A stretch of DNA of 64,000 nt. It comes from Guillardia theta CCMP2712. Taxonomy: Eukaryota > Protista > Cryptophyta. Positions within the stretch are counted from its first letter, which is position 1; each line of letters begins with the position of its first letter. The position numbers were made by a program, and so were the translations under genes. Location: the NCBI RefSeq assembly GCF_000315625.1, contig NW_005434472.1, positions 1 through 64,000 on the forward strand, in the 5' to 3' direction. Shown here in pieces: positions 1 to 64,000 of this stretch. The notes beneath the pieces are model-generated. The model was not told the origin of the DNA and made no database searches. It saw only the letters and a list, made by a program, of their open reading frames with translations.

Positions 1-354
1 CCTTCGCTGTATCCCTTAACGTCTCTTCTTCTTCCTCCTCCTCTTCGTCGCTCTCTGTTCCTTCCTTCGTCACGATGTCCTCCTCCTCCTCCTCCTCCTC
101 CTCCTCCTCCTCCTCCTCCTCCTCCTCCTCCTCCTCCTCCTGCCTCCAACGCCGCAGCCACCGCTGCAGCCTTCGCCAGCTACTCAAGATGTCAGGAGGG
201 GGATGGGCACTCGAGAGCGACAGACCTTTCTATGCTGCTTCCATGCTTCCTGCGAGGAAGAACGTGAGAAAATTAGGACAAGGAGAGGGGAGAGGCAGCA
301 ATGGGGGAAAGGTTTAGGGATGAGGAGGATGAGAAAGGACGAGCGAGGATGAAG

Positions 355-409
<55 letters not shown>

Positions 410-727
410 ACGGGAAGGAGGAGTGACTAGGAAGGCAGAGAAGCTTACCCTCGCGGTACGGGGAGGGGCCTCCAGCAGAATGTCAGATTGTCGTTGACTG
501 GGTTCAACCGGAGAGAGAGAACTCAGAAGGCGATGCGAATTGATTGAGGCCAAAGATGCGGGAGGAGGAGGAAAAGCAGCAGTAGCAGAAGCAGCAGTAG
601 AAGCTTCAGCTCCTCCAGCTCCTCCAGCTCCTCCAGCTCCAGCTCCAGCTCCAGCTCCAGCTCCAGCTCCAGCTCCAGCTCCAGCTCCAGCTGGAGCAGC
701 AACAGGATCCTAAGAACAGTCGAGGAG

Positions 728-1489
728 TTATGGAGCCTCCCTTGGGTGCCTCTTTTGCCTCCTCCCCCTCCTCCTCCCGTCCCACCAGCGCCCTCTCACC
801 TCCTTCCCGTTGGTCTCCGGCATGCTGATCCCTTTCAAGCTCAGCAGTCGTTCGATCTGACCGTTCATGTGAGAATCCCCTCCCTCCACTCCCTCCCCTC
901 CCCTCCCCTCCCTCCCCTCCCTCCCCTCCCTCCCCTCCCTCCCCTCCCTCCCTTCTCTTCCTCTCTCTCCCCATTCCTCCTCTGCATCCTCACCTTCACT
1001 CGTAGTATGTCGCTTCTCTCCGACGCTGCCAAGAGTTCGGCCACCTGCTCCTCGAGCTTCTTCACTCGATCCAACAACTGCCTGTTGCTCTCTGTGTCGT
1101 CTTCCCACTTTCCACCGTCACAGAAGAACTTCTCGCATCCCTCAGACGACGCAGGCTTGGTTTGATTCTCCAACATCAGCAACTGCGGAGCGATCAGCCC
1201 TCCCAAGTACCCCGAACCACTCTGTCCGCTATCGCCGCCGCCGCCACCACCACCACCACTGTTGTGTCCTCCTCCCTCCTCCTCCCTCCTCCTCCCTCCT
1301 CCTCCCTCCTCCTCCCTCCTCCTCCCTCCTCCTCCCTCCTCCTCTCTCCTCCTCTTGTCCCACCTTCAGCCCGAAAAGAGCAGCTGCTGTGGATGAGTTG
1401 CTGTGATCATGACTCTCGTTGCTGATGCCAGCAGCGAGCTGACGCTGAAGGGGGTTGTCAGAGGGATAAAGATGGGGACAGAGGAGAGG

Positions 1490-1521
<32 letters not shown>

Positions 1522-1522
1522 T

Positions 1523-1609
<87 letters not shown>

Positions 1610-1626
1610 TAGGCAGGCAGGCAGGT

Positions 1627-1709
<83 letters not shown>

Positions 1710-4700
1710 CGACCTGGACGTAGAGCACGAGATGGTAACGCATCATCTCCTCGAAACCTTCCGAACTGAGACGGCGAATCAGAGAGGGAAGGGAGGGCGG
1801 GGAGGAGGAGGCAGGAACGAGAAGGAACGACAAGCCGGGTGCAAGAGGGAGAAGAGACTGGGTGGGGGGTAAGAGGGGAGCAAGTACAGCTGACGGGGAG
1901 AGAGGGGGGAGGCAGGACTCGAGGAGCAGGAGCAAGACAGGAGGAGCAGGACAGGAAGAGCAGGAGCAGGAGCAGGAGGAGAAGCGACGTGCGTCCAGGG
2001 GGCAGGAACAGGGACCTTAGACATCCGTTGGAGTTGCAGAAGGAGAAGTTGGGCCCAGCAGTGAGGACATGGTAGTCATCGGGAGAGAGGTGAATCTGAC
2101 CCACGAGCGGAAAGTAAGTCGGGGATGGAAGGGGAGGAAGAGAGGGGGAGGGAGGGAAGGGGAGCAAGAGAGAGGGAGGAAAGGGGGGGGGAGTGGAGGA
2201 GGAGGGAGGGAACGAGTCCGGCAGGGCGTCAGCAGCTCGCAGAGGTTTGAGAGGTTGTCAAGGTCTCGTACCTGAGCATCCTTCGAGTTGTGGGTGAGTT
2301 TCTTCAGGCCATCTGCAAGCTCGTTGAACGTGACTGGCTCTGCGTCAGCAACCTCCTCCTCCTCCTCCTCCTCCTCCTCCTCCTCCTCCTCCTCCTCCTC
2401 CTCTTCGTTCGTCCCCCTCGCCCATCCCCTTCCTCCCTCAAACGTTTCCCCTTGCTCACTTTCTCCGTTGCTGTCCAGGTCGAGCTTCTGGTGACGAGCG
2501 GGTTGATCAGAGCACGAAGGCAGAGGGCGGAGGAGGTAACACAGGGAAGGAGAAGAGCAGGCAGTGAGGCATCAGGCTGCAGGAGCGAGAGTGAAGGGAG
2601 AGGGGGATGGAGGAGGCAGCAGGAGGCCAAGGAGACAGGCAGATCGCAGCAGGCAAGGGACATGAGAAGGGTCCAGACCTCGTACAAGCTTAAGATCCTT
2701 GCGGAGAGATCCGCCGAGGTCTTGAAGCTCGCGAGGTTGCAGAGGAGGGGATCCAGCGCTGATTCCTTCTTGAACGAAACCTTGAGGCAAAAGGTCACCG
2801 TTACCTCTCACTGCAGGACCCTCCTTCCGTCTTCCCTTGCCCACTACCACCACCACCACCACCACTGTCCCCTCCTCCTCCTCCTCCTCCANNNNNNNNN
2901 NNNNNNNNNNNNNNNNNNNNNNNNNNNNNNNNNNNNNNNNNNNNNNNNNNNNNNNNNNNNNNNNNNNNNNNNNNNNNNNNNNNNNNNNNNNCCGTCCTCC
3001 TCTCTCCTCCACTCCCACTCCTCCTCCCTCCTCCTCTCCTCTCCTCTCCTCTCCGCTCCCTCTCCTCTCCTCTCCTCTCCTCTCCTCTCCTCTCCTCTCC
3101 TCTCCTCTCCTCTCCTCTCCTCTCCCCTCCTTTCCTTGCTCACCTCCATCATGCTCTCTGCCATGCTGCTCTTCACTTCTGCTGTCGTCTGCACGAACTC
3201 ATCGAGCAACACGGCCACAACTGGAATTCGCATCTCAGGGAGGAAACGGAACATCCCGGTCACCGATGTTCATCATGACGATCCCCGTGATCAGGTAGTA
3301 GCTAACAAAGAAGAAGTTGATCTGCAGGAGGAAGCAAACTTGAGAAGGATGCAGGCACTTGCAATGGAGCAGCAGAGGGTAGGAAGGAGGGTGGAGGACA
3401 GGCATAAGAGAACTCGATAGGAAAGTTGGAGCAGGAGCAGAATTGGCGGCGCAGCAGCAGCGGCAGGGCTCGTCAACAACCGGCAAATCATGGGAGAAGA
3501 CTCCAGTGTTCATAGGGCGAACGATGTTCGTCACCCAACCGTCTCCTGTCGCGATCTGAAACATCTGATGCCCCAGTTAGCACGGCAGGAGAGCGAGCGG
3601 GAGGGAAAGGAGAGGAGAGGACAGAGGTAGCTGGAGCAGGAGCGGCAAAGATAGAGGTAGGGGGGGCAGGAGCGGGAGCGGGATAGGCTAGGACGGTGGT
3701 ACCGAGCGAGGATGGGAAAAGGAGTGAGATAGCGGGAGCGGCAGCGGAAAGGACGGAGGTAGCAGCGGCAGAAAGGACGGAGGTAGCGGCAGCGGGAGAT
3801 GAAGGGGGGGGGGAGAGGAAAGGTACCGTGAACAGGGCGAGAGAGAAGCTGCCGAAAAGCTCCTCGTCCTCGGCTCCGAAGAAGATCACGGCCATCACCT
3901 TCAACCGCCCAGCATCAGGCCCAGCACATCTCCGGCTGGTGACCCACCGCGTAGAGAGATGAGAAGAGGAGGAGGATGCAGAAGGCGTTGGCGACCGGGA
4001 CGATGGCGGACGTCATGGACTGAACGATAGCGCGCAAGGAGGGCATCTTCTTGAACAAACGAACCACCTGCGTCCCACTAAGTCACCGAAGACTCAAAAC
4101 TCCTGCTCCTTCCTGTCCAAAATTGTACACAGCTGTCTCGACCTCCTCCTGTTTTTCTCTCAACTGGCCCAAAGGATTCTACATCATCCCCTCCTGACTT
4201 TCCTCACCCCATCCTTGTTCTTCTTTCTCACCCTTGCCCTCCTCCTTGTTCCCCTCCTCCCAGATCCTTGTCCTCTTACCCGAAAGATACGGACGAGACG
4301 GAGGAGGCTCACTCCAGGGAGGTTCTGGATCATGAGAGAAACGATGGAGATCACGACGACGATGAAGTCGAAGACCTTGCAAGACACCAACAAGTCACTT
4401 CTCTCCCCGCCTCTTCATCTCTTTCCCTCACATTCCAACCGTCCAGGAAGAAGGAAAGGGGGCCGGTTGATATCAGGTTTGCGACGAGCTCCAAGGAGAA
4501 GATGACTATGAAGAAGATCTCGAGGGAATCGAACACATGGGACGTGCTGCTCCCGCTCGTTGGGAGCAGCTGGTAGTTGAAAACACTGACGAGAAAGTTG
4601 AACATGATGAGGAAGGCAAGGAAAAACTGGACGGGAGAGGACGTGTAGATCGTCCTGACACGGTACTGAAGTCTCGACCGCTTCCCCTGCATGGACTTGA

Positions 4701-5253
4701 GCCTCTTCTCCTCCTGCCTCTTGCAGTCCTGGATAGCACGCGACCACAGCATGCACGCCTCGTTGCTGGAAGCTCGGAGGGTGTAGGTCCTCCCGCTATT
4801 GAACCCGTTTGCCACTGTGAAGATGTTGAAAACCCGTGCCTTCGAGGGAGGGGTCTCTCCCACGTTCCCCAGCATGAACGTGCTGGAGGACTGCTTCTTG
4901 TCAGCGCGGGCATGCGCGAGGAACTCTTCCTCATGCTCCATCGAGACCGTCACCACGTCCATGATCGGGATCACGTCCGAGACTTCTGCCCCTGGTCTCC
5001 GCGCGAAGGAGATGGCGTCTCTACCGAGCGCTACATACCTCGGCCGCCAAGTCAGCTCCAGAGTCTGCTTCTCCAGCTCCCCCTCCAGCACCAAGTCGTC
5101 CCCCGTCGGCAGCTTCCCCCATCCCATGGACAGCCCGCTGAATCCTCCCGGGGCTTGCGGGGAGAGGAGATCGTCCGCTGCAAACTCATCTTCGGTCTCC
5201 GCGGAGATGTCTACTTGCAGGCCTTTGCTGCCCCGCCAGGTTGAGGTAACCAT
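728..5253 (-). CDS. Single-domain (6TM) voltage-gated cation channel (EukCat/BacNav/CatSper-like) with N-terminal PH domain, C-terminal EF-hand(s) and coiled coil; multi-exon
   Basis: Exon 5253-4432 encodes a PH-like domain (LEGELEKQ..WRPRYVAL..RTYTLRASSNEACMLWSRAI) followed by S1-S2 and FFLDGWN. Exon 4375-4280 gives S3/S4 VFDFIVVVIS..LLRLVRIFR and the exon from 4067 continues VVRLFKKMPSLR. Pore loop FGSFSLALFT|MFQIATGDGW; S6 FFVSYYLITGIVMMNI|VVAVLLDEF; EF loop DLDSNGEITFNE across the intron at 2459-2334. Start and 3' end uncertain. Confidence 0.85.
1489..1710. repeat. Compound tetranucleotide microsatellite (GCCA)n-(GGCA)n inside a channel intron
   Basis: Directly visible tandem repeats. 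Confidence 0.95.
2892..2991. other. Assembly gap (100 N)
   Basis: N run flanked by CT-rich microsatellite. Confidence 1.
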
Positions 5254-6136
5254 GCTGAATGCTCTGTGGGTATGGGATGAGGAGGGGAGGGAAAGAGAAC
5301 GGCAGGCCGGTAGGTACCAGTCAAGGAGGAGAAGGAGGGAGGCGGTGGGGAGCAGGCAGGGCGTCCGCAGGAGGGGAGCAAGAACGAGCAAGCAAGATCA
5401 GTGGGTCTGCAGCAGTCCAGTCAGCGCAGGAACGAGAAATTCGAAGACAGTCTGAATGAAAACTTCCACTAAGAACTAGAGGGGAGAAGACAAGTTGTTC
5501 TCTCAGGCGAGGAAATGATAGTACAAGAACCAATGAACATGTAGAAGGAGCAGGGACTGCTAGTCACGAGGACTGTTGCGTGATGACAGCAGTAACAGGG
5601 CAGGACTCTCAGTTGAGGGCAGATGAGGGAGGTGAAGGAGAGCGAAAGGGACGTACAGTCTGCTCCATGAAGCCGCTCAAGGGACTGTAGGACAGCTGTA
5701 GGAAGGAGAGCAGTATGGGTCAGAGTATGGGTTGGCGGGAGCAGGGCGGCAGGGGAGTGGGCAGGTGTGTGGGGAGGGCAGGAAAACAAAATTTGACTGA
5801 AAGGATGATAACCCTCTACCCCACTTTTGACTGGACCAGACTGGGTACTCCATGGTGGGGTCCGGAGATCATGGAACGAGATATTTCAAGCTCGCCTCAA
5901 GTATTTACTAGAAGAAGAATAAAGACAGTCATAATTGATATCGAGGATATAGGAAAGCTCTGTTGTTTCGAGTCTGGACTTCAAGTTCGCCTGGGTAATT
6001 AAGGAAAATTGCGTCCAAAATTTGAATATGTAAGTCATGTTTCCATGAGTCGTACTCAAATACAAGCGGGTGTGCTGTCGTTACAAGCACAATCGTTATT
6101 CTGCAACGGTTGGTAACTGTTCCACGAAGAGGCGCG

Positions 6137-7410
6137 ATGCAGCGGTGGGCGGGGGTAGCTGCATGGGGCGCAGCGATGGTGCTGGTGATGATGGTGGTGC
6201 AGCCGTTCCGCTCTTCTCATCCAGTCGTGATGGAGCAAGCCGAATCAGCGCTTGCTCAGCATGAGCAGCAGCGACAGGCTGCCAGGGGCACCATGTCAGG
6301 CTCCGTAAAACTCAAGAGCGCTGCCGCCCTCCTCATGGGAACTCGCAAAGTTCGCGCAAAGAAGATGCAGGTTGGTGGCCATGTGGCTCCCGTGGCTCCA
6401 AAAAGCAAGCAGGTGCACAAGAAACTGAGCGGCAAGAAAATCTTCGCTAGGATGATGTCTATCATCCACAAGAACGTTGCCGGCCAGAAGAAGCACATGA
6501 AGGCGCCTCCTGCTCCTGCAGACATTCCTGTGCCGAAGTCTGCCAAGATGAGGCATGGCAGAGCTATCTCCCTCAAGCAAATTTTGGAGGAGGATAATGC
6601 AGATGCTGAGAAGGAAGGGAAGGGGAGGAGGAAGTCACCGACATGGAACTTGACCCACCAACCGGCACCATATATGTGTACCGCGGGAGGGAAGTGAAGA
6701 CCAACGCCGACGAGATCACAACATTCATTCTTGCTGGTGGATTCGGCGTTGAAGACGTCAAGTACATTGAGGGCGCTTCGGATGCAGATATCCGAATGGC
6801 CACTTGGGATAAGGATTGCAAGGCCATCATTTTCCCTCCTCTTCATGACATTCCCGATTTCGGCCCAAATGCTGTGAAGGATCTGCGGGCGTTTGCTTCT
6901 CACGGGATGCATCACAGTGGCACGATTCTGTTCATGGGTTCCTCGGTAGAAGTTCACATCATCAACGATGTCTTCGGCTATGAGCTTGAGCAGGACTTCA
7001 AACCTGGTCCTTACTACAAGAACGAGAGGGGGGTTCTTGGAACAGCTCTGCAGGATCTACCTGATAGAGTGAACGAATTGGGCAACACCGAGTCTCTTGG
7101 AGTGCTGAAGTCTTCCATGCCTCCTGAGTCCAGATCCTACTACGACTCGTTTGGTGACTCAGTGGCGTTCTGCGTTAGGTATGACCTCGGCAGGGTTTGC
7201 TATCTTGCTCAAGACTTCAAGTTATTGGAGAGAATGCCCCAATTGCAGGTGGAACTGGCTGAGAGCGAAGATGAGGAGCTGCAGATCGAAGCGGAGCGCG
7301 AGCTCGAGGCGCTGGGTAGGAAGACAGACACGTGGTTGGCCATTATGGAAGGAATGCTTCTTACTCCCGAGATCTCCGCGCCTGAGCCCGTGAAGCCTGA
7401 ATCAGATTGA
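6137..7410 (+). CDS. Type II membrane/secreted hypothetical protein: signal anchor, K-rich linker, C-terminal alpha/beta globular domain (possibly GATase-1-like fold); apparent 1-nt frameshift near 6618
   Basis: ORF 6110-6697 (MQRWAGVAAWGAAMVLVMMVV..) and ORF 6643-7410 join as ..AEKEGEGEEEVTDMELDPP.. if one G is added to the G-run at ~6618-6620. The fold guess from AIIFPP / DLRAFASHG..GTILFMG / GRVCYL is inference. Confidence 0.55.
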
Positions 7411-7564
7411 GCTGTATCCATATTTTTGTAATCAACCCTAACTTCTGAGTATGCTGCTTTTGAGTGTGACTGGTTAGAAAGAATAAACTGTCATAAAGGA
7501 TGAAGTTGTATGCGCTATGCAATCGTGCCCTCGTCCATACTACCACATCCTTAGGAGAATCTAT

Positions 7565-9210
7565 TCAACCTTTCATCAGTGGCGCATAACATCTCAGAAC
7601 ATTGTTTGCGGTGATAACAGCTAAATGACTCCTTGAATGATACGCATTGAAAACTGTCACCTAAACCTGTGTTAGCGTATGTCGATAGGGGAGATAACAT
7701 CCATCACCTTGCGGAGCACAAGGCAAGAGCCAGAAGTCAAATTGTCGCCTTCCTCCTCCAATACCTGCTGACTGTATCACATGGATATTCATCAACGCTG
7801 GTATGTACGTTTGCATGGATGGTTGCCTTCATCTCTCCTGTTGGGTCCTTGATAACCTGTTGTTGAGATCATTCCATCACAGTTCGGCGAATAACTGTAT
7901 GGATAGATACTGACCGCATCAGCACAATCATCTAGCAGATTAATAGATTTGACGAATGCAAAGAGCTTGGGAATCTTCTTGAGGTATCCATCTTTCAAGA
8001 CCTGAGCAATCGTTGTCTGTACAAGAGGGTGATTGCATGTCACTGTTGTAGCCCCTGGTGAAGTGGCTAGGTACACAATGTCATGCGCTTCACTTCCTTG
8101 CTGTCTCAGGTCACCTCTGAATGGAGGTATGTCCAAATCCTGACTTTGAAGTCAATTGCAAGGAACTCGTTTCAAAAAAGCAACCTTCAGCATCTTGAGC
8201 CAAGTCGGGGACGAGAAATCAGCATCATCGGGGTCTATCGATGCACGCTTGCGACGAAGAGGCAGCTCTAGCATTGTGGAAGTAGCAGGGGTCGCAGAGC
8301 ATTGAGTCATTCTGCTCAACACGGGATCAGGAACATATTCTAAGCAAGAAGAACATTTGCCAGTCAGAGGGATGATGAAGATGTAACGTGAAGAGAGTAA
8401 CATCAAAAACGTGGTATATGCATCGATGTCTTACGTCTCTTGCGTTGTTTGTGTCTCGCAGAACCCAGCAGGGCCAGGAATGCTTCGTGTTTCATCCTAC
8501 AATGCCATCAGCAAATCATCTTTTGCATTTTGTAATCAAACCACTTTCGAGTCTAGGCTGTCATGACATTCTTCTGGCAATTTCCAACGTTCTGCATTAG
8601 TCAGTACAGATGCTGTATATACTTCGCCTGAGAGAACTTCGTCTTCATTCCTTCTCCCCCTGAATGACTCCGTCTCTTTTTGAATGAACGAATGCCTCTC
8701 TGCTGGAATTTCTGATACTTGTCCCATCCTCTCAACTGTTCTGTTTTCTATATGTCTCACATCTTTTTGCGTAGATGAACTAGATCGTTGAGAAGGTTGA
8801 CTGTTCTGCCGATTTTCTCCGAAAACAAAGGCATTCCCCTGAGAAGTAGCACATTTGTCCTGGCTCTCGGACAGATGCTCGATATCGACACGTGAATGGT
8901 CTACCTTACGAGCAATCTGGCTGAATTTTTGACTATCATTGGGGGGGTTGAAGTCAAAGAGTTTCCCGCTACTTTGGGATGGGCGAACTGGCTGCGATGT
9001 TGACTGTGTATTCACAGTCGGCGAGATTTGTGGGCTCGTCAGCATCGATGAAGTATCATGGCTCTCCAGCATTGAACTTAGAAACAATCCTCTAGGGCGA
9101 GATGAAAGCGAGGAGGAGTCATCGATGTTCAGATCTTCATCTTCGTCTTCTACATTTCTTCGCCTTGCCCCGCTCGCCAGCGGCAACCTGGCATTGCCAA
9201 ACAGCGGCAT
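7565..9210 (-). CDS. HROB: HROB/MCM8IP (C17orf53)-like OB-fold homologous recombination factor
   Basis: Spliced C-terminus KKIPKLFAFVKSINLLDDCADA|VIKDPTGEMKATIHAN|VLEEEGDNLTSGSCLVLRK|VTVFNAYHSRSHLAVITANNVLRCY matches the DUF4539 pattern (xKDPTGEMxGTxH..LxxGSxLxL..NxTxxN). Disordered S/Q-rich N-terminus in ORF 8536-9210; stop TGA at 7567-7565. Confidence 0.8.
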
Positions 9211-9227
9211 ACTGGCGGGAATTTCTG

Positions 9228-9264
9228 CCTCGTACTGATTTTTAACTTATAACTTTGAGTAAAG
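9228..9264 (-). promoter_or_regulatory. Dispersed AT-rich motif, copy 1 (minus strand CTTTACTCAAAGTTATAAGTTAAAAATCAGTACGAGG), ending 17 nt upstream of the HROB ATG
   Basis: Near-identical copy at 47883-47916. Confidence 0.5.
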
Positions 9265-9859
9265 TCTCCGCGGTCTGCGCTTTCACTCACTCACGGTGGC
9301 AAGTTTGGCGGACGGACTCGGGACTGAGGCCCGGCCTTGGCGCGGGCGGGCGGGCGGCTACTCCGGGCCGCGCCGCACGGTGGCGCGGCCCGCCGTCACC
9401 GTCGGCGCCGCAGTCACCGCGAATGCCCAGGCTCCCGGAGTCTGACGGCCGTGCTGCGGGCTGGCAGTAGCTGCCGGGCCACTGAGGCTGGGCCGCCCGG
9501 CCGAAACGCCGTAACTGTGGCAGGCCGTGCGGAAGCGGCCGCTCCGAGCCATGATACACTAACTTGAATGTCCCGGGCCGGGACAGACTCAGACTCTAGT
9601 TATTGTGACCGTACAGCTATTGTCGAATCACCCCGCGGCGGCGTGAGTCAGCAAACTGATCTCTTGGAAGTTTCAGAGTCTGTATCGGGACTGATCACGG
9701 GGCCGCGCTGAGCTGGACTGAGTTTATTCGCTGGGGCTTCTTCATGCCATGATTGGGTCACTTGAGCAAAGAACTTCCTGATTAGTGCCGGCCGACCAAG
9801 AGCCTCGTCAGTGGTGAGCCGCCGCATGAAGCTAGCAGGAGGCCCGGAAACGACCCAGG

Positions 9860-11176
9860 GCGGCTAGGCTTCGGAATCCTCTGGAGACTTGTGTTGCCAT
9901 CTGCACTCAGATCAGATGATCAAGCCAGCGGTCGGATAGGGGGAGACGTTCACCGGTAGACATGGATGGAGAGTCGGCATGCCCTGTCGAAGAAGTAGTG
10001 ATCCGAGGAGGACCTGGGAACCCTGACCTTCTTGTTCATCTGGTCCGAAGCGTTAGAGAATCCGAAACATGCTATCAGCCCGAGGTACTTTGAGAGCTTC
10101 TGCCTTTCGCCGCTGACTCAGAAATTCAGAGACTTTGACAGTTTCGACTAAATCTGCGCAGCAGCGTCAGTCTGGCGATTCAGGCTGCGGGTCGAGGAGG
10201 CTACATGGTGCAAAATGCTTCCTCAAGAAGCAAACGACTTGCTCGTCTTGAAAGCCGAAGATTCCATACGCATTGGTCTCAACAGCCAATTTTCTGAACG
10301 CCCCTTGTCCGGTGAGACTGCGACGACCGATTAGGGTGAATCGCACACACTCGTAGACCACCTTTTGTCAAGTTCCAGTGCCAAGTTCATCAGGCATGTC
10401 GCAGGATTGGAATGCAGGTTGGCTCCAAGCAGCATGCGAACGGATTTGAAGTCGGGCCCGATGGGGAGCAGGTTGAAAAGAACCCTCGGGCTAGGGTTGT
10501 GCTGTTCGTTGCCTGTGTTGTCCACTCCGAAGGAGGTCTCCCACTTGCAGGGGACGCAGCCAAAGAGAAAGATATTTCCTTTCATCCCAATAGGGATTGG
10601 AATGTCCTCTTCCTCCTTCTCCTCCGTGACAATATCCTTCACTGGCATATCACCCTCGTCCGGGGTTGCTTTTTCTCCCCCATCATCCGACAACGGAACT
10701 CGAGCGCTGCTCTTGTCCGTTTGCACTTTCAACTTCCTCTTTGTGTTTCCCTTCACATACTCCAACCACACCTTCTTTGCATGTGGTCCAACATACACTC
10801 GCCCCCAGCATGTGATATTGCTCTTGAGTGCGCTGTGCCACTCCTCAGAATTGTAGGTCTCATTTGAGACTGCAACTAAGGCCTGCGAACAGAGTCAAGT
10901 CGAACAACGCCATATAACGACCGAAGGACCATACTTGAAACCCCTTGTTTGGTCTTCCATTCTTGTATGCCTCGGTTGGTACCTGTTGAACACGTCGGGA
11001 CAAAACCCAAGGAAATCAGTAAATGCGCGCACCATGGACAGAGACGGCTTCGGTCGACATTCGTCCAAGAACGATTCGAAGATAGCTTGGGCCTTGGCAA
11101 TCACTGAGTAAGCAGACATTGCATGATTCTGACTTACGCAAGACTCAGGGGTGGTCTCGTGCTCGTAGGCCTTCAA
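9860..11176 (-). CDS. Hypothetical multi-exon protein
   Basis: Chain of minus-strand ORFs 10895-11176, 10331-10798 and 10167-10361 with protein-like composition and plausible splice sites; no recognisable motif. Confidence 0.4.
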
Positions 11177-12881
11177 GATCTGGTCATGAAGGTGGCTGTG
11201 GGAACGTCAGCAGGGAAGGAGCTAGAAACCTAGAGCCCCACCTCCTGGTTTCATCTTTTCTCCGAATCACCATCAAATTTCAGCGGATGAGTCCTAATGA
11301 CAAAATGCACCCACTTGCTGCCAAATTATAAAGTTCACAGATAAAAATCAATTGTTTTTCTCTCAAGCAAGCAAATGTGTCACGAATCTTCGAAACCTGT
11401 GACAGAGTTAATGGAGAAATTCACGGTCAATGAGAACAATCCTAGTGGTACAAATAAAGATAATCTAAGTCACCATCATCAGCCATCAATGCAGCTGGAA
11501 CGTATCAAACAATCAACAGAATGCACAGGAAAAAATCACTGCAATTTTTTCACGAGTGCAAGAGCATCATCTTGATTCAATGCCAGAAAACGAGAGAGAG
11601 AAACTGTCATATGACATGTCTCCTTCTATCGAGGCTCTAGTTTCATCAGAGATCCATGCTTAAGCTCCCCAGACGGTCTACGAACAGCATGACGCCCCTC
11701 CCTCTCTCTAAGGAAAGCAAGAAAACCCGTTGCAATCTTTGTGGGTCCTACCACCCCTACCCACAAATCCCATGATTTGTAGGGGTGGGTGCGGGATGAT
11801 GTGCCCCGGGTCCGGGATCCCGGGGTCCCGGGCCCAGCCAATCCGACTCAGCTGCTTCTTACAACTAATAATAGTAGTATAAATCCGTTACAAATCATCT
11901 AGAACCGTTTCCTCTATCTGGCTGCCAGTTCAGTCAAAGGTCAAACTCACCCCCCACACCCACCCCACCCCCCAGCTACCCATTTTATGCTTCTCTAGAT
12001 CTAACCCCACCCCTCTGTCAACTTCAAAAGTTCCTCACCACGTGATCGGACCCGTTTATATCATACTGGCAGACCCACCCATAAAACTACCCCACCCCGA
12101 GTCAATGCGTATTTGTAACCATCAATTGACCTCTACCCTACCCTCATTTGCTCGCTTTGCCTCGTCACCACTACAACTCTCGCTCAGTCGAATAGCAGTG
12201 GTGGTGACCCCACCCACTTCCAGCCTTCGCACCCCACCCCGACGTGTCCTGACTTATAAGGGGTACTCCAGCTGTTCCCTAAAACTTCAACTACCGGTGG
12301 TATCGACAGAGAACAACCCTACCCCTAGGTTCACCGCTAACTCTACCCACGATTGTAGGCAAATCCTACTACACCTGACAGACCCCCACCCCCTCCTGTT
12401 CTAAGCATGCCTCACACGTTTATCCATTATACTACCCCTACCCACTATAAACCTGCCTTTGATACTACCACTACCCATAAAAATCCCTAAAAGTACCCCA
12501 GCGAATTCCGCCTAATTGGCTCCTCTCGGGTTCAGAACCCCCACCCCCACCATGAACAATGGAAAGGAGAACGTTTTGTGGTGATAACGGGGTTACAATC
12601 ACTTCCATTCTAGACCACCCTCCCATTCTCCCATTCTACACGATACAATCTGTGGGTAGATATGATTAAAAAGAAGATAACTAAACATTGCTCTATTATC
12701 GTTCAGTACTATCGTTCTCATTTCCACAAGGGGGATGGAGCGACTGCATCTTCAAGCATGTGCTTGACCTTTACCTATAAAATTTCAATATTTCATTTAC
12801 ATTTCTAAATATGCTTTGAGTTATAGAAATCAACGCTGAGACTCCCGAGCCTCGGGTGCTATCCATGGCGGCGGGAAGGCT

Positions 12882-15800
12882 ATGAAGAAGCATATTATCC
12901 TGAAGCACGCGGGCACCTCCCCCCTCCCTGCTTCTCCTCCTCTTCCTTCGTCTCCTTCATTGAACCCCAAGGAGTCTTGTGGCCTCACGGTGCATTCTCC
13001 CAGCCAGCCGGCTGGGTGGGAAACCGTCTCCGATGGATGGATTGGCTTCAAGAAACTTCGCAGATTTCTGGAACATGGAGGGAATGGCGCAGTGGTTCCC
13101 GATGGTGAAGATAATGGAACCAAAAGTCATGGACTTGTAGATAGAGTTAATTGCTCTTCACACGGAGGAGTGGTTGTCGAAAGCAAACAGACCGGGAAGC
13201 CCGAAGTCCCTGCCCTGCAAAGCGATCACAAGGCGGCAGAGAATGATGCTGAAGGTAATGATCTTCTCTCCCTCGTGTTCGCATGAACGACTTTCCTGAT
13301 TTGTTCTGCTCAGGAGCGTGTGGGCCGAAGGAACTGGCTTCTGAAAATGCGGGGAAGGTTTGGCCGAAGAATGGAGCACAAACAGAGGTCAAATCGCACG
13401 AGGATGTTGAGACTCCCCCGTCGGAGCATGCTGCTAAGGTGAAATCTTCTTGTCGACCATCTCATAGACCTGACATGTTCCCCCTTCATTTTCGATGCTT
13501 CCAGAAGGAAAGTTCAAAAGCCTCAGAAGAGCCTTTAGCTCAAGCGGACGAAGTTCGCAGTGAAGATGTGTATGTCAAGGAGGATGTGCAAGAAAAATCA
13601 ACCAGCCTTAGAGAAGACCGAAAATCTCAGAACAAGGGTGAAGAAATGGAAATGCCTGCATTGGAGGCAAAGATTGGTGGGGCGTGGTTCGACATCGAAC
13701 TTCTCGGTGTTGATCCAGACGAGGACTTGTTCCATGTTATGGGAAGGGATACGGGTGAAAAGGAATGGGTGACTTGCCAGGAGGTGAGATTGCAGTGCCA
13801 GCCATACGAGAACAAGCCTAGCGTTGGTACGACAGTCTGCTTGTTTCGGACCGCCGACAATGAACAGTTGTACTACGACGCAGTTGTTGATAGTGAGAAA
13901 AAGGACAACAAATTCTTCGTCACACTGCTTGATGGACCAGAGAAGGGTAAAAAGGTTGTTGCCAAGCTCCAAGACATCTATGAAATCAGCAGCGAAAAGC
14001 TACCTATCTCGTCATTACGATCGTGGTGCAAGGCAGTGTACAGAAAGGTTGATTCGCTACCAAAAGTTGTAAACCTCAAGAAGGGTGATTATGCCATGTT
14101 CGAAGCTCCAGGAAACGAGAACTTTCGAGTTGCTCAGCTTCGGGAGCCCTACACAGCTGAAATTCAGGAAGAGGTCGACGAGGACGAAGATGGACCTGAG
14201 ATTCGTGTTCGGTGGATGTTCACTGCGCAACAACTCAAGAAAAAGCGAAAGAAATTGCTCAAAGGGGAGGACACAGACGAACATGAGGTATTTGTTTCAG
14301 ACATGGAGTCGTTGATAGATGCCAGACTCATCGTAGATCAATGCTTCGTGAGTATTGTTGAACACCCTCCGGACACAAAGGATTGGGCCAACAATCGGTT
14401 TTTTGCCAACAGGGTTTTTGATCGTTCAGAATACAAGATAGTTTCTATTTCTGATGAATCCCTTGATCTGAAGCTAAAGAAAATCGTGAAGAGGCTTCTC
14501 TCTCGCAACAGAAAAAACGGTGATAAGGTCCACGATGCAGAGGATGGAAACGACATTGATTCGCATGAAGTCCAGAAAGAAGATTCGACCCCCGCACATC
14601 GGAAATCAAATCATTCAGATGCTTCAATTGATCATCCTTCCAAGAAGTCGCTTCCTTCCGGTGAAGAAAGCAGTGAAGATTTCACCAAGAATCCAAAGCA
14701 AGTAAAGGATAGGCTATCTAACAAAATGCCAGCTAAGGAGAATGCTGTTCAAGTTGTGGCGCACGACGATGAAAAGCGGTCTCCAAGCGAAAAGAGCCAC
14801 AACAAGGGAGATGAGAATGGTAGTCGCAAACGAAAAAGTAGTGAACTGGATGATACCGCGCGTGCTGAGAGTGAAGGGAGGTGCAAGAGTGAAACGAACA
14901 AGCGCAGTCCTAAGAAATCACATGGGATCTCGCCAGCGCAGGTGTCGGCAGATCGAAAAGTTAAGCTGGAGAAGGAGCCTCATTTGCAGAAGATAGGCAG
15001 TACTACGAAACGCGAAGATGTTGATGAGAAAAGGGACAAGACGACGACGAAGTCAGATAGTAACAACAAACGGTCTGAAAAGAATGTTGTGATGGAGCTC
15101 TCAATCCCCAAAGTGGGGTCGAAGCAATCAAAACCATCCTCAGGTGAAAATGAAAAGAGGATAACCAGCCACGAGAAGGCTTCTGGAAACAAGAAAGAAA
15201 TCAAGAGAACAGAAGAGCTTCATACCAAGAATGACAAGACATATCCCCCAAAGCACAATGCTTTAATTAACACGTCTCTAACTTCAGACATGAATTCGCA
15301 TGCAGATACACAAGCTAAGACGGGCGGCATTAGGTCGGCAGCGACAATCCAGGCAATCCAGGGAAATTCTTCAAAAAAGTCCTCCTCGGGGGGGATACAG
15401 CAAGAGCATCATAAGCAGACTGAAGGAGGCAAAGCTTGCAGTCAATCTGCAAGTTCACTTCCATCCAAGGTCGATAATGCACATGTGAAGTGCAACATCA
15501 ATAACTTGGGTCATGATGTTGAAATTTCAAAGGGGCTAGATGACGATGGAACAAGTCGCAACTTTGACGCTTTGACGAATTCCTGTGAACTAAAATTAGG
15601 ATCCCCGCGCAAAGACTCAGTTGAGATGTACGACCCAGCAGAGATCTCTGACGATCTCGACGCCACAGTTGTGAAGAAGCGTACAAGTCCAGTTTTTGAT
15701 CATGGCCAGACTGATTCTGAGTCGGGACGGAAATACGGACCGGAAACCATGTCGGACTGTCCCGCAACTGATGAAGCTGACCATCAAGAATCGCAGAACA

Positions 15801-16879
15801 CCGTGAAGGCAAGTAAGAAGCCGCTGACGACTTACCTCCCTGAGCTATCCCTCCCAGTCCTACCAGGATTGGCCGACCATGGCCATGAAAGGACACAAGA
15901 GACGAAAGAAAACGACAACTTTGAGAATCGGGGGTCTGAGAGGAAGCATTCAAAGCCCGCGGACTCTTCTTTTGGGAATGAGAAGTCCAAGAGACGCAAG
16001 ACGACGGCCCATGTGCAGTCTTTCCGCATCTCGATCCTGCAGTGCAAATGGAAGTTCATTGCGTATCAGCACGTGGATGGGGGGAAGAAGGTTGAAGATG
16101 TCAGCTTCGGAGAGGGCGAGAATGTCCATTGTGCGCTGAGCTTCCGGGACGACCGGGACAGAGCCATCTGCGATGAGCAGACCATCACAGCGGTGACTAA
16201 GACGCTTCGCTTCCTCGTCTCCGGTGCGAGCTCGACGGACCAGGATGAAGTGTTGACACCCTTGGAGACGAGCTCGTTTGGGGAGGTGTTCTGTTGTCAG
16301 GTGAACATCGGGAAGGCGGGGACGTACACCCTTCAGCCCTTCCTGGTTGACGACAAGGATGTCAGGCACCTGATTGGCTCTCCGGAAAGGGTCGTGATCA
16401 CCCCAGGGAAGGTGCCTCTGCTCTGTTCGGAAATCTCTTTGTTCGAGGTTGGACGAGGACAGAAGCTGGTCAGTCTATGCTCGCCTCCAGGCTCAGGGTC
16501 AGCCGAGCAGGTTTGCGCTGCTGGGATCGTGTCACGTGGCGCAAAGATTGAGGTTGAGATCTCGTTCAATCCAGCCCACTGTGGGGATGGAGGGAAGATA
16601 GATGAGAAGCAAGCGCAACGAGTCCTTTCGCAGCTGCAAATGCGCTGGGTCAAGCCGGTGCAACTCAAGGAGGACGTGTGGAAGGCTGGTGGCTCTGAGG
16701 GCTCGAGCGTCTGCATGGCAGCGGAGGTGGTTGAGGTAAAGCCGCAGATGCTGAGCATGACCGACTCGTCCGCCCGGGTTGCCTCGTTGCAGTTTGACAT
16801 CGTCGGATGTCATGTACTTGTAGCCAAGTTCGACGATGGGCCGAAGACCTTCCGCTTTGACTTAGCTTGTTGTGTATAA
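12882..16879 (+). CDS. Chromatin reader: SAWADEE-like tandem Tudor + BAH domain + long charged disordered region + filamin/Ig-like C-terminal domains
   Basis: 1198-aa ORF 13283-16879 joined in frame to ORF 12882 through a GT-AG intron at 13255-13313. LEAKIGGAWFDI..EWV..VRLQCQP..VGTTVCLF..EQLYYDAVV is the SAWADEE pattern. LKKGDYAMF..FRVAQL..IRVRWMF..HEVFVS..IVDQCFV..FFANRVFD is the BAH pattern. AGTYTL..HLIGSPERVVITPG is filamin-like. True start may lie further upstream. Confidence 0.75.
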
Positions 16880-16895
16880 ATAGGCAATCGAGACA

Positions 16896-19153
16896 TCATT
16901 CCTTGGTGATTGAGGGGTCGATAATGGTTGGCTTGGGCTCGGCGACGCCGCCCCGGACTGTCAAGGCTCCTAACCCCCAGGCAAGGTAGCCGACGGCCAT
17001 GTTCCTGCATGAGGAGCGAGTGAGCGGACGAGACCCGCGAGTGCGAGCGACTGACAGGCAGGCGGCGATCTGAAAGTGTACGGTCGTCTTGATGAACCTC
17101 GACACTGACCTGCCGTCAACACCAAGACAAGCCGCTCTGTCTACATCCTCCACCCTCCTGTCATCCACCCTCCCACTCCCCTTCCTTCTAACCTCCCACC
17201 TCCCTCGTTCCCACTCACTCTTCTTCTCTCCGTAGTTGAACGAGTCATGGCTGTCGCATCGTCACGCCAGGCAGCGACCGAGGAGGCTCAAGACCTGAGA
17301 GCGTCGCAGATGAAAGCCACGAGGGATCGGAGGACCTGGAGGTTCAGACCAATCAGGCACTAATGCTGAGGAAAATAACTCGAGGAGGAGGAGAGGAGGA
17401 GGAGAGGAGGAGGAGAGGATTGTAGCAGCAGCAGGGGAACGACACTGTTTTGACTAGAAACATGATGCGGGGGAAGAGAAAGGGCGTGAGACTGCGAGAC
17501 CAAAAGGAGGGAGAGGAGGAAGAGGAGGGAGAGGAGGGAGAGGGAGAGGAGGAGGAGGGTAAAAACCGTCTGTCTTGTACTGTGACCCAAGAAGTATCTC
17601 CTGACTTTGAAGTCCACATGCGAGAGCTCTTCCCTGTTCGCATCGTCACCACCGGCCTGCTTCCTCCTCGCACCCTCCGACGAGACTGACATGCTCTTCA
17701 GGTTGCGATAAAATTCTCTCCTCCCCGGCAGCGGCTTCGGGAAAATCCTTCGGAGGAGGCTGGGCCGCTCGTGGCTCGTGAGGAGGACTAGCCCTCGATA
17801 CCTCGCCTCCTTCTTCCCCTTCTGGCCCCGCCCACCTGCTGCAGAGAGTTGGAAGCAGCTACGGGTAAGCAGCAAGGAGGGCACTTGAGATCTGCTTCGT
17901 CTGCAGCGTCATGTTGCGGTCGCCTGAGCGCGGCCGTCAGGCTCGCACTGGGAGAGAGAGGAGGAGCAGACCGCAAGAAGACTGTAACCTGCCCCCAATT
18001 ACGAGCTCCTTCCACTCTCTCTCGACATCTGTTGAGTTGCACATCACAGCTCACTCCCCCCAGGTCGCCCTCGCACCTTGTCCCGCCAGTCCTATCCACG
18101 TCTTGGCTTCTTCCAGCCTCCTCTCCGACAACCTGGCGGCTTCGCTCCCCACCAGCACCTGCTCGACTGTCACCCTGCTTGCCCTCGAGGCCCGCAAAGT
18201 CGCTGGAGCTTCACCGGGTTGATCAGCGCGACCGTGCGGTGCTCGCTCTGGTTGTTTCCTGCCGCTGCGATCAAGAAAGACAACAGCAGGTGAGGAAGTG
18301 GGGTTAGGGGTGGGTGGGGGGGAAGGGAAGGTTTCAGAGGAGAGAGGGAGAGGGGTAGCGGGAGGTCAAAGGGGGGAGGGGAAAAGGGTCACCGTGAAGC
18401 CTCCACATCTCCTCCATCACTCTCATCGCCAAGTTGCTGCAGCGGACGAAAGTCAGCGAGGCAGGAGCTGCCCTCACGCGCTCCGACCTCGCGAGCTCAT
18501 TGCCGACGACGGCGATGCGCTGCTTGTCCACCGTCGAGCAGTTGGTGAGCCAGCTGCGACTGAGGGTGAGGGAGCGATCGGGTCAGAGCTTCTCACTTGT
18601 ATGCTTCCATGGCGTCGTCAAGAGCCCTCTCGCATGAGAAGCCCTCCGACGCCAGTTGCGTCCCGCTGTGCATGACCACCAGCGTGTGCACCCCTGCGTC
18701 GCTGCCAAGACGTCATGCCCGCACCAGGAGGGAGGAGGAGAGGGGACCGAAGAGCATACGCAAGGTCCTCCCAGCTGTCTACTCCCGGAGCTCCTGGCAG
18801 CAGCCTGACAAACCTCTCACTGTCAACCCGCCAGCACTCCCCTCCTACAGTGCTGCCGGTGCCACAGTTTGGGAGTGCCGGAAGGGAGGGATAAAGAGTC
18901 GAGCGAGCAAAGGCCTCTCCTGTGCCTGCTGTCACAAGGGGACACGAGGGGAGGAGGAGAACCTGTCTGATCCTGACGTTGACGAGGCTAGCATGCGAGG
19001 AGAACTGCCACCACAGTCAGCGTCCCATGCTCGTCAAATCATCCTCTCGGTCACCCTGGGCCATTCAGAGTATGCAGTGCATGTCTGCACGAGGAGAGCA
19101 ATGACAGCAAGCACTGCAACTGCTCGTCGTCTGTTGAAACTCCCGTTTGCCAT
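16896..19153 (-). CDS. Hypothetical multi-exon protein with predicted signal peptide (could be two genes)
   Basis: MANGSFNRRRAVAVLAVIALLVQTCTA signal-like start followed by many short exon-like segments; no family recognised. Confidence 0.35.
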
Positions 19154-19855
19154 CCCTCCCTCTGTCCTCCACGTTGGTCGAAGTCCCTGAGCTTGCAGTG
19201 CCTGTGACGCGCCTGATGTTCTTCGCCCTCCTTGTCTTCTTGCTTCCTCTCCCTGCCCTCGCTCTCTTCGCTCTTCACCTCTCGCCGCCTTCATCGCTCC
19301 CGACTCCTCTTTCAGCCATTGAGACGCATCCTAAGCCCTCATCCCCGCACAGATAGCAGCCTAAAGTCCGAGGCTGATCAGAACTTCGGAACTCGGAAGT
19401 CCGATCTCGGATCCTGGCAGGCTGCCGATCCAGGCCGGGGCCTAGTCCAGACGGTCCTGGAGTCTGGATCCTGGTCCGATACAGTCCGATCACCCGGCAC
19501 TGAGGCTGAGATCACCCGGCCGTGGCCGCCACCGGCGGGTCTCCTGGCACGCAGCCCTCGCAGCCCGGGTCCTGCCAAGATGGTCACTGTTAGCCTGTTC
19601 AACGTTTATCATCGCGGCCTGGGGGCGGGTCCCCGTCTGATTACCCCGGGTGACACTGGCCCAACTGATGTAGTACAGTCAGTCACCATGTCACCGAGGT
19701 TTTGGCGGGCGGCGGGGGGGCATAGTCACCGCCGGGCCGAACTCAGTACGGTGGGGCTATTAGGGCAGTCAAGTTTTCAAGTTTTAAAACACGCATGTGA
19801 CGGTACAGGCCGAGACTACTGAGGCTGTAGGGGGCTACGACAGCCGCTGAGGCTG

Positions 19856-22024
19856 CTAGATCAATTGAACGCACGACCCATCGAAGGAGCCGCTGCTGAC
19901 ATGGCAAAGCCGCTGAAGAATCGAGTCACTGACGGAGAGGCCCGAGGGAGCCTCCGAGAAAGGAGAGGGAGAGGGAGAGGGAGAGATAGAGGGAGAGGCG
20001 GGGAGAGTGAGAGGGGGGGGAGACAGAGGAAGACTTGACAGAGAGAGAGAGACAGAGAGGGGTAGAGAGGAGGGAGAGGGAGAGGGTGCCCCAGAAGTGG
20101 GCGAGGGAGTGATGGAATAGTGAGAAAGTGTCGCCATCGGCATGTCGTTACCCGCTCGCCGGGCGACTGTCAAGCCCTCGGAAGTCGTTGACTCGCTTGG
20201 TTCACCCGCATCAACAGCGACAGCAGCAGAGTCATAACCTACCTGAAACTCGTTGCGGAAGGAAGCCTCTCGCGCCTCAGCCTCCAGCCTCATCGCACGC
20301 TCAGCCCGCAGCTCCTCCTGTCACCCCGGGGCCACGTCAGCTGAGAGCGAGCTGGGCCTTCGGCGAGCTCACTTGAGCCCGCATGAGCTCCATCTCGAGG
20401 TATCGCTTCTCCTCCTCCGCGCGCCTCTTGATCTATGGGTGGCCGTTAGTTCTGAGGACTGGCAAGCCTCCCCCTACTTCATTCAGGTACTCCATGCGAG
20501 CCCTTTCGTTGTCCTGTGAAGCATAGCAGGTCACCTCCTTCCCCCGCCTCCTCGCCCCCGCGAGCCCACACCTGAATCTGATGCTCGCTCTCCCGCTGCC
20601 ACTCAGTCCGCCTCTGAGCCTCGGCGAGGCGAGCCTGCAGTTGTGGTCAGGAACAGCTCAACTCACCGTCAGCGAGTGGGGTCAGTAGGTGCAGAGGGGA
20701 GAAAGAGGGCGAAAACCTCAAGGGAACGGCGGTATCTCTCAGCCTGAAGCATCTGCTGCTCCACCTCTCTCTTCTCGTCATCCTGCAGGCATTTCCTTCA
20801 GGCGCTCGGTCGCTCCCAGGGCTCGTAGTCACTTTCTCGCGGTTGATGTTCTCGATCTCCTTGATCCTCGCATCTTGATCGACCTCGTTCTTGTCGTACT
20901 GCTCTCGCATGCTGCAAGGCCGCCACGTCATCACTCTGCTCTCAAGGCCATCAGCACGAGGGTTGCCTGGAAAGTTCCTGTCGGTTCCGCATGATCGTCG
21001 ACTCGGCCATCCTCAACGCCGATCTCAGCCATTCGTTCTGCATTGCACCAGGTCAATCCTCCACATCCGACATGTGTCCGGCAACAAACCTCCTCTTGTA
21101 ATGCCCTCTGCGGAGTCTGATCGACCTGCACGGGCTGCGGCGGAGGCATCTGGGCCAGAGGTCAGTCGCCGCTAAACCCCTCACAGTCTCCTCGACAACG
21201 TTGGCGAACATCTCTGCCGACCATGAGGTGCCGAGCATGTATCTGAGACGAGTGAGACGAGGAGGAGGAAGGGGCGAGAGGCTCTGACCTGTTCAAGGTG
21301 GGGATCCGATTGCCTGCGGAGGATACATGAAAGGTCAGTAGCACGCAGCCAGGACAGCAGCTTCCGGAGACCTGAGGCATATAGGGAGACTCCAGCTGGA
21401 GGAGCCTGGGAAGAACCACCTCCCTGGAGAGCATCGAAGTAGTCTACCAAGAGCATCCTCAGCAAGCAAACCCTCACAGCTCGAGGAGGAGGGCAAGACC
21501 TGGGGTCCCGCGAATCAGGTCGAGGTCGTAGACTTCTCCCGATGATGGGTTCCTGACAGGTTGATGATGAGGAAGGCAGCGGGCAACCATGGTGAGGATG
21601 CGGGAGCTGACCTGAAGGTGACGCGAACAGCGGAACCCTGCTCTCCGATGATGAGGTGCCGCATCTCGGTCACACCGACGCCTGTCCACGCAGCCTCCAC
21701 ACGTCAAGTCGTCACAGGCCTGTCCTCGCCCCTACCCGTGACGTCGCTTCCTCCGACTCGGAGGATCTGGCCGAGCGTGTCAATCGAACGCAGACCATGA
21801 AGGGATGCCGGCGAGTCACCTGATCTCCGACCTTCACCTTCCCTGCCCTGTCGGCTGAACCACGGGGCACGACCTGCTTGACTGTCACCACCTTGGATTC
21901 CTCCTGCTCTCCCAGTAACAGTCCGACTCCCGCTTGCTCTGCGGGGCATGAATCAAGAAGCCTGCAGCACGGAGAAGCACGCACTTGAAGCAGAAAGAGC
22001 ACGGTTGAAGCCAGTCATCGCCAT
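19856..22024 (-). CDS. PDZ-domain coiled-coil protein, multi-exon
   Basis: AGVGLLL..VVTVKQVVPRGSADRAGKVKVGDQ|ILRVGGSDV..|VTEMRHLIIGEQGSAVRVTF is a PDZ domain; downstream exons are E/R/K-rich coiled coil (REQYDKNEVDQDARIKEIENINREK; MRLEAEAREASFRNE). Confidence 0.65.
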
Positions 22025-22915
22025 GACTTGTGGTTGTTGGAGCGTCAATCAGAGAACGAGGCTTCAACCTGCGATGAATCAACGCCATGCAGGTTCAAGG
22101 TGCGATGTGCTTGAAAAGTTCCCGGCACCCACAAACTTGACAGTGAGTGAAAGCTAGACCCGCTGCTCAACTCCCTAACTCAGGCTCCCCCTTGGACATC
22201 TGCTACATCCTCATGGATGACTCACTGATTGGGTCCAATACTATTGAGTACAGTCTGCTCCTGCCGCACAAGGACTGCTCCTCGTGGACGCACTCGTAGT
22301 GCTGCCACCCGGCGGCTGCGCCTGACAGTCGCAGGGGAGCTGCCGCAGCTCTACTAGTACCATACTCGGGCTCAGTCAAGTGCCGCACGGCCTCGCCGTC
22401 GCTCCTGCGGCATTGCCCGCCCATCCTCTCATCCGTCATCGAGTTCAAACCACCCTACCCCTCCCCCCCTCCGGTCAAACTCGACCCTACGGCGTTGACC
22501 CGAGGGCCGGGCCCGGAGTCGGGCCGGCCCGATCGGACCGAAGCTGTCCGATCACTGAGTTCTGCTAGGATCTGTCAAGGCTTCTTCCGTGCTCGCCTCA
22601 GAGACAAGCACGTGAACTCTTGCTGCCAGCCCCCACCCCCACATTGATCACTACCCTACCCTCTTTGTGGATTGGGTGGATCCACCCCTACCTCAGACAT
22701 GGGGAACCCCCCTTCAATCACCATAGGTACCCCGTTTTGGTTTCTCAGCAGGTAGGGTACCCTCCAATCTACCAATGTGATGCCACCCTACCCCCACCTT
22801 CGGAATTGTCATGGCTACCTCACCCTCGAATTATTCTATTAGAGGTACCCACCCCTACTGTCTTCGTACCCCTCCAGGGTACTAATAATTCTGGATACTA
22901 CCCCTACCCCCATGA

Positions 22916-25710
<2,795 letters not shown>

Positions 25711-26222
25711 CTCTAGTGGGACTGTGACAGCCGTTGGTTTCCTTGTTGGACTCTTTTCCTGTAATGAATGCAATGATATATCGTAATTGCTGGTCTCGAG
25801 GTATAATCAGCGCATGGTCACTGATAAGTTGGAAATTCACTGAACCGTCACCATCACCATACTCCGCGGCGGCCGAGCAGTCGGCTGGCTACTGTCCGAT
25901 CAGTTCCACTGGCACTGCGAAGAATCACTGAGCTCCCGAGTCCCGAGATCACAGTCACTGAGTCACTGAGACTCGATGATGATCACAGGCTGTCACAAGT
26001 GCCGCGCAGTGCACTCAAGACAACTAATGGCACGGCGACAGAAGAGACGACGTTGAACTTGCTTGTCGGAAACGATAAAAGAAAAGCTGAGGTGGTTCTT
26101 CAGCAGCCTGCCCCCAGCCTGCCAGTGAAAGCAATAGAAGAGCCACGGCGAGAATGGTTGACATAAAAAGATTAGCTCGGGAGGCTGAGGGGTCCCCTCA
26201 TGTGGGAGGGGTGGAGACTTGC

Positions 26223-26294
26223 TTCCTCAACGGGGAATCGAACCCCGGTCTCCAGGGTGAGAACCTGGTATCCTAACCGCTAGACGATTGAGGA
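26223..26294 (-). tRNA. tRNA-Glu (CTC)
   Basis: Exact reverse complement of 26681-26752. Confidence 0.95.
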
Positions 26295-26680
26295 CTTCCC
26301 GATCTGTTGGGCAGGACCCTCCTAGGGTTGATATCCCCTGTGCCTCTCATGCATACCCCCACCCCTCATTTTCCCTCTCGCTACCCCTTTGTTTAGCGTG
26401 TTGTGCGTTGGCCACTCGATGTTCGCCGTATACTACCCCACCCATCTTGTCAGAGTAAGAATCCACCACCCCTAGTCCTGGACCACCCCCTCCCCATCGA
26501 TCAATGCGCGGATGGAAAGAACCCGAGGCGGGTCGTGCAGGGAATCGAGGTCACAGAGCCGCGAGAAGGACCGTGTGGTGCAATCAGGGGGTAGTGCTGC
26601 TAAGAATGAGGGGTGGGGGTATGCATGAGAGGCACAGGGGATATCAACCCTAGGAGGGTCCTGCCCAACAGATCGGGAAG

Positions 26681-26752
26681 TCCTCAATCGTCTAGCGGTT
26701 AGGATACCAGGTTCTCACCCTGGAGACCGGGGTTCGATTCCCCGTTGAGGAA
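26681..26752 (+). tRNA. tRNA-Glu (CTC)
   Basis: Acceptor stem TCCTCAA/TTGAGGA, D-arm TAGCGGTTAGG, anticodon arm CCAGG-TTCTCAC-CCTGG, T-loop GGTTCGATTCC. Confidence 0.95.
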
Positions 26753-26805
26753 GCAAGTCTCCACCCCTCCCATACGAGGGGACCCCTCAACCTCCCGAGC
26801 TAATC

Positions 26806-26810
26806 TTTTT
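26806..26810 (+). terminator. Pol III oligo-T terminator of tRNA-Glu (mirror copy at 26165-26169 on minus strand)
   Basis: First T5 run downstream of the tRNA. Confidence 0.6.
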
Positions 26811-27917
26811 GGACCCCTACCCACTCCACTTCTGCTGCCTCGAAGGACCACCCTCGCTAGCACCAGTCGAATCCATTTCTTTTACTAATTTTTAGTAGTA
26901 CCCCTGGTATCTACTACCCCTTCCTCCCACCTTTCTCTGGAGCGTCAGCAACCAAACATTAGGGGTTTTATGGATGACCTTCTGAATAGCGTAGCGTAGT
27001 GTGCCCACTTTAGTTAACCTGGAGAAAGGGGTTAAGATCTAGGTTAAATCCATAGGTGATCCCAGTTCAAGACTCCAGTTATCAATTTGTACCACAACCC
27101 ACTCTTTTTTTGAACTGTTAGAAATTTGTTCCACCGATGCATTCAAGTTCATGAGGTAGACATGCAATGAGGACAGAATGAAGATCGGATTCGCATGCAA
27201 AGGTCATGCTACACTTGTATGAGGTTCCAGCATCACGTATATTGCATGATTCTCTCATGTGGTATGCCTGATGCAGTCATTCAGAACATCAACAACATGA
27301 AACGGTAGTCTTTTATTGCATGAACTTCGTCACTTCCAGCGAATGTTCTCGATGTCTGGGTCTTCCATTTAGGATTTGCGGTTCCAATGCACGCTTTCCA
27401 ATGAGCAATTCACTGGAATCTGCATAGCTTGACACACTGATTCTCAGAAAGCAGCGACGTTTGCCCGTTGCAATTTCCGCTTTACCTCTGCTTTTTCTTC
27501 AACCTATGTATGTTACTGTGAAAACGTTCTGTATGTGGCCATATGTTCTAGTAAACGATGTCATTCAGAATCTCAGAGCCATTGTCCTCATTGAGCACAC
27601 AACAGGGAAGCAGTCATCATCAAAATATTGCTGTTTCAGTGATGTTCAACGAGCGACGAGAACCGATTATAAAGAGTCAGGGTACGCTCATGCTTGCATA
27701 CTTGCACGAGTCTTTTCTGACAGGATGGGTGTTGACGTCATGTTGTCAGTCAGATGGGGAGGCCAAGGTACACGACAAGGAGGTCGGGCGAGCATGCTCA
27801 CGCCATGTTAACGCGGTGTGGAACGCGCTGTCTGGGGGCGGGTCGTCGGCTTTTACCGAGATGTCGAAACGTTGCGATTTAGCTATTCAAACGCTATTCA
27901 GGCCCTGAATAGTGACA

Positions 27918-28522
27918 NNNNNNNNNNNNNNNNNNNNNNNNNNNNNNNNNNNNNNNNNNNNNNNNNNNNNNNNNNNNNNNNNNNNNNNNNNNNNNNNNNN
28001 NNNNNNNNNNNNNNNNNNNNNNNNNNNNNNNNNNNNNNNNNNNNNNNNNNNNNNNNNNNNNNNNNNNNNNNNNNNNNNNNNNNNNNNNNNNNNNNNNNNN
28101 NNNNNNNNNNNNNNNNNNNNNNNNNNNNNNNNNNNNNNNNNNNNNNNNNNNNNNNNNNNNNNNNNNNNNNNNNNNNNNNNNNNNNNNNNNNNNNNNNNNN
28201 NNNNNNNNNNNNNNNNNNNNNNNNNNNNNNNNNNNNNNNNNNNNNNNNNNNNNNNNNNNNNNNNNNNNNNNNNNNNNNNNNNNNNNNNNNNNNNNNNNNN
28301 NNNNNNNNNNNNNNNNNNNNNNNNNNNNNNNNNNNNNNNNNNNNNNNNNNNNNNNNNNNNNNNNNNNNNNNNNNNNNNNNNNNNNNNNNNNNNNNNNNNN
28401 NNNNNNNNNNNNNNNNNNNNNNNNNNNNNNNNNNNNNNNNNNNNNNNNNNNNNNNNNNNNNNNNNNNNNNNNNNNNNNNNNNNNNNNNNNNNNNNNNNNN
28501 NNNNNNNNNNNNNNNNNNNNNN
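27918..28522. other. Assembly gap
   Basis: N run. Confidence 1.
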
Positions 28523-28829
28523 ACCGGGAAGGGGGTAACAGGAACATGAAGCAGGGGAAGGTGCAGGAGCCAGAGCAGCTGTCAGACCCGGCATCGGGTA
28601 TGGAGTCTATTGGCAGCAGGTGCCGGTCTTGGGGTTTTGAGGGGGGAAGAGAGAGCAGGTGTTGTGCTTTTTGCAAGTGATCTCTTTTTCAGCCCCATGG
28701 AAAAGGGATACAAACAAACAAGAGCCACCAATTGGCAAAGGTAGGAGAACCTTGCAGAGATCGAATTTTGCTGATAATTGTTGGTGAGAAGTTGATTTAC
28801 TTGTCCATGCAGATGTCACTCAAAGGGAA

Positions 28830-31800
28830 ATGGAATTCAAACTTCATGGGTGGAACTTCTCTGCCATCAAAGCGCCCATCATTTCATCGCATGATTCCGA
28901 CAAGTGTGATCCTTGTTTTGTTTCTTGATGGCATTTGTGCTGAAACTCGATGAATCACATCAGTTGGACAAGAGAGTTGGATATGACACTGCCTGAAATG
29001 TGCTTCAGCAACTCAGTATTACGTATAGGGTGAGCAAGCATTCCTAATACGCCGTTGATTGAATTTTTTTTCACAGGAACGAGGGCATTGGCATGCAAAT
29101 AGAATTCAATGCTTATGATGCTTTGAAAACGGTGCTGCATGATTTTCTTGACACTCCTCGATTGATTTTTCCTAGTGCCCTAGCTCATCAGACTTGCAAG
29201 TGAGCGTGTCTGAAAGATGGAAAGCTAAGGCACGGGCGAAAGTTCCTGAAGCACACCAGTACGACTGGACGTATAGCACAAACTATAAGTAACCATCTTC
29301 ATGATACAGCTGTGTTTAAATTCTTGATTCTCAGGGGGACATTCAAGGATACTCGATCAGGGGAGCTAATCCAAGGAGCTGTTACAGAAAAGCGCATCGA
29401 TTTCGAAAGCCTCAAGGTGACCATCTTTCACATGCACTAGAAGTACATTATTTCAGTGATCTCTATTTACTTTCATGACAATTTAACGCACGTGCCTTTG
29501 CTTGCCATATTTGTTTGGGGGCTGTCTTGCTGTTTTTCACTTGTTGGTCTAGCCTCGTGCAGGAGAGAGTATCTTATGGTCGTCCGATGTTATTTTGTTT
29601 GAAGATGAACTTCATGATAATGGTAAAAACATTGTTTTCCACTGCTAAGATCTTCAGAGCTTATCTTCATGCAGGAACCAGTCAGCTGACTGTAAGAATT
29701 CGAGTTACCAATTCTTATTTTTATGTGTTGCAACGTCTCTGGGTGAGGGTTGATGGAGTGATATTTCGTCTAAAAGAGACCCGCCTGCATTTTCGTTTTG
29801 GAGACGAGTTTGCGCTACGACAATTCACGGAGAAATCGTCAGATTATCAAACGATTCTGTCTGGTTGCACCCAGAAGGAATTACGTGAGGGCATAATCAA
29901 TGAGCCGGATCAACTATCAGGACGGCTAGAGATGAAAACCGACGAGACAAAGATATTCTCCTTCATGCCTCACAGTTTGCAAACTCCCGGAAATACTATT
30001 GTAAGTGATGCCCTTTTTTCTCTTTCTCCCAAAACTGAACGAAAATTCAAAGTGACAGCCTTTTCAAAATTCAGGATCGCCTATTTGAGGGCCAAAGAGA
30101 ATCAAGAGCTGATACAATTGTATCAGGAGGGGAGCCTGATATACAACAACTTCAAAGAAACAAAGAAACTCAACATAACGATATAGAAAAAAGCAATAGA
30201 ATAGCAGAACAACAATTCAAACAAAAATATGGGAACGCCAAGCCGAACGCGGGGGCGCTGCTTCAGCGGCAGCGGCAGCACGAGACGAGGTATTTCGACT
30301 CCGGGGACGCCTTCTCGAAGAAGGGGTCAGGGCCAGGGAAGGCGGAGGAGAAGCTTGAGCCACTTGCGGTAGTCCAGGGACAGCTAGAGGAGGGGGGAAC
30401 GGAGGAGGACCAGGAGATCGCTCGGAAGAACGCGGAGGCTGAGGCTGCGTTCAAGCTGAAGTTTGGGAACGCCAAGCCGAACGCGGGGGCGCTGCTTCAG
30501 CGGCAGCGGCAGCACGAGACGAGGTATTTCGACTCCGGGGACGCCTTCTCGAAGAAGGGGTCAGGGCCAGGGAAGGCGGAGGAGAAGCTTGAGCCACTTG
30601 CGGTAGTCCAGGGACAGCTAGAGGAGGGGGGAACGGAGGAGGACCAGGAGATCGCTCGGAAGAACGCGGAGGCTGAGGCTGCGTTCAAGCGGAAGTTTGG
30701 GAACGCCAAGCCGAACGCGGGGGCGCTGCTTCAGCGGCAGCGGCAGCACGAGACGAGGTATTTCGACTCCGGGGACGCCTTCTCGAAGAAGGGGTCGGGG
30801 CCAGGGAAGGCGGAGGAGAAGCTTGAGCCACTTGCGGTAGTCCAGGGACAGCTAGAGGAGGGGGGAACGGAGGAGGACAAGGAGATAGATCGGAAGAAAG
30901 CGGAGGCTGAGGCTGCGTTCAAGCGGAAGTTTGGGAACGCCAAGCCGAACGCGGGGGCGCTGCTTCAGCGGCAGCGGCAGCACGAGACGAGGTATTTCGA
31001 CTCCGGGGACGCCTTCTCGAAGAAGGGGTCAGGGCCAGGGAAAGGCGGAGGAGAAGCTTGAGCCACTTGCGGTAGTCCAGGGACAGCTAGAGGAGGGGGG
31101 AACGGAGGAGGACCAGGAGATCGCTCGGAAGAACGCGGAGGCTGAGGCTGCGTTCAAGCGGAAGTTTGGGAACGCCAAGCCGAACGCGGGGGCGCTGCTT
31201 CAGCGGCAGCGGCAGCACGAGACGAGGTATTTCGACTCCGGGGACGCCTTCTCGAAGAAGGGGTCAGGGCCAGGGAAGGCGGAGGAGAAGCTTGAGCCAC
31301 TTGCGGTAGTCCAGGGACAGCTAGAGGAGGGGGGACGAGGAGACCCGGACGAAGTCGCGAACGGTCCGGAAACGAGACCGACTCGGAAGAACGCGGACGC
31401 TGAGGCTGCGTTCAAGCGGAAGTTTGGGAACGCCAAGCCGAACGCGGGGGCGCTGCTTCAGCGGCAGCGGCAGCACGAGACGAGGTATTTCGACTCCGGG
31501 GACGCCTTCTCGAAGAAGGGGTCAGGGCCAGGGAAGGCGGAGGAGAAGCTTGAGCCACTTGCGGTAGTCCAGGGACAGCTAGAGGAGGGGGGAACGGAGG
31601 AGGACCAGGAGATCGCTCGGAAGAACGCGGAGGCTGAGGCTGCGTTCAAGCGGAAGTTTGGGAACGCCAAGCCGAACGCGGGGGCGCTGCTTCAGCGGCA
31701 GCGGCAGCACGAGACGAGGTATTTCGACTCCGGGGACGCCTTCTCGAAGAAGGGGTCGGGGCCAGGGAAGGCGGAGGAGAAGCTTGAGCCACTTGCGGTA

Positions 31801-32520
31801 GTCCAGGGACAGCTAGAGGAGGGGGGAACGGAGGAGGACCAGGAGATCGCTCGGAAGAACGCGGAGGCTGAGGCTGCGTTCAAGCGGAAGTTTGGGAACG
31901 CCAAGCCGAACGCGGGGGCGCTGCTTCAGCGGCAGCGGCAGCACGAGACGAGGTATTTCGACTCCGGGGACGCCTTCTCGAAGAAGGGGTCGGGGCCAGG
32001 GAAGGCGGAGGAGAAGCTTGAGCCACTTGCGGTAGTCCAGGGACAGCTAGAGGAGGGGGGAACGGAGGAGGACCAGGAGATCGCTCGGAAGAACGCGGAG
32101 GCTGAGGCTGCGTTCAAGCGGAAGTTTGGGAACGCCAAGCCGAACGCGGGGGCGCTGCTTCAGCGGCAGCGGCAGCACGAGACGAGGTATTTCGACTCCG
32201 GGGACGCCTTCTCGAAGAAGGGGTCAGGGCCAGGGAAGGCGGAGGAGAAGCTTGAGCCACTTGCGGTAGTCCAGGGACAGCTAGAGGAGGGGGGAACGGA
32301 GGAGGACCAGGAGATCGCTCGGAAGAACGCGGAGGCTGAGGCTGCGTTCAAGCGGAAGTTTGGGAACGCCAAGCCGAACGCGGGGGCGCTGCTTCAGCGG
32401 CAGCGGCAGCACGAGACGAGGTATTTCGACTCCGGGGACGCCTTCTCGAAGAAGGGGTCAGGGCCAGGGAAGGCGGAGGAGAAGCTTGAACCCGTTTCAG
32501 TTTTTCGTGATTTCTCGTAA
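28830..32520 (+). CDS. TIPRL: TIP41/TIPRL (PP2A regulator) fused to 10 tandem endosulfine/ARPP19-like repeats
   Basis: Spliced exons MEFKLHGWNFSAIKAPIISS|..LPEMCFSNSVLRI|..IEFNAYDALK|..YDWTYSTNY|..ILFEDELHDNG|TSQLTVRIRV..QRLWVRVDGVIFRLKETR match TIP41. Intron 30001-30074 leads in frame to ..AEQQFKQKYGNAKPNAGALLQRQRQHETRYFDSGDAF repeats. 5' end is next to a gap and uncertain; 1-nt insertion at ~31041-31043. Confidence 0.85.
30231..32489 (+). repeat. Coding tandem array, 234-bp (78-aa) unit, 10 FDSGD motifs
   Basis: TATTTCGACTCCGGGGAC at about 30291, 30525, 30759, 30993, 31228, 31486, 31720, 31954, 32188, 32422; one 258-bp variant unit and one 235-bp unit. Confidence 0.95.
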
Positions 32521-32697
32521 TTTGATGACTGTTTCTGCTTATGTTTACGATAGTTTCGTTGGTTTTTTGTTTCGTTGTAGTTGTTTATTTGTTTTAGCAA
32601 ATTCTTTTTGGTACTTTTTGTTTCATATGGCATTGTTTCTGTCTTCTTTGATTTTTCAAGCGCGGATCAGGGAGGCATTGGGAAGCCAACGAGGTTC

Positions 32698-35328
32698 TCA
32701 ATAGTAGGTGAAGGATCGTGATGAGACGGGATAGTAATGCATGGCCTGGGGACTCTTGGCTTCGGAGTAGGACGAAGTCCTGTAGCCTGACGGCATCATG
32801 GGATATCTAACGGAACTAGTCAGCTAACTGGGATCACGCAGAAGCTGTCGTACTGATAGACTGGCGTCATCGCTCCTGAGCCCGGGTACCCGTAGGAAGC
32901 TTGCGAGTAGTTTGGCATGTATGCGTTCACGACCTGGAAGAGCACCTCATCATGAACTCAACCACCACCGTGACATGGCAGCGACCTGGATCGTGGGGAC
33001 AGACGGCTGGTTCCTCGAGTTGGACCAAGCAGCATGTGACACAGGCATGTTTCTTGAAGGGTCGCCCGAGAGCAAGTGCGGGCCCTGTAACAAGAGCGCA
33101 AGTCATCGCCTGTCTGAGGCTGAAGCACGGTCCTTCTTACAGCTGAAGGGACGGGCGGTTGTTGCATTGGCGGTGGAGAACCTCGGCGAGAAGGAGCGAG
33201 TGAAGGGACGACACTTCCGTGGTTTGAGGGGATCAAAGCTGGGTACCTGCGACGTCGATCACTTTCCTCATGACAAGAACAGTGATGGAAGTACATCTGC
33301 TGCATCGGGGTCAGCATGACCAGCGATTCTTTGCGATTCTGAACAAGTTGAGGCTGCTGAGATGAGATCGGATGTTGTAACTGTATGTGCTGCTGATGCT
33401 GCTGCTGCTGCTGCTGCTGCTGCCGCGAAATCATCTCGTTTCTTTGTGCCATGTATCTCTGGTGAGCTTCGACTGCCTTGTGCTGTTGAATCACCTCAAG
33501 ATGTTGCAAGTATGCCTGCGAATGCTGCACAACACGATCATGCACATAGTGTGCAAGCATGCAACATCAACCTGCTGCTGTTGTTGATTGCGAGGATGAG
33601 CAACGTTCTGTGCCACCTGAAGATTTCCTGGAGACTTTGGATTCATCGGTGGGGACCCAACTGGAGCAGGTTGTTGCGTCGGCTGCTGAGCATGCAGCAT
33701 ATGCTGCTGCTGAGGGACTGGACCATTCGAGAACCGCGGAACTTGTTTCGCAGCCGATGGCCATTGCGGGACGTAGACGTTGCCTCGAGTGGTGGGGGTG
33801 TTGGAACCTGATTGAGACACTGACCGTATGCCGCTGCGGAATTGACCTGGGGACAAGAGTCAGGGAGTTGAAGGTGGGGGAGGAGGAGAAATAATACTTA
33901 GGCTGATGTTTGATCTTGTGGGGGTTGCATATCCTGATCTCGCATAGACGGATGGAGCGTTGCCGTACTCCCTCGCGTTCCGTGGTTGCTGAGAGCACAG
34001 TGAGGATTCAGCAGAGCAGCGCAGAGAACAAGTTCACGTTGGCGTTGAAATTCTGCGGGGTCGAGTTGAAATTCTGCGGCGTGGCGTTGAAGTTCTGCGA
34101 TGCAGAGTTGAAGTTCTGCGATGCAGAGTTGAAGTTCTGCGGTGTGGAATTGAAGTTTTGTTGTGCAGCGAATTCAGATGTCCTCCCATAGACCTGGTTG
34201 ACCGTGGGCTCGTGGATCTGCGCAAGCAACCTCTCAGTCGCAAGTCAGAGCCTCGCATGCCCTCACGTAGTTGCGGTAGGGCAGGTGCTCCTGCTCGGGG
34301 TAGTCGTGCCTCCCGTGGTGATCGAAGTAGGGGAGCGGCTTCAGCGAGTCCATGTTGAGCTCTTGCGCTCGCTCAAGGTTTGACACGTTGTCTCTCATCG
34401 GCGGCTCCGGGGCGTTGGAGGCGAACCCGAGGGGCTTCCGCAGGTTGTCAGGAGGAGGGTGGAAGTCCGAGAGCTCAGGGTATGGTCTCATCTGCTGCAG
34501 CTTGCATCAGCTACGGCAGCGTCATCGCAGACGCCTCACGTCCTTCTCCCTCCTCAGGTCCTCCGACTTGACGATCGGTGAGAACGAGTTCATGTCCCCA
34601 AGCTTCAGCTCGTCCTGCGGTCCAGAGGGTCAGACGGGGGCGCCGGCATCGAGGCGTCTGCTCCCACCAGCGCCTTCACTTCTCTCGGGGAGGTGGTGCG
34701 AGTGGAGCTGTGGGAGATCGGACGGGAGTTGAGGCCGAGCCCGCGGTTGCGGAAGAGAGGAGTTCTCGTGTGGGATTTGTTCGCGTCCACCTGATGGGTC
34801 AGGGTGAGTTTTCAGCTTGCAGGGCACGAGAGTTCAGCGGCGTACGAGATGAAGGATCTCATCGCACTCTTCGCAGGTGTTGCGCCTACACTCCTGGAAA
34901 GCAACCGATGGTTCAGAGAAAAGATCTCTCTCCTCCTCCACGTTGAATCGCGATCCAGCTTCCGTTATGCCTCTTCCTCACAGACGAGAGCAAATCACAA
35001 GGCCACGTCACTTTGGGCCATGAAGATCTCGCCATGTAGATCTTACGCTGCACCATCTCGCTTCCCTCCCTCCATGACTCGACACCTTCCCATTCACTCT
35101 CCCCGCTCTTGTCGCTTTGCTCCTCTCTCTCAAAATCCCTGTGCCTCTTCCATGTTCTCCTCCTTCTTCCTCCATTCCCCTCCTCTTCCTCTCCCGCTCC
35201 TCTGCGCTCTTCCCTCCTCCCCTCCCCCTTCCTTCAGGCTTCGTCATCCTCTTCCTCACCTGGCATTGGATGGTCGCGTTTGTGTCATCGCAGACTTCGC
35301 ACTTCAGCTGCTCGCCCATGCCGCTCAT
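32698..35328 (-). CDS. B-box zinc-finger protein with long Q/N/P-rich low-complexity C-terminus
   Basis: MSGMGEQLKCEVCDDTNATIQCQ (35328-35260) spliced to ECRRNTCEECDEILHL (~34895-34848) gives a B-box C-x2-C-x8-C-x2-C-x4-C-x2-CD-x3-H; downstream exons contain QNFN heptads and polyQ. 3' end approximate. Confidence 0.65.
34036..34160 (-). repeat. 21-nt coding repeat x6: QNFNSTP/QNFNSAS/QNFNSAS/QNFNATP/QNFNSTP/QNFNANV
   Basis: Seen in ORF 34008-34229. Confidence 0.85.
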
Positions 35329-35894
35329 GGTGCTTCGGCCTGGCCTCAATGTCACCTACCCCTACCCCTACCAACTATACCACCTACCTGCAATATTGTA
35401 ACCCCACCCCTGGGTGTGGCACCCATAGCGCCTCAATCGCCACCCCCATCTTGCACCGCTCCAGCACCCCTGCCAAATGCATCCACCCCCGTATAACAGA
35501 GGACCCCACCCTTGCATCTCCTCACCCTACCCCGTGATAGTGCCCTACAACGGTAGGCTCGCACTCAGAGTAACGGACTCTGACGGAGCCTCTAGCATAT
35601 GAGAAGGGAGGGAGTCAAGGGTGGGTGGGTCCTGAGAGACCGGGGGGTGGGATGCGGCACAAGGCCCTAAAGGTGACCGGTCAGACAAGTGGCACCACCC
35701 TCGGGTTGCAGGGTACAAGTACGGTACTACCGTACGGTAGTCATTCCGAGTCATATCGATGATGGTATGGGGGTGGGGTGGGGGGTACTATTACAGGGAT
35801 CGCGGGTGGGGCCGGGGGTGTAGGGAATGGAGGGGTGGGGGTTTGCAACGGCAATCTTCTGTCCAGTTTATCCTCAGAGCCGCTCAGTAACCGG

Positions 35895-36073
35895 GTGATG
35901 ACAGGAAGATGGTCCTGAGTCACTGAGTCAACTTGCGCACTGCCGGCCCGGCACCGTGACTGCACCCGACGGTTGCCACATGAAACTGTTGAACTTGTGT
36001 CGGAAGGTGCACGGTGCCGGGCCGGCAGTGCGCAAGTTGACTCAGTGACTCAGGACCATCTTCCTGTCATCAC
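35895..36073. repeat. Perfect 64-bp inverted repeat (35895-35958 / 36010-36073), 51-nt spacer
   Basis: GTGATGACAGGAAGATGGTCCTGAGTCACTGAGTCAACTTGCGCACTGCCGGCCCGGCACCGTG and its exact reverse complement. Confidence 0.92.
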
Positions 36074-36697
36074 TGAACTGAAACTTTCAAGCTCACTCAG
36101 TGAGCCGGCGCCCATGTCACTGAGTCGCCCCGCAGGCTCGGAGCCGTACAACTGAGCGGCTACGCGGCCCGGCCTCAGACTGGCGGGAGTCAGTCGTGGC
36201 GGGAGTCAGTCGCGGCTGATCGGATCAACTGAGTCGGAACTTTCAAAGGCACTGAAGGGAGGGGGATCAAGATTGGACGGTCTGGCATTGACCGTACGGC
36301 CCGGACAGTATGGGAGGAGTTGGAGCAGGGGGACAGGCTCTGGCACTCAGGGGAGACGAGAGACTTGTCACGTGAAGGGTCCGAGTCCGCCGCTCAGCCG
36401 CTCCATAGCCGCTGGCCTTCCCGAGTGTTTCCATGTAGCATGCAGCATCAGACTTCTTTTACACAGGGCTCTTCGATCTCCCTTGCACCCGGCCTAGTCA
36501 CTCGTGACGCATGACGAGCTCAGCAACGTCCCAGCTTGCCCTTCACGCATCCCACAAGATCAGGTTGGATGCGCACGAGGAAAAGGGGGAGGGAGGGAGG
36601 GAGGAAGAGAGAGCGAAAGAGGGAGAGAAAGGGAGAGAGAGCGGGAGGGAGGGAGAGTGAAAGAAGGAGACTCAGAGAGGGAGAGGGAGAGGGAGAG

Positions 36698-36797
36698 NNN
36701 NNNNNNNNNNNNNNNNNNNNNNNNNNNNNNNNNNNNNNNNNNNNNNNNNNNNNNNNNNNNNNNNNNNNNNNNNNNNNNNNNNNNNNNNNNNNNNNNN
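36698..36797. other. Assembly gap (100 N)
   Basis: N run. Confidence 1.
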
Positions 36798-36799
36798 AA

Positions 36800-37802
36800 T
36801 CGCCCGCATCGGGGAGAGCATTGACAACTCCTCCATGCCGTCACTCCATTCACAGTACTCGGATATCCTCTGCCTCTCTCCCATCATGTCCCTGGCTCAC
36901 GAGGAGCAGAACACGGAATCTCAGATAGGATTTCATCCCTCTTGTGTCGTAGTCAGCGTCAGCTCACTCAGGTAAGTACAGAAGACTTCAATCCCCTTCC
37001 TCCAGCAGCAACTCCCGACCGTCCTGCTCCTCATGCTCCTCACGGTCCTCATGCTCCTTGTCTTTCACTCAAAGTACCATTCAGAGGGAGGGAGTTGGTT
37101 GGGAAGGTGGGGGGGGGGGGGGGGATAGAAAGAGAGAGAGAGGCGGAACAGCTCTACCTGCTGGGAATGCTTGCTCCAACGTCACCGACAAGTGCTCCTT
37201 CAGCACAAGCAGCTTTGCCTGGTGCCGATACTCTCAGTGACGAGCAGGTGCCCGATCGCCTCGCAGCCTTACCTGCAGCTCATGCAGCGGGAGGGTCTTG
37301 TCGCTCATCAGCGACAGAAGGAGTCCCGGCAGAACCTGGAAGCAGGACGTCATGGCGGCGGGGGGGGGCTGGCAGGACGACGCACCTGCGTGACGATGGT
37401 CCTCCCCTCTTGACAGTCGACGTAGAGAAAGTTCAGTCTCGGGCCACGCTGTCCGGGGACAGTCAAGTCATGGCGTCAAGCGCAGGTCCAGACCTTGGTA
37501 TCGCTCTGACTGTATGTTGCCCATGCGTTCGCTATCACCTGGAGACAGAAACTCAGTGGTTCACTGCTGGGGCAAAGATTCATCGGGAAGCAGCGATACC
37601 GACGCAGTAAGCTCCTCTCCGCTGAACGACCCTGTGTAGGACAAGAGAGACCCGCCGGTTGTGAGTAACCTGCTCGACAGACAGCACCTTCAGCCCTTGT
37701 CATGAGCGGAACACACAAACAACTGACATGGCGGACCCAGGCAACGCCACTGACGTGAGAGTCTGAGAAAGGACTTCTGGTTTAATGACGGCTGCTGGCA
37801 TG
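36800..37802 (-). CDS. Possible hypothetical multi-exon gene
   Basis: Exon-like segments and splice-like signals on the minus strand; no motif. Confidence 0.25.
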
Positions 37803-38067
37803 TCCGCTGGGATACAGCAGAGAGAGAGCTCCCCAGGAAGAATCCGAGTCGACGCTTCCTCCCTATCGTATCCAGCGACAAACCTCTCCTAGCTCCTTGT
37901 CTTGGTCTGCTCCTCCCTTCCCTCCCCTCACTTTCCCAGTTTCCTCCTTCTTGCCCACCCCTCAATTAAAACATCTTGAGGTATGAAAGAGGGGGTGGGG
38001 TCGTGAACCTCCCAGGATTCATGCGTGGAGATAGACGTATGTGGAGCCGGATGCGACGACGGAAGAC

Positions 38068-38182
<115 letters not shown>

Positions 38183-38667
38183 GGAGCAGGGAGGAGGATC
38201 AGAGGGAATAATGAGAATGGGAGCACTTGATGAACGACGTGGAAGTAGATAGTGTATCACAAGGATTGGACAGTGATTAGAAACTACGGTGCGACCGACT
38301 TCGGAAAAGAAATGGCGGGAAGAAGAGAAGCGAATCGGGTAGCAGGGTAGCATTAGAGGGAAGAAGGGGCTAGGCAGAGCAAGGGTCTCACTTGCACATG
38401 GAATGAGAGTGTTGTCGATACAAACCCAATCTGATTCGTGATCCTCCCCTCCCTCCCAGTTTCGACCTGCTTCTCGATCCAAGGCAAGATTCCCGGCAAG
38501 CAGTGGCTGCTCTTGGTTCTCTGCTTCCTTGTCTGTTCAGTGAACGGTTTCACCGCCGTTTGTATGAGTGACCTCTCCCAACCGCAAGCGAAGAAGCCCA
38601 GTAAGAGCTCTGACATCCCTTTCGTGCATCTGAGTGACTTGCGTTGAAAGGATCAGAAACGACAGAC

Positions 38668-39909
38668 ATGGCGTCAAGGAGAGTGGTGCTCCTGTTATCT
38701 TGCATGCTATCCTCCCTTACGCCACACCATTAGGTCACTTTTGTGACTGGAAACGCAAAGAAGCTGCAGGAGGTGTTGTATGATCGTTTAAGCCCGAGTC
38801 TGTTTCTTGCCCTTGCTCTCGTCTTCCTTCTCGCATCCTCGTGGAATCCTCCCTCCTCCTCCTCTCCCGTCTCTCTCCTCCTCTCCCGTCTCAACATCCT
38901 CTCAGGTCCAGAAGATCATCGGGGATGCGATTCCGATGACGAATCAGAAGATAGACCTCCCCGAGCTACAGGTGAGCTCGACACGAAGTCGGCAGCGGTC
39001 TCGTGCTCCCCTCCTTGACATTCCTCCTGTGATGGTGCAGGGCGCTCCAGAGGATGTGTCCAGGGAGAAGTGTCGACTGGCAGCAAAGCAGGTCGTTCGT
39101 TGTGACCATCTCAGTTTGCTCGCCGTCATCTGCCGCAAGTGACATCGGACGCGAAGGTCAAAGGGCCCGTTCTCGTCGAAGACACCAGCCTCTGCTTCAA
39201 CGCCCTCAACGGCCTCCCAGGTGCCTTTTGGATCTTGAGCACATGGCCTTGCCGCCATGTGTGCTTGCTCGTGTTGTTTAATGTTGCTTGTGCGGATGCT
39301 TCTTGTCTTACCCCTCCATGTTCTAGGTGTCTACATCAAGTGGTTTCTCGAAGGCATCGGACATGAGGGGCTCAACAACCTGCTAGCGGCCTACCCAGAC
39401 AAATCCGCCTTTGCTCAGGTACACTTCTCCCAAGTCTCCTCCCCCACCCTCACACGGCTCAGTGCATCTTCGCATTCAGCAAGGACGCGGACGATGAGGT
39501 AAGGGAGCGAGCCGTCGCTGCCAGTCACCCTCACCTGCTGCCCAGCCCAAGGTCTTCGTCGGGCGGACCAACGGCAAGATCGTTCCGGCGAGAGGAGTAA
39601 GTTCCTTACACGAGTGCCCTCCTACTGACGTCTTGTTCGACAGCCCACAGACTTCGGATGGGACCCAGTGGGCTCTTGCACTTGCTGCTGCTGGGCGTGA
39701 CGGCTGACAACCTGCCGCAGGTGTTCCAGCCCGACGGGTATGACCAAACGTATGCGGAGATGGAGAAGGATCTCAAGAACTCCATATCTCACAGGTGATG
39801 GCTGAGGGTGCAGCTGCTAGCGCCTCCCCCTTGACGAGGGCGCAGGGGACGATCTCTCGAGAAGGTGAAGGAGTACTTCGCGTCGAACCCTCACCTCCTT
39901 GATAAATGA
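38668..39909 (+). CDS. ITPA: Inosine triphosphate pyrophosphatase (ITPA/HAM1), about 11 exons
   Basis: MASRR|[13 protein letters not shown]|..KIDLPELQ|G..KCRLAAKQ|[22 protein letters not shown]|VYIKWF..|..GKIVPARG|PTDFGWDP|[21 protein letters not shown]|[11 protein letters not shown]. Confidence 0.95.
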
Positions 39910-40664
39910 CCTGTGAACTTTTCGCCCTGGCGGAAGCGTTACTTCCTAGCCAGACGGGTAGGAGACATGGAGCTTACGTTAGTTATGGCATGAAGAAATT
40001 TGATCCCAATCACACGAGTCTGTTACAGTGAGGTCGATTCGAACTCCATGAGTGTATAGAAGTGAGGGCAGCAGGCTGAAGATGTCAGAATTGTGTGTTG
40101 CAAGACCAAGCGTAGTTGAGTTACGGCGAGTGTTTTGAGGTCGCAATGGAGCAGGGGGCCTTATGGACGGTGGGCAAGGACGAGGCTTGAAGAAGATAGA
40201 AGAAGGAATGAGAGCATGGGAGAGGAGGGAGAGAGGAGGCGGTGTTGCAAGGAGGAGGGAGGCGTTCCGAAGGGAGAAAGGGACGGGGTAGGATTTGTTG
40301 CCATGGCCCAGTCGGGGGGAGTTCGGATCTCCTTGAGGAGGTGGGGGTTATAAAAGTAGGGGTAATTCGCCTCAATCAATTGGATGTACCGGTACTTTGG
40401 AGTTGCTTGACAGGTCAAAGAAAGGGTAATTACATGTTTCTGTGTGAAACGAGAAGGTGGGGGTACTTTAGTGCTGGGTGGTGTAGTGGGTGCAACGATG
40501 TCCCTTGATGGCATTTTCGGTAGTTTCGAAGAATGAAGGAGCGGAGGGAGAGGAGGGAGAGGGAGAGGGAGAGGGAGAGGGAGAGGGAGGAGGAGGAGGA
40601 GGAGGGAGGAGGAGGGAGGAGGGAGGAGGGAGGAGGGAGGAGGGAGGAGGGAGGAGGAGGAGGA

Positions 40665-40894
40665 NNNNNNNNNNNNNNNNNNNNNNNNNNNNNNNNNNNN
40701 NNNNNNNNNNNNNNNNNNNNNNNNNNNNNNNNNNNNNNNNNNNNNNNNNNNNNNNNNNNNNNNNNNNNNNNNNNNNNNNNNNNNNNNNNNNNNNNNNNNN
40801 NNNNNNNNNNNNNNNNNNNNNNNNNNNNNNNNNNNNNNNNNNNNNNNNNNNNNNNNNNNNNNNNNNNNNNNNNNNNNNNNNNNNNNNNNNNNNN
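40665..40894. other. Assembly gap
   Basis: N run within GA-rich microsatellite. Confidence 1.
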
Positions 40895-41203
40895 GGAGGG
40901 AGGGAGAGGGAGAGGGAGAGGGAGGGAGAGGGAGAGGGAGAGGGAGAGGGAGAGGGAGAGGGAGAGGAGGGAGAGAGTGGGCTGGAGTGACAAAGGGGAC
41001 AGGATGAGGACAAGTTCGGGTGTTGGTGGCATTGTCATGGCATACAATTCGTTGACGATGAGGTGAAGAGAGGGGGTGATAAGGTGTTGACAACGATTTG
41101 CTCAGGACAACAGCGAAAGGTCAGGAGAGAAACGCCCTGTGGTTGGAAGCGTGAATGCAGTGGGAAAGTCCCCGCGAGGAGCAACTATAGAGCTTATAAG
41201 AAC

Positions 41204-42897
41204 ATGGAAGGACCCAAGAGCAACTTGCTGCAGCATCGCAAGGGAGTTGCCGTTGCTGCTGATGGCTGCAGGCTGGCCTACGAGACCTCTGGCGATCCTC
41301 AATCCAAGGACAAGGTAGAACACACCTCCGTCCCTTCTCCTGCTCCTTCTCCTGCTCCTTCTCCTCGTCCTCCTCCTCTTGCTCGTGCTCGTGCTGCTCC
41401 TGCTCCTGCATGACAGTGAGCAAGGTGCTGCTGGTGATGGGCTTCAGCTGCTGCCACTCGTACTGGGATCCGCAAAAGGAAGTGCTGTGTGGTGGAGGAG
41501 AAGCGGAGGAAGGAGGAGGACTCGAGATATGCTGGTTCGACAACCGCGGGGTAGGGAGCAGCGACATTCCCTTTGGGAGATACTCGACCAGGCAGCTCGC
41601 TGCCGACTGCATCAGCCTCATGCAGGCGCTGCGCTGGATCGACTCTCCTCCCCCTCCTCCGTCAGGGAGGAGCAAGGGCCTGAGGAGGAGGCAACTCCAC
41701 GTGAGCCGACTTGTGCGTCCTGCTCTCTCTGACGTGACCCCCGCCAGACGAGCAACAGGCTGCACCTGGTGGGATGGAGCCTGGGCGGAATGATCGTGCA
41801 AGAGCTGGTCCTCCTCCTCCTCGACGAGGGCATCCAGCCAGCGTCGATGCTGTTGGCCTGCACGCACAGCGGCGGTTGGAGGATCCTTCCTCCTCTGGGC
41901 TCTTTCCTCGACATCCTCCGAGTCGCCACGTCGACCAACCCGTCGAGGAGGATCAGGACCGTCCTGCCGCTGCACTACACGACCGACTTCTTGAAGAGCG
42001 GAGGGCTGGGCGGCATGGCGTCTGAGGAGAGGATGAACGGGTAGCGGTGGGGAAGGGGCAGGGGCGATGGCGACTGACGGGCTGGGCAGGGAGGTGCTGC
42101 ATGAAGACTACAAGAGTCGCGCTCCCTTCCGTGACTTCTCCCTCGCCCGGCAGCTCCCGGGCATCATCGGGCACCTCCTCGCTACCGTCACGCATCATGT
42201 GAGCAGGCGGAGGCTACGGAGGATCGGGCAGAACCTGGAGGGTCGATGCATCGTGGTGGCAGCGGGGAGGTAGTGTCGCCTGCTGCGCTAGGCACCGTCT
42301 GAGGGGTTGCAGGGACCGACTGATCCCGTCGAAGCACTCGCATCAACTCGCGGACTTCTTGGGGGAGGAGACGAAATTTGTGAGAGGAGGAGGGGAAGGA
42401 GATGGTGCAAGGGAGGGGGAGAGGAGGAGGGAAAGGGGGAGAGGAGGAGGGAAAAGGGGGAGGAATTCCTGACCTTCAACATGCAGTTCGAGTTCGAGGC
42501 CAACGGGCACATGATCAATGTTGAGATGAAGAGGTTGAAAGTTGAAGGCAGCACCAGAAGCCGTCTGACCCTTCCTTCCCTCTCCCCCTCCCCCTCCCCC
42601 TCCTTCCCGATTGTTCCTACTCGTCCTCTGCTTTCCCCGCTGTCGTTGCTCTCGCAGTGTCTTCAATCGCATCCTCTGGCATCATGTCATGGAGGCGAGC
42701 AAGGGCAAGCGAAACCCGGAAGTTTGGTCAGAGCTTGCGGAGCATGAGGGGAGCAGGTGGGCCTTGACTCTTGTGATCCCCCTCCAACCCGCCTGTCCTC
42801 CTCCCTCCACTTGCCCTTCTCCTCCTGGTTAACGACCGGCAGGTCTAGGAGGAGGGCTAGCGGCCCATGGGATCGCCTCCTGCATGCCCTGCAGTAA
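41204..42897 (+). CDS. Alpha/beta-fold hydrolase (Abhydrolase_1 type)
   Basis: DGCRLAYETSG, VLLVMGF, FDNRGVGSS..YSTRQLAAD, nucleophile elbow HLVGWSLGG, C-terminal NGHMIN with the catalytic His. Confidence 0.88.
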
Positions 42898-42991
42898 CTA
42901 GCTGCTTCCTTTTCCTGGGCTGACCTGACGCGTGCACCTCAGCGTCTTGCTGGGTTGGAACGTCAAGATGTTCATCGTCTTTCCTGTGAGC

Positions 42992-43028
<37 letters not shown>

Positions 43029-43651
43029 ACAGATCTCCTCTAGTTCGCCTTTTTCATCAGCCTCATCGCCCTCCTCTGGAAGAATCTCTTCCTCAAGCCC
43101 TGCGTGAGCCTTTCTCCCTCACTATCCCTCTCTCTCTCTCTCTCTCCCTCCCTCCTCCTCCTCCTCCCGCTCATTCTCGCCATCAGACAATCCTCTTCGG
43201 CAAACATATCACGAGCATCAGCATCTCCCAGGTCCGTGGAAACCTCCTCCTTCCACCCTACTGCTCCTCCAGTTCCTCTTCAGCCCCTGCATGCCTCTTC
43301 CTGCCGGCCCCTCCTCCTCCTCCCCCCTCTTCCCGCCATAATTCGTTTGTCAACTCCTTCCCTGCCTTGCCTTCCCACACATCCCCCTTCCATGCCTTTC
43401 GCGCACTTAACGAGGGAGAGCAGATGAGGAGGGGGATTTTCTCTTGGGTCTCTTCCATGGTTTCACGCGAGCAGGTCAGGCGGCGGACTCATGAGCTGTA
43501 AACTAGAACTTGTAAAGTAGGACCGTGACCTCTTCCCTCTACCTTCCAGCCTCCTCAACCTCGTCACCCTCACTGTTGCTCCCGGAGCGACGGCAGACAT
43601 TCCTGTCTGAATACCGCAAGCTCTCGCTCGCCTCGTGTCGATAACTCCTCC

Positions 43652-43687
<36 letters not shown>

Positions 43688-43715
43688 CCCCAGTGCGCAG
43701 ACTTCACCTCCCGGT

Positions 43716-46700
43716 CTAGGGAGACCCGCAGCAACCGGGGCACAGGGGGCCCTCAGGGGTATCGAAGTAGCTGCCGGAGATCTCGAAGTGGCACTGCTTG
43801 CAGACCTTGGGAGGGTTGAGGGCCTGGTAGCAGTCGATGCAGCAGGCGCCCTGCCCCTCGTAGTCGGGGATGTACTTGTTGCCGACGGGCCTCTGGCAGC
43901 TGAAGCAGATCTTGGAGGGGAGCTTCTGATAGCAGTCAAGGCAGCAGGGGCCCTGGTTGTCGACGTCAGGGTAGTACTGCCCTTGCACTCGCTGCCCGCA
44001 CGCGAAGCAGCAGGTCGGCGGGTTGGCGATCTCATGGCAGTTGGGGCATCTCGGCCCATCGTCGCCCATGTAGTAGGAGGAGAGGTCAGCCCGGCAGTCG
44101 ATGCAGCAGAAGGCAGTGAAGCCCTTGTCCGCCATCAGCTCCGCCTCCTCGGCCAACACGGGATCCGTCGGAACGGGGCTCAGCTGAGCTCCAGGGGCGC
44201 TGACCGTGATCCAGAAGGGGCTCTGGACGCCGTTGGTCCAGCAGGAAGCCACCAGGTGATACTCCTTGCCTGCCTCCACTAGGAACCTGCCGCTCCCATG
44301 CCTCAGACTGCAGGTGAGGACCTGTCGAGCGTCCGGGCCCGTCTGCTGGGAAGACAGCTCGATGATGGAGAGGGTGCAGAGGTTCTTGTGCGAGGCGGTT
44401 TGGTTGGGGCGGAAGAGAGGCCTGGAGTCGGGGAGGTAGAGGGAGAAGATCGCCTCACAGTCCTCCTGCACCCTCAACGACACGCGAGGGTTGAAGGCGA
44501 AGGTCCGGCACTTGGGCGGCCCTCCTGCGGTCTTGCCAGCGATCCAGTGAGAAGCAAAACCTACCACGTGGCACTTGCTGGCGTTGGACATCTTTGACAG
44601 GGTGACAGGGTCGCAGATGTCAATCTCCGAGTACCAGGCAACGAAGTCCTCCCAGCACATCCAGAAGGACCCGTCCTCCTCGTCCTCGTGGTCCAGCTGG
44701 GACTTGAGCTCGGGGGTCCAGAGCTCTGACTTGTCGGAGTATCTTCCGTTCCATTCGAACTCTCCCCAGGGGTTTCTGATCTGCACAAACCTCCCAGCTG
44801 CTACTTCAGCCATCTTCAGCACGCTGTACGCGTGGCCGTCCACGAGCCCCATGCTCTGAGGGTTACCAGGCGCATCGGAGCGGACACTGCAAGACAGGAA
44901 GCACGAGTTGTCCTTGCCGCTCTCGTCGGGGTAGAGCGCAGCGAAGGCGATAGACCAGGCCTGTGACCCATCAGATCTCAGAGAGTCAGCGGGAGGCTTG
45001 CGGGCCCTCACCTTGTCAGGCTCATCGAGAGAGATGGACTGTACAGTCCCTCCTGTGAGATAGTTGGTGGTGTCGGCTGGGGAAGACAAGCACCACAGGT
45101 CACATGGAGGCTCTAGGTGCGGTGTCGATACTAGTTACCGGTCAAACCCCCCGCAGTCGCTTCATACGACAGATGAAGCTTAGCCCACGCCTTCTCGAAC
45201 ACTAGAGGCCAGAGCTCCTTGGTGTTCACCTCCTACACCCACAAGTCAAGATGCCAGGGCGAGTCGTTACACTTCCACCTGCCCAGAGTGATCCTTGAAT
45301 CCGCAGAAGATGGGATACCAGAGCGAACCCCTGCGCACACAGGGAAACTGAAACCACGGGTCAGTCGCCGCCTCGACTTGCAGTCACGTTACCCGGTCGT
45401 CAATGAGGACAGTCACCCACTTGCCGTTGAGGAAGAACTTCACGCCAAACATCCCTTGGTCCATACCATCTTCTATGCACAGATCGTGAAGCAGGATGTC
45501 CGAGCTCCCGATGCTGCAGGCTGAGATGGCCGCGAGGTAGTAGCAGTTCCCAAGTCTCCCCTGCATCCTCCACCTTGACGACTGTTGATGGCCAGCACTG
45601 AGACATACCTGAGCAACATCGTCGGGGTCGATCCCTCCGCTCCAAACTTTGGGCTTCAGACTAGGATCTGATGGAGAGTGACTTTTCGTGGAAACCGGCG
45701 CTGACATCATCAAACCTCCGATCTCATTTGGGCGCTTCCACTCGATCCCCTCTACTCCAGCAAGGAAAGCGTCCTATCGGGTGAAATCAGCAAGTGAGAA
45801 AACGGGTGGATCTCGTATGCCTGATCCTTGCGGAAAGTCTGCTGAACGCCTGTGTTCATCCCAGCGTAGGACGGGTCAGCATAAAGGGCGAACGCGTTGC
45901 TCGGAAAGGTCCTGTTTGTTCGTCGAAGTTAGACCCAACGTTCTTCGACAGACAGAACATGTCAGCAATCTCTCACGGATCCTCAAAGAGTTGTCCGGAG
46001 CCCTTCAAGATTTCTGAGAGCCGCTTCACAGAGCTCTGCAGAAATCAGAGTCATTCCTGTGGCCTCAAGCTGAGAATCGTCGAACCTCCCCCTGAAGGTC
46101 TCTGCTGACTTCGTATGGCTTCCAGGATTCTGCAAAAATCTCGTAGTATGGCTGCGAACGCACGTTAACTTAATCTTTCTTCCTTGCACTTCACAACCTC
46201 AGTAGGATGCGACGTAGGGTCGGCCATCCTGTGCCTTTCGTAAAGCTCCTTGACGATGTTTGCAGCCTGTTGTTTGGAACTTCATTGATTCAGAAAGGCC
46301 AATATTTTCGTCACCTCCGCTCCATGCTTCGCAGCAAAACTGTTAAGGGCACTTTGCACGTCGTATCCTGAAGATTGTGGTTCAGAGAATCAAGGACAAC
46401 TCATGTATTCGCCATTTCACCTTCCTTCTTGATCCAATGTGGACCAGTTTGGGGGACTTCCTCTGGCTCTGGTTGTAAGGTGATAAGGTCGTTGCTTTTC
46501 CATGGATTCCAGGCACTCACTGTATTCCCTTTCTTCTCTTTGCTCCTCCTTTTCTTGCTTCTCGTCCTCGTTGTTTTGCTCTTGGTCCTCAGCAATGTCT
46601 TGAATGGTCTGGTGCGCATCAAAATTGGGCACTTGCTTCCAGAACATTCACCTCAGCCACCTCTTGAAGATCCTCAGCCACCTGCTCGCCGGAGAATTCC

Positions 46701-47209
46701 TCCACCTTCTTCTCGGCCTCCTCCAACAAGACATCAACGTCGGGCAAGTCCAGCTTCTCTTCAACAGCTTCTGCTCCCACCAGAAACGTCAAGGGGCTTC
46801 ATCCTTGAGCCTGTCAGGAGGTACTCTGGATGTCCGAGAGGGATGGAGCAGCGATCGAGAGATTCACGTCCTGATTCACCACCGCCTCCTGCATGCTGCG
46901 GGAGCAGTCATGGCGTGAATGGAGGGAGGAAACGTTCAATCCGACCTGCTCGTAGTGACCGGAGGGGTCGAGATCGGTGCCTCGCTGACTGTTTGCACGG
47001 CCCCCGCATCAACAGCTGCACCGGCAAATCAAGGCGAGGATCGTTCATACGTCAACTCCCATCACCTGCTGAGGGGGATCCCTCGTCCTCGCCCCCTCCG
47101 AAGCAAGAGAAGCAGCAGATGTCTTGGTCCTCATCAGTGGAGGCCTGCAAAGAGACATGTAGCTCAGGAATGACGCTTGCCCCACAGCCAAGCAAACTTG
47201 GATTACCAT
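43716..47209 (-). CDS. Calpain-family cysteine protease (CysPc + domain III) with acidic N-terminus and four C-terminal C4 zinc-finger repeats
   Basis: Catalytic triad motifs QGRLGNCYYLAAIS, GHAYSV, IRNPWG; LWPLVFEKAWAKLH; DGSFWM; domain III WIAGKTAGG..FNPRV; terminal CxxC-x15-18-CxxC repeats. 5' end uncertain. Confidence 0.9.
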
Positions 47210-47882
47210 CTGCACAAACACCGAGTCAGTGATCTTAGGCACGGAAAGAAACTACTCCTAGGAAACATCAAGCTTTGGGGAGGGTTGCTTCTGAATTTTG
47301 ATGAACAAATTATGCATTGCTCGATGTAATGTAGATTCTCAGCTCAAAAATCCTTCTCCGACTCTAGCATGATCTTCTCAAAAACCGAATTTTTTCACCT
47401 GGGCTCTCAGCACTCGTGAAAAACCTCGGCTTGCCTTCTCAGTCTCCCAACTTGATTAGTATGCTTCATCTTTTGCCTTCTCGTCTTCCATGGTTCCCTC
47501 TTTACTGTTCCCCTGACCTCTACTCTTCTTCCCTATCTCAATTTCTCCCCTCCTCCGCCTCCTGTCCTCCTCTCTTCCTCCTCTCTTCATCTCCCCGGCT
47601 CCATCCTCCCTCCCTCTCCTCCCGGAGTGTTCATCGCCGCCTCGTGATCCCTGCTGAGGACTGCATGAGTCGCAGGTGTCACTGGGTCAAATTCAAAATC
47701 GGAAAGGTGGGGTGGCGAGAAATAGTAGGTGGGGTGAGTCTAGTAGGGGGTCATTTATAAGCTCTGATCAGTATATATGGAGGTAGGGGTACTGAAAGTT
47801 TGGTTGTGGGGTGGGTCCCCAAGAACTCCGTTCGGACCGCACCGTCGGACGTGGCGGGGGTAGTTACTGGTTTCCTGATTTT

Positions 47883-47916
47883 CCTCGTACTGATTTTAAC
47901 TTAACTTTGAGTAAAG
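47883..47916 (-). promoter_or_regulatory. Dispersed AT-rich motif, copy 2 (minus strand CTTTACTCAAAGTTAAGTTAAAATCAGTACGAGG), upstream of the calpain gene
   Basis: Near-identical to 9228-9264. Confidence 0.5.
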
Positions 47917-48703
47917 GGTTTCCCGATGACTCATATAAATAACGTACCGAACTTGATCTGGTCACCGGGTCAGAGCGGCCGGGCCGCTCGGCCCTGCCCG
48001 GCTGGCGGCCAGTGACTCACTGAGTCAGTGACCCGGCCCTGCCCGGCTGGGCCAGTGATCGGACCCGGTGACCCGGCCGGGCATCGCCGGACCGTCGGAC
48101 CGCCGGCCGCCCGGGGGGCTGATCTACTTGGTCTTTACACTGGCACGGTCAGTGCCAAAATTGTCCGACCCTCGTGTGATTAGTAACGTAAGCCAGCCTC
48201 AGGTCCGAGATGATCCGGGCCTCACCGTCCGTCACGCCGAGCCTGCTGCTGCCAGCGAGCGACCGTCCGACGCTCAGCACTGGCAGCAGCGCCGCGGCCC
48301 CCGGCGGCCCGGCGGCCGGCGCCGCCGGGCCGCGGGGTCCGTGGCACTGGCCGGGCCGGGCCATCACCTTGAATTCTGAGCAGGTGCTGTATGAGGGCAC
48401 AGTGTCTGCCTGCGTGCGCCATGGGGTTGCGTGACAAAGCTAGGGGAAGGGGGGGCGGGAGAGGAGGAGGAGAGAGGATAGGATGGGAGAGCAGAGTAGA
48501 GGATGTGGGTCCCAAGAGGACGGACAGGCAAGCGGGAAGGAGAGGAGGGGAGAAGGAAGTGTGGAGGACGGAGGAAAGAAGCGAATGAAAGGAAGGGAGG
48601 GATCGAGAAGTTAATCGCGGAAGGAAAGAACAACCTTCAGCACCCAATGCTTTGCTCTCTTCAGATCTATCCATCCACCTGAAGTTTCCACACAGGATTC
48701 AAC

Positions 48704-49967
48704 ATGCCAGCGAACTCGGCGAATTATGCTCCTACCAACACTCCTCTGCAACAGGCAGCGGCTGAGCGATCACACCCTGAAGTCCCCAAGGTTGCGTCGT
48801 GACCGGAGGGACGGGCTTCGTGGGCCAGCGGCTGGTGGAGATGCTGATAGAGCGAGGAGCCGAACGTGTCGTATCCTTCGACATCGTCCCGGCCCCATCC
48901 GAGGCCTGGAAGCATCCCAAGATCGAGTGGAGGGTCGGGGACATCTGCGACAAGGAGGCGGTGCTGGATGCTGTGAAGGGAGCGGACTGTGTCTGGCACA
49001 ACGCAGCGGCCGTGGGGCCGTTCCACCCCAAGTGGCTGTACATGAAGGTGAACTATGAGGGGACGCTGAACGTGATAGAGGCGTGCAAGCAGGCCGGAGT
49101 GAAGAAGGTAGTTATGTCATCGTCCCCATCGACGAGGTTCACGGGAGTGGACGTGGATGGGTTGACGGAGGCCCAGCTCCCTCCGCTCCCTCTCAAGCGC
49201 TACCTCCAGGGGTACGCGGAGACCAAGGCTATCGGCGAGCTCGCGATGAGGAACGCGTGCTGTGATGAGCTGATGACGATTGCGGTGGCTCCTCATCAGG
49301 TTTATGGCCCCAGGGACAACCTGTTCCTGCCCAACTTGCTAGAGGCTGCAGGCAACAACAAGCTGCGGATCTTTGGCCCGGGGCACAACAAGACTTGCTT
49401 CACGCACGTGGACAACTACTGTCACGCGCTGATCATCTCCGAAAGGACGCTGAAGAAGGGCTCCCCCACCCTCGGCAAGTTCTACATAGTCACCGACGGC
49501 CGCACCCAGCCCGAGGGGCAGCACCTGATCTTCTGGAAAGTTCTGGATGAGGCGGTGACGGGCATGGGCTTCACGTCCTTGTGGTCTAAGTGGCATCTTC
49601 CCAAGTGGTTCCTCTTCTTGCTCGCGTACCTGTCCGAGTTCGTAGGGATGATTCTCAACCAGAAGTTCAAGCTCAACGTGTTCAACGTGCTGGTGCTCAC
49701 CATGCACCGCTGGTTTGACATCAGTGCTGCCGAGAAGGACCTCTCGTACCAGCCGATCATCAGCTTCCGACAGGGATGGGACGAGACCATCTGGTGGTTC
49801 AAGCAGAACTGGCTCCCCAACTTCAAGCGGGAGAGCTCCTATACTGGAATCGCCACCAACACGCAGAAGAAGATCGACATTCAGTCAAGAAAGCACCAAG
49901 GTGAGCGACAACCTCGCCTCCCATGAGCTCACTGGGCATGGCAGGCGAGAAGCCCCACAAGGCGTGA
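48704..49967 (+). CDS. Sterol-4-alpha-carboxylate 3-dehydrogenase (NSDHL/ERG26)-like 3-beta-HSD extended SDR; apparent 1-nt frameshift at ~48792
   Basis: TGGTGFVG Rossmann motif, VNYEGTLNVIEAC, YAETK (YxxxK), VYGPRD, FTHVDN, C-terminal hydrophobic segment. ATG 48704 joins as ..VPKVCVVTGG if one T is added; terminal intron gives ..GEKPHKA*. Confidence 0.85.
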
Positions 49968-50099
49968 GGCGCCTGCTAGTCGTGAGGGGCGTCGAAGAAG
50001 CTCCTGGGCGTCTGGACCGAAGGTGTTGGGTTCGATTTGGTGGACGTGTAGCTCTCGCGCGACCGGATCTGCGGGGAGGAAGGATAAGTGAGTGACATG

Positions 50100-53000
50100 T
50101 AAGTGAAGGGAAGAGCAACCGAAGTCTCCACCCCCGTGAGGTCCCTCGTGATGCTCGACTCCTGCCCTTGACCCTCAGCGGTACACTTCCTCCTCTCTGC
50201 CGACTCACGAAGGTCTTGCCGACGACTCCTACCGCTCCGAGCACGTGCCTCAACTTCCTATTGGTCCTCTGTTGAACGGCCATACGATGAGAGGCAGGAT
50301 AGGGAAGGGCAGGAGCAGGGGAAGCGAGAGGAGGGATAGAGGGGGAGATAGTCACGGACAGGGAGGGAGAGAAAGAAGGGAAGCGGGGAGAGGAGGGTGT
50401 TGATGGAGAAAGAACTCGCCTCCTTCGACTCGCACATCCTTGTCAGAGCCTCACAGTTCAACGTTAACCTTGCAATCTCTTCCTTGGCCTTGGCAACCTG
50501 CGGGGATGTGAGTGAGGGGAGCCGAAAGCGTGGGAAGCAGCGTCACGTCCGATTCGAGGAGCTGGATGTGTTGGCCCTGCTCTCTGATCTTCGCGTCTCT
50601 CGCTTCAAGATTCCTTATCAGCTCGCCGCAGAAACTTTTGGGGGTCAGTCAGTGGACGTCAAACGGCGCGGGAAATCATACCGGCAAAGCCAATCGACAT
50701 CGAGGAAGAAGAGGCTCAGCTCTTCCATCCACCCCACCAACGAGTCTCGCAGTGCAGACTCTCGTCCTCGAGACTGATCCAAGGCCAACGAGCCCTGAGC
50801 CAGGAGCTCCTGTCCACGGCTATCAGCTCCTCCCCTTTCGCAGCACGTTCAACTCGCTCACTTGCAGCCTTGTCACGAGCTGCTCGTTCTCACTGTTCTT
50901 TGCCTCCAAAGAGTCTTTCAGCTCACTCATGATCGACTGATGGGACCACAAGTAAGGTCGCAACCCAGGGCTGTTGAAGGGCGAGGCACGTACCAGCTCA
51001 TCGGCCAGCACTCGTTTCTGCGACTTGACGTTGCCCAGCTCGAGTTGCAGGCCCCGGATCAATTCGCTCTCCCTGAGAAATTCTCGCTGGAAACGAGTCA
51101 GCTCCTCCAAGTGTTGCCGAGAGAGAGAGTCGAGCCGCGATTGTTGATCTCTGAATTCCAGGATCTGTCGACTGCTCTCGGCTTCCTTCCTCTGGGCCTC
51201 AAGCGCTTCCCGCTCGTCCCTCGCCCTCTGTGGATCAAGTTGTCAGAAGACACCTTCAAAGTGACTTACCCGGACACCTCTTGGCTCTCCCTCCAACCGC
51301 ACAGGCCGGAGGACAGGAGCAGCTTCCTGTTGGCAGCATCGCGATCGAGTTGGAACGACTTGAGATGGCACACACGATCTGACCAGCACACGAGGACACT
51401 TTTCGACATTCGCCATCGCTGCCGATTGAGAAGGATACAAAGAATATTCTTGTACTTCAGCGAGGCCCTGCTCGTTTCCTTCCACTGATTCCACGACACC
51501 GCGAGATCCAGTCGTTTCCATCGCAGCATAACTCGTGCACCAATCATTCCGAGTCGGTCAGCAAACGAGTAGACCTTGACCCAAGCCCCAAACGATTGCG
51601 ACAGAGCATTTCGATTCTTCATGCTGCTTCCAAGACGAACATCCTTGATAGTGGGCAGCTGACAATGAAAGCGAATAAATGCCGAGGCCTTTAGTCTCAT
51701 CAAGTGACCGGCAACGCAGCGACTGATAATAAACTTGCAAGTCTTTCCGAAAGCAACAGAGTTCGACCAATTTCTGATCACCATCCTCAGCAACATAAAA
51801 GAGGAGAAAACATCGAAAGAAGACTTGCGTGGTACATCCACATCAAGAGATAGTCTCCAAACATCAAAGGCCCTCGCCATCCCTCCCTTCGCCCACCGCG
51901 TCGCTGTCCGCCTCCCTATCCGTCGCAGCTCTTGCTTCCTCTGCACGTGCTCCATCCAGCCTCCCAGAGACGTCGCCAGGCTCAGCCCCCGCCACCGCTT
52001 GATGATCTGCTGTCCTGTGACCCGCCGGGTCTTGACCTGCTCGCACAGCCCCTCCCAGGACCTCAAGCTCCCGACCAGCGTCAGCCTCAGGTCGATCTTC
52101 CGGAAGCTCGAGCCGATCCTGCTTATCGTCTCCTCCATCAGCCTCCTGGCCTCCGTTACCTCTGCCCAGCTTGTCCAGCTCTCGCCCAGCCGGAGCTTGC
52201 TCCACCGCCGGACGATCTTGCCCGCTCGCTCTCGCATGGCGACCCGTCGGTCGACGTTGGCTATCCACCCTTGCATGGCTGCCGCGAGTTTGCTATTCCA
52301 TATCCTCCTGGCTGCCTTGTCTAGGCTCTCCTGCTGGCTCTGCGACACCTCTAGAGCGCTCGTCCACGTCTCGAAGCAGTACATCACGCGCCCGTGTACC
52401 CATCGTCTCAATACCCGACTGCACACTCGCTGTAGCGCCTGCCGCCTCGCATGGTCCGCTTTCCAGCTGCTCAGCCCCCGCCAGAGCAGCCCCTTCTGCC
52501 ACCGGCCTGCACATCGCTGCAGCACCATCCTCGCATGTCCCTCCTCTACCCAGTGCTCTACCCACCTGCTGTAGCACTTGCCCAGGCTCCGCTGTAGCCA
52601 CCGCCGAGCGACGCTCCGTCCTTTCTCGCGCAGCGCCTTGCCTCGTATGTGCGCCCTTGCCAGGGCTCGTAGCGCTCGCGTGCAAGCCCTCCTGCGCCGA
52701 CCCTCCACGTGTACCTGCAGAGCCTCCCAGCGACCCTTGCGGTCGCTGATGCCGTCGCGTAGAGCCCGCGAGCCCTCCCAGGCCTCCTTCAGCCTGTTGA
52801 AGCACCTCCATACTGCCAGGTTCCGTACCCTCCGCAGCGCCTTGCAGGTGATCTGCTTGAGCTCCTTCTTGTGTGCCCATGACTCTCCCCAGCCTGCCAT
52901 AGCCCTCGACGAGCACAGCCGCTCCCTCCGACCCGCCGCCCTCGCGTGCATCCTCCGGACAGTCGCGCGTCGGGCGGTCTCGTCGCGCCACCCGCGGAAG

Positions 53001-56000
53001 CTCTTGCTCTTGTACAGGTGGTTGAAGATGGCCATGTTCAGGTCAGCCTCTCCCCCGCTTGACTGCCGAAGGCTCTGGTGCGATACCCAGCTCTCGAAGG
53101 CCCTCGCCATCCCTCCCTTCGCCCACCGCGTCGCTGTCCGCCTCCCTATCCGTCGCAGCTCTTGCTTCCTCTGCACGTGCTCCATCCAGCCTCCCAGAGA
53201 CGTCGCCAGGCTCAGCCCCCGCCACCGCTTGATGATCTGCTGTCCTGTGACCCGCCGGGTCTTGACCTGCTCGCACAGCCCCTCCCAGGACCTCAAGCTC
53301 CCGACCAGCGTCAGCCTCAGGTCGATCTTCCGGAAGCTCGAGCCGATCCTGCTTATCGTCTCCTCCATCAGCCTCCTGGCCTCCGTTACCTCTGCCCAGC
53401 TTGTCCAGCTCTCGCCCAGCCGGAGCTTGCTCCACCGCCGGACGATCTTGCCCGCTCGCTCTCGCATGGCGACCCGTCGGTCGACGTTGGCTATCCACCC
53501 TTGCATGGCTGCCGCAAGTTTGCTATTCTTGAATGTCAGAGAAATCTTGAGCAATACGCGGTCAGTTTGAAGTGTGTCTTTCCACATCTCGAAGCAGGAC
53601 ATCACGCGCCCGTGTACCCATCGTCTCAATACCCGACTGCATACTCGCTGTAGCGCCTGCCGCCTCGCATGGTCCGCTTTCCAGCTGCTCAGCCCCCGCC
53701 AGAGCAGCCCCTTCTGCCACCGGCCTGCACATCGCTGCAGCACCATCCTCGCATGTCCCTCCTCTACCCAGTGCTCTACCCACCTGCTGTAGCACTTGCC
53801 CAGGCTCCGCTGTAGCCACCGCCGAGCGACGCTCCGTCCTTTCTCGCGCAGCGCCTTGCCTCGTATGTGCGCCCTTGCCAGGGCTCGTAGCGCTCGCGTG
53901 CAAGCCCTCCTGCGCCGACCCTCCACGTGTACCTGCAGAGCCTCCCAGCGACCCTTGCGGTCGCTGATGCCGTCGCGTAGAGCCCGCGAGCCCTCCCAGG
54001 CCTCCTTCAGCCTGTTGAAGCACCTCCATACTGCCAGGTTCCGTACCCTCCGCAGCGCCTTGCAGGTGATCTGCTTGAGCTCCTTCTTGTGTGCCCATGA
54101 CTCTCCCCAGCCTGCCATAGCCCTCGACGAGCACAGCCGCTCCCTCCGACCCGCCGCCCTCGCGTGCATCCTCCGGACAGTCGCGCGTCGGGCGGTCTCG
54201 TCGCGCCACCCGCGGAAGCTCTTGCTCTTGTACAGGTGGTTGAAGATGGCCATGTTCAGGTCAGCCTCTCCCCCGCTTGACTGCCGAAGGCTCTGGTGCG
54301 ATACCCAGCTCTCGAAGGCCCTCGCCATCCCTCCCTTCGCCCACCGCGTCGCTGTCCGCCTCCCTATCCGTCGCAGCTCTTGCTTCCTCTGCACGTGCTC
54401 CATCCAGCCTCCCAGAGACGTCGCCAGGCTCAGCCCCCGCCACCGCTTGATGATCTGCTGTCCTGTGACCCGCCGGGTCTTGACCTGCTCGCACAGCCCC
54501 TCCCAGGACCTCAAGCTCCCGACCAGCGTCAGCCTCAGGTCGATCTTCCGGAAGCTCGAGCCGATCCTGCTTATCGTCTCCTCCATCAGCCTCCTGGCCT
54601 CCGTTACCTCTGCCCAGCTTGTCCAGCTCTCGCCCAGCCGGAGCTTGCTCCACCGCCGGACGATCTTGCCCGCTCGCTCTCGCATGGCGACCCGTCGGTC
54701 GACGTTGGCTATCCACCCTTGCATGGCTGCCGCGAGTTTGCTATTCCATATCCTCCTGGCTGCCTTGTCTAGGCTCTCCTGCTGGCTCTGCGACACCTCT
54801 AGAGCGCTCGTCCACGTCTCGAAGCAGTACATCACGCGCCCGTGTACCCATCGTCTCAATACCCGACTGCACACTCGCTGTAGCGCCTGCCGCCTCGCAT
54901 GGTCCGCTTTCCAGCTGCTCAGCCCCCGCCAGAGCAGCCCCTTCTGCCACCGGCCTGCACATCGCTGCAGCACCATCCTCGCATGTCCCTCCTCTACCCA
55001 GTGCTCTACCCACCTGCTGTAGCACTTGCCCAGGCTCCGCTGTAGCCACCGCCGAGCGACGCTCCGTCCTTTCTCGCGCAGCGCCTTGCCTCGTATGTGC
55101 GCCCTTGCCAGGGCTCGTAGCGCTCGCGTGCAAGCCCTCCTGCGCCGACCCTCCACGTGTACCTGCAGAGCCTCCCAGCGACCCTTGCGGTCGCTGATGC
55201 CGTCGCGTAGGGCCCGCGAGCCCTCCCAGGCCTCCTTCAGCCTGTTGAAGCACCTCCATACTGCCAGGTTCCGTACCCTCCGCAGCGCCTTGCAGGTGAT
55301 CTGCTTGAGCTCCTTCTTGTGCGCCCATGACTCTCCCCAGCCTGCCATAGCCCTCGACGAGCACAGCCGCTCCCTCCGACCCGCCGCCCTCGCGTGCATC
55401 CTCCGGACAGTCGCGCGTCGGGCGGTCTCGTCGCGCCACCCGCGGAAGCTCTTGCTCTTGTACAGGTGGTTGAAGATGGCCATGTTCAGGTCAGCCTCTC
55501 CCCCGCTTGACTGCCGAAGGCTCTGGTGCGATACCCAGCTCTCGAAGGCCCTCGCCATCCCTCCCTTCGCCCACCGCGTCGCTGTCCGCCTCCCTATCCG
55601 TCGCAGCTCTTGCTTCCTCTGCACGTGCTCCATCCAGCCTCCCAGAGACGTCGCCAGGCTCAGCCCCCGCCACCGCTTGATGATCTGCTGTCCTGTGACC
55701 CGCCGGGTCTTGACCTGCTCGCACAGCCCCTCCCAGGACCTCAAGCTCCCGACCAGCGTCAGCCTCAGGTCGATCTTCCGGAAGCTCGAGCCGATCCTGC
55801 TTATCGTCTCCTCCATCAGCCTCCTGGCCTCCGTTACCTCTGCCCAGCTTGTCCAGCTCTCGCCCAGCCGGAGCTTGCTCCATCTGTTTAGGATCGACAC
55901 ACATTTTGTTTTGGTCTGCTTTCGCGATTTTGTGTGTTTTATCCATTGATCTACTGCATTTTGGAGAATTTTTGTTTTGCACATCACGTCACAGTACGAT

Positions 56001-59000
56001 GATATTCGTGATTTTAATGTAACGGGGGCTCCATCAGAATCGGCGTCTGTTTGACTCTGGAATATACGGTTGACCAGCAACTTCTCTGAACGTTTGAATC
56101 TTTGATGATTCTCGAACCACAAATGTATCAATTTCGCGCCGGTAGAGCAAGACTTGAATTTCGATTTTAGTTCAAAAATCTTGTTCCAATCTTGTACCGC
56201 TATTAACATGCATTTCCATATTCCCATGGCATGACTCAGACATGAGCTGATCCGCATTTTTCCGCATCTGAACATGACTTGGGCTCTGTGGTTCCTGGTA
56301 CTCACTGCATGCTGTCGGAGAATAAACCAGCATTTTCTAGTTCCAAGGAAGTTTTGCGCTGCCTTAGCAAAGCCAGCTTTCTTCTGTTGTTCTTCATTGA
56401 AGACACAAATCTCTTCCAAAAACCCAACGACACGCGATTTCGCTCGCTCTAGAGTTTTTATGAACATTCGCCTTGCGATTGCGACTAGATACAATTTTCC
56501 ATCCTTTTGTGATGGATTTGAGCATCCTAGTCTTCTTCGAAGCTTTAATTTTCTGCAATTTTTTCTGCAACAATTTGTTCTTGCAAACATGATATTTCCA
56601 CTGATTGAACAACACTCTGCTGTACCTTGATGAATTCACCTGTGCAACGGATTGAATGGAAGTGATTTTCTTATTTTATGCTTTCTGCTTTGGACGCTTG
56701 AAAGAAAAAGTCTGACCCATGCCTTGAGTGCATATCTGAGTCTTCGCTTCAAAAGCATCTTGGATGAAACAGTTGAAACTAAGATAACTTTTGACGAGAC
56801 TCCACTGGCATTCCGCCAGTCATTGAATGCCGCGGAAGACGAAAGGCGCCTTCTATTATGAGCAAGCAAAGAAACACGATATTGAATAGCTTCTTTCTCA
56901 CAATCTTGTTGTTTCCAAATTTCAAAATGGTTCAGAAGGCAAACATACTGTTGTTTAAGAGAAATCTTTTTGCCATTCTGGACCTTCTCTTCAACCCTTG
57001 AAGCGCGGCAAATGCCTTACAAGAGCATCGTACCATTGAGTTGCCTCGTATTCTTCCCTCTTTCATCTTTCTACCTTTCTTTTGAACGATGTAATGCATC
57101 CACATGTTGAACAAGGTTTTCAAGCCCATCAGTCTTGCTTTTGATATCCGAAAGTGCCTTTGCTTCTTGTACAAACACCTCCATGCCCAAGCATCGAAAT
57201 ACTCGGCCAATTGACTTGTACGGTTTCGTGAATTCACACGTTTCAACACAAACTTCCGCACAGAGGGTGGCAACCCATCTCCATACAAGTCTTCCCATCC
57301 CGATGAACCTGACAGCCGATCGGCGACGAAATTGAGCTGCTCTTCTTCCTCACCAGACTGTAACATTCGTTGGAAAGAATCATGAGTGGGATTCATGACG
57401 GGCCCTGTTTCCAATTTCTCGATTGCGCTGGGCTCCAGGGCCCGGCTAGGGTTCATCTCAAGTCTCTGCACATCAGAAACGGGGTTTGGAGAAGACTCCG
57501 CCATCGCCTCGTGGTCTTTTCGTACTTGCAGTTGTTGGTACTTCTCTCTCTCCGAACAAAGCACTTGCTGGAGTTCGTCATGCTGCTGGCTGAGGGTAGC
57601 ATACGCATCCTTTGAGGCTTGAAGATCCTCCTGCAACTTTTTGGCCTCCATCGCTAGCGAGTTTGATTTTGACTTCAGCATCTCTGCCAAAGAATCCGTC
57701 CTGTCCTTTGCCTCTTGGACCAACAAATCGCTCGCATGCAGCTGTTCTTGCAATGCTACAATCTCTCCATCCTTAGCCTGCAAGTGCATGCTCATCTCTT
57801 CCAACATCCTCTTATCTCCGTCACAGCGGACTTCCATTATCTGTAGGTCTTCCTCGAGCCTTTGCTTCTCTGTCTGCCACTGATGGCTGAGTTGCATGAA
57901 TTCTTCTCCAAAGAGTTTCGCTTGGTTCTCAACCATTTCCCTTCTCTTCTTTTCGTTTTCCAGTTCCCTCAGGAGTGCTTCAATGTCTTGCTGCAGCCTG
58001 TCGTCCTCGTGGCCACGAGCACACGGGGTCTGCAAGAGCATCCTTTCCCCTCATGATGGCTGTGAACCAGAGACTTGTCAAGAAGGAGACTCTCGTTAGG
58101 GTGTAGGTTCTCAAAGCACTTCTCGATTGAATCGATCGCATGCTGCATATGCTCTATCCGCTGATTCAAATTCTCTTCGCCTGAAGTTCCCTCGACCCCC
58201 TCCTCTCCATCGATTTCGTGCAGAATCTCCTGTGTTTCATTAATGTTGCTCTCTAACTCGGCTTCCAGCGCACATATGGTCCGCCGCATGTGCTCCTGCA
58301 GGAGTTCATGGTTGGATTCTAGCTGAGAGAACTTCTGTTCTATCTTTGAGATCAACGTCCCCACTCCTCTGTACAGGCGAGCTTCTTCCAGGAGCAGGTA
58401 CATGTCCTTGGTCTGAACGCTCTCTCAGTAACTCACATGAGCCAACCAACTTCAGACGATCTCACATCCTCAACGAAGTTCAAGGGAGCTCTCACGCACA
58501 CGACGACCTGCTCCAATCCGCTGCCGGCCCTGCGGACTTTGAGGGACACCTGTCGTGGAGCTCAGGGTCAGTCGAGACGTCGTCTTGATGCTTCAGCACC
58601 TTTGAGCCGACTATGTTGCTTCCTCGAACTGCATCAACAACGGTCTCTGGATCGACGGGCCTATCATCCACCGCCAGAATCTGATCGTCGATTTCAAGCC
58701 TGCACAAAGTTCAGGGTCGGTCGCTTTTCTCGCAGGACCAAAGGCTCACTTCTTCCCCACTATCGGCCTGGAGCCAGGAGATCCCGGTATGACAAACTTG
58801 ACCCGACAGCCTGTCAATATGACCCCAATAGTTGTACCAGTGCTCCCTGAAATGACAAAGGCGTGCTCCCGCTGAAACTCCGCGATGACTTCTTTTGGAT
58901 TTCTCTGTGAGGACGCAGATTAGTAGGCAGATAGGCAGGAAAGCAACACATGCAGAACAGATGCACGAGGAAAACGATCGAAGAGAGTGATTCATTGTGT
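50100..59000 (-). CDS. Giant PDZ + coiled-coil + Sfi1-repeat (centrin-binding) cytoskeletal protein with C-terminal coiled coil
   Basis: PDZ-like TIGVILTGCRVKFVIPGSPG..|LEIDDQILAVDDRPV..AVRGSNIVGSKV (~58840-58590); coiled-coil ORFs 57969-58403 and 56932-58041; 1774-aa ORF with L/F-x2-W motifs at 33-aa spacing; coiled-coil exons 51110-50200. Ends and single-gene status inferred. Confidence 0.7.
51866..55881 (-). repeat. Near-identical coding tandem repeat, 1230/1218/1230-bp units (about 3.3 copies)
   Basis: CCCTCGCCATCCCTCCCTTC at about 51871, 53101, 54319, 55549. Confidence 0.93.
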
Positions 59001-60181
59001 ACAACACAAGCAGAATATCAATCCTACACACGTCCAATAGGACAGCTTTGAATTTTTGAACCTTGAAATGCATACCCACAGCCCTCCTCTCATGCTGCAG
59101 ACATCGCTCGCACGGCTTCGCATACAGTCATCCTCCCATCATACCATGAACTTCGCAGCTCGCATCTGCTTCTCCATAGCCTTCGCCGCCATCACCGCCG
59201 CCACCGCTCCCTTGAGCTTCAACATTTTCCCCCGGCAGAGCAGGACCCCCTACCCCGAACACTCTTCACTTTTAGCACCCCTTCTTTTCACTTCAAACTA
59301 CCCTACCTTCTCTACAGTAGTGCATCGCTATCACCCCACCCATACGTCAGTCCATATCGGGCACAAGTCGGCTGGGGTGGGTCAGTGAGTACTCATCTTG
59401 GGGGGTGGGTCAGTACCTCCTTTCCGGAGCTGTGGAAGAATTATAGTGGGGTGGGGGTCATAACGACAATCAGTCCGTTGTTTATGCCTGGGGTAGTATT
59501 AAGCTAAAAGAAGGGTAGGGGGTCATAGTGAAGGGGTGTATGTATTCAGAAGGGGTAGTCAAATTTGGCGTCTCTTGAAGATGAGGGGAGCGATCAAACA
59601 ATGATTGACGCGAAGAGAAGCGAAGGGAGGGAGGAGGGAGGAGGGAGGTAGGGAGTGAGGAATATTGATGGAGGAAGGGAGGGGAAGGAAGGGAGGAAGG
59701 AGGAAGGAGGAAGGAGGGAGGGAGAAGGGAGGGAGGAGGGAGGAAGGATGGAGGAGGGAGGGAGGAAGGAGGGAGAAGGGGAAGGAAAGGAAAGGCGAGA
59801 GAAGAAACGGGCAGGGAAGAGGGGAAGGGATGAAGGTCGAATGTGAAGGGAGGATAGGAAAGATGCCAGCTTGATGGGACTGAGAAGAGTAGCGTTTGAA
59901 GGAGGAGGTGTGCGTGCAGGGGGCGACCTTGGAGTGAGATGTGAGAAGGGGAGGGGGGTAGGAGATACGAATACAGAAGAGTGCGTGGACGATTTGTGGA
60001 TGCATGACTCGAGACAAGAGGAGAGGTAGCTTCCTCAGGTGCTGGGCCTTGGCAGGAGGTTGTGGGAATTGTAACAGCTGAATCAACGGTTCTTGATGTT
60101 TGCTTGGACAGGTGTTGATCTGCCTATGAGAATGAATCCGAAATCCCGAGCTTGTTTGTGAAGAGTCTGATGCAAAGAGAG

Positions 60182-63164
60182 ATGATTAGACTCTTACTCT
60201 TACTCATCTGCTTGATCGGCCCCTGCCATGGTCAATTCCGTGGAGGGTCCCTCGCATGGGAGGTGCTAGACTACGAGCAGAATCTTGTTCGGTTCACGTT
60301 GAGATCTTCATGGATCAGATCTTCAGGCACATTCGTCAAAGTTGTGAACGGGGTCGCCGTCCCCATGGATGGATACCAGCCGGTGGTGGGAGATGTGGTG
60401 AGAGTTCTGGGTCGACTGACCCCGAAGTTCTTGTTCGAGGAGTCATTCGAGGATTACTTGCACATGACCGTTACCTACAACACGTATCCGTTCGGTTCGA
60501 ACCCTAACTCAGGTCATTACGTAGGAAACTGGACCTTTCTAGGCACGAACTGGATCGAGGGCACGAGTACCTGGGACATCAAGGTCCCGTCCAAGGACAA
60601 GACGTATGTCGCAGAACTGCAGGGTTGCTGTAGGGATGTGCTCGCTGCAGACAGCAACGCTGTGTTGGCCCGCGGGGTTCACGATCAAGCAGAGACTCCT
60701 TTTGTTCTGCGGACGACCGTGTCTCTGAACAAGATCCCGCCCCCTCTGTCCTTCATGCCGTTTTATGCTCCTTTCTTCATCGCCACCACGCAGGTCAACG
60801 CGGAGGTCTACCTCGAGCTTCCTTTTCTTGATTACAACAGCTCCTTCAAGTCGGCACCGAGCACCTGGAACCATGAGGACGAGGCGTGGGCTGCTAACGT
60901 GGAAACTGCCCTCAAAGAGGAGCAGGGAAATCTGGTGCTGCAGCCTCCAGTCATGAAGCAGTTTTCAAACATCTTGCAGCAACCAGATACAATGAATCTG
61001 AACACCCTCCCTCCGCTCAATCCGCCCAAGCCAGTTGCAACCACTCTCAAATTCACTGGAATGAATGTCAGGCTTCTCAGGAATCCGTCTTCGGTTCTGA
61101 CTCTGTTCCCGAGCAACGACTGCACTGGAACAATTCGAGAGCAGATCGTAGTTGGCAAGGACATTTGCCCAGGAGGGCCCATTCAGAATTTCAGCCAGAC
61201 TGGTGTTGGTATCAGGGAGAGCTTGCAATCCATCCTTGTTCCTAGCGGGCTTTCCTTTGCCCTTGTTGACGCATGTGAGTTCTCAGAGACTCCTGCCTGG
61301 GTCTTGAGTTCGGACAATCCCTTCTACTTCGGCGATGTGCTTCAGACCTGTAACAACATGGATGGGACGCAATCGTGCTGCACTGTCACGTCGTCGGTGG
61401 CTTCAAAGCTGAAAGGTTTCAGGGTCGTGGACAGCACTTCCAAGACTGCGCCTTCTATCAACAACATGGTCCAGATCCAATACACCCAGGTTAACGGGCG
61501 GTATGTCATCAAGCTGCAGCCGAAGAATTTGGCGGCTGGCCGCTACCCCATCACTTGTACCATAGCATCGGAGGGCTCCACCATCACAACCGTGGAGTTC
61601 GTTCTCGCTGTATTCCAGAAGCAGCCGAACAACTATTTTGGGCAACAATCGACGATGAATTATCCACAGGTCAGGACTGCAAATCCTCTCGTCAAGACCC
61701 TTTGCTAAACCCTGCGGCAGGAGTTTGTGACATCCACTGGCTTTTCGTTCAACGCTAGTTGGATTCTCAACTCAGAGGTGAGAATTCTGATCGTGCTTCC
61801 TTCAGCTTACCTGCTGACAGAAAAAATTCACTGTTTTCGACAACATCGAAGCCTCGACTTGGGGCAGCAACCGTCCAGTATCAGCTTGGACGCTCCAGGG
61901 ATCGAACTCGATATGGATCCTCCAGTGGCCATCAAGTCCGTGCGTACAGAGCACCGGAATGTTCTTCTACTGCTTCACTGCGGTCATGCAGACAGACAGC
62001 CACGATTGGGAGAACCTGGTGACAAGAATCTGATCTAGCACCATATCACGATGACTTTGAGTGACCGCAGAAATGTTCCCTGATCCGTGTGGTAGTGGAC
62101 CTCGCTCCAAGAATCTCTGTCTTCGAATCCTCTCGTCCCGATGTAGACGCCAACATGTACAGGTTGATTTCAAGCGACAGCAAGTGCGTGCGATCTGACT
62201 CATCCTTTGCAGTGTTTATATGGGCGATCGACTTGAGCTGGTGGTCAAGGCTGCTGACAACCCCCAAGACATGGTGGAGGTACTCGGTCTGACGAAGCTC
62301 GATGTCAACACGGGAGATCGCTTCAGAGGGCGGATCCGGTACGAGTCGGAGCGCGTGGATTTGGTCGGCGGAAGGATGTCCCTCTACTATCCGATCCCAG
62401 GGTTCACCGCCTCCATCCCAAAGCTGACGGAGATTCAGCCGCATCCCTTCATGTCACTGAGCATCGGCGGGCCAAGGAATCTCACGCAGGCGCTGCTGGT
62501 ACCTTATGAGAGGGAGCGTGTCGTTTCTTTCGTGCCTACTCGCCTCCACTCAGGGTAAGTTCCTTTTCCCCACAACCCCCTCCGCCCTGGCGGGTACCCT
62601 GAGCTTGCTCACAGGCTCAATTTCTCCATGTGCTTCCTTGCGATAGACACGAGGGGCCTTTGCAGACCGTACGGGTCGGGCAGCCAGCGTTGCATCCAGA
62701 TCCATGTCCCCAAGTGCAAGTATCTGCTCAGCCAGGGAAGCGACCTAACAAGGGTCGCTGGCTTGTTCCGCACCAACTGGTTTCAGGTACTACCACCAGT
62801 CTGTCCTCCACACTCTGTCTTAAGACTGAAGCCTCAACTCCTGCAGCTGTTTGCTCTGAACCCCTTGTTCACGACCCCCGAAACAGCGCTTGCCACTGAC
62901 TACGTGGTCATTGATATTGGCAAGCACTACACGGTACTACGAGCCCTTCCCAGCCTCTCCCTAAGCTCCCCACCGTAACACCCGCTGCAGATCTCTCCTG
63001 GAGAAACGCTTGCTGGAGTCGCGGAGTTGATGGGAACGGATCTGCAGAGCATGCAGTTCTTCAACACTGAGCTCGCGCCCCAGCGGGAGCCTGGATGGAT
63101 GCTCGAGGTCGTCCCGGGCATGCAGATTTGCGTGTTGCCCGACTCCTGCAAGTCCAACGTGTAG
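60182..63164 (+). CDS. Secreted protein: signal peptide, FRGGSLAW/GCCR N-terminal domain, Ig-like beta domains, two C-terminal LysM-like domains
   Basis: MIRLLLLLICLIGPCHG|QFRGGSLAW; spliced tail YLLSQGSDLTRVAGLFRTNWFQ|LFALNP and YT|ISPGETLAGVAELMGTDLQSMQFFN..VVPGMQICVLP fit the LysM consensus; stop TAG at 63162-63164. Confidence 0.7.
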
Positions 63165-63233
63165 GACTGAAGAGGGGCTGGTGCATGTTGTAATGTTGTA
63201 TTGAGGAAAACAATAGGAAAGGGAAGGAAGAAC

Positions 63234-64000
63234 TCAGAAGTTGCCGGTGGGATGGTTAGGCAGCAGGGCAGCTGCTGGCAAGTCAGTCGGGAGACCTCCA
63301 AGTCTCGAGAGCACTTGAAGGGCTTCAGTCGCTTGCATCCATGCCGCTAGCAACACCCCCTTCCTCCACCTGCTCCACTTCAGGATACCCATCGACAGTC
63401 GTTGCAAGATAGTCACCTGGCCACCCTCCGACGATTCAGAGGACTCCGGTGCAGATTGAGACGTCGCAGTTGGAGGAGACCCTGCGCAGCATCACCAAAG
63501 GACCTTCAGCTCAATCTGTTCTCACCAGTCAACTTGACCCAGCTGTCGTCTATCTTGTCCATCCCGCCGCTGCCGAGGGGGAAGTGGTTGACCAGAACTC
63601 CAGGCTGCCGGTGCAGATGAGTCAGAGTTTGGGGTCGGCAAACAAGACAGAGGCGGACCAGCAGCTCGCACTTGGCGCACATCGATCGCATCTGCTTGAT
63701 GAGATCGCCATCGCAGACGCTCTGGTGCATCGCTATCGACTTTGTGTTCGGGCAAAGCTCCCCCCACGCGTACTCCAGCTCGCTGCACATCATCCTTCCG
63801 GCCTTCTTCTCGCAAGCACACATCGACTGCAAGCAGCGTCAGACCATCATGGCGTAGATGAGCTCCAAGGAGAAGAGCTGAAGAGGGGATCCGTTACAGA
63901 CCTCCTTATCATTCTTGCATGTCTTGTCTGTAGAAGAACCGCACGCATCGAACAGCAACATCCCAACCTCCCAAGCGCGTTGCACCCTGCTGACGATGGT
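63234..64000 (-). CDS. 3' part of a Cys-rich hypothetical gene running off the window
   Basis: Exon-like ORFs 63506-63832 and 63234-63416; convergent with the LysM gene. Confidence 0.35.

What the first reader, a model, noticed from the sequence alone, without database searches (positions are those of the whole stretch)
728..5253. PH-domain-fused single-domain voltage-gated channel with TGDGW filter and EF-hand
Seen: one 6TM unit with S4 RLVRIFRVVRLFKK (R/K every third residue), filter T-G-D-G-W at 3549-3535, a PH domain in the same exon as S1-S2, a canonical EF loop DLDSNGEITFNE, and a distal coiled coil (RQLLDRVKKLEEQVAELL). Established: BacNav filters are TLESW, CatSper filters are TxDxW, and single-domain EukCat channels occur in algae. 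Inference: a homotetrameric, probably Ca2+-permeable channel integrating voltage, phosphoinositide binding (PH) and Ca2+ feedback (EF-hand). An N-terminal PH domain is not a feature I know from characterised members of this family.
Basis: partly seen in the sequence, partly recalled or inferred. Interest (0 to 1): 0.78.

Follow-up and report, generated by a model that had tools for sequence, protein, structure and literature searches.

The report
PH-domain-fused single-domain voltage-gated channel
A gene of the cryptophyte alga Guillardia theta encodes a bacterial-type, one-repeat voltage-gated cation channel that carries a lipid-binding-type PH domain in front of its voltage sensor and a calcium-binding EF-hand behind its pore, a cryptophyte-wide design I found in no paper.

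Summary
On the minus strand, 5253 to about 800, lies a 15-exon GT-AG gene. Exon 1 is one open frame holding a Pfam PH domain (33 bits, cut-off 25.1) followed directly by S1-S2 of an Ion_trans unit. AlphaFold and Foldseek give a confident PH fold. Later exons give S3-S6, a four-arginine S4, the filter TGDGWVT (3549-3529), one canonical EF loop and a heptad coil. The assembly gap (2892-2991) lies inside intron 7, and homologues show no missing block there. The organism is Guillardia theta. The core is a single-domain EukCat/BacNav-type channel; its closest solved single-domain relative is NavEh of Emiliania huxleyi. Every named cryptophyte relative carries the PH domain. No green-algal, haptophyte or dinoflagellate relative does. 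About 45-50 paralogues exist in this genome. This scan already found the family on other DNA of this genome (s1-439498, s1-435496, s1-434737). Special to this copy: an Akt-like phosphoinositide motif (K62...R70-P-R72) and a filter with the Gly4 and Val6 that make bacterial CavMr calcium-selective. Lipid gating, calcium selectivity and tetramer make-up are inferred. Transcript evidence for this copy could not be obtained. Verdict: a new variant of a known kind.

The parts
4432..5253 (-). Exon 1: start codon, disordered N-terminal tail (aa 1-45), PH domain, basic helical linker, S1, S2 and the start of S3, all in one open frame
   Evidence: The Hanusia phi orthologue P0033 aligns from residue 1 at 72% identity.
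4690..5106 (-). PH domain (aa 50-188): seven strands plus a C-terminal helix that runs on towards S1
   Evidence: Pfam PF00169, 33 bits. AlphaFold2 pLDDT above 90 in the core. All top Foldseek hits are PH domains; TAPP1 1eaz has TM 0.84.
5038..5070 (-). Basic motif of PH strands beta1-beta2: K62 ... W69-R70-P71-R72 (LEKQTLELTWRPRY)
   Evidence: Aligns to Akt2 LHKRGEYIKTWRPRY (weak, E 1.3). Across 69 family members position 62 is basic in 84%, position 70 in 48% and position 72 in 59%.
4465..4638 (-). S1 (aa 206-229) and S2 (aa 236-263) of the voltage sensor
   Evidence: Pfam Ion_trans at 207-274. Helices in the AlphaFold2 model. PDB matches to Cav/Nav voltage-sensor domains.
4280..4375 (-). 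Exon 2: S3 and the first half of S4 (LLRLVRIFR)
   Evidence: Pfam Ion_trans profile positions 70-104.
3948..4067 (-). Exon 3: second half of S4 (VVRLFKK), the S4-S5 linker and the start of S5
   Evidence: Pfam Ion_trans profile positions 106-144.
3827..3898 (-). Exon 4: end of S5 and the turret
   Evidence: Gap-free alignment to the transcript-derived paralogue P0019.
3481..3564 (-). Exon 5: pore helix and selectivity filter. TGDGWVT is at 3549-3529.
3264..3321 (-). Exon 6: S6
3144..3220 (-). Exon 7: end of S6 (VVAVLLDEF) and the start of the cytosolic linker
2781..3143 (-). Intron 7, which contains the assembly gap 2892-2991 flanked by purine-rich microsatellites
2679..2780 (-). Exon 8: linker and the entering helix of EF-hand 1
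2460..2487 (-). Exon 9: first half of the EF-hand 1 loop (KLDLDSNGE)
2272..2333 (-). Exon 10: second half of the EF-hand 1 loop (ITFNE) and the exiting helix
2016..2095 (-). Exon 11: start of the degenerate second EF-hand (FCNSNGCL)
1714..1765 (-). Exon 12: end of the second EF-hand and a conserved LYVQ helix
1364..1444 (-). Exon 13: conserved RQLA...LFGLK segment
994..1182 (-). Exon 14: linker and a heptad coil from 1086 (NRQLLDRVKKLEEQVAELL...)
800..856 (-). Exon 15: continuation of the coil (IERLLSL...). It ends either at the GT donor at 799 or by read-through at the TAA at 730-728.
   Evidence: The 3' end is not resolved.

Best explanation
**Shown**
- This is an intact nuclear gene of Guillardia theta for one subunit of a single-domain (6TM) voltage-gated cation channel of the EukCat/BacNav type.
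- Domain order: short N-terminal tail, PH domain, basic helix, S1-S6, an EF-hand pair (one canonical loop), then a C-terminal heptad coil.
- The PH domain and S1-S2 share one exon.
- The PH fold is predicted with confidence. Its C-terminal helix runs almost unbroken into S1.
- The PH-bearing design is common to all named cryptophyte relatives and absent from the related channels of green algae, haptophytes and dinoflagellates.

**Inferred**
- Four subunits form the pore, as in NavEh and BacNav.
- Depolarisation moves the S4 helix (R300, R303, R306, R309, K312) and opens the gate.
- The filter TGDGWVT (Asp at the high-field-strength site, Gly4, Val6) passes Ca2+, probably with preference over Na+.
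- The PH domain sits directly under the voltage sensor. Through K62, R70 and R72 it binds an inner-leaflet phosphoinositide, so lipid state tunes gating or keeps the channel in a particular membrane domain.
- Entering Ca2+ feeds back through the EF-hand next to the gate.
For: **Gene model**
- 15 exons, all GT-AG, continuous frame.
- Colinear with full-length homologues, and gap-free up to residue 425 against the transcript-derived paralogue P0019.

**PH domain**
- Pfam 33 bits against a cut-off of 25.1.
- AlphaFold2 mean pLDDT 81 with the core above 90: seven strands, then helix 164-188 leading into 191-204 and S1 206-229.
- The 50 best Foldseek matches are all PH domains, led by the phosphoinositide binders TAPP1, DAPP1, ARAP3 and Akt.
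- TWRPRY is shared with Akt2, and the basic positions are conserved in the family.

**Channel**
- Ion_trans hits exon by exon.
- The intronless paralogue has PH, one Ion_trans unit and an EF-hand in a single 757-aa frame.
- S4 and the filter are conserved across 86 relatives.
- PDB by sequence: Cav3 domains score best; the best single-domain hit is NavEh 7x5v.

**Selectivity inference**
- From 10.1101/2020.04.29.068528 (E305D), PMC7041947 (Gly4, Val6) and PMC10120453 (a glycine at HFS+1 goes with Ca2+ selectivity).

**Distribution**
-.
- The Hanusia phi orthologue is 72% identical, with the PH motif unchanged.
Against: - The only RNA hint is an unverified 'RNA?' run that holds 0.51 of the sampled words.
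- Exon 1 finds no annotated G. theta protein in the word search.
- No lipid-binding, current or assembly data exist for any member of the PH family.
- Many PH domains bind lipids weakly or bind proteins instead.
- The second EF loop is degenerate.
- With 45-50 paralogues, heteromeric pores are possible.
- The 3' end is unresolved and close to a contig end.
Confidence: 0.62

Rival explanations
1. The channel is as described, but the PH domain is only an address or anchor. It would bind a lipid or protein that places the channel in a given membrane, such as the flagellum, the periplast-associated plasma membrane or the ejectisome region. It would have no direct effect on gating.
For: PH domains commonly act in targeting (general knowledge). 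The family has 45-50 paralogues with variable beta1-beta2 basic residues, which fits different addresses. Variants with an added C2 domain exist (P0235).
Against: The PH C-terminal helix continues almost rigidly into S1 at high confidence. That places the domain against the voltage sensor rather than on a flexible tether.
Confidence: 0.3
2. The pore is non-selective or Na+-preferring rather than Ca2+-selective.
For: Diatom EukCatA channels with Asp at the high-field-strength site are non-selective (PMC10120453). The EhEUKCATB1 E305D mutant became permeable to Ca2+ and Ba2+, but it was not shown to exclude Na+.
Against: Gly4 and Val6, the two residues required for high Ca2+ selectivity in CavMr, are both present in TGDGWVT.
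Confidence: 0.3
3. The subunit works only in heterotetramers with paralogues, as CatSper1-4 do, so its own filter and PH domain are just one quarter of a mixed pore.
For: There are 45-50 paralogues in one genome, some in tandem pairs. The filters vary among them as TGD[G/S/N/A]W.
Against: NavEh and the coccolithophore EukCatB channels work as homotetramers when expressed alone (PMC9114117; 10.1101/2020.04.29.068528).
Confidence: 0.2
4. The locus is a silent or decaying copy of a large family, or the gap hides a disruption.
For: There is no read evidence for this copy. Some paralogous loci carry in-frame stops.
Against: All 15 exons are open with canonical splice sites. The Hanusia phi orthologue keeps 72% identity, with the highest conservation in the PH core and the membrane helices. 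No block is missing at the gap junction.
Confidence: 0.07
5. It is one repeat of a two- or four-domain channel.
For: Some PH-less relatives from environmental samples have two Ion_trans units. G. theta also has four-domain channel genes.
Against: Only one Ion_trans unit matches on this contig. The start codon coincides with that of the orthologue. The EF-hand and coil follow S6 as in the full-length single-domain homologues of 698-757 aa.
Confidence: 0.02

Closest known systems
EukCatB / NavEh (EhEUKCATB1) of Emiliania huxleyi, PDB 7X5V
   Same: [quoted passage not shown] The filter has the form TG[E/D]xW. It is the best single-domain PDB match of the closest paralogue. The literature places cryptophyte single-domain channels in clade B.
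   Different: NavEh has only a 13-residue N-helix before S1 and no PH domain. Its filter TGESWSE is Na+-selective. In my tree the PH-bearing cryptophyte rows are separated at 98% SH-aLRT from the PH-less clade that holds the haptophyte, dinoflagellate and TGESWSE-type rows.
CavMr (Meiothermus ruber) and other BacNav-type channels (NavAb, NaChBac)
   Same: One-domain architecture, a four-arginine S4, a C-terminal coil and the T-x-[D/E]-x-W filter. Gly4 and Val6 of the CavMr filter TLEGWVD recur in TGDGWVT.
   Different: These are prokaryotic channels with no PH domain and no EF-hand. CavMr has Glu, not Asp, at position 3.
CatSper1-4
   Same: Single-domain channels with TxDxW filters that are Ca2+-selective.
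   Different: CatSper is an obligate heteromer with many auxiliary subunits and weaker S4 helices. It has no PH domain or EF-hand. Relatedness was not tested here.
Individual domains of four-domain Cav3/Cav1/Cav2/Nav channels
   Same: These give the highest sequence scores in the PDB for S1-S6.
   Different: They have four linked repeats in one chain and no PH domain.
Phosphoinositide-binding PH domains (TAPP1, DAPP1, Akt, ARAP3)
   Same: Same fold (TM up to 0.84 normalised to the target) and the K-Xn-R-x-R motif, with TWRPRY identical to Akt.
   Different: This PH domain has a 35-residue insert between strands 5 and 6 and is fused to a membrane protein. Lipid specificity is unknown.
Voltage-sensing phosphatase (Ci-VSP)
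   Same: A voltage sensor joined in one chain to a phosphoinositide-handling module. It matches S1-S2 in the PDB.
   Different: In VSP the module is a C-terminal enzyme and there is no pore. Here it is an N-terminal binding domain on a complete channel.

Membership tests
Single-domain voltage-gated cation channel (BacNav/EukCat type, Pfam Ion_trans) | One S1-S6 unit per polypeptide | tested here: met
   The Ion_trans pieces are colinear over exons 1-7. There is no second unit on the contig. The intronless paralogue has one unit in 757 aa.
Single-domain voltage-gated cation channel (BacNav/EukCat type, Pfam Ion_trans) | S4 with a basic residue at every third position | tested here: met
   R300, R303, R306, R309 and K312.
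Single-domain voltage-gated cation channel (BacNav/EukCat type, Pfam Ion_trans) | Pore-loop filter T-x-[D/E]-x-W | tested here: met
   TGDGW at 3549-3535.
Single-domain voltage-gated cation channel (BacNav/EukCat type, Pfam Ion_trans) | Tetrameric assembly and voltage-gated current | not testable with these tools
   Needs expression and electrophysiology or cryo-EM.
EukCatB clade | Phylogenetic placement with haptophyte, pelagophyte and cryptophyte clade B, apart from EukCatA, EukCatC, BacNav and CatSper | tested here: inconclusive
   The tree of 86 cores has no EukCatA, BacNav or CatSper references and is unrooted. The PH-bearing rows are split from the PH-less clade that holds the Prymnesium, Effrenium and TGESWSE-type rows. 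Papers place cryptophyte channels in clade B, but their identifiers were not available.
EukCatB clade | C-terminal EF-hand pair and coiled coil | tested here: met
   One loop matches the EF-hand pattern at aa 480-492 and the second is degenerate. Homologues give Pfam EF-hand hits at the aligned place. The 3-4 heptad spacing is seen by a simple register count only.
EukCatB clade | Na+-selective filter TGESWSE, as in the characterised coccolithophore members | tested here: not met
   The filter is TGDGWVT. Asp-type filters are the rule in the cryptophyte rows.
PH domain (PF00169) | Profile match above Pfam's gathering score | tested here: met
   33 bits against 25.1. The orthologue scores 38 bits.
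PH domain (PF00169) | Seven-stranded beta sandwich capped by a C-terminal helix | tested here: met
   AlphaFold2 secondary structure and pLDDT. Foldseek top hits.
PH domain (PF00169) | Basic K-Xn-[K/R]-x-R motif of the phosphoinositide-binding subclass | tested here: met
   K62, R70 and R72. The motif definition is from my own knowledge of Akt, GRP1 and PLC-delta PH domains.
PH domain (PF00169) | Actual phosphoinositide binding | not testable with these tools
   Needs liposome or lipid-overlay assays.
CavMr-type Ca2+-selective filter | Gly at position 4 and Val at position 6 of the seven-residue filter | tested here: met
   T1 G2 D3 G4 W5 V6 T7. The requirement is taken from PMC7041947. Selectivity itself was not tested.

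The most novel reading that the evidence does not exclude
The PH domain sits in the 'chain' of a ball-and-chain inactivation device.

- Many members of the family, and of the PH-less sister clade, begin with a motif of the form M-A-A, several hydrophobic residues, then a K/R cluster. A strict form of the pattern is met by 18 of 92 PH-family N-termini, against 1.8 expected from shuffled tails.
- This is like the N-helix that plugs the open gate of NavEh (PMC9114117).
- In cryptophytes a phosphoinositide-binding PH domain was inserted between this ball and S1. Membrane lipid state could then hold back or release the inactivation particle, giving lipid-switched fast inactivation of a voltage-gated Ca2+ channel.
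- This copy has only a weak version of the ball (MVTSTWRGSKGL). It might therefore be a slowly inactivating member.
Probability: 0.12. Interest if true: 0.8.

Novelty: new variant of a known kind. Interest (0 to 1): 0.62.

Why it matters
- Single-domain EukCat channels are the proposed basis of fast electrical and Ca2+ signalling in major phytoplankton groups. Only diatom and coccolithophore members have been characterised.
- In cryptophytes the whole expanded family (about 45-50 genes in G. theta) has a PH domain built rigidly onto the voltage sensor. I found this combination described for no voltage-gated channel.
- If the PH domain binds phosphoinositides, these channels would read voltage, lipid state and Ca2+ in one small homomeric protein. 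That would make them a natural, genetically simple system for studying lipid control of voltage sensors.
- They would also be a possible compact Ca2+-channel tool, because this copy carries the filter residues that make CavMr Ca2+-selective.
- Cryptophytes are known for channelrhodopsin-driven photobehaviour, and these channels are candidates for the voltage-gated step downstream.

Tried and rejected
**Read laying**
- No splice or expression evidence could therefore be obtained.

**Joined model**
- The joined spliced protein has no reference. It was never sent to a database, fold or family tool.
- It was used only inside local scripts, against sequences already fetched.
- The database steps were done exon by exon, or with by-reference paralogues (L004 ORF/P0001, P0019).

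**Searches that gave little**
- Pfam on the short exons 4-10 alone gave nothing, because the pieces are too short and the EF loop is split.
- phmmer of the PH segment against the PDB gave only a weak Akt2 hit (E 1.3). The fold search settled the PH question instead.
- The word search with exon 1 found only the Hanusia fragment, not an annotated G. theta model.
- The ESM Atlas gave one sub-threshold cluster with Ion_trans and PH in 17% of members, and no taxa.
- Supplementary tables of the two EukCat papers are not held, so I could not check which G. theta genes they placed in EukCatB.

**Readings rejected**
- Two genes wrongly fused: rejected, because PH and S1-S2 share one open frame.
- One repeat of a multi-domain channel: rejected (see rivals).

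**Not run**


Full report
**What is in the sequence**

I read the minus strand from 6500 to 1 and translated it in three frames. This gave a gene of 15 exons: 5253-4432, 4375-4280, 4067-3948, 3898-3827, 3564-3481, 3321-3264, 3220-3144, 2780-2679, 2487-2460, 2333-2272, 2095-2016, 1765-1714, 1444-1364, 1182-994 and 856-800. Every intron starts with GT and ends with AG, and the reading frame runs through all junctions. The introns are largely microsatellites.

- Exon 1 is a single 274-codon open frame.
- Pfam finds a PH domain at residues 55-178 (E 9.3e-8, 33 bits, cut-off 25.1).
- An Ion_trans match covering S1-S2 follows directly at 207-274 (29.7 bits, cut-off 25).
- Exons 2 and 3 continue the same profile at positions 70-144.
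- The PDB sequence search matches residues 193-274 to voltage-sensor domains of Cav and Nav channels and of the voltage-sensing phosphatase.
  - S4 is LLRLVRIFR|VVRLFKK.
  - The filter TGDGW is at 3549-3535.
  - The EF loop is DLDSNGEITFNE, split over exons 9 and 10.
  - The coil NRQLLDRVKKLEEQVAELL is also there.

**The assembly gap**

The gap (2892-2991) lies inside intron 7 (3143-2781), between purine-rich repeats. Exon 7 ends and exon 8 begins in phase 0. In a local alignment with twelve full-length or long homologues, the stretch from the end of S6 (LLDEF) to the conserved ALDPL motif is 25 residues in the model and 27-33 in the others. No conserved block is absent. The two sides therefore belong to one gene and are in frame as modelled. 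A small hidden exon cannot be excluded without cDNA.

**Organism and gene family**

The window is the first 64 kb of contig C202 of an 87.1-Mb assembly.

- An intronless paralogue (L004, a 757-aa open frame) is 100% identical to GUITHDRAFT_134639 of Guillardia theta CCMP2712.
- That paralogue shows the whole design in one frame: a weak PH match, one complete Ion_trans unit (129 bits), an EF-hand and a C-terminal helical region.
- Exon 1 matches 52 places in the genome. About 17 of them cover PH plus S1-S2 in one frame, and about 30 more start in the second half of the PH domain.
- Of the 33 best matches to a channel core, 26 lie beside such a PH match.
- The same contig holds no second Ion_trans unit.

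**Relatives elsewhere**

- An exhaustive profile search with exon 1 gave 743 proteins at E<=0.001 and 162 at E<=1e-10.
- The best hit is a Hanusia phi protein, 72% identical from residue 1, with the PH motif unchanged.
- Full-length PH-Ion_trans-EF proteins occur in Hanusia phi, Hemiselmis andersenii (auto-named 'PH domain-containing protein') and Cryptomonas curvata. They also occur in unnamed environmental assemblies.
- A family-specific PH profile hits every named cryptophyte channel. It hits none from Cymbomonas, Pyramimonas, Prymnesium or Effrenium.
- Pfam finds no PH domain in the N-terminal extensions of those PH-less proteins.
- In a maximum-likelihood tree of 86 channel cores, a clade of 38 PH-less rows is split off with 98% SH-aLRT. 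It includes the green-algal, haptophyte, dinoflagellate and TGESWSE-type rows.
- The eight 'PH-less' rows on the other side have at most 81 residues before S1, so they are truncated models.
- The tree is unrooted and lacks EukCatA, BacNav and CatSper references. It shows one gain or loss of the PH domain, but not the formal clade name.

**The PH domain**

- AlphaFold2 was run on exon 1 with an alignment of 68 relatives. It gave mean pLDDT 81 and pTM 0.68, with the PH core above 90.
- The model has seven strands, then a helix at 164-188 that runs with only short breaks into helix 191-204 and S1 at 206-229.
- All 50 best Foldseek matches in the PDB are PH domains. They are led by phosphoinositide binders: TAPP1 (TM 0.84 by target, rmsd 2.2), DAPP1 and ARAP3 with inositol tetrakisphosphate, and Akt.
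- The beta1-beta2 segment LEKQTLELTWRPRY aligns with LHKRGEYIKTWRPRY of Akt2 (a weak hit). From my own knowledge, the K-Xn-[K/R]-x-R residues there are the phosphoinositide contacts.
- Across 69 family members the three positions are basic in 84%, 48% and 59%.
- The helix between the PH domain and S1 carries 11 K/R in 42 residues.

**The pore and likely selectivity**

- The filter is TGDGWVT. In relatives the form TGD[G/S/N/A]W dominates, and S4 keeps four arginines.
- Published work on relatives gives the basis for the selectivity inference:
  - EhEUKCATB1 (TGESWSE) is Na+-selective. Its E305D mutant passes Ca2+ and Ba2+ (10.1101/2020.04.29.068528).
  - A survey links a glycine at HFS+1 in one-domain channels with Ca2+ selectivity (PMC10120453).
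- This copy has Asp3, Gly4 and Val6. Ca2+ permeability is therefore likely and Ca2+ preference plausible, but neither has been measured.

**Closest known**

- By sequence the core of the nearest paralogue scores best against single domains of Cav3 channels. Among single-domain structures the best match is 7x5v, NavEh of Emiliania huxleyi.
- NavEh is a homotetramer with an N-terminal helix, S1-S6 and an EF-hand-like C-terminal domain. The N-helix (hydrophobic turns followed by an arginine cluster) plugs the open gate (PMC9114117).
- EukCatB channels are reported from haptophytes, pelagophytes and cryptophytes, with an EF-hand pair and a coiled coil.
- None of the papers I could search mentions a PH domain on such a channel.
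- The channel core, EF-hand and coil are therefore known. The PH domain is the new element.

**A further lead**

- Many N-termini of the PH family, and of the PH-less sister clade, read M-A-A, several hydrophobic residues, then a K/R cluster (for example MAAILLAAKRRRL and MAAVIFMKRR).
- A strict form of the pattern is met by 18 of 92 PH-family N-termini, against a mean of 1.8 and a maximum of 8 in 1000 shuffles of the same tails.
- This resembles the NavEh ball. It suggests that the PH domain lies in the chain between the ball and the channel.
- This copy and its Hanusia orthologue have a weakened version (MVTSTWRGSKGL and MVSSVWRNSNGL).

**Limits**

There is therefore no read-level evidence for splicing, expression or the 3' end.
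- One run guessed to be RNA holds 0.51 of the sampled words of 3144-5300, close to the exon share. This is only a hint.
- The joined protein model was used only in local scripts and never in a database, fold or family tool.
- The scan had already noted and followed up this family on other DNA of the same genome. My results agree with those notes and were obtained independently here.

**Verdict**

This is a real, apparently intact member of a large cryptophyte-specific family of PH-domain-bearing single-domain voltage-gated channels. It is a new variant of the known EukCat kind. Lipid gating, Ca2+ selectivity and subunit make-up remain to be tested.

Noticed in passing
P0009, P0185 and P0089 (environmental proteins of the PH-less clade): Each has two Ion_trans units in one predicted protein. 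They are either genuine two-domain channels or tandem genes called as one.
   Followed up: no
P0235 = GUITHDRAFT_135169: A G. theta paralogue carries a C2 domain (PF00168) in addition to the PH remnant and the channel. The scan noted a C2-PH-channel gene elsewhere (s1-442617).
   Followed up: no
P0012 and P0018 (ENA assemblies): Here a PH domain appears after the channel and EF-hand. This is most simply the end of one gene joined to the start of the next in a tandem array.
   Followed up: no
P0033, P0034 and P0035 (Hanusia phi, EukProt): These predicted proteins stop within a few residues of the place matching the end of exon 1 (277, 306 and 321 aa). This suggests unspliced or partial transcripts in that data set.
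   Followed up: partly
G000, for example C128:115630, C42:208195, C55:33458 and C4:139368: G. theta also has channel genes with open frames of 1,700-1,960 aa that match the core several times. They are presumably four-domain Cav/Nav-type channels.
   Followed up: no
window 1-5300: Almost every intron of this gene is filled with microsatellites, including (GGAGAG)n, (GGAGGA)n, (CTGC)n/(CTGG)n at about 1700-1500 and (GGAGGGAG)n. The assembly gap sits in one of them.
   Followed up: no
N-termini of the PH-channel family (for example P0005, P0041, P0073 and P0019) and of PH-less relatives (P0222, P0182): They share a recurrent start: M-A-A, a hydrophobic stretch, then a K/R cluster. This resembles the inactivation N-helix of NavEh.
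   Followed up: partly
window 13661-14460 and 28830-32520: Other notes of the scan on this window (a SAWADEE/BAH reader; a TIP41-endosulfine array) lie outside this gene and were not examined.
   Followed up: no

Follow-up and report, generated by a model that had tools for sequence, protein, structure and literature searches.

A predicted SAWADEE-type tandem Tudor joined to a BAH domain in a protein of the cryptophyte Guillardia theta

In the usual account, SAWADEE belongs to plants and serves to recruit Pol IV. Its zinc site was reportedly called unique to SAWADEE by Law et al., and E130, D141, F162 and F165 of SHH1 were reportedly assigned to its ligand pockets by Law et al. 2013. Y140 and Y212 of SHH1 belong to the H3K9me2 pocket (PMC12902148), and Mukherjee et al. 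2009 (PMC2775110) pointed out the conserved Cys and His residues of a zinc-binding motif in the second lobe of the domain. A published survey gives the distribution of SAWADEE as 'Plantae s.l. + Cryptista' (bioRxiv 10.1101/2021.11.30.470311). For BAH domains that read H3K27me3 the criteria come from AIPP3, in which Y149, W170 and Y172 form the aromatic cage and H198 and D200 recognise H3S28 and P30 (PMC7718874). The two kinds of module can also be neighbours: a reader of the Royal family adjoins a BAH domain within one polypeptide in plant Agenet+BAH proteins (PMC4634149), and a BAHCC1-like_Tudor (PF21744) does so in animal BAHCC1 and TNRC18. With a reader and a BAH domain in one polypeptide, combined reading of two chromatin features is plausible.

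The protein described here is encoded by the cryptophyte Guillardia theta in a stretch of 64,000 nucleotides, which is called the window below. Like the Agenet+BAH and BAHCC1/TNRC18 proteins, it carries a Royal module next to a BAH domain, but the module is predicted to be of the two-lobed SAWADEE type, and not an Agenet or a single Tudor. With the SAWADEE domains of SHH1 and SHH2 (PF16719; PDB 4IUQ-4IUV and 7EEZ-7EF3) it shares the tandem Tudor-like fold and the motifs 'EA..AW(Y/F)D', 'EW(V)', 'R.(Q/R)S.P', 'G..(V)L..' and 'LY.DA.V', whereas it lacks the zinc site, the F162/F165 aromatics and the preceding homeodomain, and a BAH domain comes after it. The preliminary description had placed such a reader outside land plants, which is correct for a cryptophyte host, but it is not the first one, as Cryptista SAWADEE was already in the survey. 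What is new is the SAWADEE+BAH architecture and the assignment of the family. Since Cryptista SAWADEE had been tabulated and Tudor/Agenet+BAH cassettes are known elsewhere, we think that the finding refines the known picture and is no surprise of principle.

Gene structure and transcription

The gene is spliced and transcribed, and it has three exons:

12882..13254, + strand: exon 1, with the start codon at 12882; 124 codons plus 1 nt, with a splice at the exon end in transcript contigs
13255..13313, + strand: intron 1, 59 nt, GT..AG, with ends GTAATG and GCTCAG; contig joint from 13252 to 13312 (cut +2) in runs X1, X3 and X4
13314..13438, + strand: exon 2, 125 nt; contig pieces cover 13312-13436 (cut +2), frame checked
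13439..13504, + strand: intron 2, 66 nt, GT..AG, with ends GTGAAA and TTCCAG; contig joint from 13436 to 13503 (cut +2) in 3 runs
13505..16879, + strand: exon 3, stop codon included; contig pieces cover 13503-17003 without gaps or differences

The transcript contigs, which come from three studies, begin at 12854-12869 on the 5' side, and raw RNA-seq reads cover the 3' end of the gene. Intron 2 preserves the reading frame and contains no stop codon, and the mechanical open reading frame (ORF) reads across it (ORF residues 53-74); this ORF, 13283-16879, has 1198 aa, and the spliced protein has 1290 aa. Exon 3 encodes, unbroken, both reader domains, a putatively disordered linker and the C-terminal region. 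An origin of the fusion as an artefact of annotation or of ORF calling was ruled out, because transcript contigs span the single exon with both domains unbroken. The N-terminal region encoded by exon 1 matches residues 1-135 of the Hanusia phi protein P0001 with 59% identity over 12882-13271 (tblastn/BLASTP). A Pfam scan of exon 1 found no domain, and a homeodomain sought by Pfam in exon 1 and in the ORF was absent. The Hanusia phi protein is 93% identical to the window protein.

The tandem Tudor and the BAH domain

Both reader domains and the helix that joins them lie at the beginning of exon 3:

13661..13792, + strand: Tudor lobe 1, ORF residues 127-170; strands in the AlphaFold 2 (AF2) model with pLDDT 81-89, aligned by HMMER to SHH1/SHH2 chains
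13832..13984, + strand: Tudor lobe 2, ORF residues 184-234; AF2 pLDDT 75-93
14006..14026, + strand: short conserved helix 'LRSWC', the link between the Tudor pair and the BAH domain; AF2 helix, fragment residues 122-128
14054..14518, + strand: BAH domain, ORF residues 258-412, from the family BAH profile against the PDB

The SAWADEE-like strings quoted in the preliminary description are present in frame +2 at 13661-13888 (ORF residues 127-202), with a likeness far above chance. PF16719 is the only family that Pfam reports for the window protein with an E of 10 or less, at 16 bits (E 0.013, residues 133-208) against a gathering threshold of 28 bits, and every relative scanned repeats a sub-threshold match (15.3-21.9 bits, E 0.022 to 1.9e-4). 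A PF16719 search of the G. theta contigs was blank despite the 47-bit SAWADEE P0060 encoded there, so that this blank reflects a limit of the method and was disregarded. When residues 1-466 alone were used as the query, the PDB yielded nothing above noise (E 0.5), and profiles were needed. A profile of nine cryptophyte relatives retrieved maize SHH2 with E 3.1e-6 and Arabidopsis SHH1 with E 2.2e-4 and 7.3e-4; SAWADEE chains were the only ones found, the next match having E 0.44, and no Agenet, UHRF1, FMRP or SETDB1 chain appeared at E up to 10. A profile-profile comparison by hhalign with 14 canonical SAWADEE domains spanned 126 columns in both lobes, with a probability of 98.0% and an E of 1.6e-13. 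In addition, when the Tudor profile was run exhaustively against 1.84 billion proteins, canonical SAWADEE proteins were returned at library-wide E <= 1e-3, and 24 of the 37 longer hits were Pfam SAWADEE (best E 3.1e-48).

The predicted structure points in the same direction. The AF2 Tudor pair (pLDDT 75-93) was superposed on SHH1 by VIA-align with Z 13.5 and an rmsd of 2.2 Å over 109-112 residues, and the first eight structural ranks are all SHH1 or SHH2 (Z 12.7-13.5, rmsd 2.1-2.5 Å), with the highest identity, 25-27%. UHRF1 (Z 10-11.8), FMRP (10.8-11.5) and tandem Agenet (9.4-10.2) follow, the SHH margin being a modest 1-2 Z units, and Foldseek places the Tudors of SETDB1 and UHRF1 alongside SHH1/SHH2. 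The expected match to SHH1 SAWADEE was thus obtained both by profile and by structure, and the best match is not a generic Agenet or Tudor. Judged by profiles and model, the N-terminal domain is a SAWADEE-type tandem Tudor that lies below Pfam's own cut-off, and we consider the domain calls solid.

At the residue level, E128, W135, F136 and D137 of lobe 1 align with E130, W139, Y140 and D141 of SHH1, and Y197 of lobe 2 aligns with Y212. The equivalents of E130, D141 and Y212 are therefore kept, and that of Y140 is a Phe. The segment that matches F162/F165, 'VMGRDTGEKE', has no aromatic at all, within a loop whose alignment is uncertain; a K9me cage as in SHH1 or UHRF1 would therefore probably not form in the same way. 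The zinc-binding His/Cys insert of plants, which had been suspected to be absent, is indeed missing: the plant SAWADEE set has six invariant Cys/His columns, none of which is present in the aligned window protein (0/6), and the plant 'HD.RGCRC' zinc segment is deleted from lobe 2 between strands 2 and 3. In the helix after the Tudor pair, L125 and C129 are invariant in 9/9 relatives, and R126, S127 and W128 occur in most.

That a BAH domain follows directly, as had been proposed, proved real. Up to E 10, the window protein has no match to Pfam BAH (PF01426); the Rhodomonas relative scores 35.7 bits against a cut-off of 30.8, and the family BAH profile retrieves from the PDB AIPP3 (7CCE; E 4.3e-11), SHL (5ZNP; 2.8e-7), BAHCC1 (6VIL; 3.1e-6) and ORC1 (1.5e-3). 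By these profile matches the domain is closest to the H3K27me3-reading BAH domains of AIPP3, SHL and BAHCC1, with which it has the aromatic cage positions in common. The three-residue cage is kept as Y290, W311 and F313, the third position having changed from Tyr to Phe; in the relative P0002 the third aromatic is also lost ('RWFPTA'). Where AIPP3 has His198 and Asp200, M341 and S343 stand in the window protein as well as in the orthologue from Hanusia, whereas all cryptophyte paralogues of the short clade, including the G. theta C7 locus, retain His/Asp in a motif 'S(F/L)H(R/K)D'. AlphaFold modelling of the Tudor+BAH fragment with an alignment of four sequences gave a low-confidence BAH part, with a pLDDT of 28-56.

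Relatives, paralogues and the remainder of the protein

Relatives of the window protein were found in Hanusia phi, Rhodomonas abbreviata, Baffinella frigidus and G. theta itself. They form two paralogue clades with 100/100 support, each with Guillardia and Hanusia members. The clades are ancient, and the family appears to be confined to cryptophytes. The long clade, to which the window protein belongs, sits on a long branch. In the shorter G. theta paralogue, GUITHDRAFT_101575, none of the five BAH residues is lost, and the genome carries this second locus in intact form. Between Guillardia and Hanusia the cassette is 94% identical over 300 residues and the remainder about 61%; conservation so much above that of the rest of the protein indicates that the cassette is under strong constraint. 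The remainder downstream of the cassette has two parts:

14540..15982, + strand: region rich in Lys, Ser, Glu and Asp, ORF residues about 420-900, from the composition of 100-residue blocks
15983..16876, + strand: beta-rich C-terminal region, ORF residues 901-1198

The first part, with 9-23 hydrophobic residues per 100, is probably disordered, judging from its composition; it is conserved with the Hanusia orthologue only and has no Pfam match. For the C-terminal region jackhmmer found only Hanusia P0001 and P0002, that is, the long paralogue clade alone, and a Pfam scan gave no match. The AlphaFold model of these 298 residues has a mean pLDDT of 41.9, too low for a fold search.

A word-index search with the joint Tudor+BAH profile, covering proteins of 165-525 aa, retrieved only members of the cryptophyte family, together with a single SAWADEE-like protein from a metagenome; neither plant proteins, those of the Agenet-BAH type included, nor animal proteins appeared in that size range. 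From such searches the SAWADEE+BAH pairing appears to occur only in cryptophytes. The nearest relatives of the SAWADEE-like domain itself (hhalign 99.5%, E 1.6e-22) are GUITHDRAFT_149568, a CHD-type G. theta protein with SAWADEE, chromodomain and SNF2 parts, and a group of marine-metagenome proteins (P0028, P0042, P0044, P0055 and P0057), which are SAWADEE-like outside plants. All of them are of the zinc-less type, like the window domain. Unlike it, most of them pass PF16719 with 29-47 bits, among them the domain of the CHD remodeller, and P0044 falls just short with 27.8 bits. The family BAH profile matched none of these proteins, and no Pfam BAH was found in those scanned (all except P0055). 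Neither the contigs that carry the metagenomic SAWADEE-like genes nor an ESM-Atlas search revealed an organism. The neighbours in the ESM-Atlas were plant Agenet(+BAH) clusters, with scores of 0.84-0.89 that lie below the level of evidence and serve as leads only.

Taken with SAWADEE-CHD and the zinc-less metagenomic proteins, the SAWADEE-BAH family suggests that the fold and its N-terminal motif predate the role in plant RdDM and are more modular, and that the zinc site may be an elaboration of plants. The earlier idea that the locus might point to the origin of SAWADEE is weakened as a novelty, as Cryptista SAWADEE was already published; a SAWADEE domain also exists in the G. theta CHD protein.

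Function of the cassette

We know of almost no functional chromatin data for cryptophytes, and a reader pair encoded in one exon offers a simple and testable handle on co-occurring histone marks in their chromatin. The ligands could be available, as the H3 of G. theta has a canonical tail (...AARKSAP), and matches to Pre-SET and to EZH-type CXC above the Pfam cut-offs are present in its genome. The explanation that we regard as likely is that the window protein carries a SAWADEE-BAH cassette, is associated with chromatin in the nucleus, and has drifted in its mark specificity. It is probably nuclear and chromatin-associated. Its cassette would dock on the histone H3 tail: the Tudor pair, with its retained pocket of E128, D137 and Y197, would hold the region of unmodified K4, and the BAH domain would hold a methyl-lysine in the Y290/W311/F313 cage. 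A role as scaffold or effector would fall to the tail of the protein.

The preliminary description had proposed a bivalent reader of heterochromatin, and this claim stands in part. The equivalents of E130, D141 and Y212, that of Y140 as Phe, and the BAH cage would speak for reading of H3K9me with H3K27me3, whereas the F162/F165 aromatics and the His/Asp pair are missing. As the long paralogue lacks both pairs, its specificity has probably drifted away from the H3K9me and H3K27me3 pairing. The GUITHDRAFT_101575 clade of short paralogues, which keeps more of both signatures, would be the better candidate for that pairing. Paralogues with and without the residues of H3K27me3 specificity amount to a natural experiment in the evolution of BAH specificity.

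The drift might have gone further than in the preferred explanation, so that one or both domains of the long paralogue no longer read methyl-lysine and the protein binds unmodified H3, nucleosomal DNA or the acidic patch, or a non-histone partner, its real function residing in the lineage-specific C-terminal region. The missing aromatics, Met341/Ser343 in place of His/Asp, the further loss in P0002, and the long branch of the clade with its own C-terminal region would all agree with such a degenerate or re-purposed reader. However, identity to the Hanusia protein is 94% in the cassette against about 61% elsewhere, and E128, F136, D137, Y197, Y290 and W311 are retained; we give this alternative a limited chance of being right.

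A more ambitious version of the cassette reading, which we hold to be improbable, is that the cryptophyte cassette, above all in the short paralogue, is a single-chain bivalent reader that recognises K4me0/K9me with its Tudor pair and K27me3 with its BAH domain on one H3 tail, which would define a heterochromatin state of cryptophytes that carries both H3K9me and H3K27me3. The zinc-less form would then be ancestral to the zinc-bearing, homeodomain-linked SHH of plants, and the long paralogue would have been neofunctionalised with a new effector tail.

We think it very unlikely that the likeness to SAWADEE is a fold-level convergence within the Royal family, which would leave a generic tandem Tudor or Agenet and a plant-like Agenet-BAH protein. 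The 16-bit PF16719 score, the rank of SETDB1 and UHRF1 Tudors beside SHH1/SHH2 in Foldseek, the missing zinc site and the language-model neighbours (plant Agenet+BAH clusters at 0.87-0.88, leads only) would fit it. Against it, the profile matches in the PDB are SAWADEE chains only at E up to 10, hhalign reaches 98% to plant SAWADEE over both lobes, canonical SAWADEE proteins come back from the exhaustive search, the eight best Z values and the highest identity belong to SHH1/SHH2, and the Tudor+BAH profile retrieved no plant Agenet-BAH protein among proteins of 165-525 aa.

Nothing in its domain content ties the window protein to Pol IV or RdDM. Hardly credible, finally, is a function like that of SHH1, in which the protein would bring siRNA machinery with a specialised polymerase and remodeller of the Pol IV-CLSY kind to chromatin methylated at H3K9, in an RdDM-like pathway, for Pol IV is not known outside streptophytes (PMC10533338), the residues of the K9me cage seem unconserved in the window protein, and beyond the reader domain there is no homeodomain or other SHH1 feature, while the points in its favour are indirect: a reader domain homologous to that of SHH1, a G. 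theta SAWADEE fused directly to a CHD-type SNF2 remodeller, and, from the search of the genome for DNMT components, C5-DNA-methyltransferase-like loci that are present in G. theta.

Structure and expression of the gene

The window is nuclear DNA of the cryptophyte alga Guillardia theta. The preliminary description proposed that a SAWADEE-like domain and a BAH domain form here a dual histone reader, and the strings on which it relied are found at residues 127-202 of a 1198-aa ORF (13283-16879, + strand), which corresponds to 13661-13888. About 135 extra N-terminal residues of the Hanusia phi protein match an upstream ORF in a different frame (12882-13271), and the transcript contigs have joints at 13252->13312 and 13436->13503 (each cut +2). 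The gene model has three exons:

12882-13254, + strand, exon 1 (transcript contigs and reading of the DNA)
13314-13438, + strand, exon 2 (transcript contigs)
13505-16879, + strand, exon 3 (transcript contigs, unbroken cover)

They sum to 1290 codons with no internal stop. Intron 1 (59 nt, GT..AG) was seen by reading the DNA and confirmed by transcript contigs of three independent studies. Intron 2 (13439-13504; 66 nt, GT..AG), known from the same contigs, lies in-frame and stop-free inside the mechanical ORF. With such an intron, ORF-based translations of the G. theta genome can hold unspliced 22-residue inserts; a comparable insert of 16 residues is present within the Tudor domain of the Hanusia paralogue P0008. 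The 3' end is covered on the + strand by raw RNA-seq reads (2026 run). An artefactual fusion of the Tudor and BAH parts is ruled out, because exon 3, under unbroken transcript contigs, encodes the two reader domains together. Residues are numbered from the ORF at 13283 (the mature protein is +92 from residue 75 on), and the searches were run on single exons, none on the joined three-exon sequence.

Downstream, the same contigs contain a 51-nt joint with CT..AC ends (17003-17055). This is an intron of a gene on the minus strand, which adjoins the SAWADEE-BAH gene at its 3' end or overlaps it there, and single contigs span both genes.

Domain architecture

The two domain assignments, SAWADEE-type and BAH, are in themselves very probably correct. 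SAWADEE is the sole Pfam family matched by the window protein at E up to 10, and its score (16 bits, E 0.013) lies below the family cut-off of 28 bits, as is also the case for every relative scanned: Hanusia (15.3 bits), the relative P0002 (16.0), Rhodomonas (21.9) and Baffinella (18.9). When the Tudor parts of nine cryptophyte relatives were combined into a profile and all PDB sequences were searched with it, the matches were maize SHH2 (30 bits, E 3.1e-6) and Arabidopsis SHH1 (E 2.2e-4 and 7.3e-4), with nothing further below E 0.44 and with UHRF1, FMRP, SETDB1 and Agenet chains absent. Run exhaustively on 1.84 billion representative proteins, this Tudor profile gave 74 matches at E <= 1e-3; 24 of the 37 longer ones scanned contain Pfam SAWADEE (best E 3.1e-48), the rest being multi-Tudor/Agenet repeat proteins. 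When 14 canonical SAWADEE domains were drawn from these matches and compared with it profile to profile, the probability reached 98.0% (E 1.6e-13) over 126 columns across both lobes. It is this sequence evidence that carries the assignment of the N-terminal domain.

The structural comparison agrees with it. In an AlphaFold2 model from four sequences, the Tudor pair is confident (pLDDT 75-93), and Foldseek places it among the tandem Tudors of SETDB1, SHH1/SHH2 and UHRF1, with a TM by target of 0.61-0.68 for SAWADEE. After re-alignment with VIA-align, ranks 1-8 are SHH1/SHH2 entries (Z 12.7-13.5, rmsd 2.1-2.5 A, 108-114 residues, 25-27% identity), followed by UHRF1 (Z 10-11.8), FMRP (10.8-11.5) and tandem Agenet domains (9.4-10.2). 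Since eight SHH1/SHH2 entries come first, the top match is not a generic Agenet/Tudor domain, even if the structural margin is modest.

A conserved linker helix connects the Tudor pair to the BAH domain. BAH goes unreported in the Pfam scan of the window protein; the Rhodomonas relative passes (35.7 bits, cut-off 30.8), and precomputed domain tables list BAH for the entire short clade, one of the two clades of the family. The top PDB matches of a BAH profile built from 12 sequences are all H3K27me3 readers, namely AIPP3 (7CCE, E 4.3e-11), SHL (5ZNP, 2.8e-7) and BAHCC1 (6VIL, 3.1e-6), and next come ORC1 (1.5e-3) and TNRC18 (7.9e-3).

The combination of SAWADEE and BAH is a new domain architecture, and our literature search found no mention of a protein containing both. 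Architectural analogues of the cassette are the plant Agenet+BAH proteins (PMC4634149) and the Tudor-BAH cassettes of animal BAHCC1/TNRC18.

Relatives and paralogues

Cryptophytes, together with transcriptome or metagenome sequences clustering with them, are the only sources in which the Tudor+BAH cassette was found. The closest relative is that of Hanusia phi, with 93% identity over the domain region; within the long clade, Guillardia and Hanusia share 94% identity over the cassette and far less (61%) over the whole protein. Other relatives are found in G. theta itself, Rhodomonas abbreviata and Baffinella frigidus. A maximum-likelihood tree separates two clades with 100/100 support, a long one (the window gene, Hanusia P0001 and P0002) and a short one (Rhodomonas, Baffinella, Hanusia P0008 and G. 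theta GUITHDRAFT_101575). The duplication is old, because Guillardia and Hanusia each hold one gene per clade. The short G. theta paralogue is intact in the genome:

C7:1212565-1213555, - strand, GUITHDRAFT_101575 (L004/L005), complete cassette

Its locus encodes the full Y/W/Y + H/D BAH signature and has a 43-nt intron, and an in-frame intron within lobe 1 is probable; in the NCBI model (P0010), the central part of the Tudor domain is left out. A third G. theta locus (C42:594948-595343, - strand; L006), within a 626-aa open frame, resembles the family profile in its BAH part alone (E 1.4e-7).

For the C-terminal beta-rich region of the window protein (15983-16876, ~300 residues), jackhmmer finds only the Hanusia orthologue P0001 and P0002, there is no Pfam match, and the model has no confident fold (mean pLDDT 41.9). 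It is possibly a new domain.

Outside the window, G. theta GUITHDRAFT_149568 has an N-terminal SAWADEE domain above the Pfam cut-off (47 bits), then a chromodomain and a CHD-type SNF2 motor. In plants, SHH1 acts with the separate SNF2 protein CLSY, whereas in this G. theta protein reader and remodeller are joined directly in one chain. The window domain is most closely related to a group of SAWADEE-like marine-metagenome proteins without the zinc site (P0028, P0042, P0044, P0055, P0057; hhalign 99.5%, E 1.6e-22), four of which, scanned individually, score 27.8-35.7 bits. Their genes (L007/L008, 567-2825; L009, 3455-4837) lie on compact contigs, Tara Oceans included, adjoining a 1359-aa PHD protein. 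NCBI files one member of the cluster, from a contig of 1.5 kb, under a Promethearchaeia (Asgard) MAG; the contig is most likely eukaryotic and mis-binned.

According to a survey that applied Pfam thresholds (bioRxiv 10.1101/2021.11.30.470311), SAWADEE readers as a class belong to 'Plantae s.l. + Cryptista'; this survey was the sole match of our literature search for SAWADEE and Guillardia together. Under such thresholds the CHD protein would count and the window protein would not. The homeodomain-SAWADEE subfamily has been dated to the ancestor of Klebsormidiales and Phragmoplastophyta (PMC11712027). The window protein is well supported as a sub-threshold member of a reader family that was known before and was already on record in this lineage.

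Contact positions and possible ligands

Canonical plant SAWADEE has six invariant Cys/His columns, 'HD.RGCRC' between second-lobe strands among them; such residues were pointed to by Mukherjee et al. 2009 (PMC2775110). The absence of the Zn-binding insert, already noticed in the preliminary description, is borne out, with none of the six columns kept and the 'HD.RGCRC' segment missing. The site is equally absent from the other non-plant SAWADEE-like proteins compared (GUITHDRAFT_149568 and the marine-metagenome group).

In the HMMER alignment (SHH1 numbering = chain index + 123), SHH1 E130, W139, Y140, D141 and Y212 pair with E128, W135, F136, D137 and Y197. Law et al. in 2013 reportedly found that E130 and D141 contact unmodified K4 and that F162 and F165 complete the K9me cage. 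The segment matching these two Phe is 'VMGRDTGEKE' in the window protein, with no aromatic residue under any alignment, and contains one Phe in the short clade ('ARDFPDE'). Y140 and Y212 are H3K9me2-pocket residues (PMC12902148). Because of these aligned residue states, a K4me0-type pocket looks retained and an SHH1-like K9me cage looks incomplete in the window gene.

H3K27me3-reading BAH domains have an aromatic cage (AIPP3 Y149, W170, Y172) besides His198 and Asp200, which recognise H3S28/P30 (PMC7718874). The window BAH shares the cage (Y290, W311, F313), but M341 and S343 replace His and Asp. P0002 likewise lacks the pair, and the short clade has all five signature residues ('RW(L/F)Y' and 'S(F/L)H(R/K)D').

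As for ligands, the H3 tail encoded in G. theta is canonical (30 residues, not shown). Above Pfam cut-offs, the genome contains one Pre-SET match (38 bits), two EZH-type preSET_CXC matches (29-31 bits) and, as to the DNMT components of the silencing pathway suggested earlier, two C5-DNA-methyltransferase matches, which make H3K9, H3K27 and DNA methylation plausible.

We think that the protein is probably a SAWADEE-type Tudor + BAH chromatin protein whose cassette would dock on the H3 tail or nucleosome. A K4me0-type pocket would come from the Tudor pair and a methyl-lysine cage from the BAH domain, while the Lys/Ser/Glu-rich region and the C-terminal domain may recruit or scaffold some partner. 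That methyl-reading has largely been lost in the window copy, which lacks the SHH1-type cage and the His/Asp pair and keeps the BAH aromatic cage, seems unlikely. For this long paralogue, we would rather expect altered or relaxed specificity than a textbook pairing of H3K9me with H3K27me3, because it has neither a K9me cage of the SHH1 type nor the His/Asp specific for H3K27. The domain reading of the preliminary description stands, and its bivalent reader is partly supported for this copy; to judge from its residues, the short paralogue would be the better candidate for the H3K9me + H3K27me3 pairing.

Follow-up and report, generated by a model that had tools for sequence, protein, structure and literature searches.

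A single nuclear gene of the cryptophyte Guillardia theta, located in the window (the whole stretch of 64,000 nucleotides that was analysed), consists of a TIP41 domain, a linker and an array of endosulfine units, and probably functions as a multi-site PP2A inhibitor with TIP41 on the same chain. PP2A-family phosphatases are regulated by both TIP41 and endosulfine, which are conserved proteins. In yeast each acts in a branch of its own downstream of TORC1, Tap42-Tip41 in one and Rim15-Igo-PP2A(Cdc55) in the other, and to our knowledge they have been studied as separate pathways. Cryptophytes are ecologically important algae, and we know of almost no work on their cell-cycle and nutrient signalling. 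A TIP41-endosulfine fusion appears to be undescribed in the literature: searches found no account of one, as the preliminary description of this DNA had supposed.

The spliced coding sequence is one open frame from the ATG at 28830, with eight coding exons. According to translation of the spliced model, the exons below are the only GT..AG-consistent set of boundaries that yields a single open frame.

28690..28740, + strand: 3' end of the 5' UTR exon, with an upstream ATG at 28697.
28738 to 28811: joint of the 5' UTR intron (GT..AG) in cDNA contigs of X1 and X5; cut at +2, with the exon end at 28740 and the next start at 28813.
28813..28903, + strand: start-codon exon (ATG 28830, MEFKLHGWNF...); the N-terminus aligns with relatives.
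28964..29029, + strand: TIP41 exon, ..TLPEMCFSNSVLRIG; spliced contigs and open frame.
29077..29131, + strand: TIP41 exon, IEFNAYDAL (equivalents of N68 and D71); spliced contigs, frame and alignment with relatives.
29176..29288, + strand: TIP41 exon; spliced contigs and frame, with a Pfam TIP41 match at 29176-29295.
29335..29416, + strand: TIP41 exon, RIDFESLK (I136 equivalent); spliced contigs, frame and alignment with relatives.
29553..29622, + strand: TIP41 exon, ILFEDELHDNG; spliced contigs and frame.
29675..30000, + strand: last TIP41 exon; PF04176 at E 1.7e-16, profile positions 113-173 of 174.
30001..30074, + strand: junction intron, 74 nt, GT..AG; joint 30000->30075 in cDNA contigs.
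30075..30203, + strand: linker of 43 aa, AT-rich, GC3 0.19; aligns with the linker of a Rhodomonas lens transcript.
30204..31140, + strand: endosulfine units 1-4, starting at 30204, 30438, 30672 and 30906; in the TIP41 frame up to the frameshift.
31041..31043, + strand: AAA run (AA in the other units) causing a +1 frameshift, with a resulting TGA at 31059-31061.
31141..32520, + strand: endosulfine units 5-10, starting at 31141, 31399, 31633, 31867, 32101 and 32335; +1 frame, with the stop TAA at 32518-32520.

The TIP41 part of the coding sequence comprises 262 aa. As the preliminary description had read it, this part ends in ..PGNTI at 30000, followed by GTAAGT from 30001 and TTCAG to 30074. 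An out-of-frame ATG is located at 28813, the first base of the start-codon exon.

The proposed joining of two PP2A regulators is supported by transcripts, which place the TIP41 and endosulfine modules in a single spliced mRNA and reading frame, and by the same architecture in relatives, where it occurs as single ORFs. The joint 30000->30075 is present in cDNA contigs of two runs (X1 and X5) from two independent studies, with sides of 185 and 64 nt, and all of the TIP41 introns are spliced in the cDNA contigs of both. One X1 contig (record 2) combines 29563-29621, 29674-30000 and 30075-30259, which takes the TIP41 exons into unit 1. Retention of the junction intron, giving TIP41 alone, was considered and rejected, as contig coverage of 30001-30074 is exactly zero; a minor isoform of this kind is still compatible with the contigs. 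The retained intron would stop TIP41 at 30186. In X5, the depth of the unit contig is 4319 and that of the TIP41 exons 472, a ratio of about nine, consistent with roughly ten units as abundant as the TIP41 exons. In X1, the unit contig has 29 times the depth of the TIP41 exons, which exceeds ten copies; the strain may have a larger number of units, or there may be 3' bias or additional RNA from the array alone. These transcript data are short-read contigs, which cannot resolve a single molecule over the whole array, and the 19 raw RNA reads of X17 that could be placed are too few for strand or junction.

Both of the Pfam families expected from the preliminary description match above their cut-offs. 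For TIP41 (PF04176, cut-off 25 bits), the last exon scores 60.7 bits (E 1.7e-16) and one further exon 26.2 bits, and the spliced model of the window is 51-54% identical to its relatives from end to end. Three of these relatives (P0056, P0069 and P0032) match profile positions 1-174 at E ~1e-49 (1-173 of 174 for P0056), and P0056 matches human TIPRL (5W0W) at E 3e-37. The residues of TIPRL needed for binding to PP2A-family catalytic subunits are D71, I136, T138, F180, M196, D198 and R200 (PMC4973239). As mapped to the window via P0056 and the TIPRL chains, four of these (D71, I136, F180 and R200) are unchanged, L and E are conservative substitutions for M196 and D198, and T138 is replaced by F. 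An AlphaFold model of P0056 has a pLDDT of ~90 in the TIP41 domain and presents the units as low-confidence helices; an ESM Atlas search with P0056 returned no usable match.

The array exon begins DRLFEGQRES... and repeats a 78-aa unit, as previously noted: Tandem Repeats Finder reports a period of 234 nt (9.6 copies, 30230-32489, 95% matches, score 4135). Units in the window are 98-100% alike, and unit 5 contains an in-frame insertion of 24 nt. The ten RYFDSGD sites that had been counted were all located, with Y codons at 30291, 30525, 30759, 30993, 31228, 31486, 31720, 31954, 32188 and 32422. With the Pfam endosulfine profile (PF04667, cut-off 29.8 bits), four stretches score 75.2 bits (E 4.2e-21) and six stretches 107.9 bits (E 2.6e-31); one unit by itself reaches 27.7 bits, slightly below the cut-off. 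The Greatwall target motif with its acceptor serine, R-Y-F-D-S-G-D, is present in ten of ten units, with Ala-Phe in place of the final tyrosine of [KR]-Y-F-D-S-G-D-Y, and T-R-Y-F-D-S-G does not vary among 22 units from relatives. A search of the PDB with a single unit as query gave no match; with a profile of the units, the best match was ARPP19 in the PP2A:B55 complex 8TTB, at E 0.09 and in register on YFDSGD. In that structure the target serine of ARPP19 and the flanking Y, F, D, G and D are at the PP2Ac active site, the contact residues include Y36, Y59, F60, D61, S62 and D64, and the B55-binding helix includes Y36 and F48, L49, R50, R52, L53 and K55 (PMC10765524). Y59, F60, D61, S62 and D64 are kept in the units and Y36 is F or Y, while F48-L49 is L-L and, in helix 3, R50 and R52 align with glutamine, the arginines being displaced by one position.

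Relatives with both modules, which the preliminary description had suggested seeking, were found in Rhodomonas lens and in metagenomes: a Rhodomonas lens transcript and contigs of Tara Oceans and other metagenomes encode TIP41 with two to six endosulfine units that have invariant YFDSG cores. P0056 (721 aa, from Tara Oceans metagenome scaffolds) is an intronless ORF with a complete TIP41 domain and five units, and P0069 (634 aa) has four, which are only 64-78% alike. The same architecture is seen in P0030, P0031, P0029, P0003, P0005, P0006 and P0033, and P0032, the Rhodomonas lens transcript, extends from TIP41 into unit 1. At the locus L013, a GT..AG intron of 85 nt occupies the same junction, and the spliced frame reads into six units. 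A SnoaL_3/DUF4440 gene is located upstream of the locus in L013 and L021, and none was found in the window by tblastn. Across 22 units from at least nine proteins, the core AE..F..K.G..P.A.A...R....TRYFDSG.AFS is invariant, whereas the spacers diverge. Units are 98-100% alike within the genome and about 65% alike between species. With dN/dS between a unit of the window and one of L013 at 0.33 over the whole unit and 0.21 over the core, each unit's core is under purifying selection.

The array had been described as free of stops, and this did not hold. Unit 4 is 235 nt long with an extra A, GGGAAAGG at 31041-31043 against GGGAAGG in every other unit, because of which the frame from 30075 stops at the TGA at 31059-31061 after four units. 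Multiplication of the phosphorylation site about tenfold is thus true of the DNA; as assembled, only four units are in the TIP41 frame. The product would be 590 aa with four units as assembled, and 1076 aa with ten units if the extra A is removed. The array contains no Met codon in either frame, so it can be translated only from the TIP41 start.

The number of units translated depends on whether the extra A exists in the strain. If it does, units 5-10 would be untranslated, recently disabled and kept alike by concerted evolution; this is a real but not the favoured possibility, consistent with the assembled sequence and with relatives that function with two to six units. A 101-nt query around the extra A was compared with contigs of public runs as seven sampled words, and in all 20 runs with matches only three of the seven were found, the other four being absent everywhere. 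Among the 20 are four DNA runs from what is probably the source sample, and at least three of these four cover 97-100% of the unique flank. To judge from the shares of sampled words, the four missing words are most likely those that span the extra A, which may therefore be an assembly error; its absence from contigs is not disproof, because contigs drop rare variants. An extra base in a homopolymer is also a typical sequencing error, and units 5-10 keep an open frame of 490 aa whose stop directly follows the final core, the position that it also has in relatives, whereas the wrong frame of the array has two stops per unit. Together these observations suggest, but do not prove, that the extra A is an error and that there are ten units. 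Far less credible is a larger artefact, the joining of an unrelated GC-rich repeat to TIP41 near 30230, which the preliminary description had raised as a hazard. GC content does rise from ~0.40 to 0.65 at 30200-30250, and the scaffold is of draft quality with runs of N, but DNA and RNA contigs cross this point without a break (an X10 DNA contig colinear over 28668-30456, so that no misjoin is present, and an RNA contig to 30259), the register of the repeat includes the AT-rich first half-unit (AEQQFKQKYGN), and other organisms have the same order in independent contigs. Such a misjoin is refuted by the junction-crossing contigs together with the orthologous loci. With the junction intron in use and the endosulfine profile matching, all three of the outcomes that the preliminary description listed as refuting the fusion turned out otherwise.

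Two further explanations concern what the array does. TIP41 alone might be functional and the array a neutral, expandable low-complexity tail, as the near-identity of the units in the window, expected from recent slippage or unequal crossing-over, and the differing unit numbers of relatives might indicate. This reading is disfavoured and very unlikely, as the core is invariant while the spacers diverge, the core dN/dS is low, the old units of P0069 and P0056 are only 59-78% alike yet still keep the core, and the genome has no second endosulfine match. Alternatively, one chain might be cut between units, in the manner of polyubiquitin, to yield free TIP41 together with numerous endosulfine monomers of ~78 aa, the gain being dosage and not multivalency; dosage matters because endosulfine inhibition is stoichiometric. 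We consider such a polyprotein improbable. At 78-97 aa, a unit is similar in length to a stand-alone endosulfine, and a semi-conserved spacer motif, P-L-A-V-V-Q-G-Q, which could be a processing site, is found in many lineages. However, the motif is absent or altered in some (PQPIDVLGG in P0031 and P0003, PEPVLVAM in P0006), no protease site is recognisable, and the motif could instead be the counterpart of the C-terminal B55-binding segment of ARPP19, residues 86-112 (PMC10765524).

Under the favoured reading, an intact multi-site PP2A inhibitor, each unit would be phosphorylated by a Greatwall/Rim15-type kinase on the serine of YFDSGD, and by analogy with phospho-ARPP19 a phosphorylated unit would occupy the PP2A-B55 holoenzyme. 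A single polypeptide would offer several stoichiometric inhibitor sites, ten if the extra A is erroneous and four as assembled. PP2A-family catalytic subunits would be bound by the TIP41 domain of that chain, possibly with an alpha4/TAP42 partner, as the genome encodes a TAP42 homologue (PF04177, 28.2 bits). Two classic TOR-responsive brakes on PP2A would thereby share their synthesis, dosage and localisation. Inhibition of PP2A, phosphorylation by Greatwall and any effect of avidity are predictions from sequence, as is the avid or ultrasensitive phosphatase sponge between TOR and Greatwall signalling that the preliminary description had suggested.

This locus is the sole TIP41 match and the sole endosulfine match in the 87-Mb genome, and the fusion appears to be its only source of either protein. 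A search of the genome for B55 with a 19-aa signature gave no match, which says little, as the signature is short and the genes are rich in introns. No gene model with the array was present among proteins of 191-1262 aa in the collection searched, from which records of this genome may be absent.

According to one study, the positions of TIPRL and of B subunits on the PP2A core overlap, because of which both modules would be unable to engage the same PP2A complex canonically; in the same study, human TIPRL prefers an unmethylated catalytic tail and, with alpha4, dismantles holoenzymes (PMC5741625). A two-stage shut-off of PP2A, in which phosphorylated units would clamp several methylated PP2A-B55 complexes per chain and TIP41 would then capture and decommission the catalytic subunits, is a speculative and rather unlikely extension of these statements. 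If it were true, reversible Greatwall-ENSA inhibition would be mechanically coupled to TOR-linked TIP41/alpha4 latency, with unit number setting the threshold. Conservation of the fusion across the clade is 'Rosetta-stone' evidence for TIP41 and endosulfine acting on the same process, and a natural multivalent endosulfine with two to ten units lets the effect of valency on stoichiometric 'unfair competition' inhibition of PP2A-B55 be tested.

Each part of the gene has known counterparts from which it differs. The TIP41 part resembles TIP41/TIPRL (PF04176; PDB 5D9G and 5W0W) in its full-length domain and in keeping the key PP2Ac-binding residues, but known TIP41 proteins are stand-alone and of ~270 aa, fungal and insect matches carry PF04176 only, and here the C-terminus runs on into the endosulfine array. 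The units share with ENSA, ARPP19, Igo1 and Igo2 an acidic-Ala helix, K-x-K-[FY]-G, K-P, a hydrophobic/basic helix and Y-F-D-S-G-[DE], in register with ARPP19. Whereas ENSA and ARPP19 of animals and Igo1 and Igo2 of yeast are small, single-motif, stand-alone proteins, two to ten tandem units are found here inside a larger protein, in an array without a start codon of its own; the cryptophyte units also have Ala-Phe in place of the tyrosine after GD in the canonical FDSGDY, and helix-3 arginines one position off from those of ARPP19. In their concerted evolution, with head-to-tail units that are alike within a genome and vary in number by lineage, these genes resemble polyubiquitin genes. In contrast to polyubiquitin, for which processing to monomers has no evident parallel in the endosulfine array, the units are disordered phosphatase-inhibitor motifs and lie downstream of an unrelated folded domain.

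X1 and X5, public sequencing runs of two separate studies, both contain spliced contigs over 28650-30470, and because these are spliced they are RNA-derived. A single set of GT..AG boundaries fits their joints and gives one open frame from the ATG at 28830, in which the TIP41 part (262 aa) is followed by a linker of 43 aa and the endosulfine units. The introns supported by the spliced contigs, and the starts of the units as anchored on their YFDSGD codons, are as follows:

28741-28812, + strand, intron 1 (X1/X5)
28904-28963, + strand, intron 2 (X1/X5)
29030-29076, + strand, intron 3 (X1/X5)
29132-29175, + strand, intron 4 (X1/X5)
29289-29334, + strand, intron 5 (X1/X5)
29417-29552, + strand, intron 6 (X5 only)
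29623-29674, + strand, intron 7 (X1/X5)
30001-30074, + strand, intron 8 (X1/X5)
30204, + strand, start of unit 1
30438, + strand, start of unit 2
30672, + strand, start of unit 3
30906, + strand, start of unit 4
31141, + strand, start of unit 5
31399, + strand, start of unit 6
31633, + strand, start of unit 7
31867, + strand, start of unit 8
32101, + strand, start of unit 9
32335, + strand, start of unit 10

As the preliminary description had read it, the TIP41 frame ends in ..PGNTI at 30000 and is followed by GTAAGT at 30001, and a TTCAG ending at 30074 precedes a frame starting DRLFEGQRES; the predicted 30000/30075 junction is spliced in the contigs of both studies. Record 2 of X1 (571 nt) spans 29563-29621, 29674-30000 and 30075-30259, and therefore joins the TIP41 exons over this junction to the GC-rich repeat. 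No contig coverage falls within the 74-nt intron: the nine exonic bases in its bin account for the whole depth of that bin. A DNA contig from run X10 is colinear with the window over 28668-30456, which excludes the misjoin near 30230 that had been considered. In X5, the depth of the collapsed unit contig is 4319 versus 472 for the TIP41 exons (approximately 9-fold), consistent with about ten units that are each as abundant as the TIP41 exons. The repeat-unit contig of X1 (30230-30470) is 29-fold over the TIP41 exons, which may reflect 3' bias, additional RNA of the array alone, or a higher unit number in that strain. The fusion gene lacks an assembled promoter region, because a run of N (27918-28522, 605 nt) ends approximately 170 nt 5' of the first transcribed exon seen. 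Two upstream ATGs, one in the 5' UTR exon (28697) that opens a short reading frame in the spliced mRNA and one out of frame (28813), 17 nt ahead of the main ATG, may subject the gene to uORF control.

Both domain identities are confirmed by Pfam: TIP41 (PF04176) matches the exon 29674-30000 (E 1.7e-16), and Endosulfine (PF04667; cut-off 29.8 bits) matches four stretches at 75.2 bits and six at 107.9 bits. Across the genome (87.1 Mb, 669 contigs), TIP41 matches occur at this locus only, as do endosulfine matches (E up to 1, profile of 22 units) in a search that could overlook a small gene split by introns. A TAP42/alpha4 homologue is encoded on another contig.

The array (30230-32489) was detected by Tandem Repeats Finder as a single repeat with a period of 234 nt (9.6 copies, 95% matches, score 4135); the reported 78-aa repeat and the number of ten units stand, but the claim that the array reads without a stop does not. 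The frame opened at 30075 is closed by a TGA at 31059-31061 because unit 4 is 235 nt long, with an extra A at 31041-31043 where GGGAAGG is replaced by GGGAAAGG. The +1 frame is open over units 5-10 up to a TAA at 32518-32520, and a 24-nt insertion in unit 5 is in frame. No Met codon is found in the two array frames (328 and 490 residues), and therefore canonical translation of the units must begin at the TIP41 ATG.

The extra A may be an assembly error or a real variant. Seven 31-mers are indexed in 30995-31095, and each of the 20 matching runs contains exactly three. Four of these are DNA runs from what is likely the source sample, and in at least three of the four 97-100% of the unique flank is present. 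Most simply, the four missing 31-mers are those across the extra A; because contigs lose minority variants of repeats, this is no more than suggestive of an error in the assembly. Units 5-10 form a 490-aa open frame that ends right after the last core, as in the relatives, and the wrong frame of the array contains two stops per unit. An error is the probable explanation, giving a protein of 1076 aa with ten units; a real variant, giving 590 aa with four units, is somewhat unlikely. Runs X24, X25, X27 and X28, labelled 'lake water metagenome' or 'metagenome', share the three repeat 31-mers of the culture runs, and therefore the unit DNA, or that of a near-identical relative, is present in environmental samples.

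Units 1-4, used as query in an exhaustive HMMER search, returned 22 proteins, and word-indexed searches added further ones; in many of these, TIP41 and endosulfine units lie within one ORF. The architecture sought in related algae is found in metagenome proteins and in a transcript of Rhodomonas lens (Cryptophyceae; MMETSP0484), which extends from TIP41 over a linker and reaches the first unit, where the contig ends. The metagenome protein P0056 (721 aa), intronless on three Tara Oceans scaffolds, covers positions 1-173 of the 174 in the TIP41 profile and has five units; three units are found in P0030 (543 aa, of a 26-member cluster) and four each in P0069 (634 aa), P0031 and P0029, and P0003, P0005, P0006 and P0033-P0036 share the architecture. 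On L013, a contig from a metagenome, the TIP41 exons end at 7772 and an 85-nt GTTAGT..CAG intron comes next; after splicing, the frame enters six units of 234 nt, 99% alike. The spliced model of the window aligns end to end with relatives at 51-54% identity. TIP41 matches outside the cryptophytes (fungi, an insect) have TIP41 only.

The junction intron is present in two lineages (window 30001-30074, phase 0; L013 7773-7857, phase 1) and absent from the contigs L012, L021 and that of P0003, in which the ORF is uninterrupted; possibly the intron is what is left of a one-time intergenic spacer. A divergent SnoaL_3/DUF4440 gene lies upstream of the fusion gene in L013 (5287-5874, - strand) and L021 (2800-3951, - strand); tblastn found no match to it in the window, where the N gap 27918-28522 directly precedes the fusion gene. 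Other eukaryotes have proteins with tandem endosulfine units and no TIP41 (P0021, P0022, P0028); these include one from Nolandella sp. (Amoebozoa, EukProt; two units) and a JGI protein with four FDSAD sites, in which Pfam Endosulfine matches three stretches (103.6 bits). Other features of the window include a helicase and two very long uninterrupted ORFs without any Pfam family above cut-off, unusual in an intron-rich genome:

13283-16879, + strand, ORF of 1198 aa
22916-25327, DEAH-box helicase (DEAD, Helicase_C, HA2)
51266-56590, - strand, ORF of 1774 aa

In 22 units, taken from the window and eight relatives, 19 positions never vary and form the core AE..F..K.G..P.A.A...R....TRYFDSG.AFS, and the spacers diverge. 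Window and L013 units share 65% DNA identity, with dN/dS of 0.33 for the whole unit and 0.21 for its core. Units within the window are 98-100% alike except for the AT-rich start of unit 1, a likeness pointing to concerted evolution or to an expansion in recent time. Within P0069, P0056 and P0029, units are only 59-87% alike with the core retained, and therefore the multi-unit state is old and maintained. GC3 varies sharply along this gene: TIP41 has 0.45, the linker 0.19 and the array 0.81, and the contrast in L013 is alike (0.55 versus 0.85). These values suggest GC-biased gene conversion in the array as a possible cause.

The best reading of these sequences is that the product is probably a single multi-site PP2A-B55 inhibitor chain with TIP41. 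One chain would supply several Greatwall-gated stoichiometric inhibitor sites and a TIP41 domain, thereby co-produced in fixed ratio. The main alternative is processing of the chain into monomers. A semi-conserved motif, P-L-A-V-V-Q-G-Q, lies approximately 27 aa past the phospho-acceptor Ser in most lineages (for example 30357-30380 of the window; unit alignment A1) and has changed in P0031, P0003 and P0006; the motif could correspond to the C-terminal segment with which ARPP19 binds B55, or could serve as a processing site. Full-text literature searches returned no description of a TIP41-endosulfine fusion or a tandem endosulfine array, in agreement with the preliminary description, and no paper on endosulfine in Guillardia or cryptophytes. 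Among the matches in the protein collection, possibly without this genome's records, there was no array-bearing protein from this genome. Both families are well known; the novelty is the architecture.

The top PDB match of the unit profile, weak (E 0.09) and in register on YFDSGD, is ARPP19 in the PP2A:B55 complex 8TTB. The B55 contacts of ARPP19 in 8TTB are made by Y36 and helix 3 (F48, L49, R50, R52, L53, K55); the chain kinks at Y59, F60 and D61, and thiophospho-S62 is placed on the catalytic metals, with D64 bridging to PP2Ac (PMC10765524). The units retain Y/F36, Leu-Leu at 48-49, Y59, F60, D61, S62, G63 and D/E64, but have Gln at R50 and R52 (with Arg at neighbouring positions) and Ala at Y65. 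In an AlphaFold model of P0056 (residues 20-450), the TIP41 domain has a pLDDT of approximately 90 and the units are predicted as low-confidence helix-turn-helix segments, as expected of a disordered inhibitor. According to PMC5741625, TIPRL favours the unmethylated PP2Ac tail, its site overlaps that of B subunits, and TIPRL and alpha4 dismantle holoenzymes; because of this overlap, the two modules would act on separate phosphatase molecules or sequentially, and should not both engage one complex at once. The TIP41 part of P0056 is similar to human TIPRL (E 3e-37), and that of the window retains D71, I136, F180 and R200 of TIPRL but differs by M196L, D198E and T138F.
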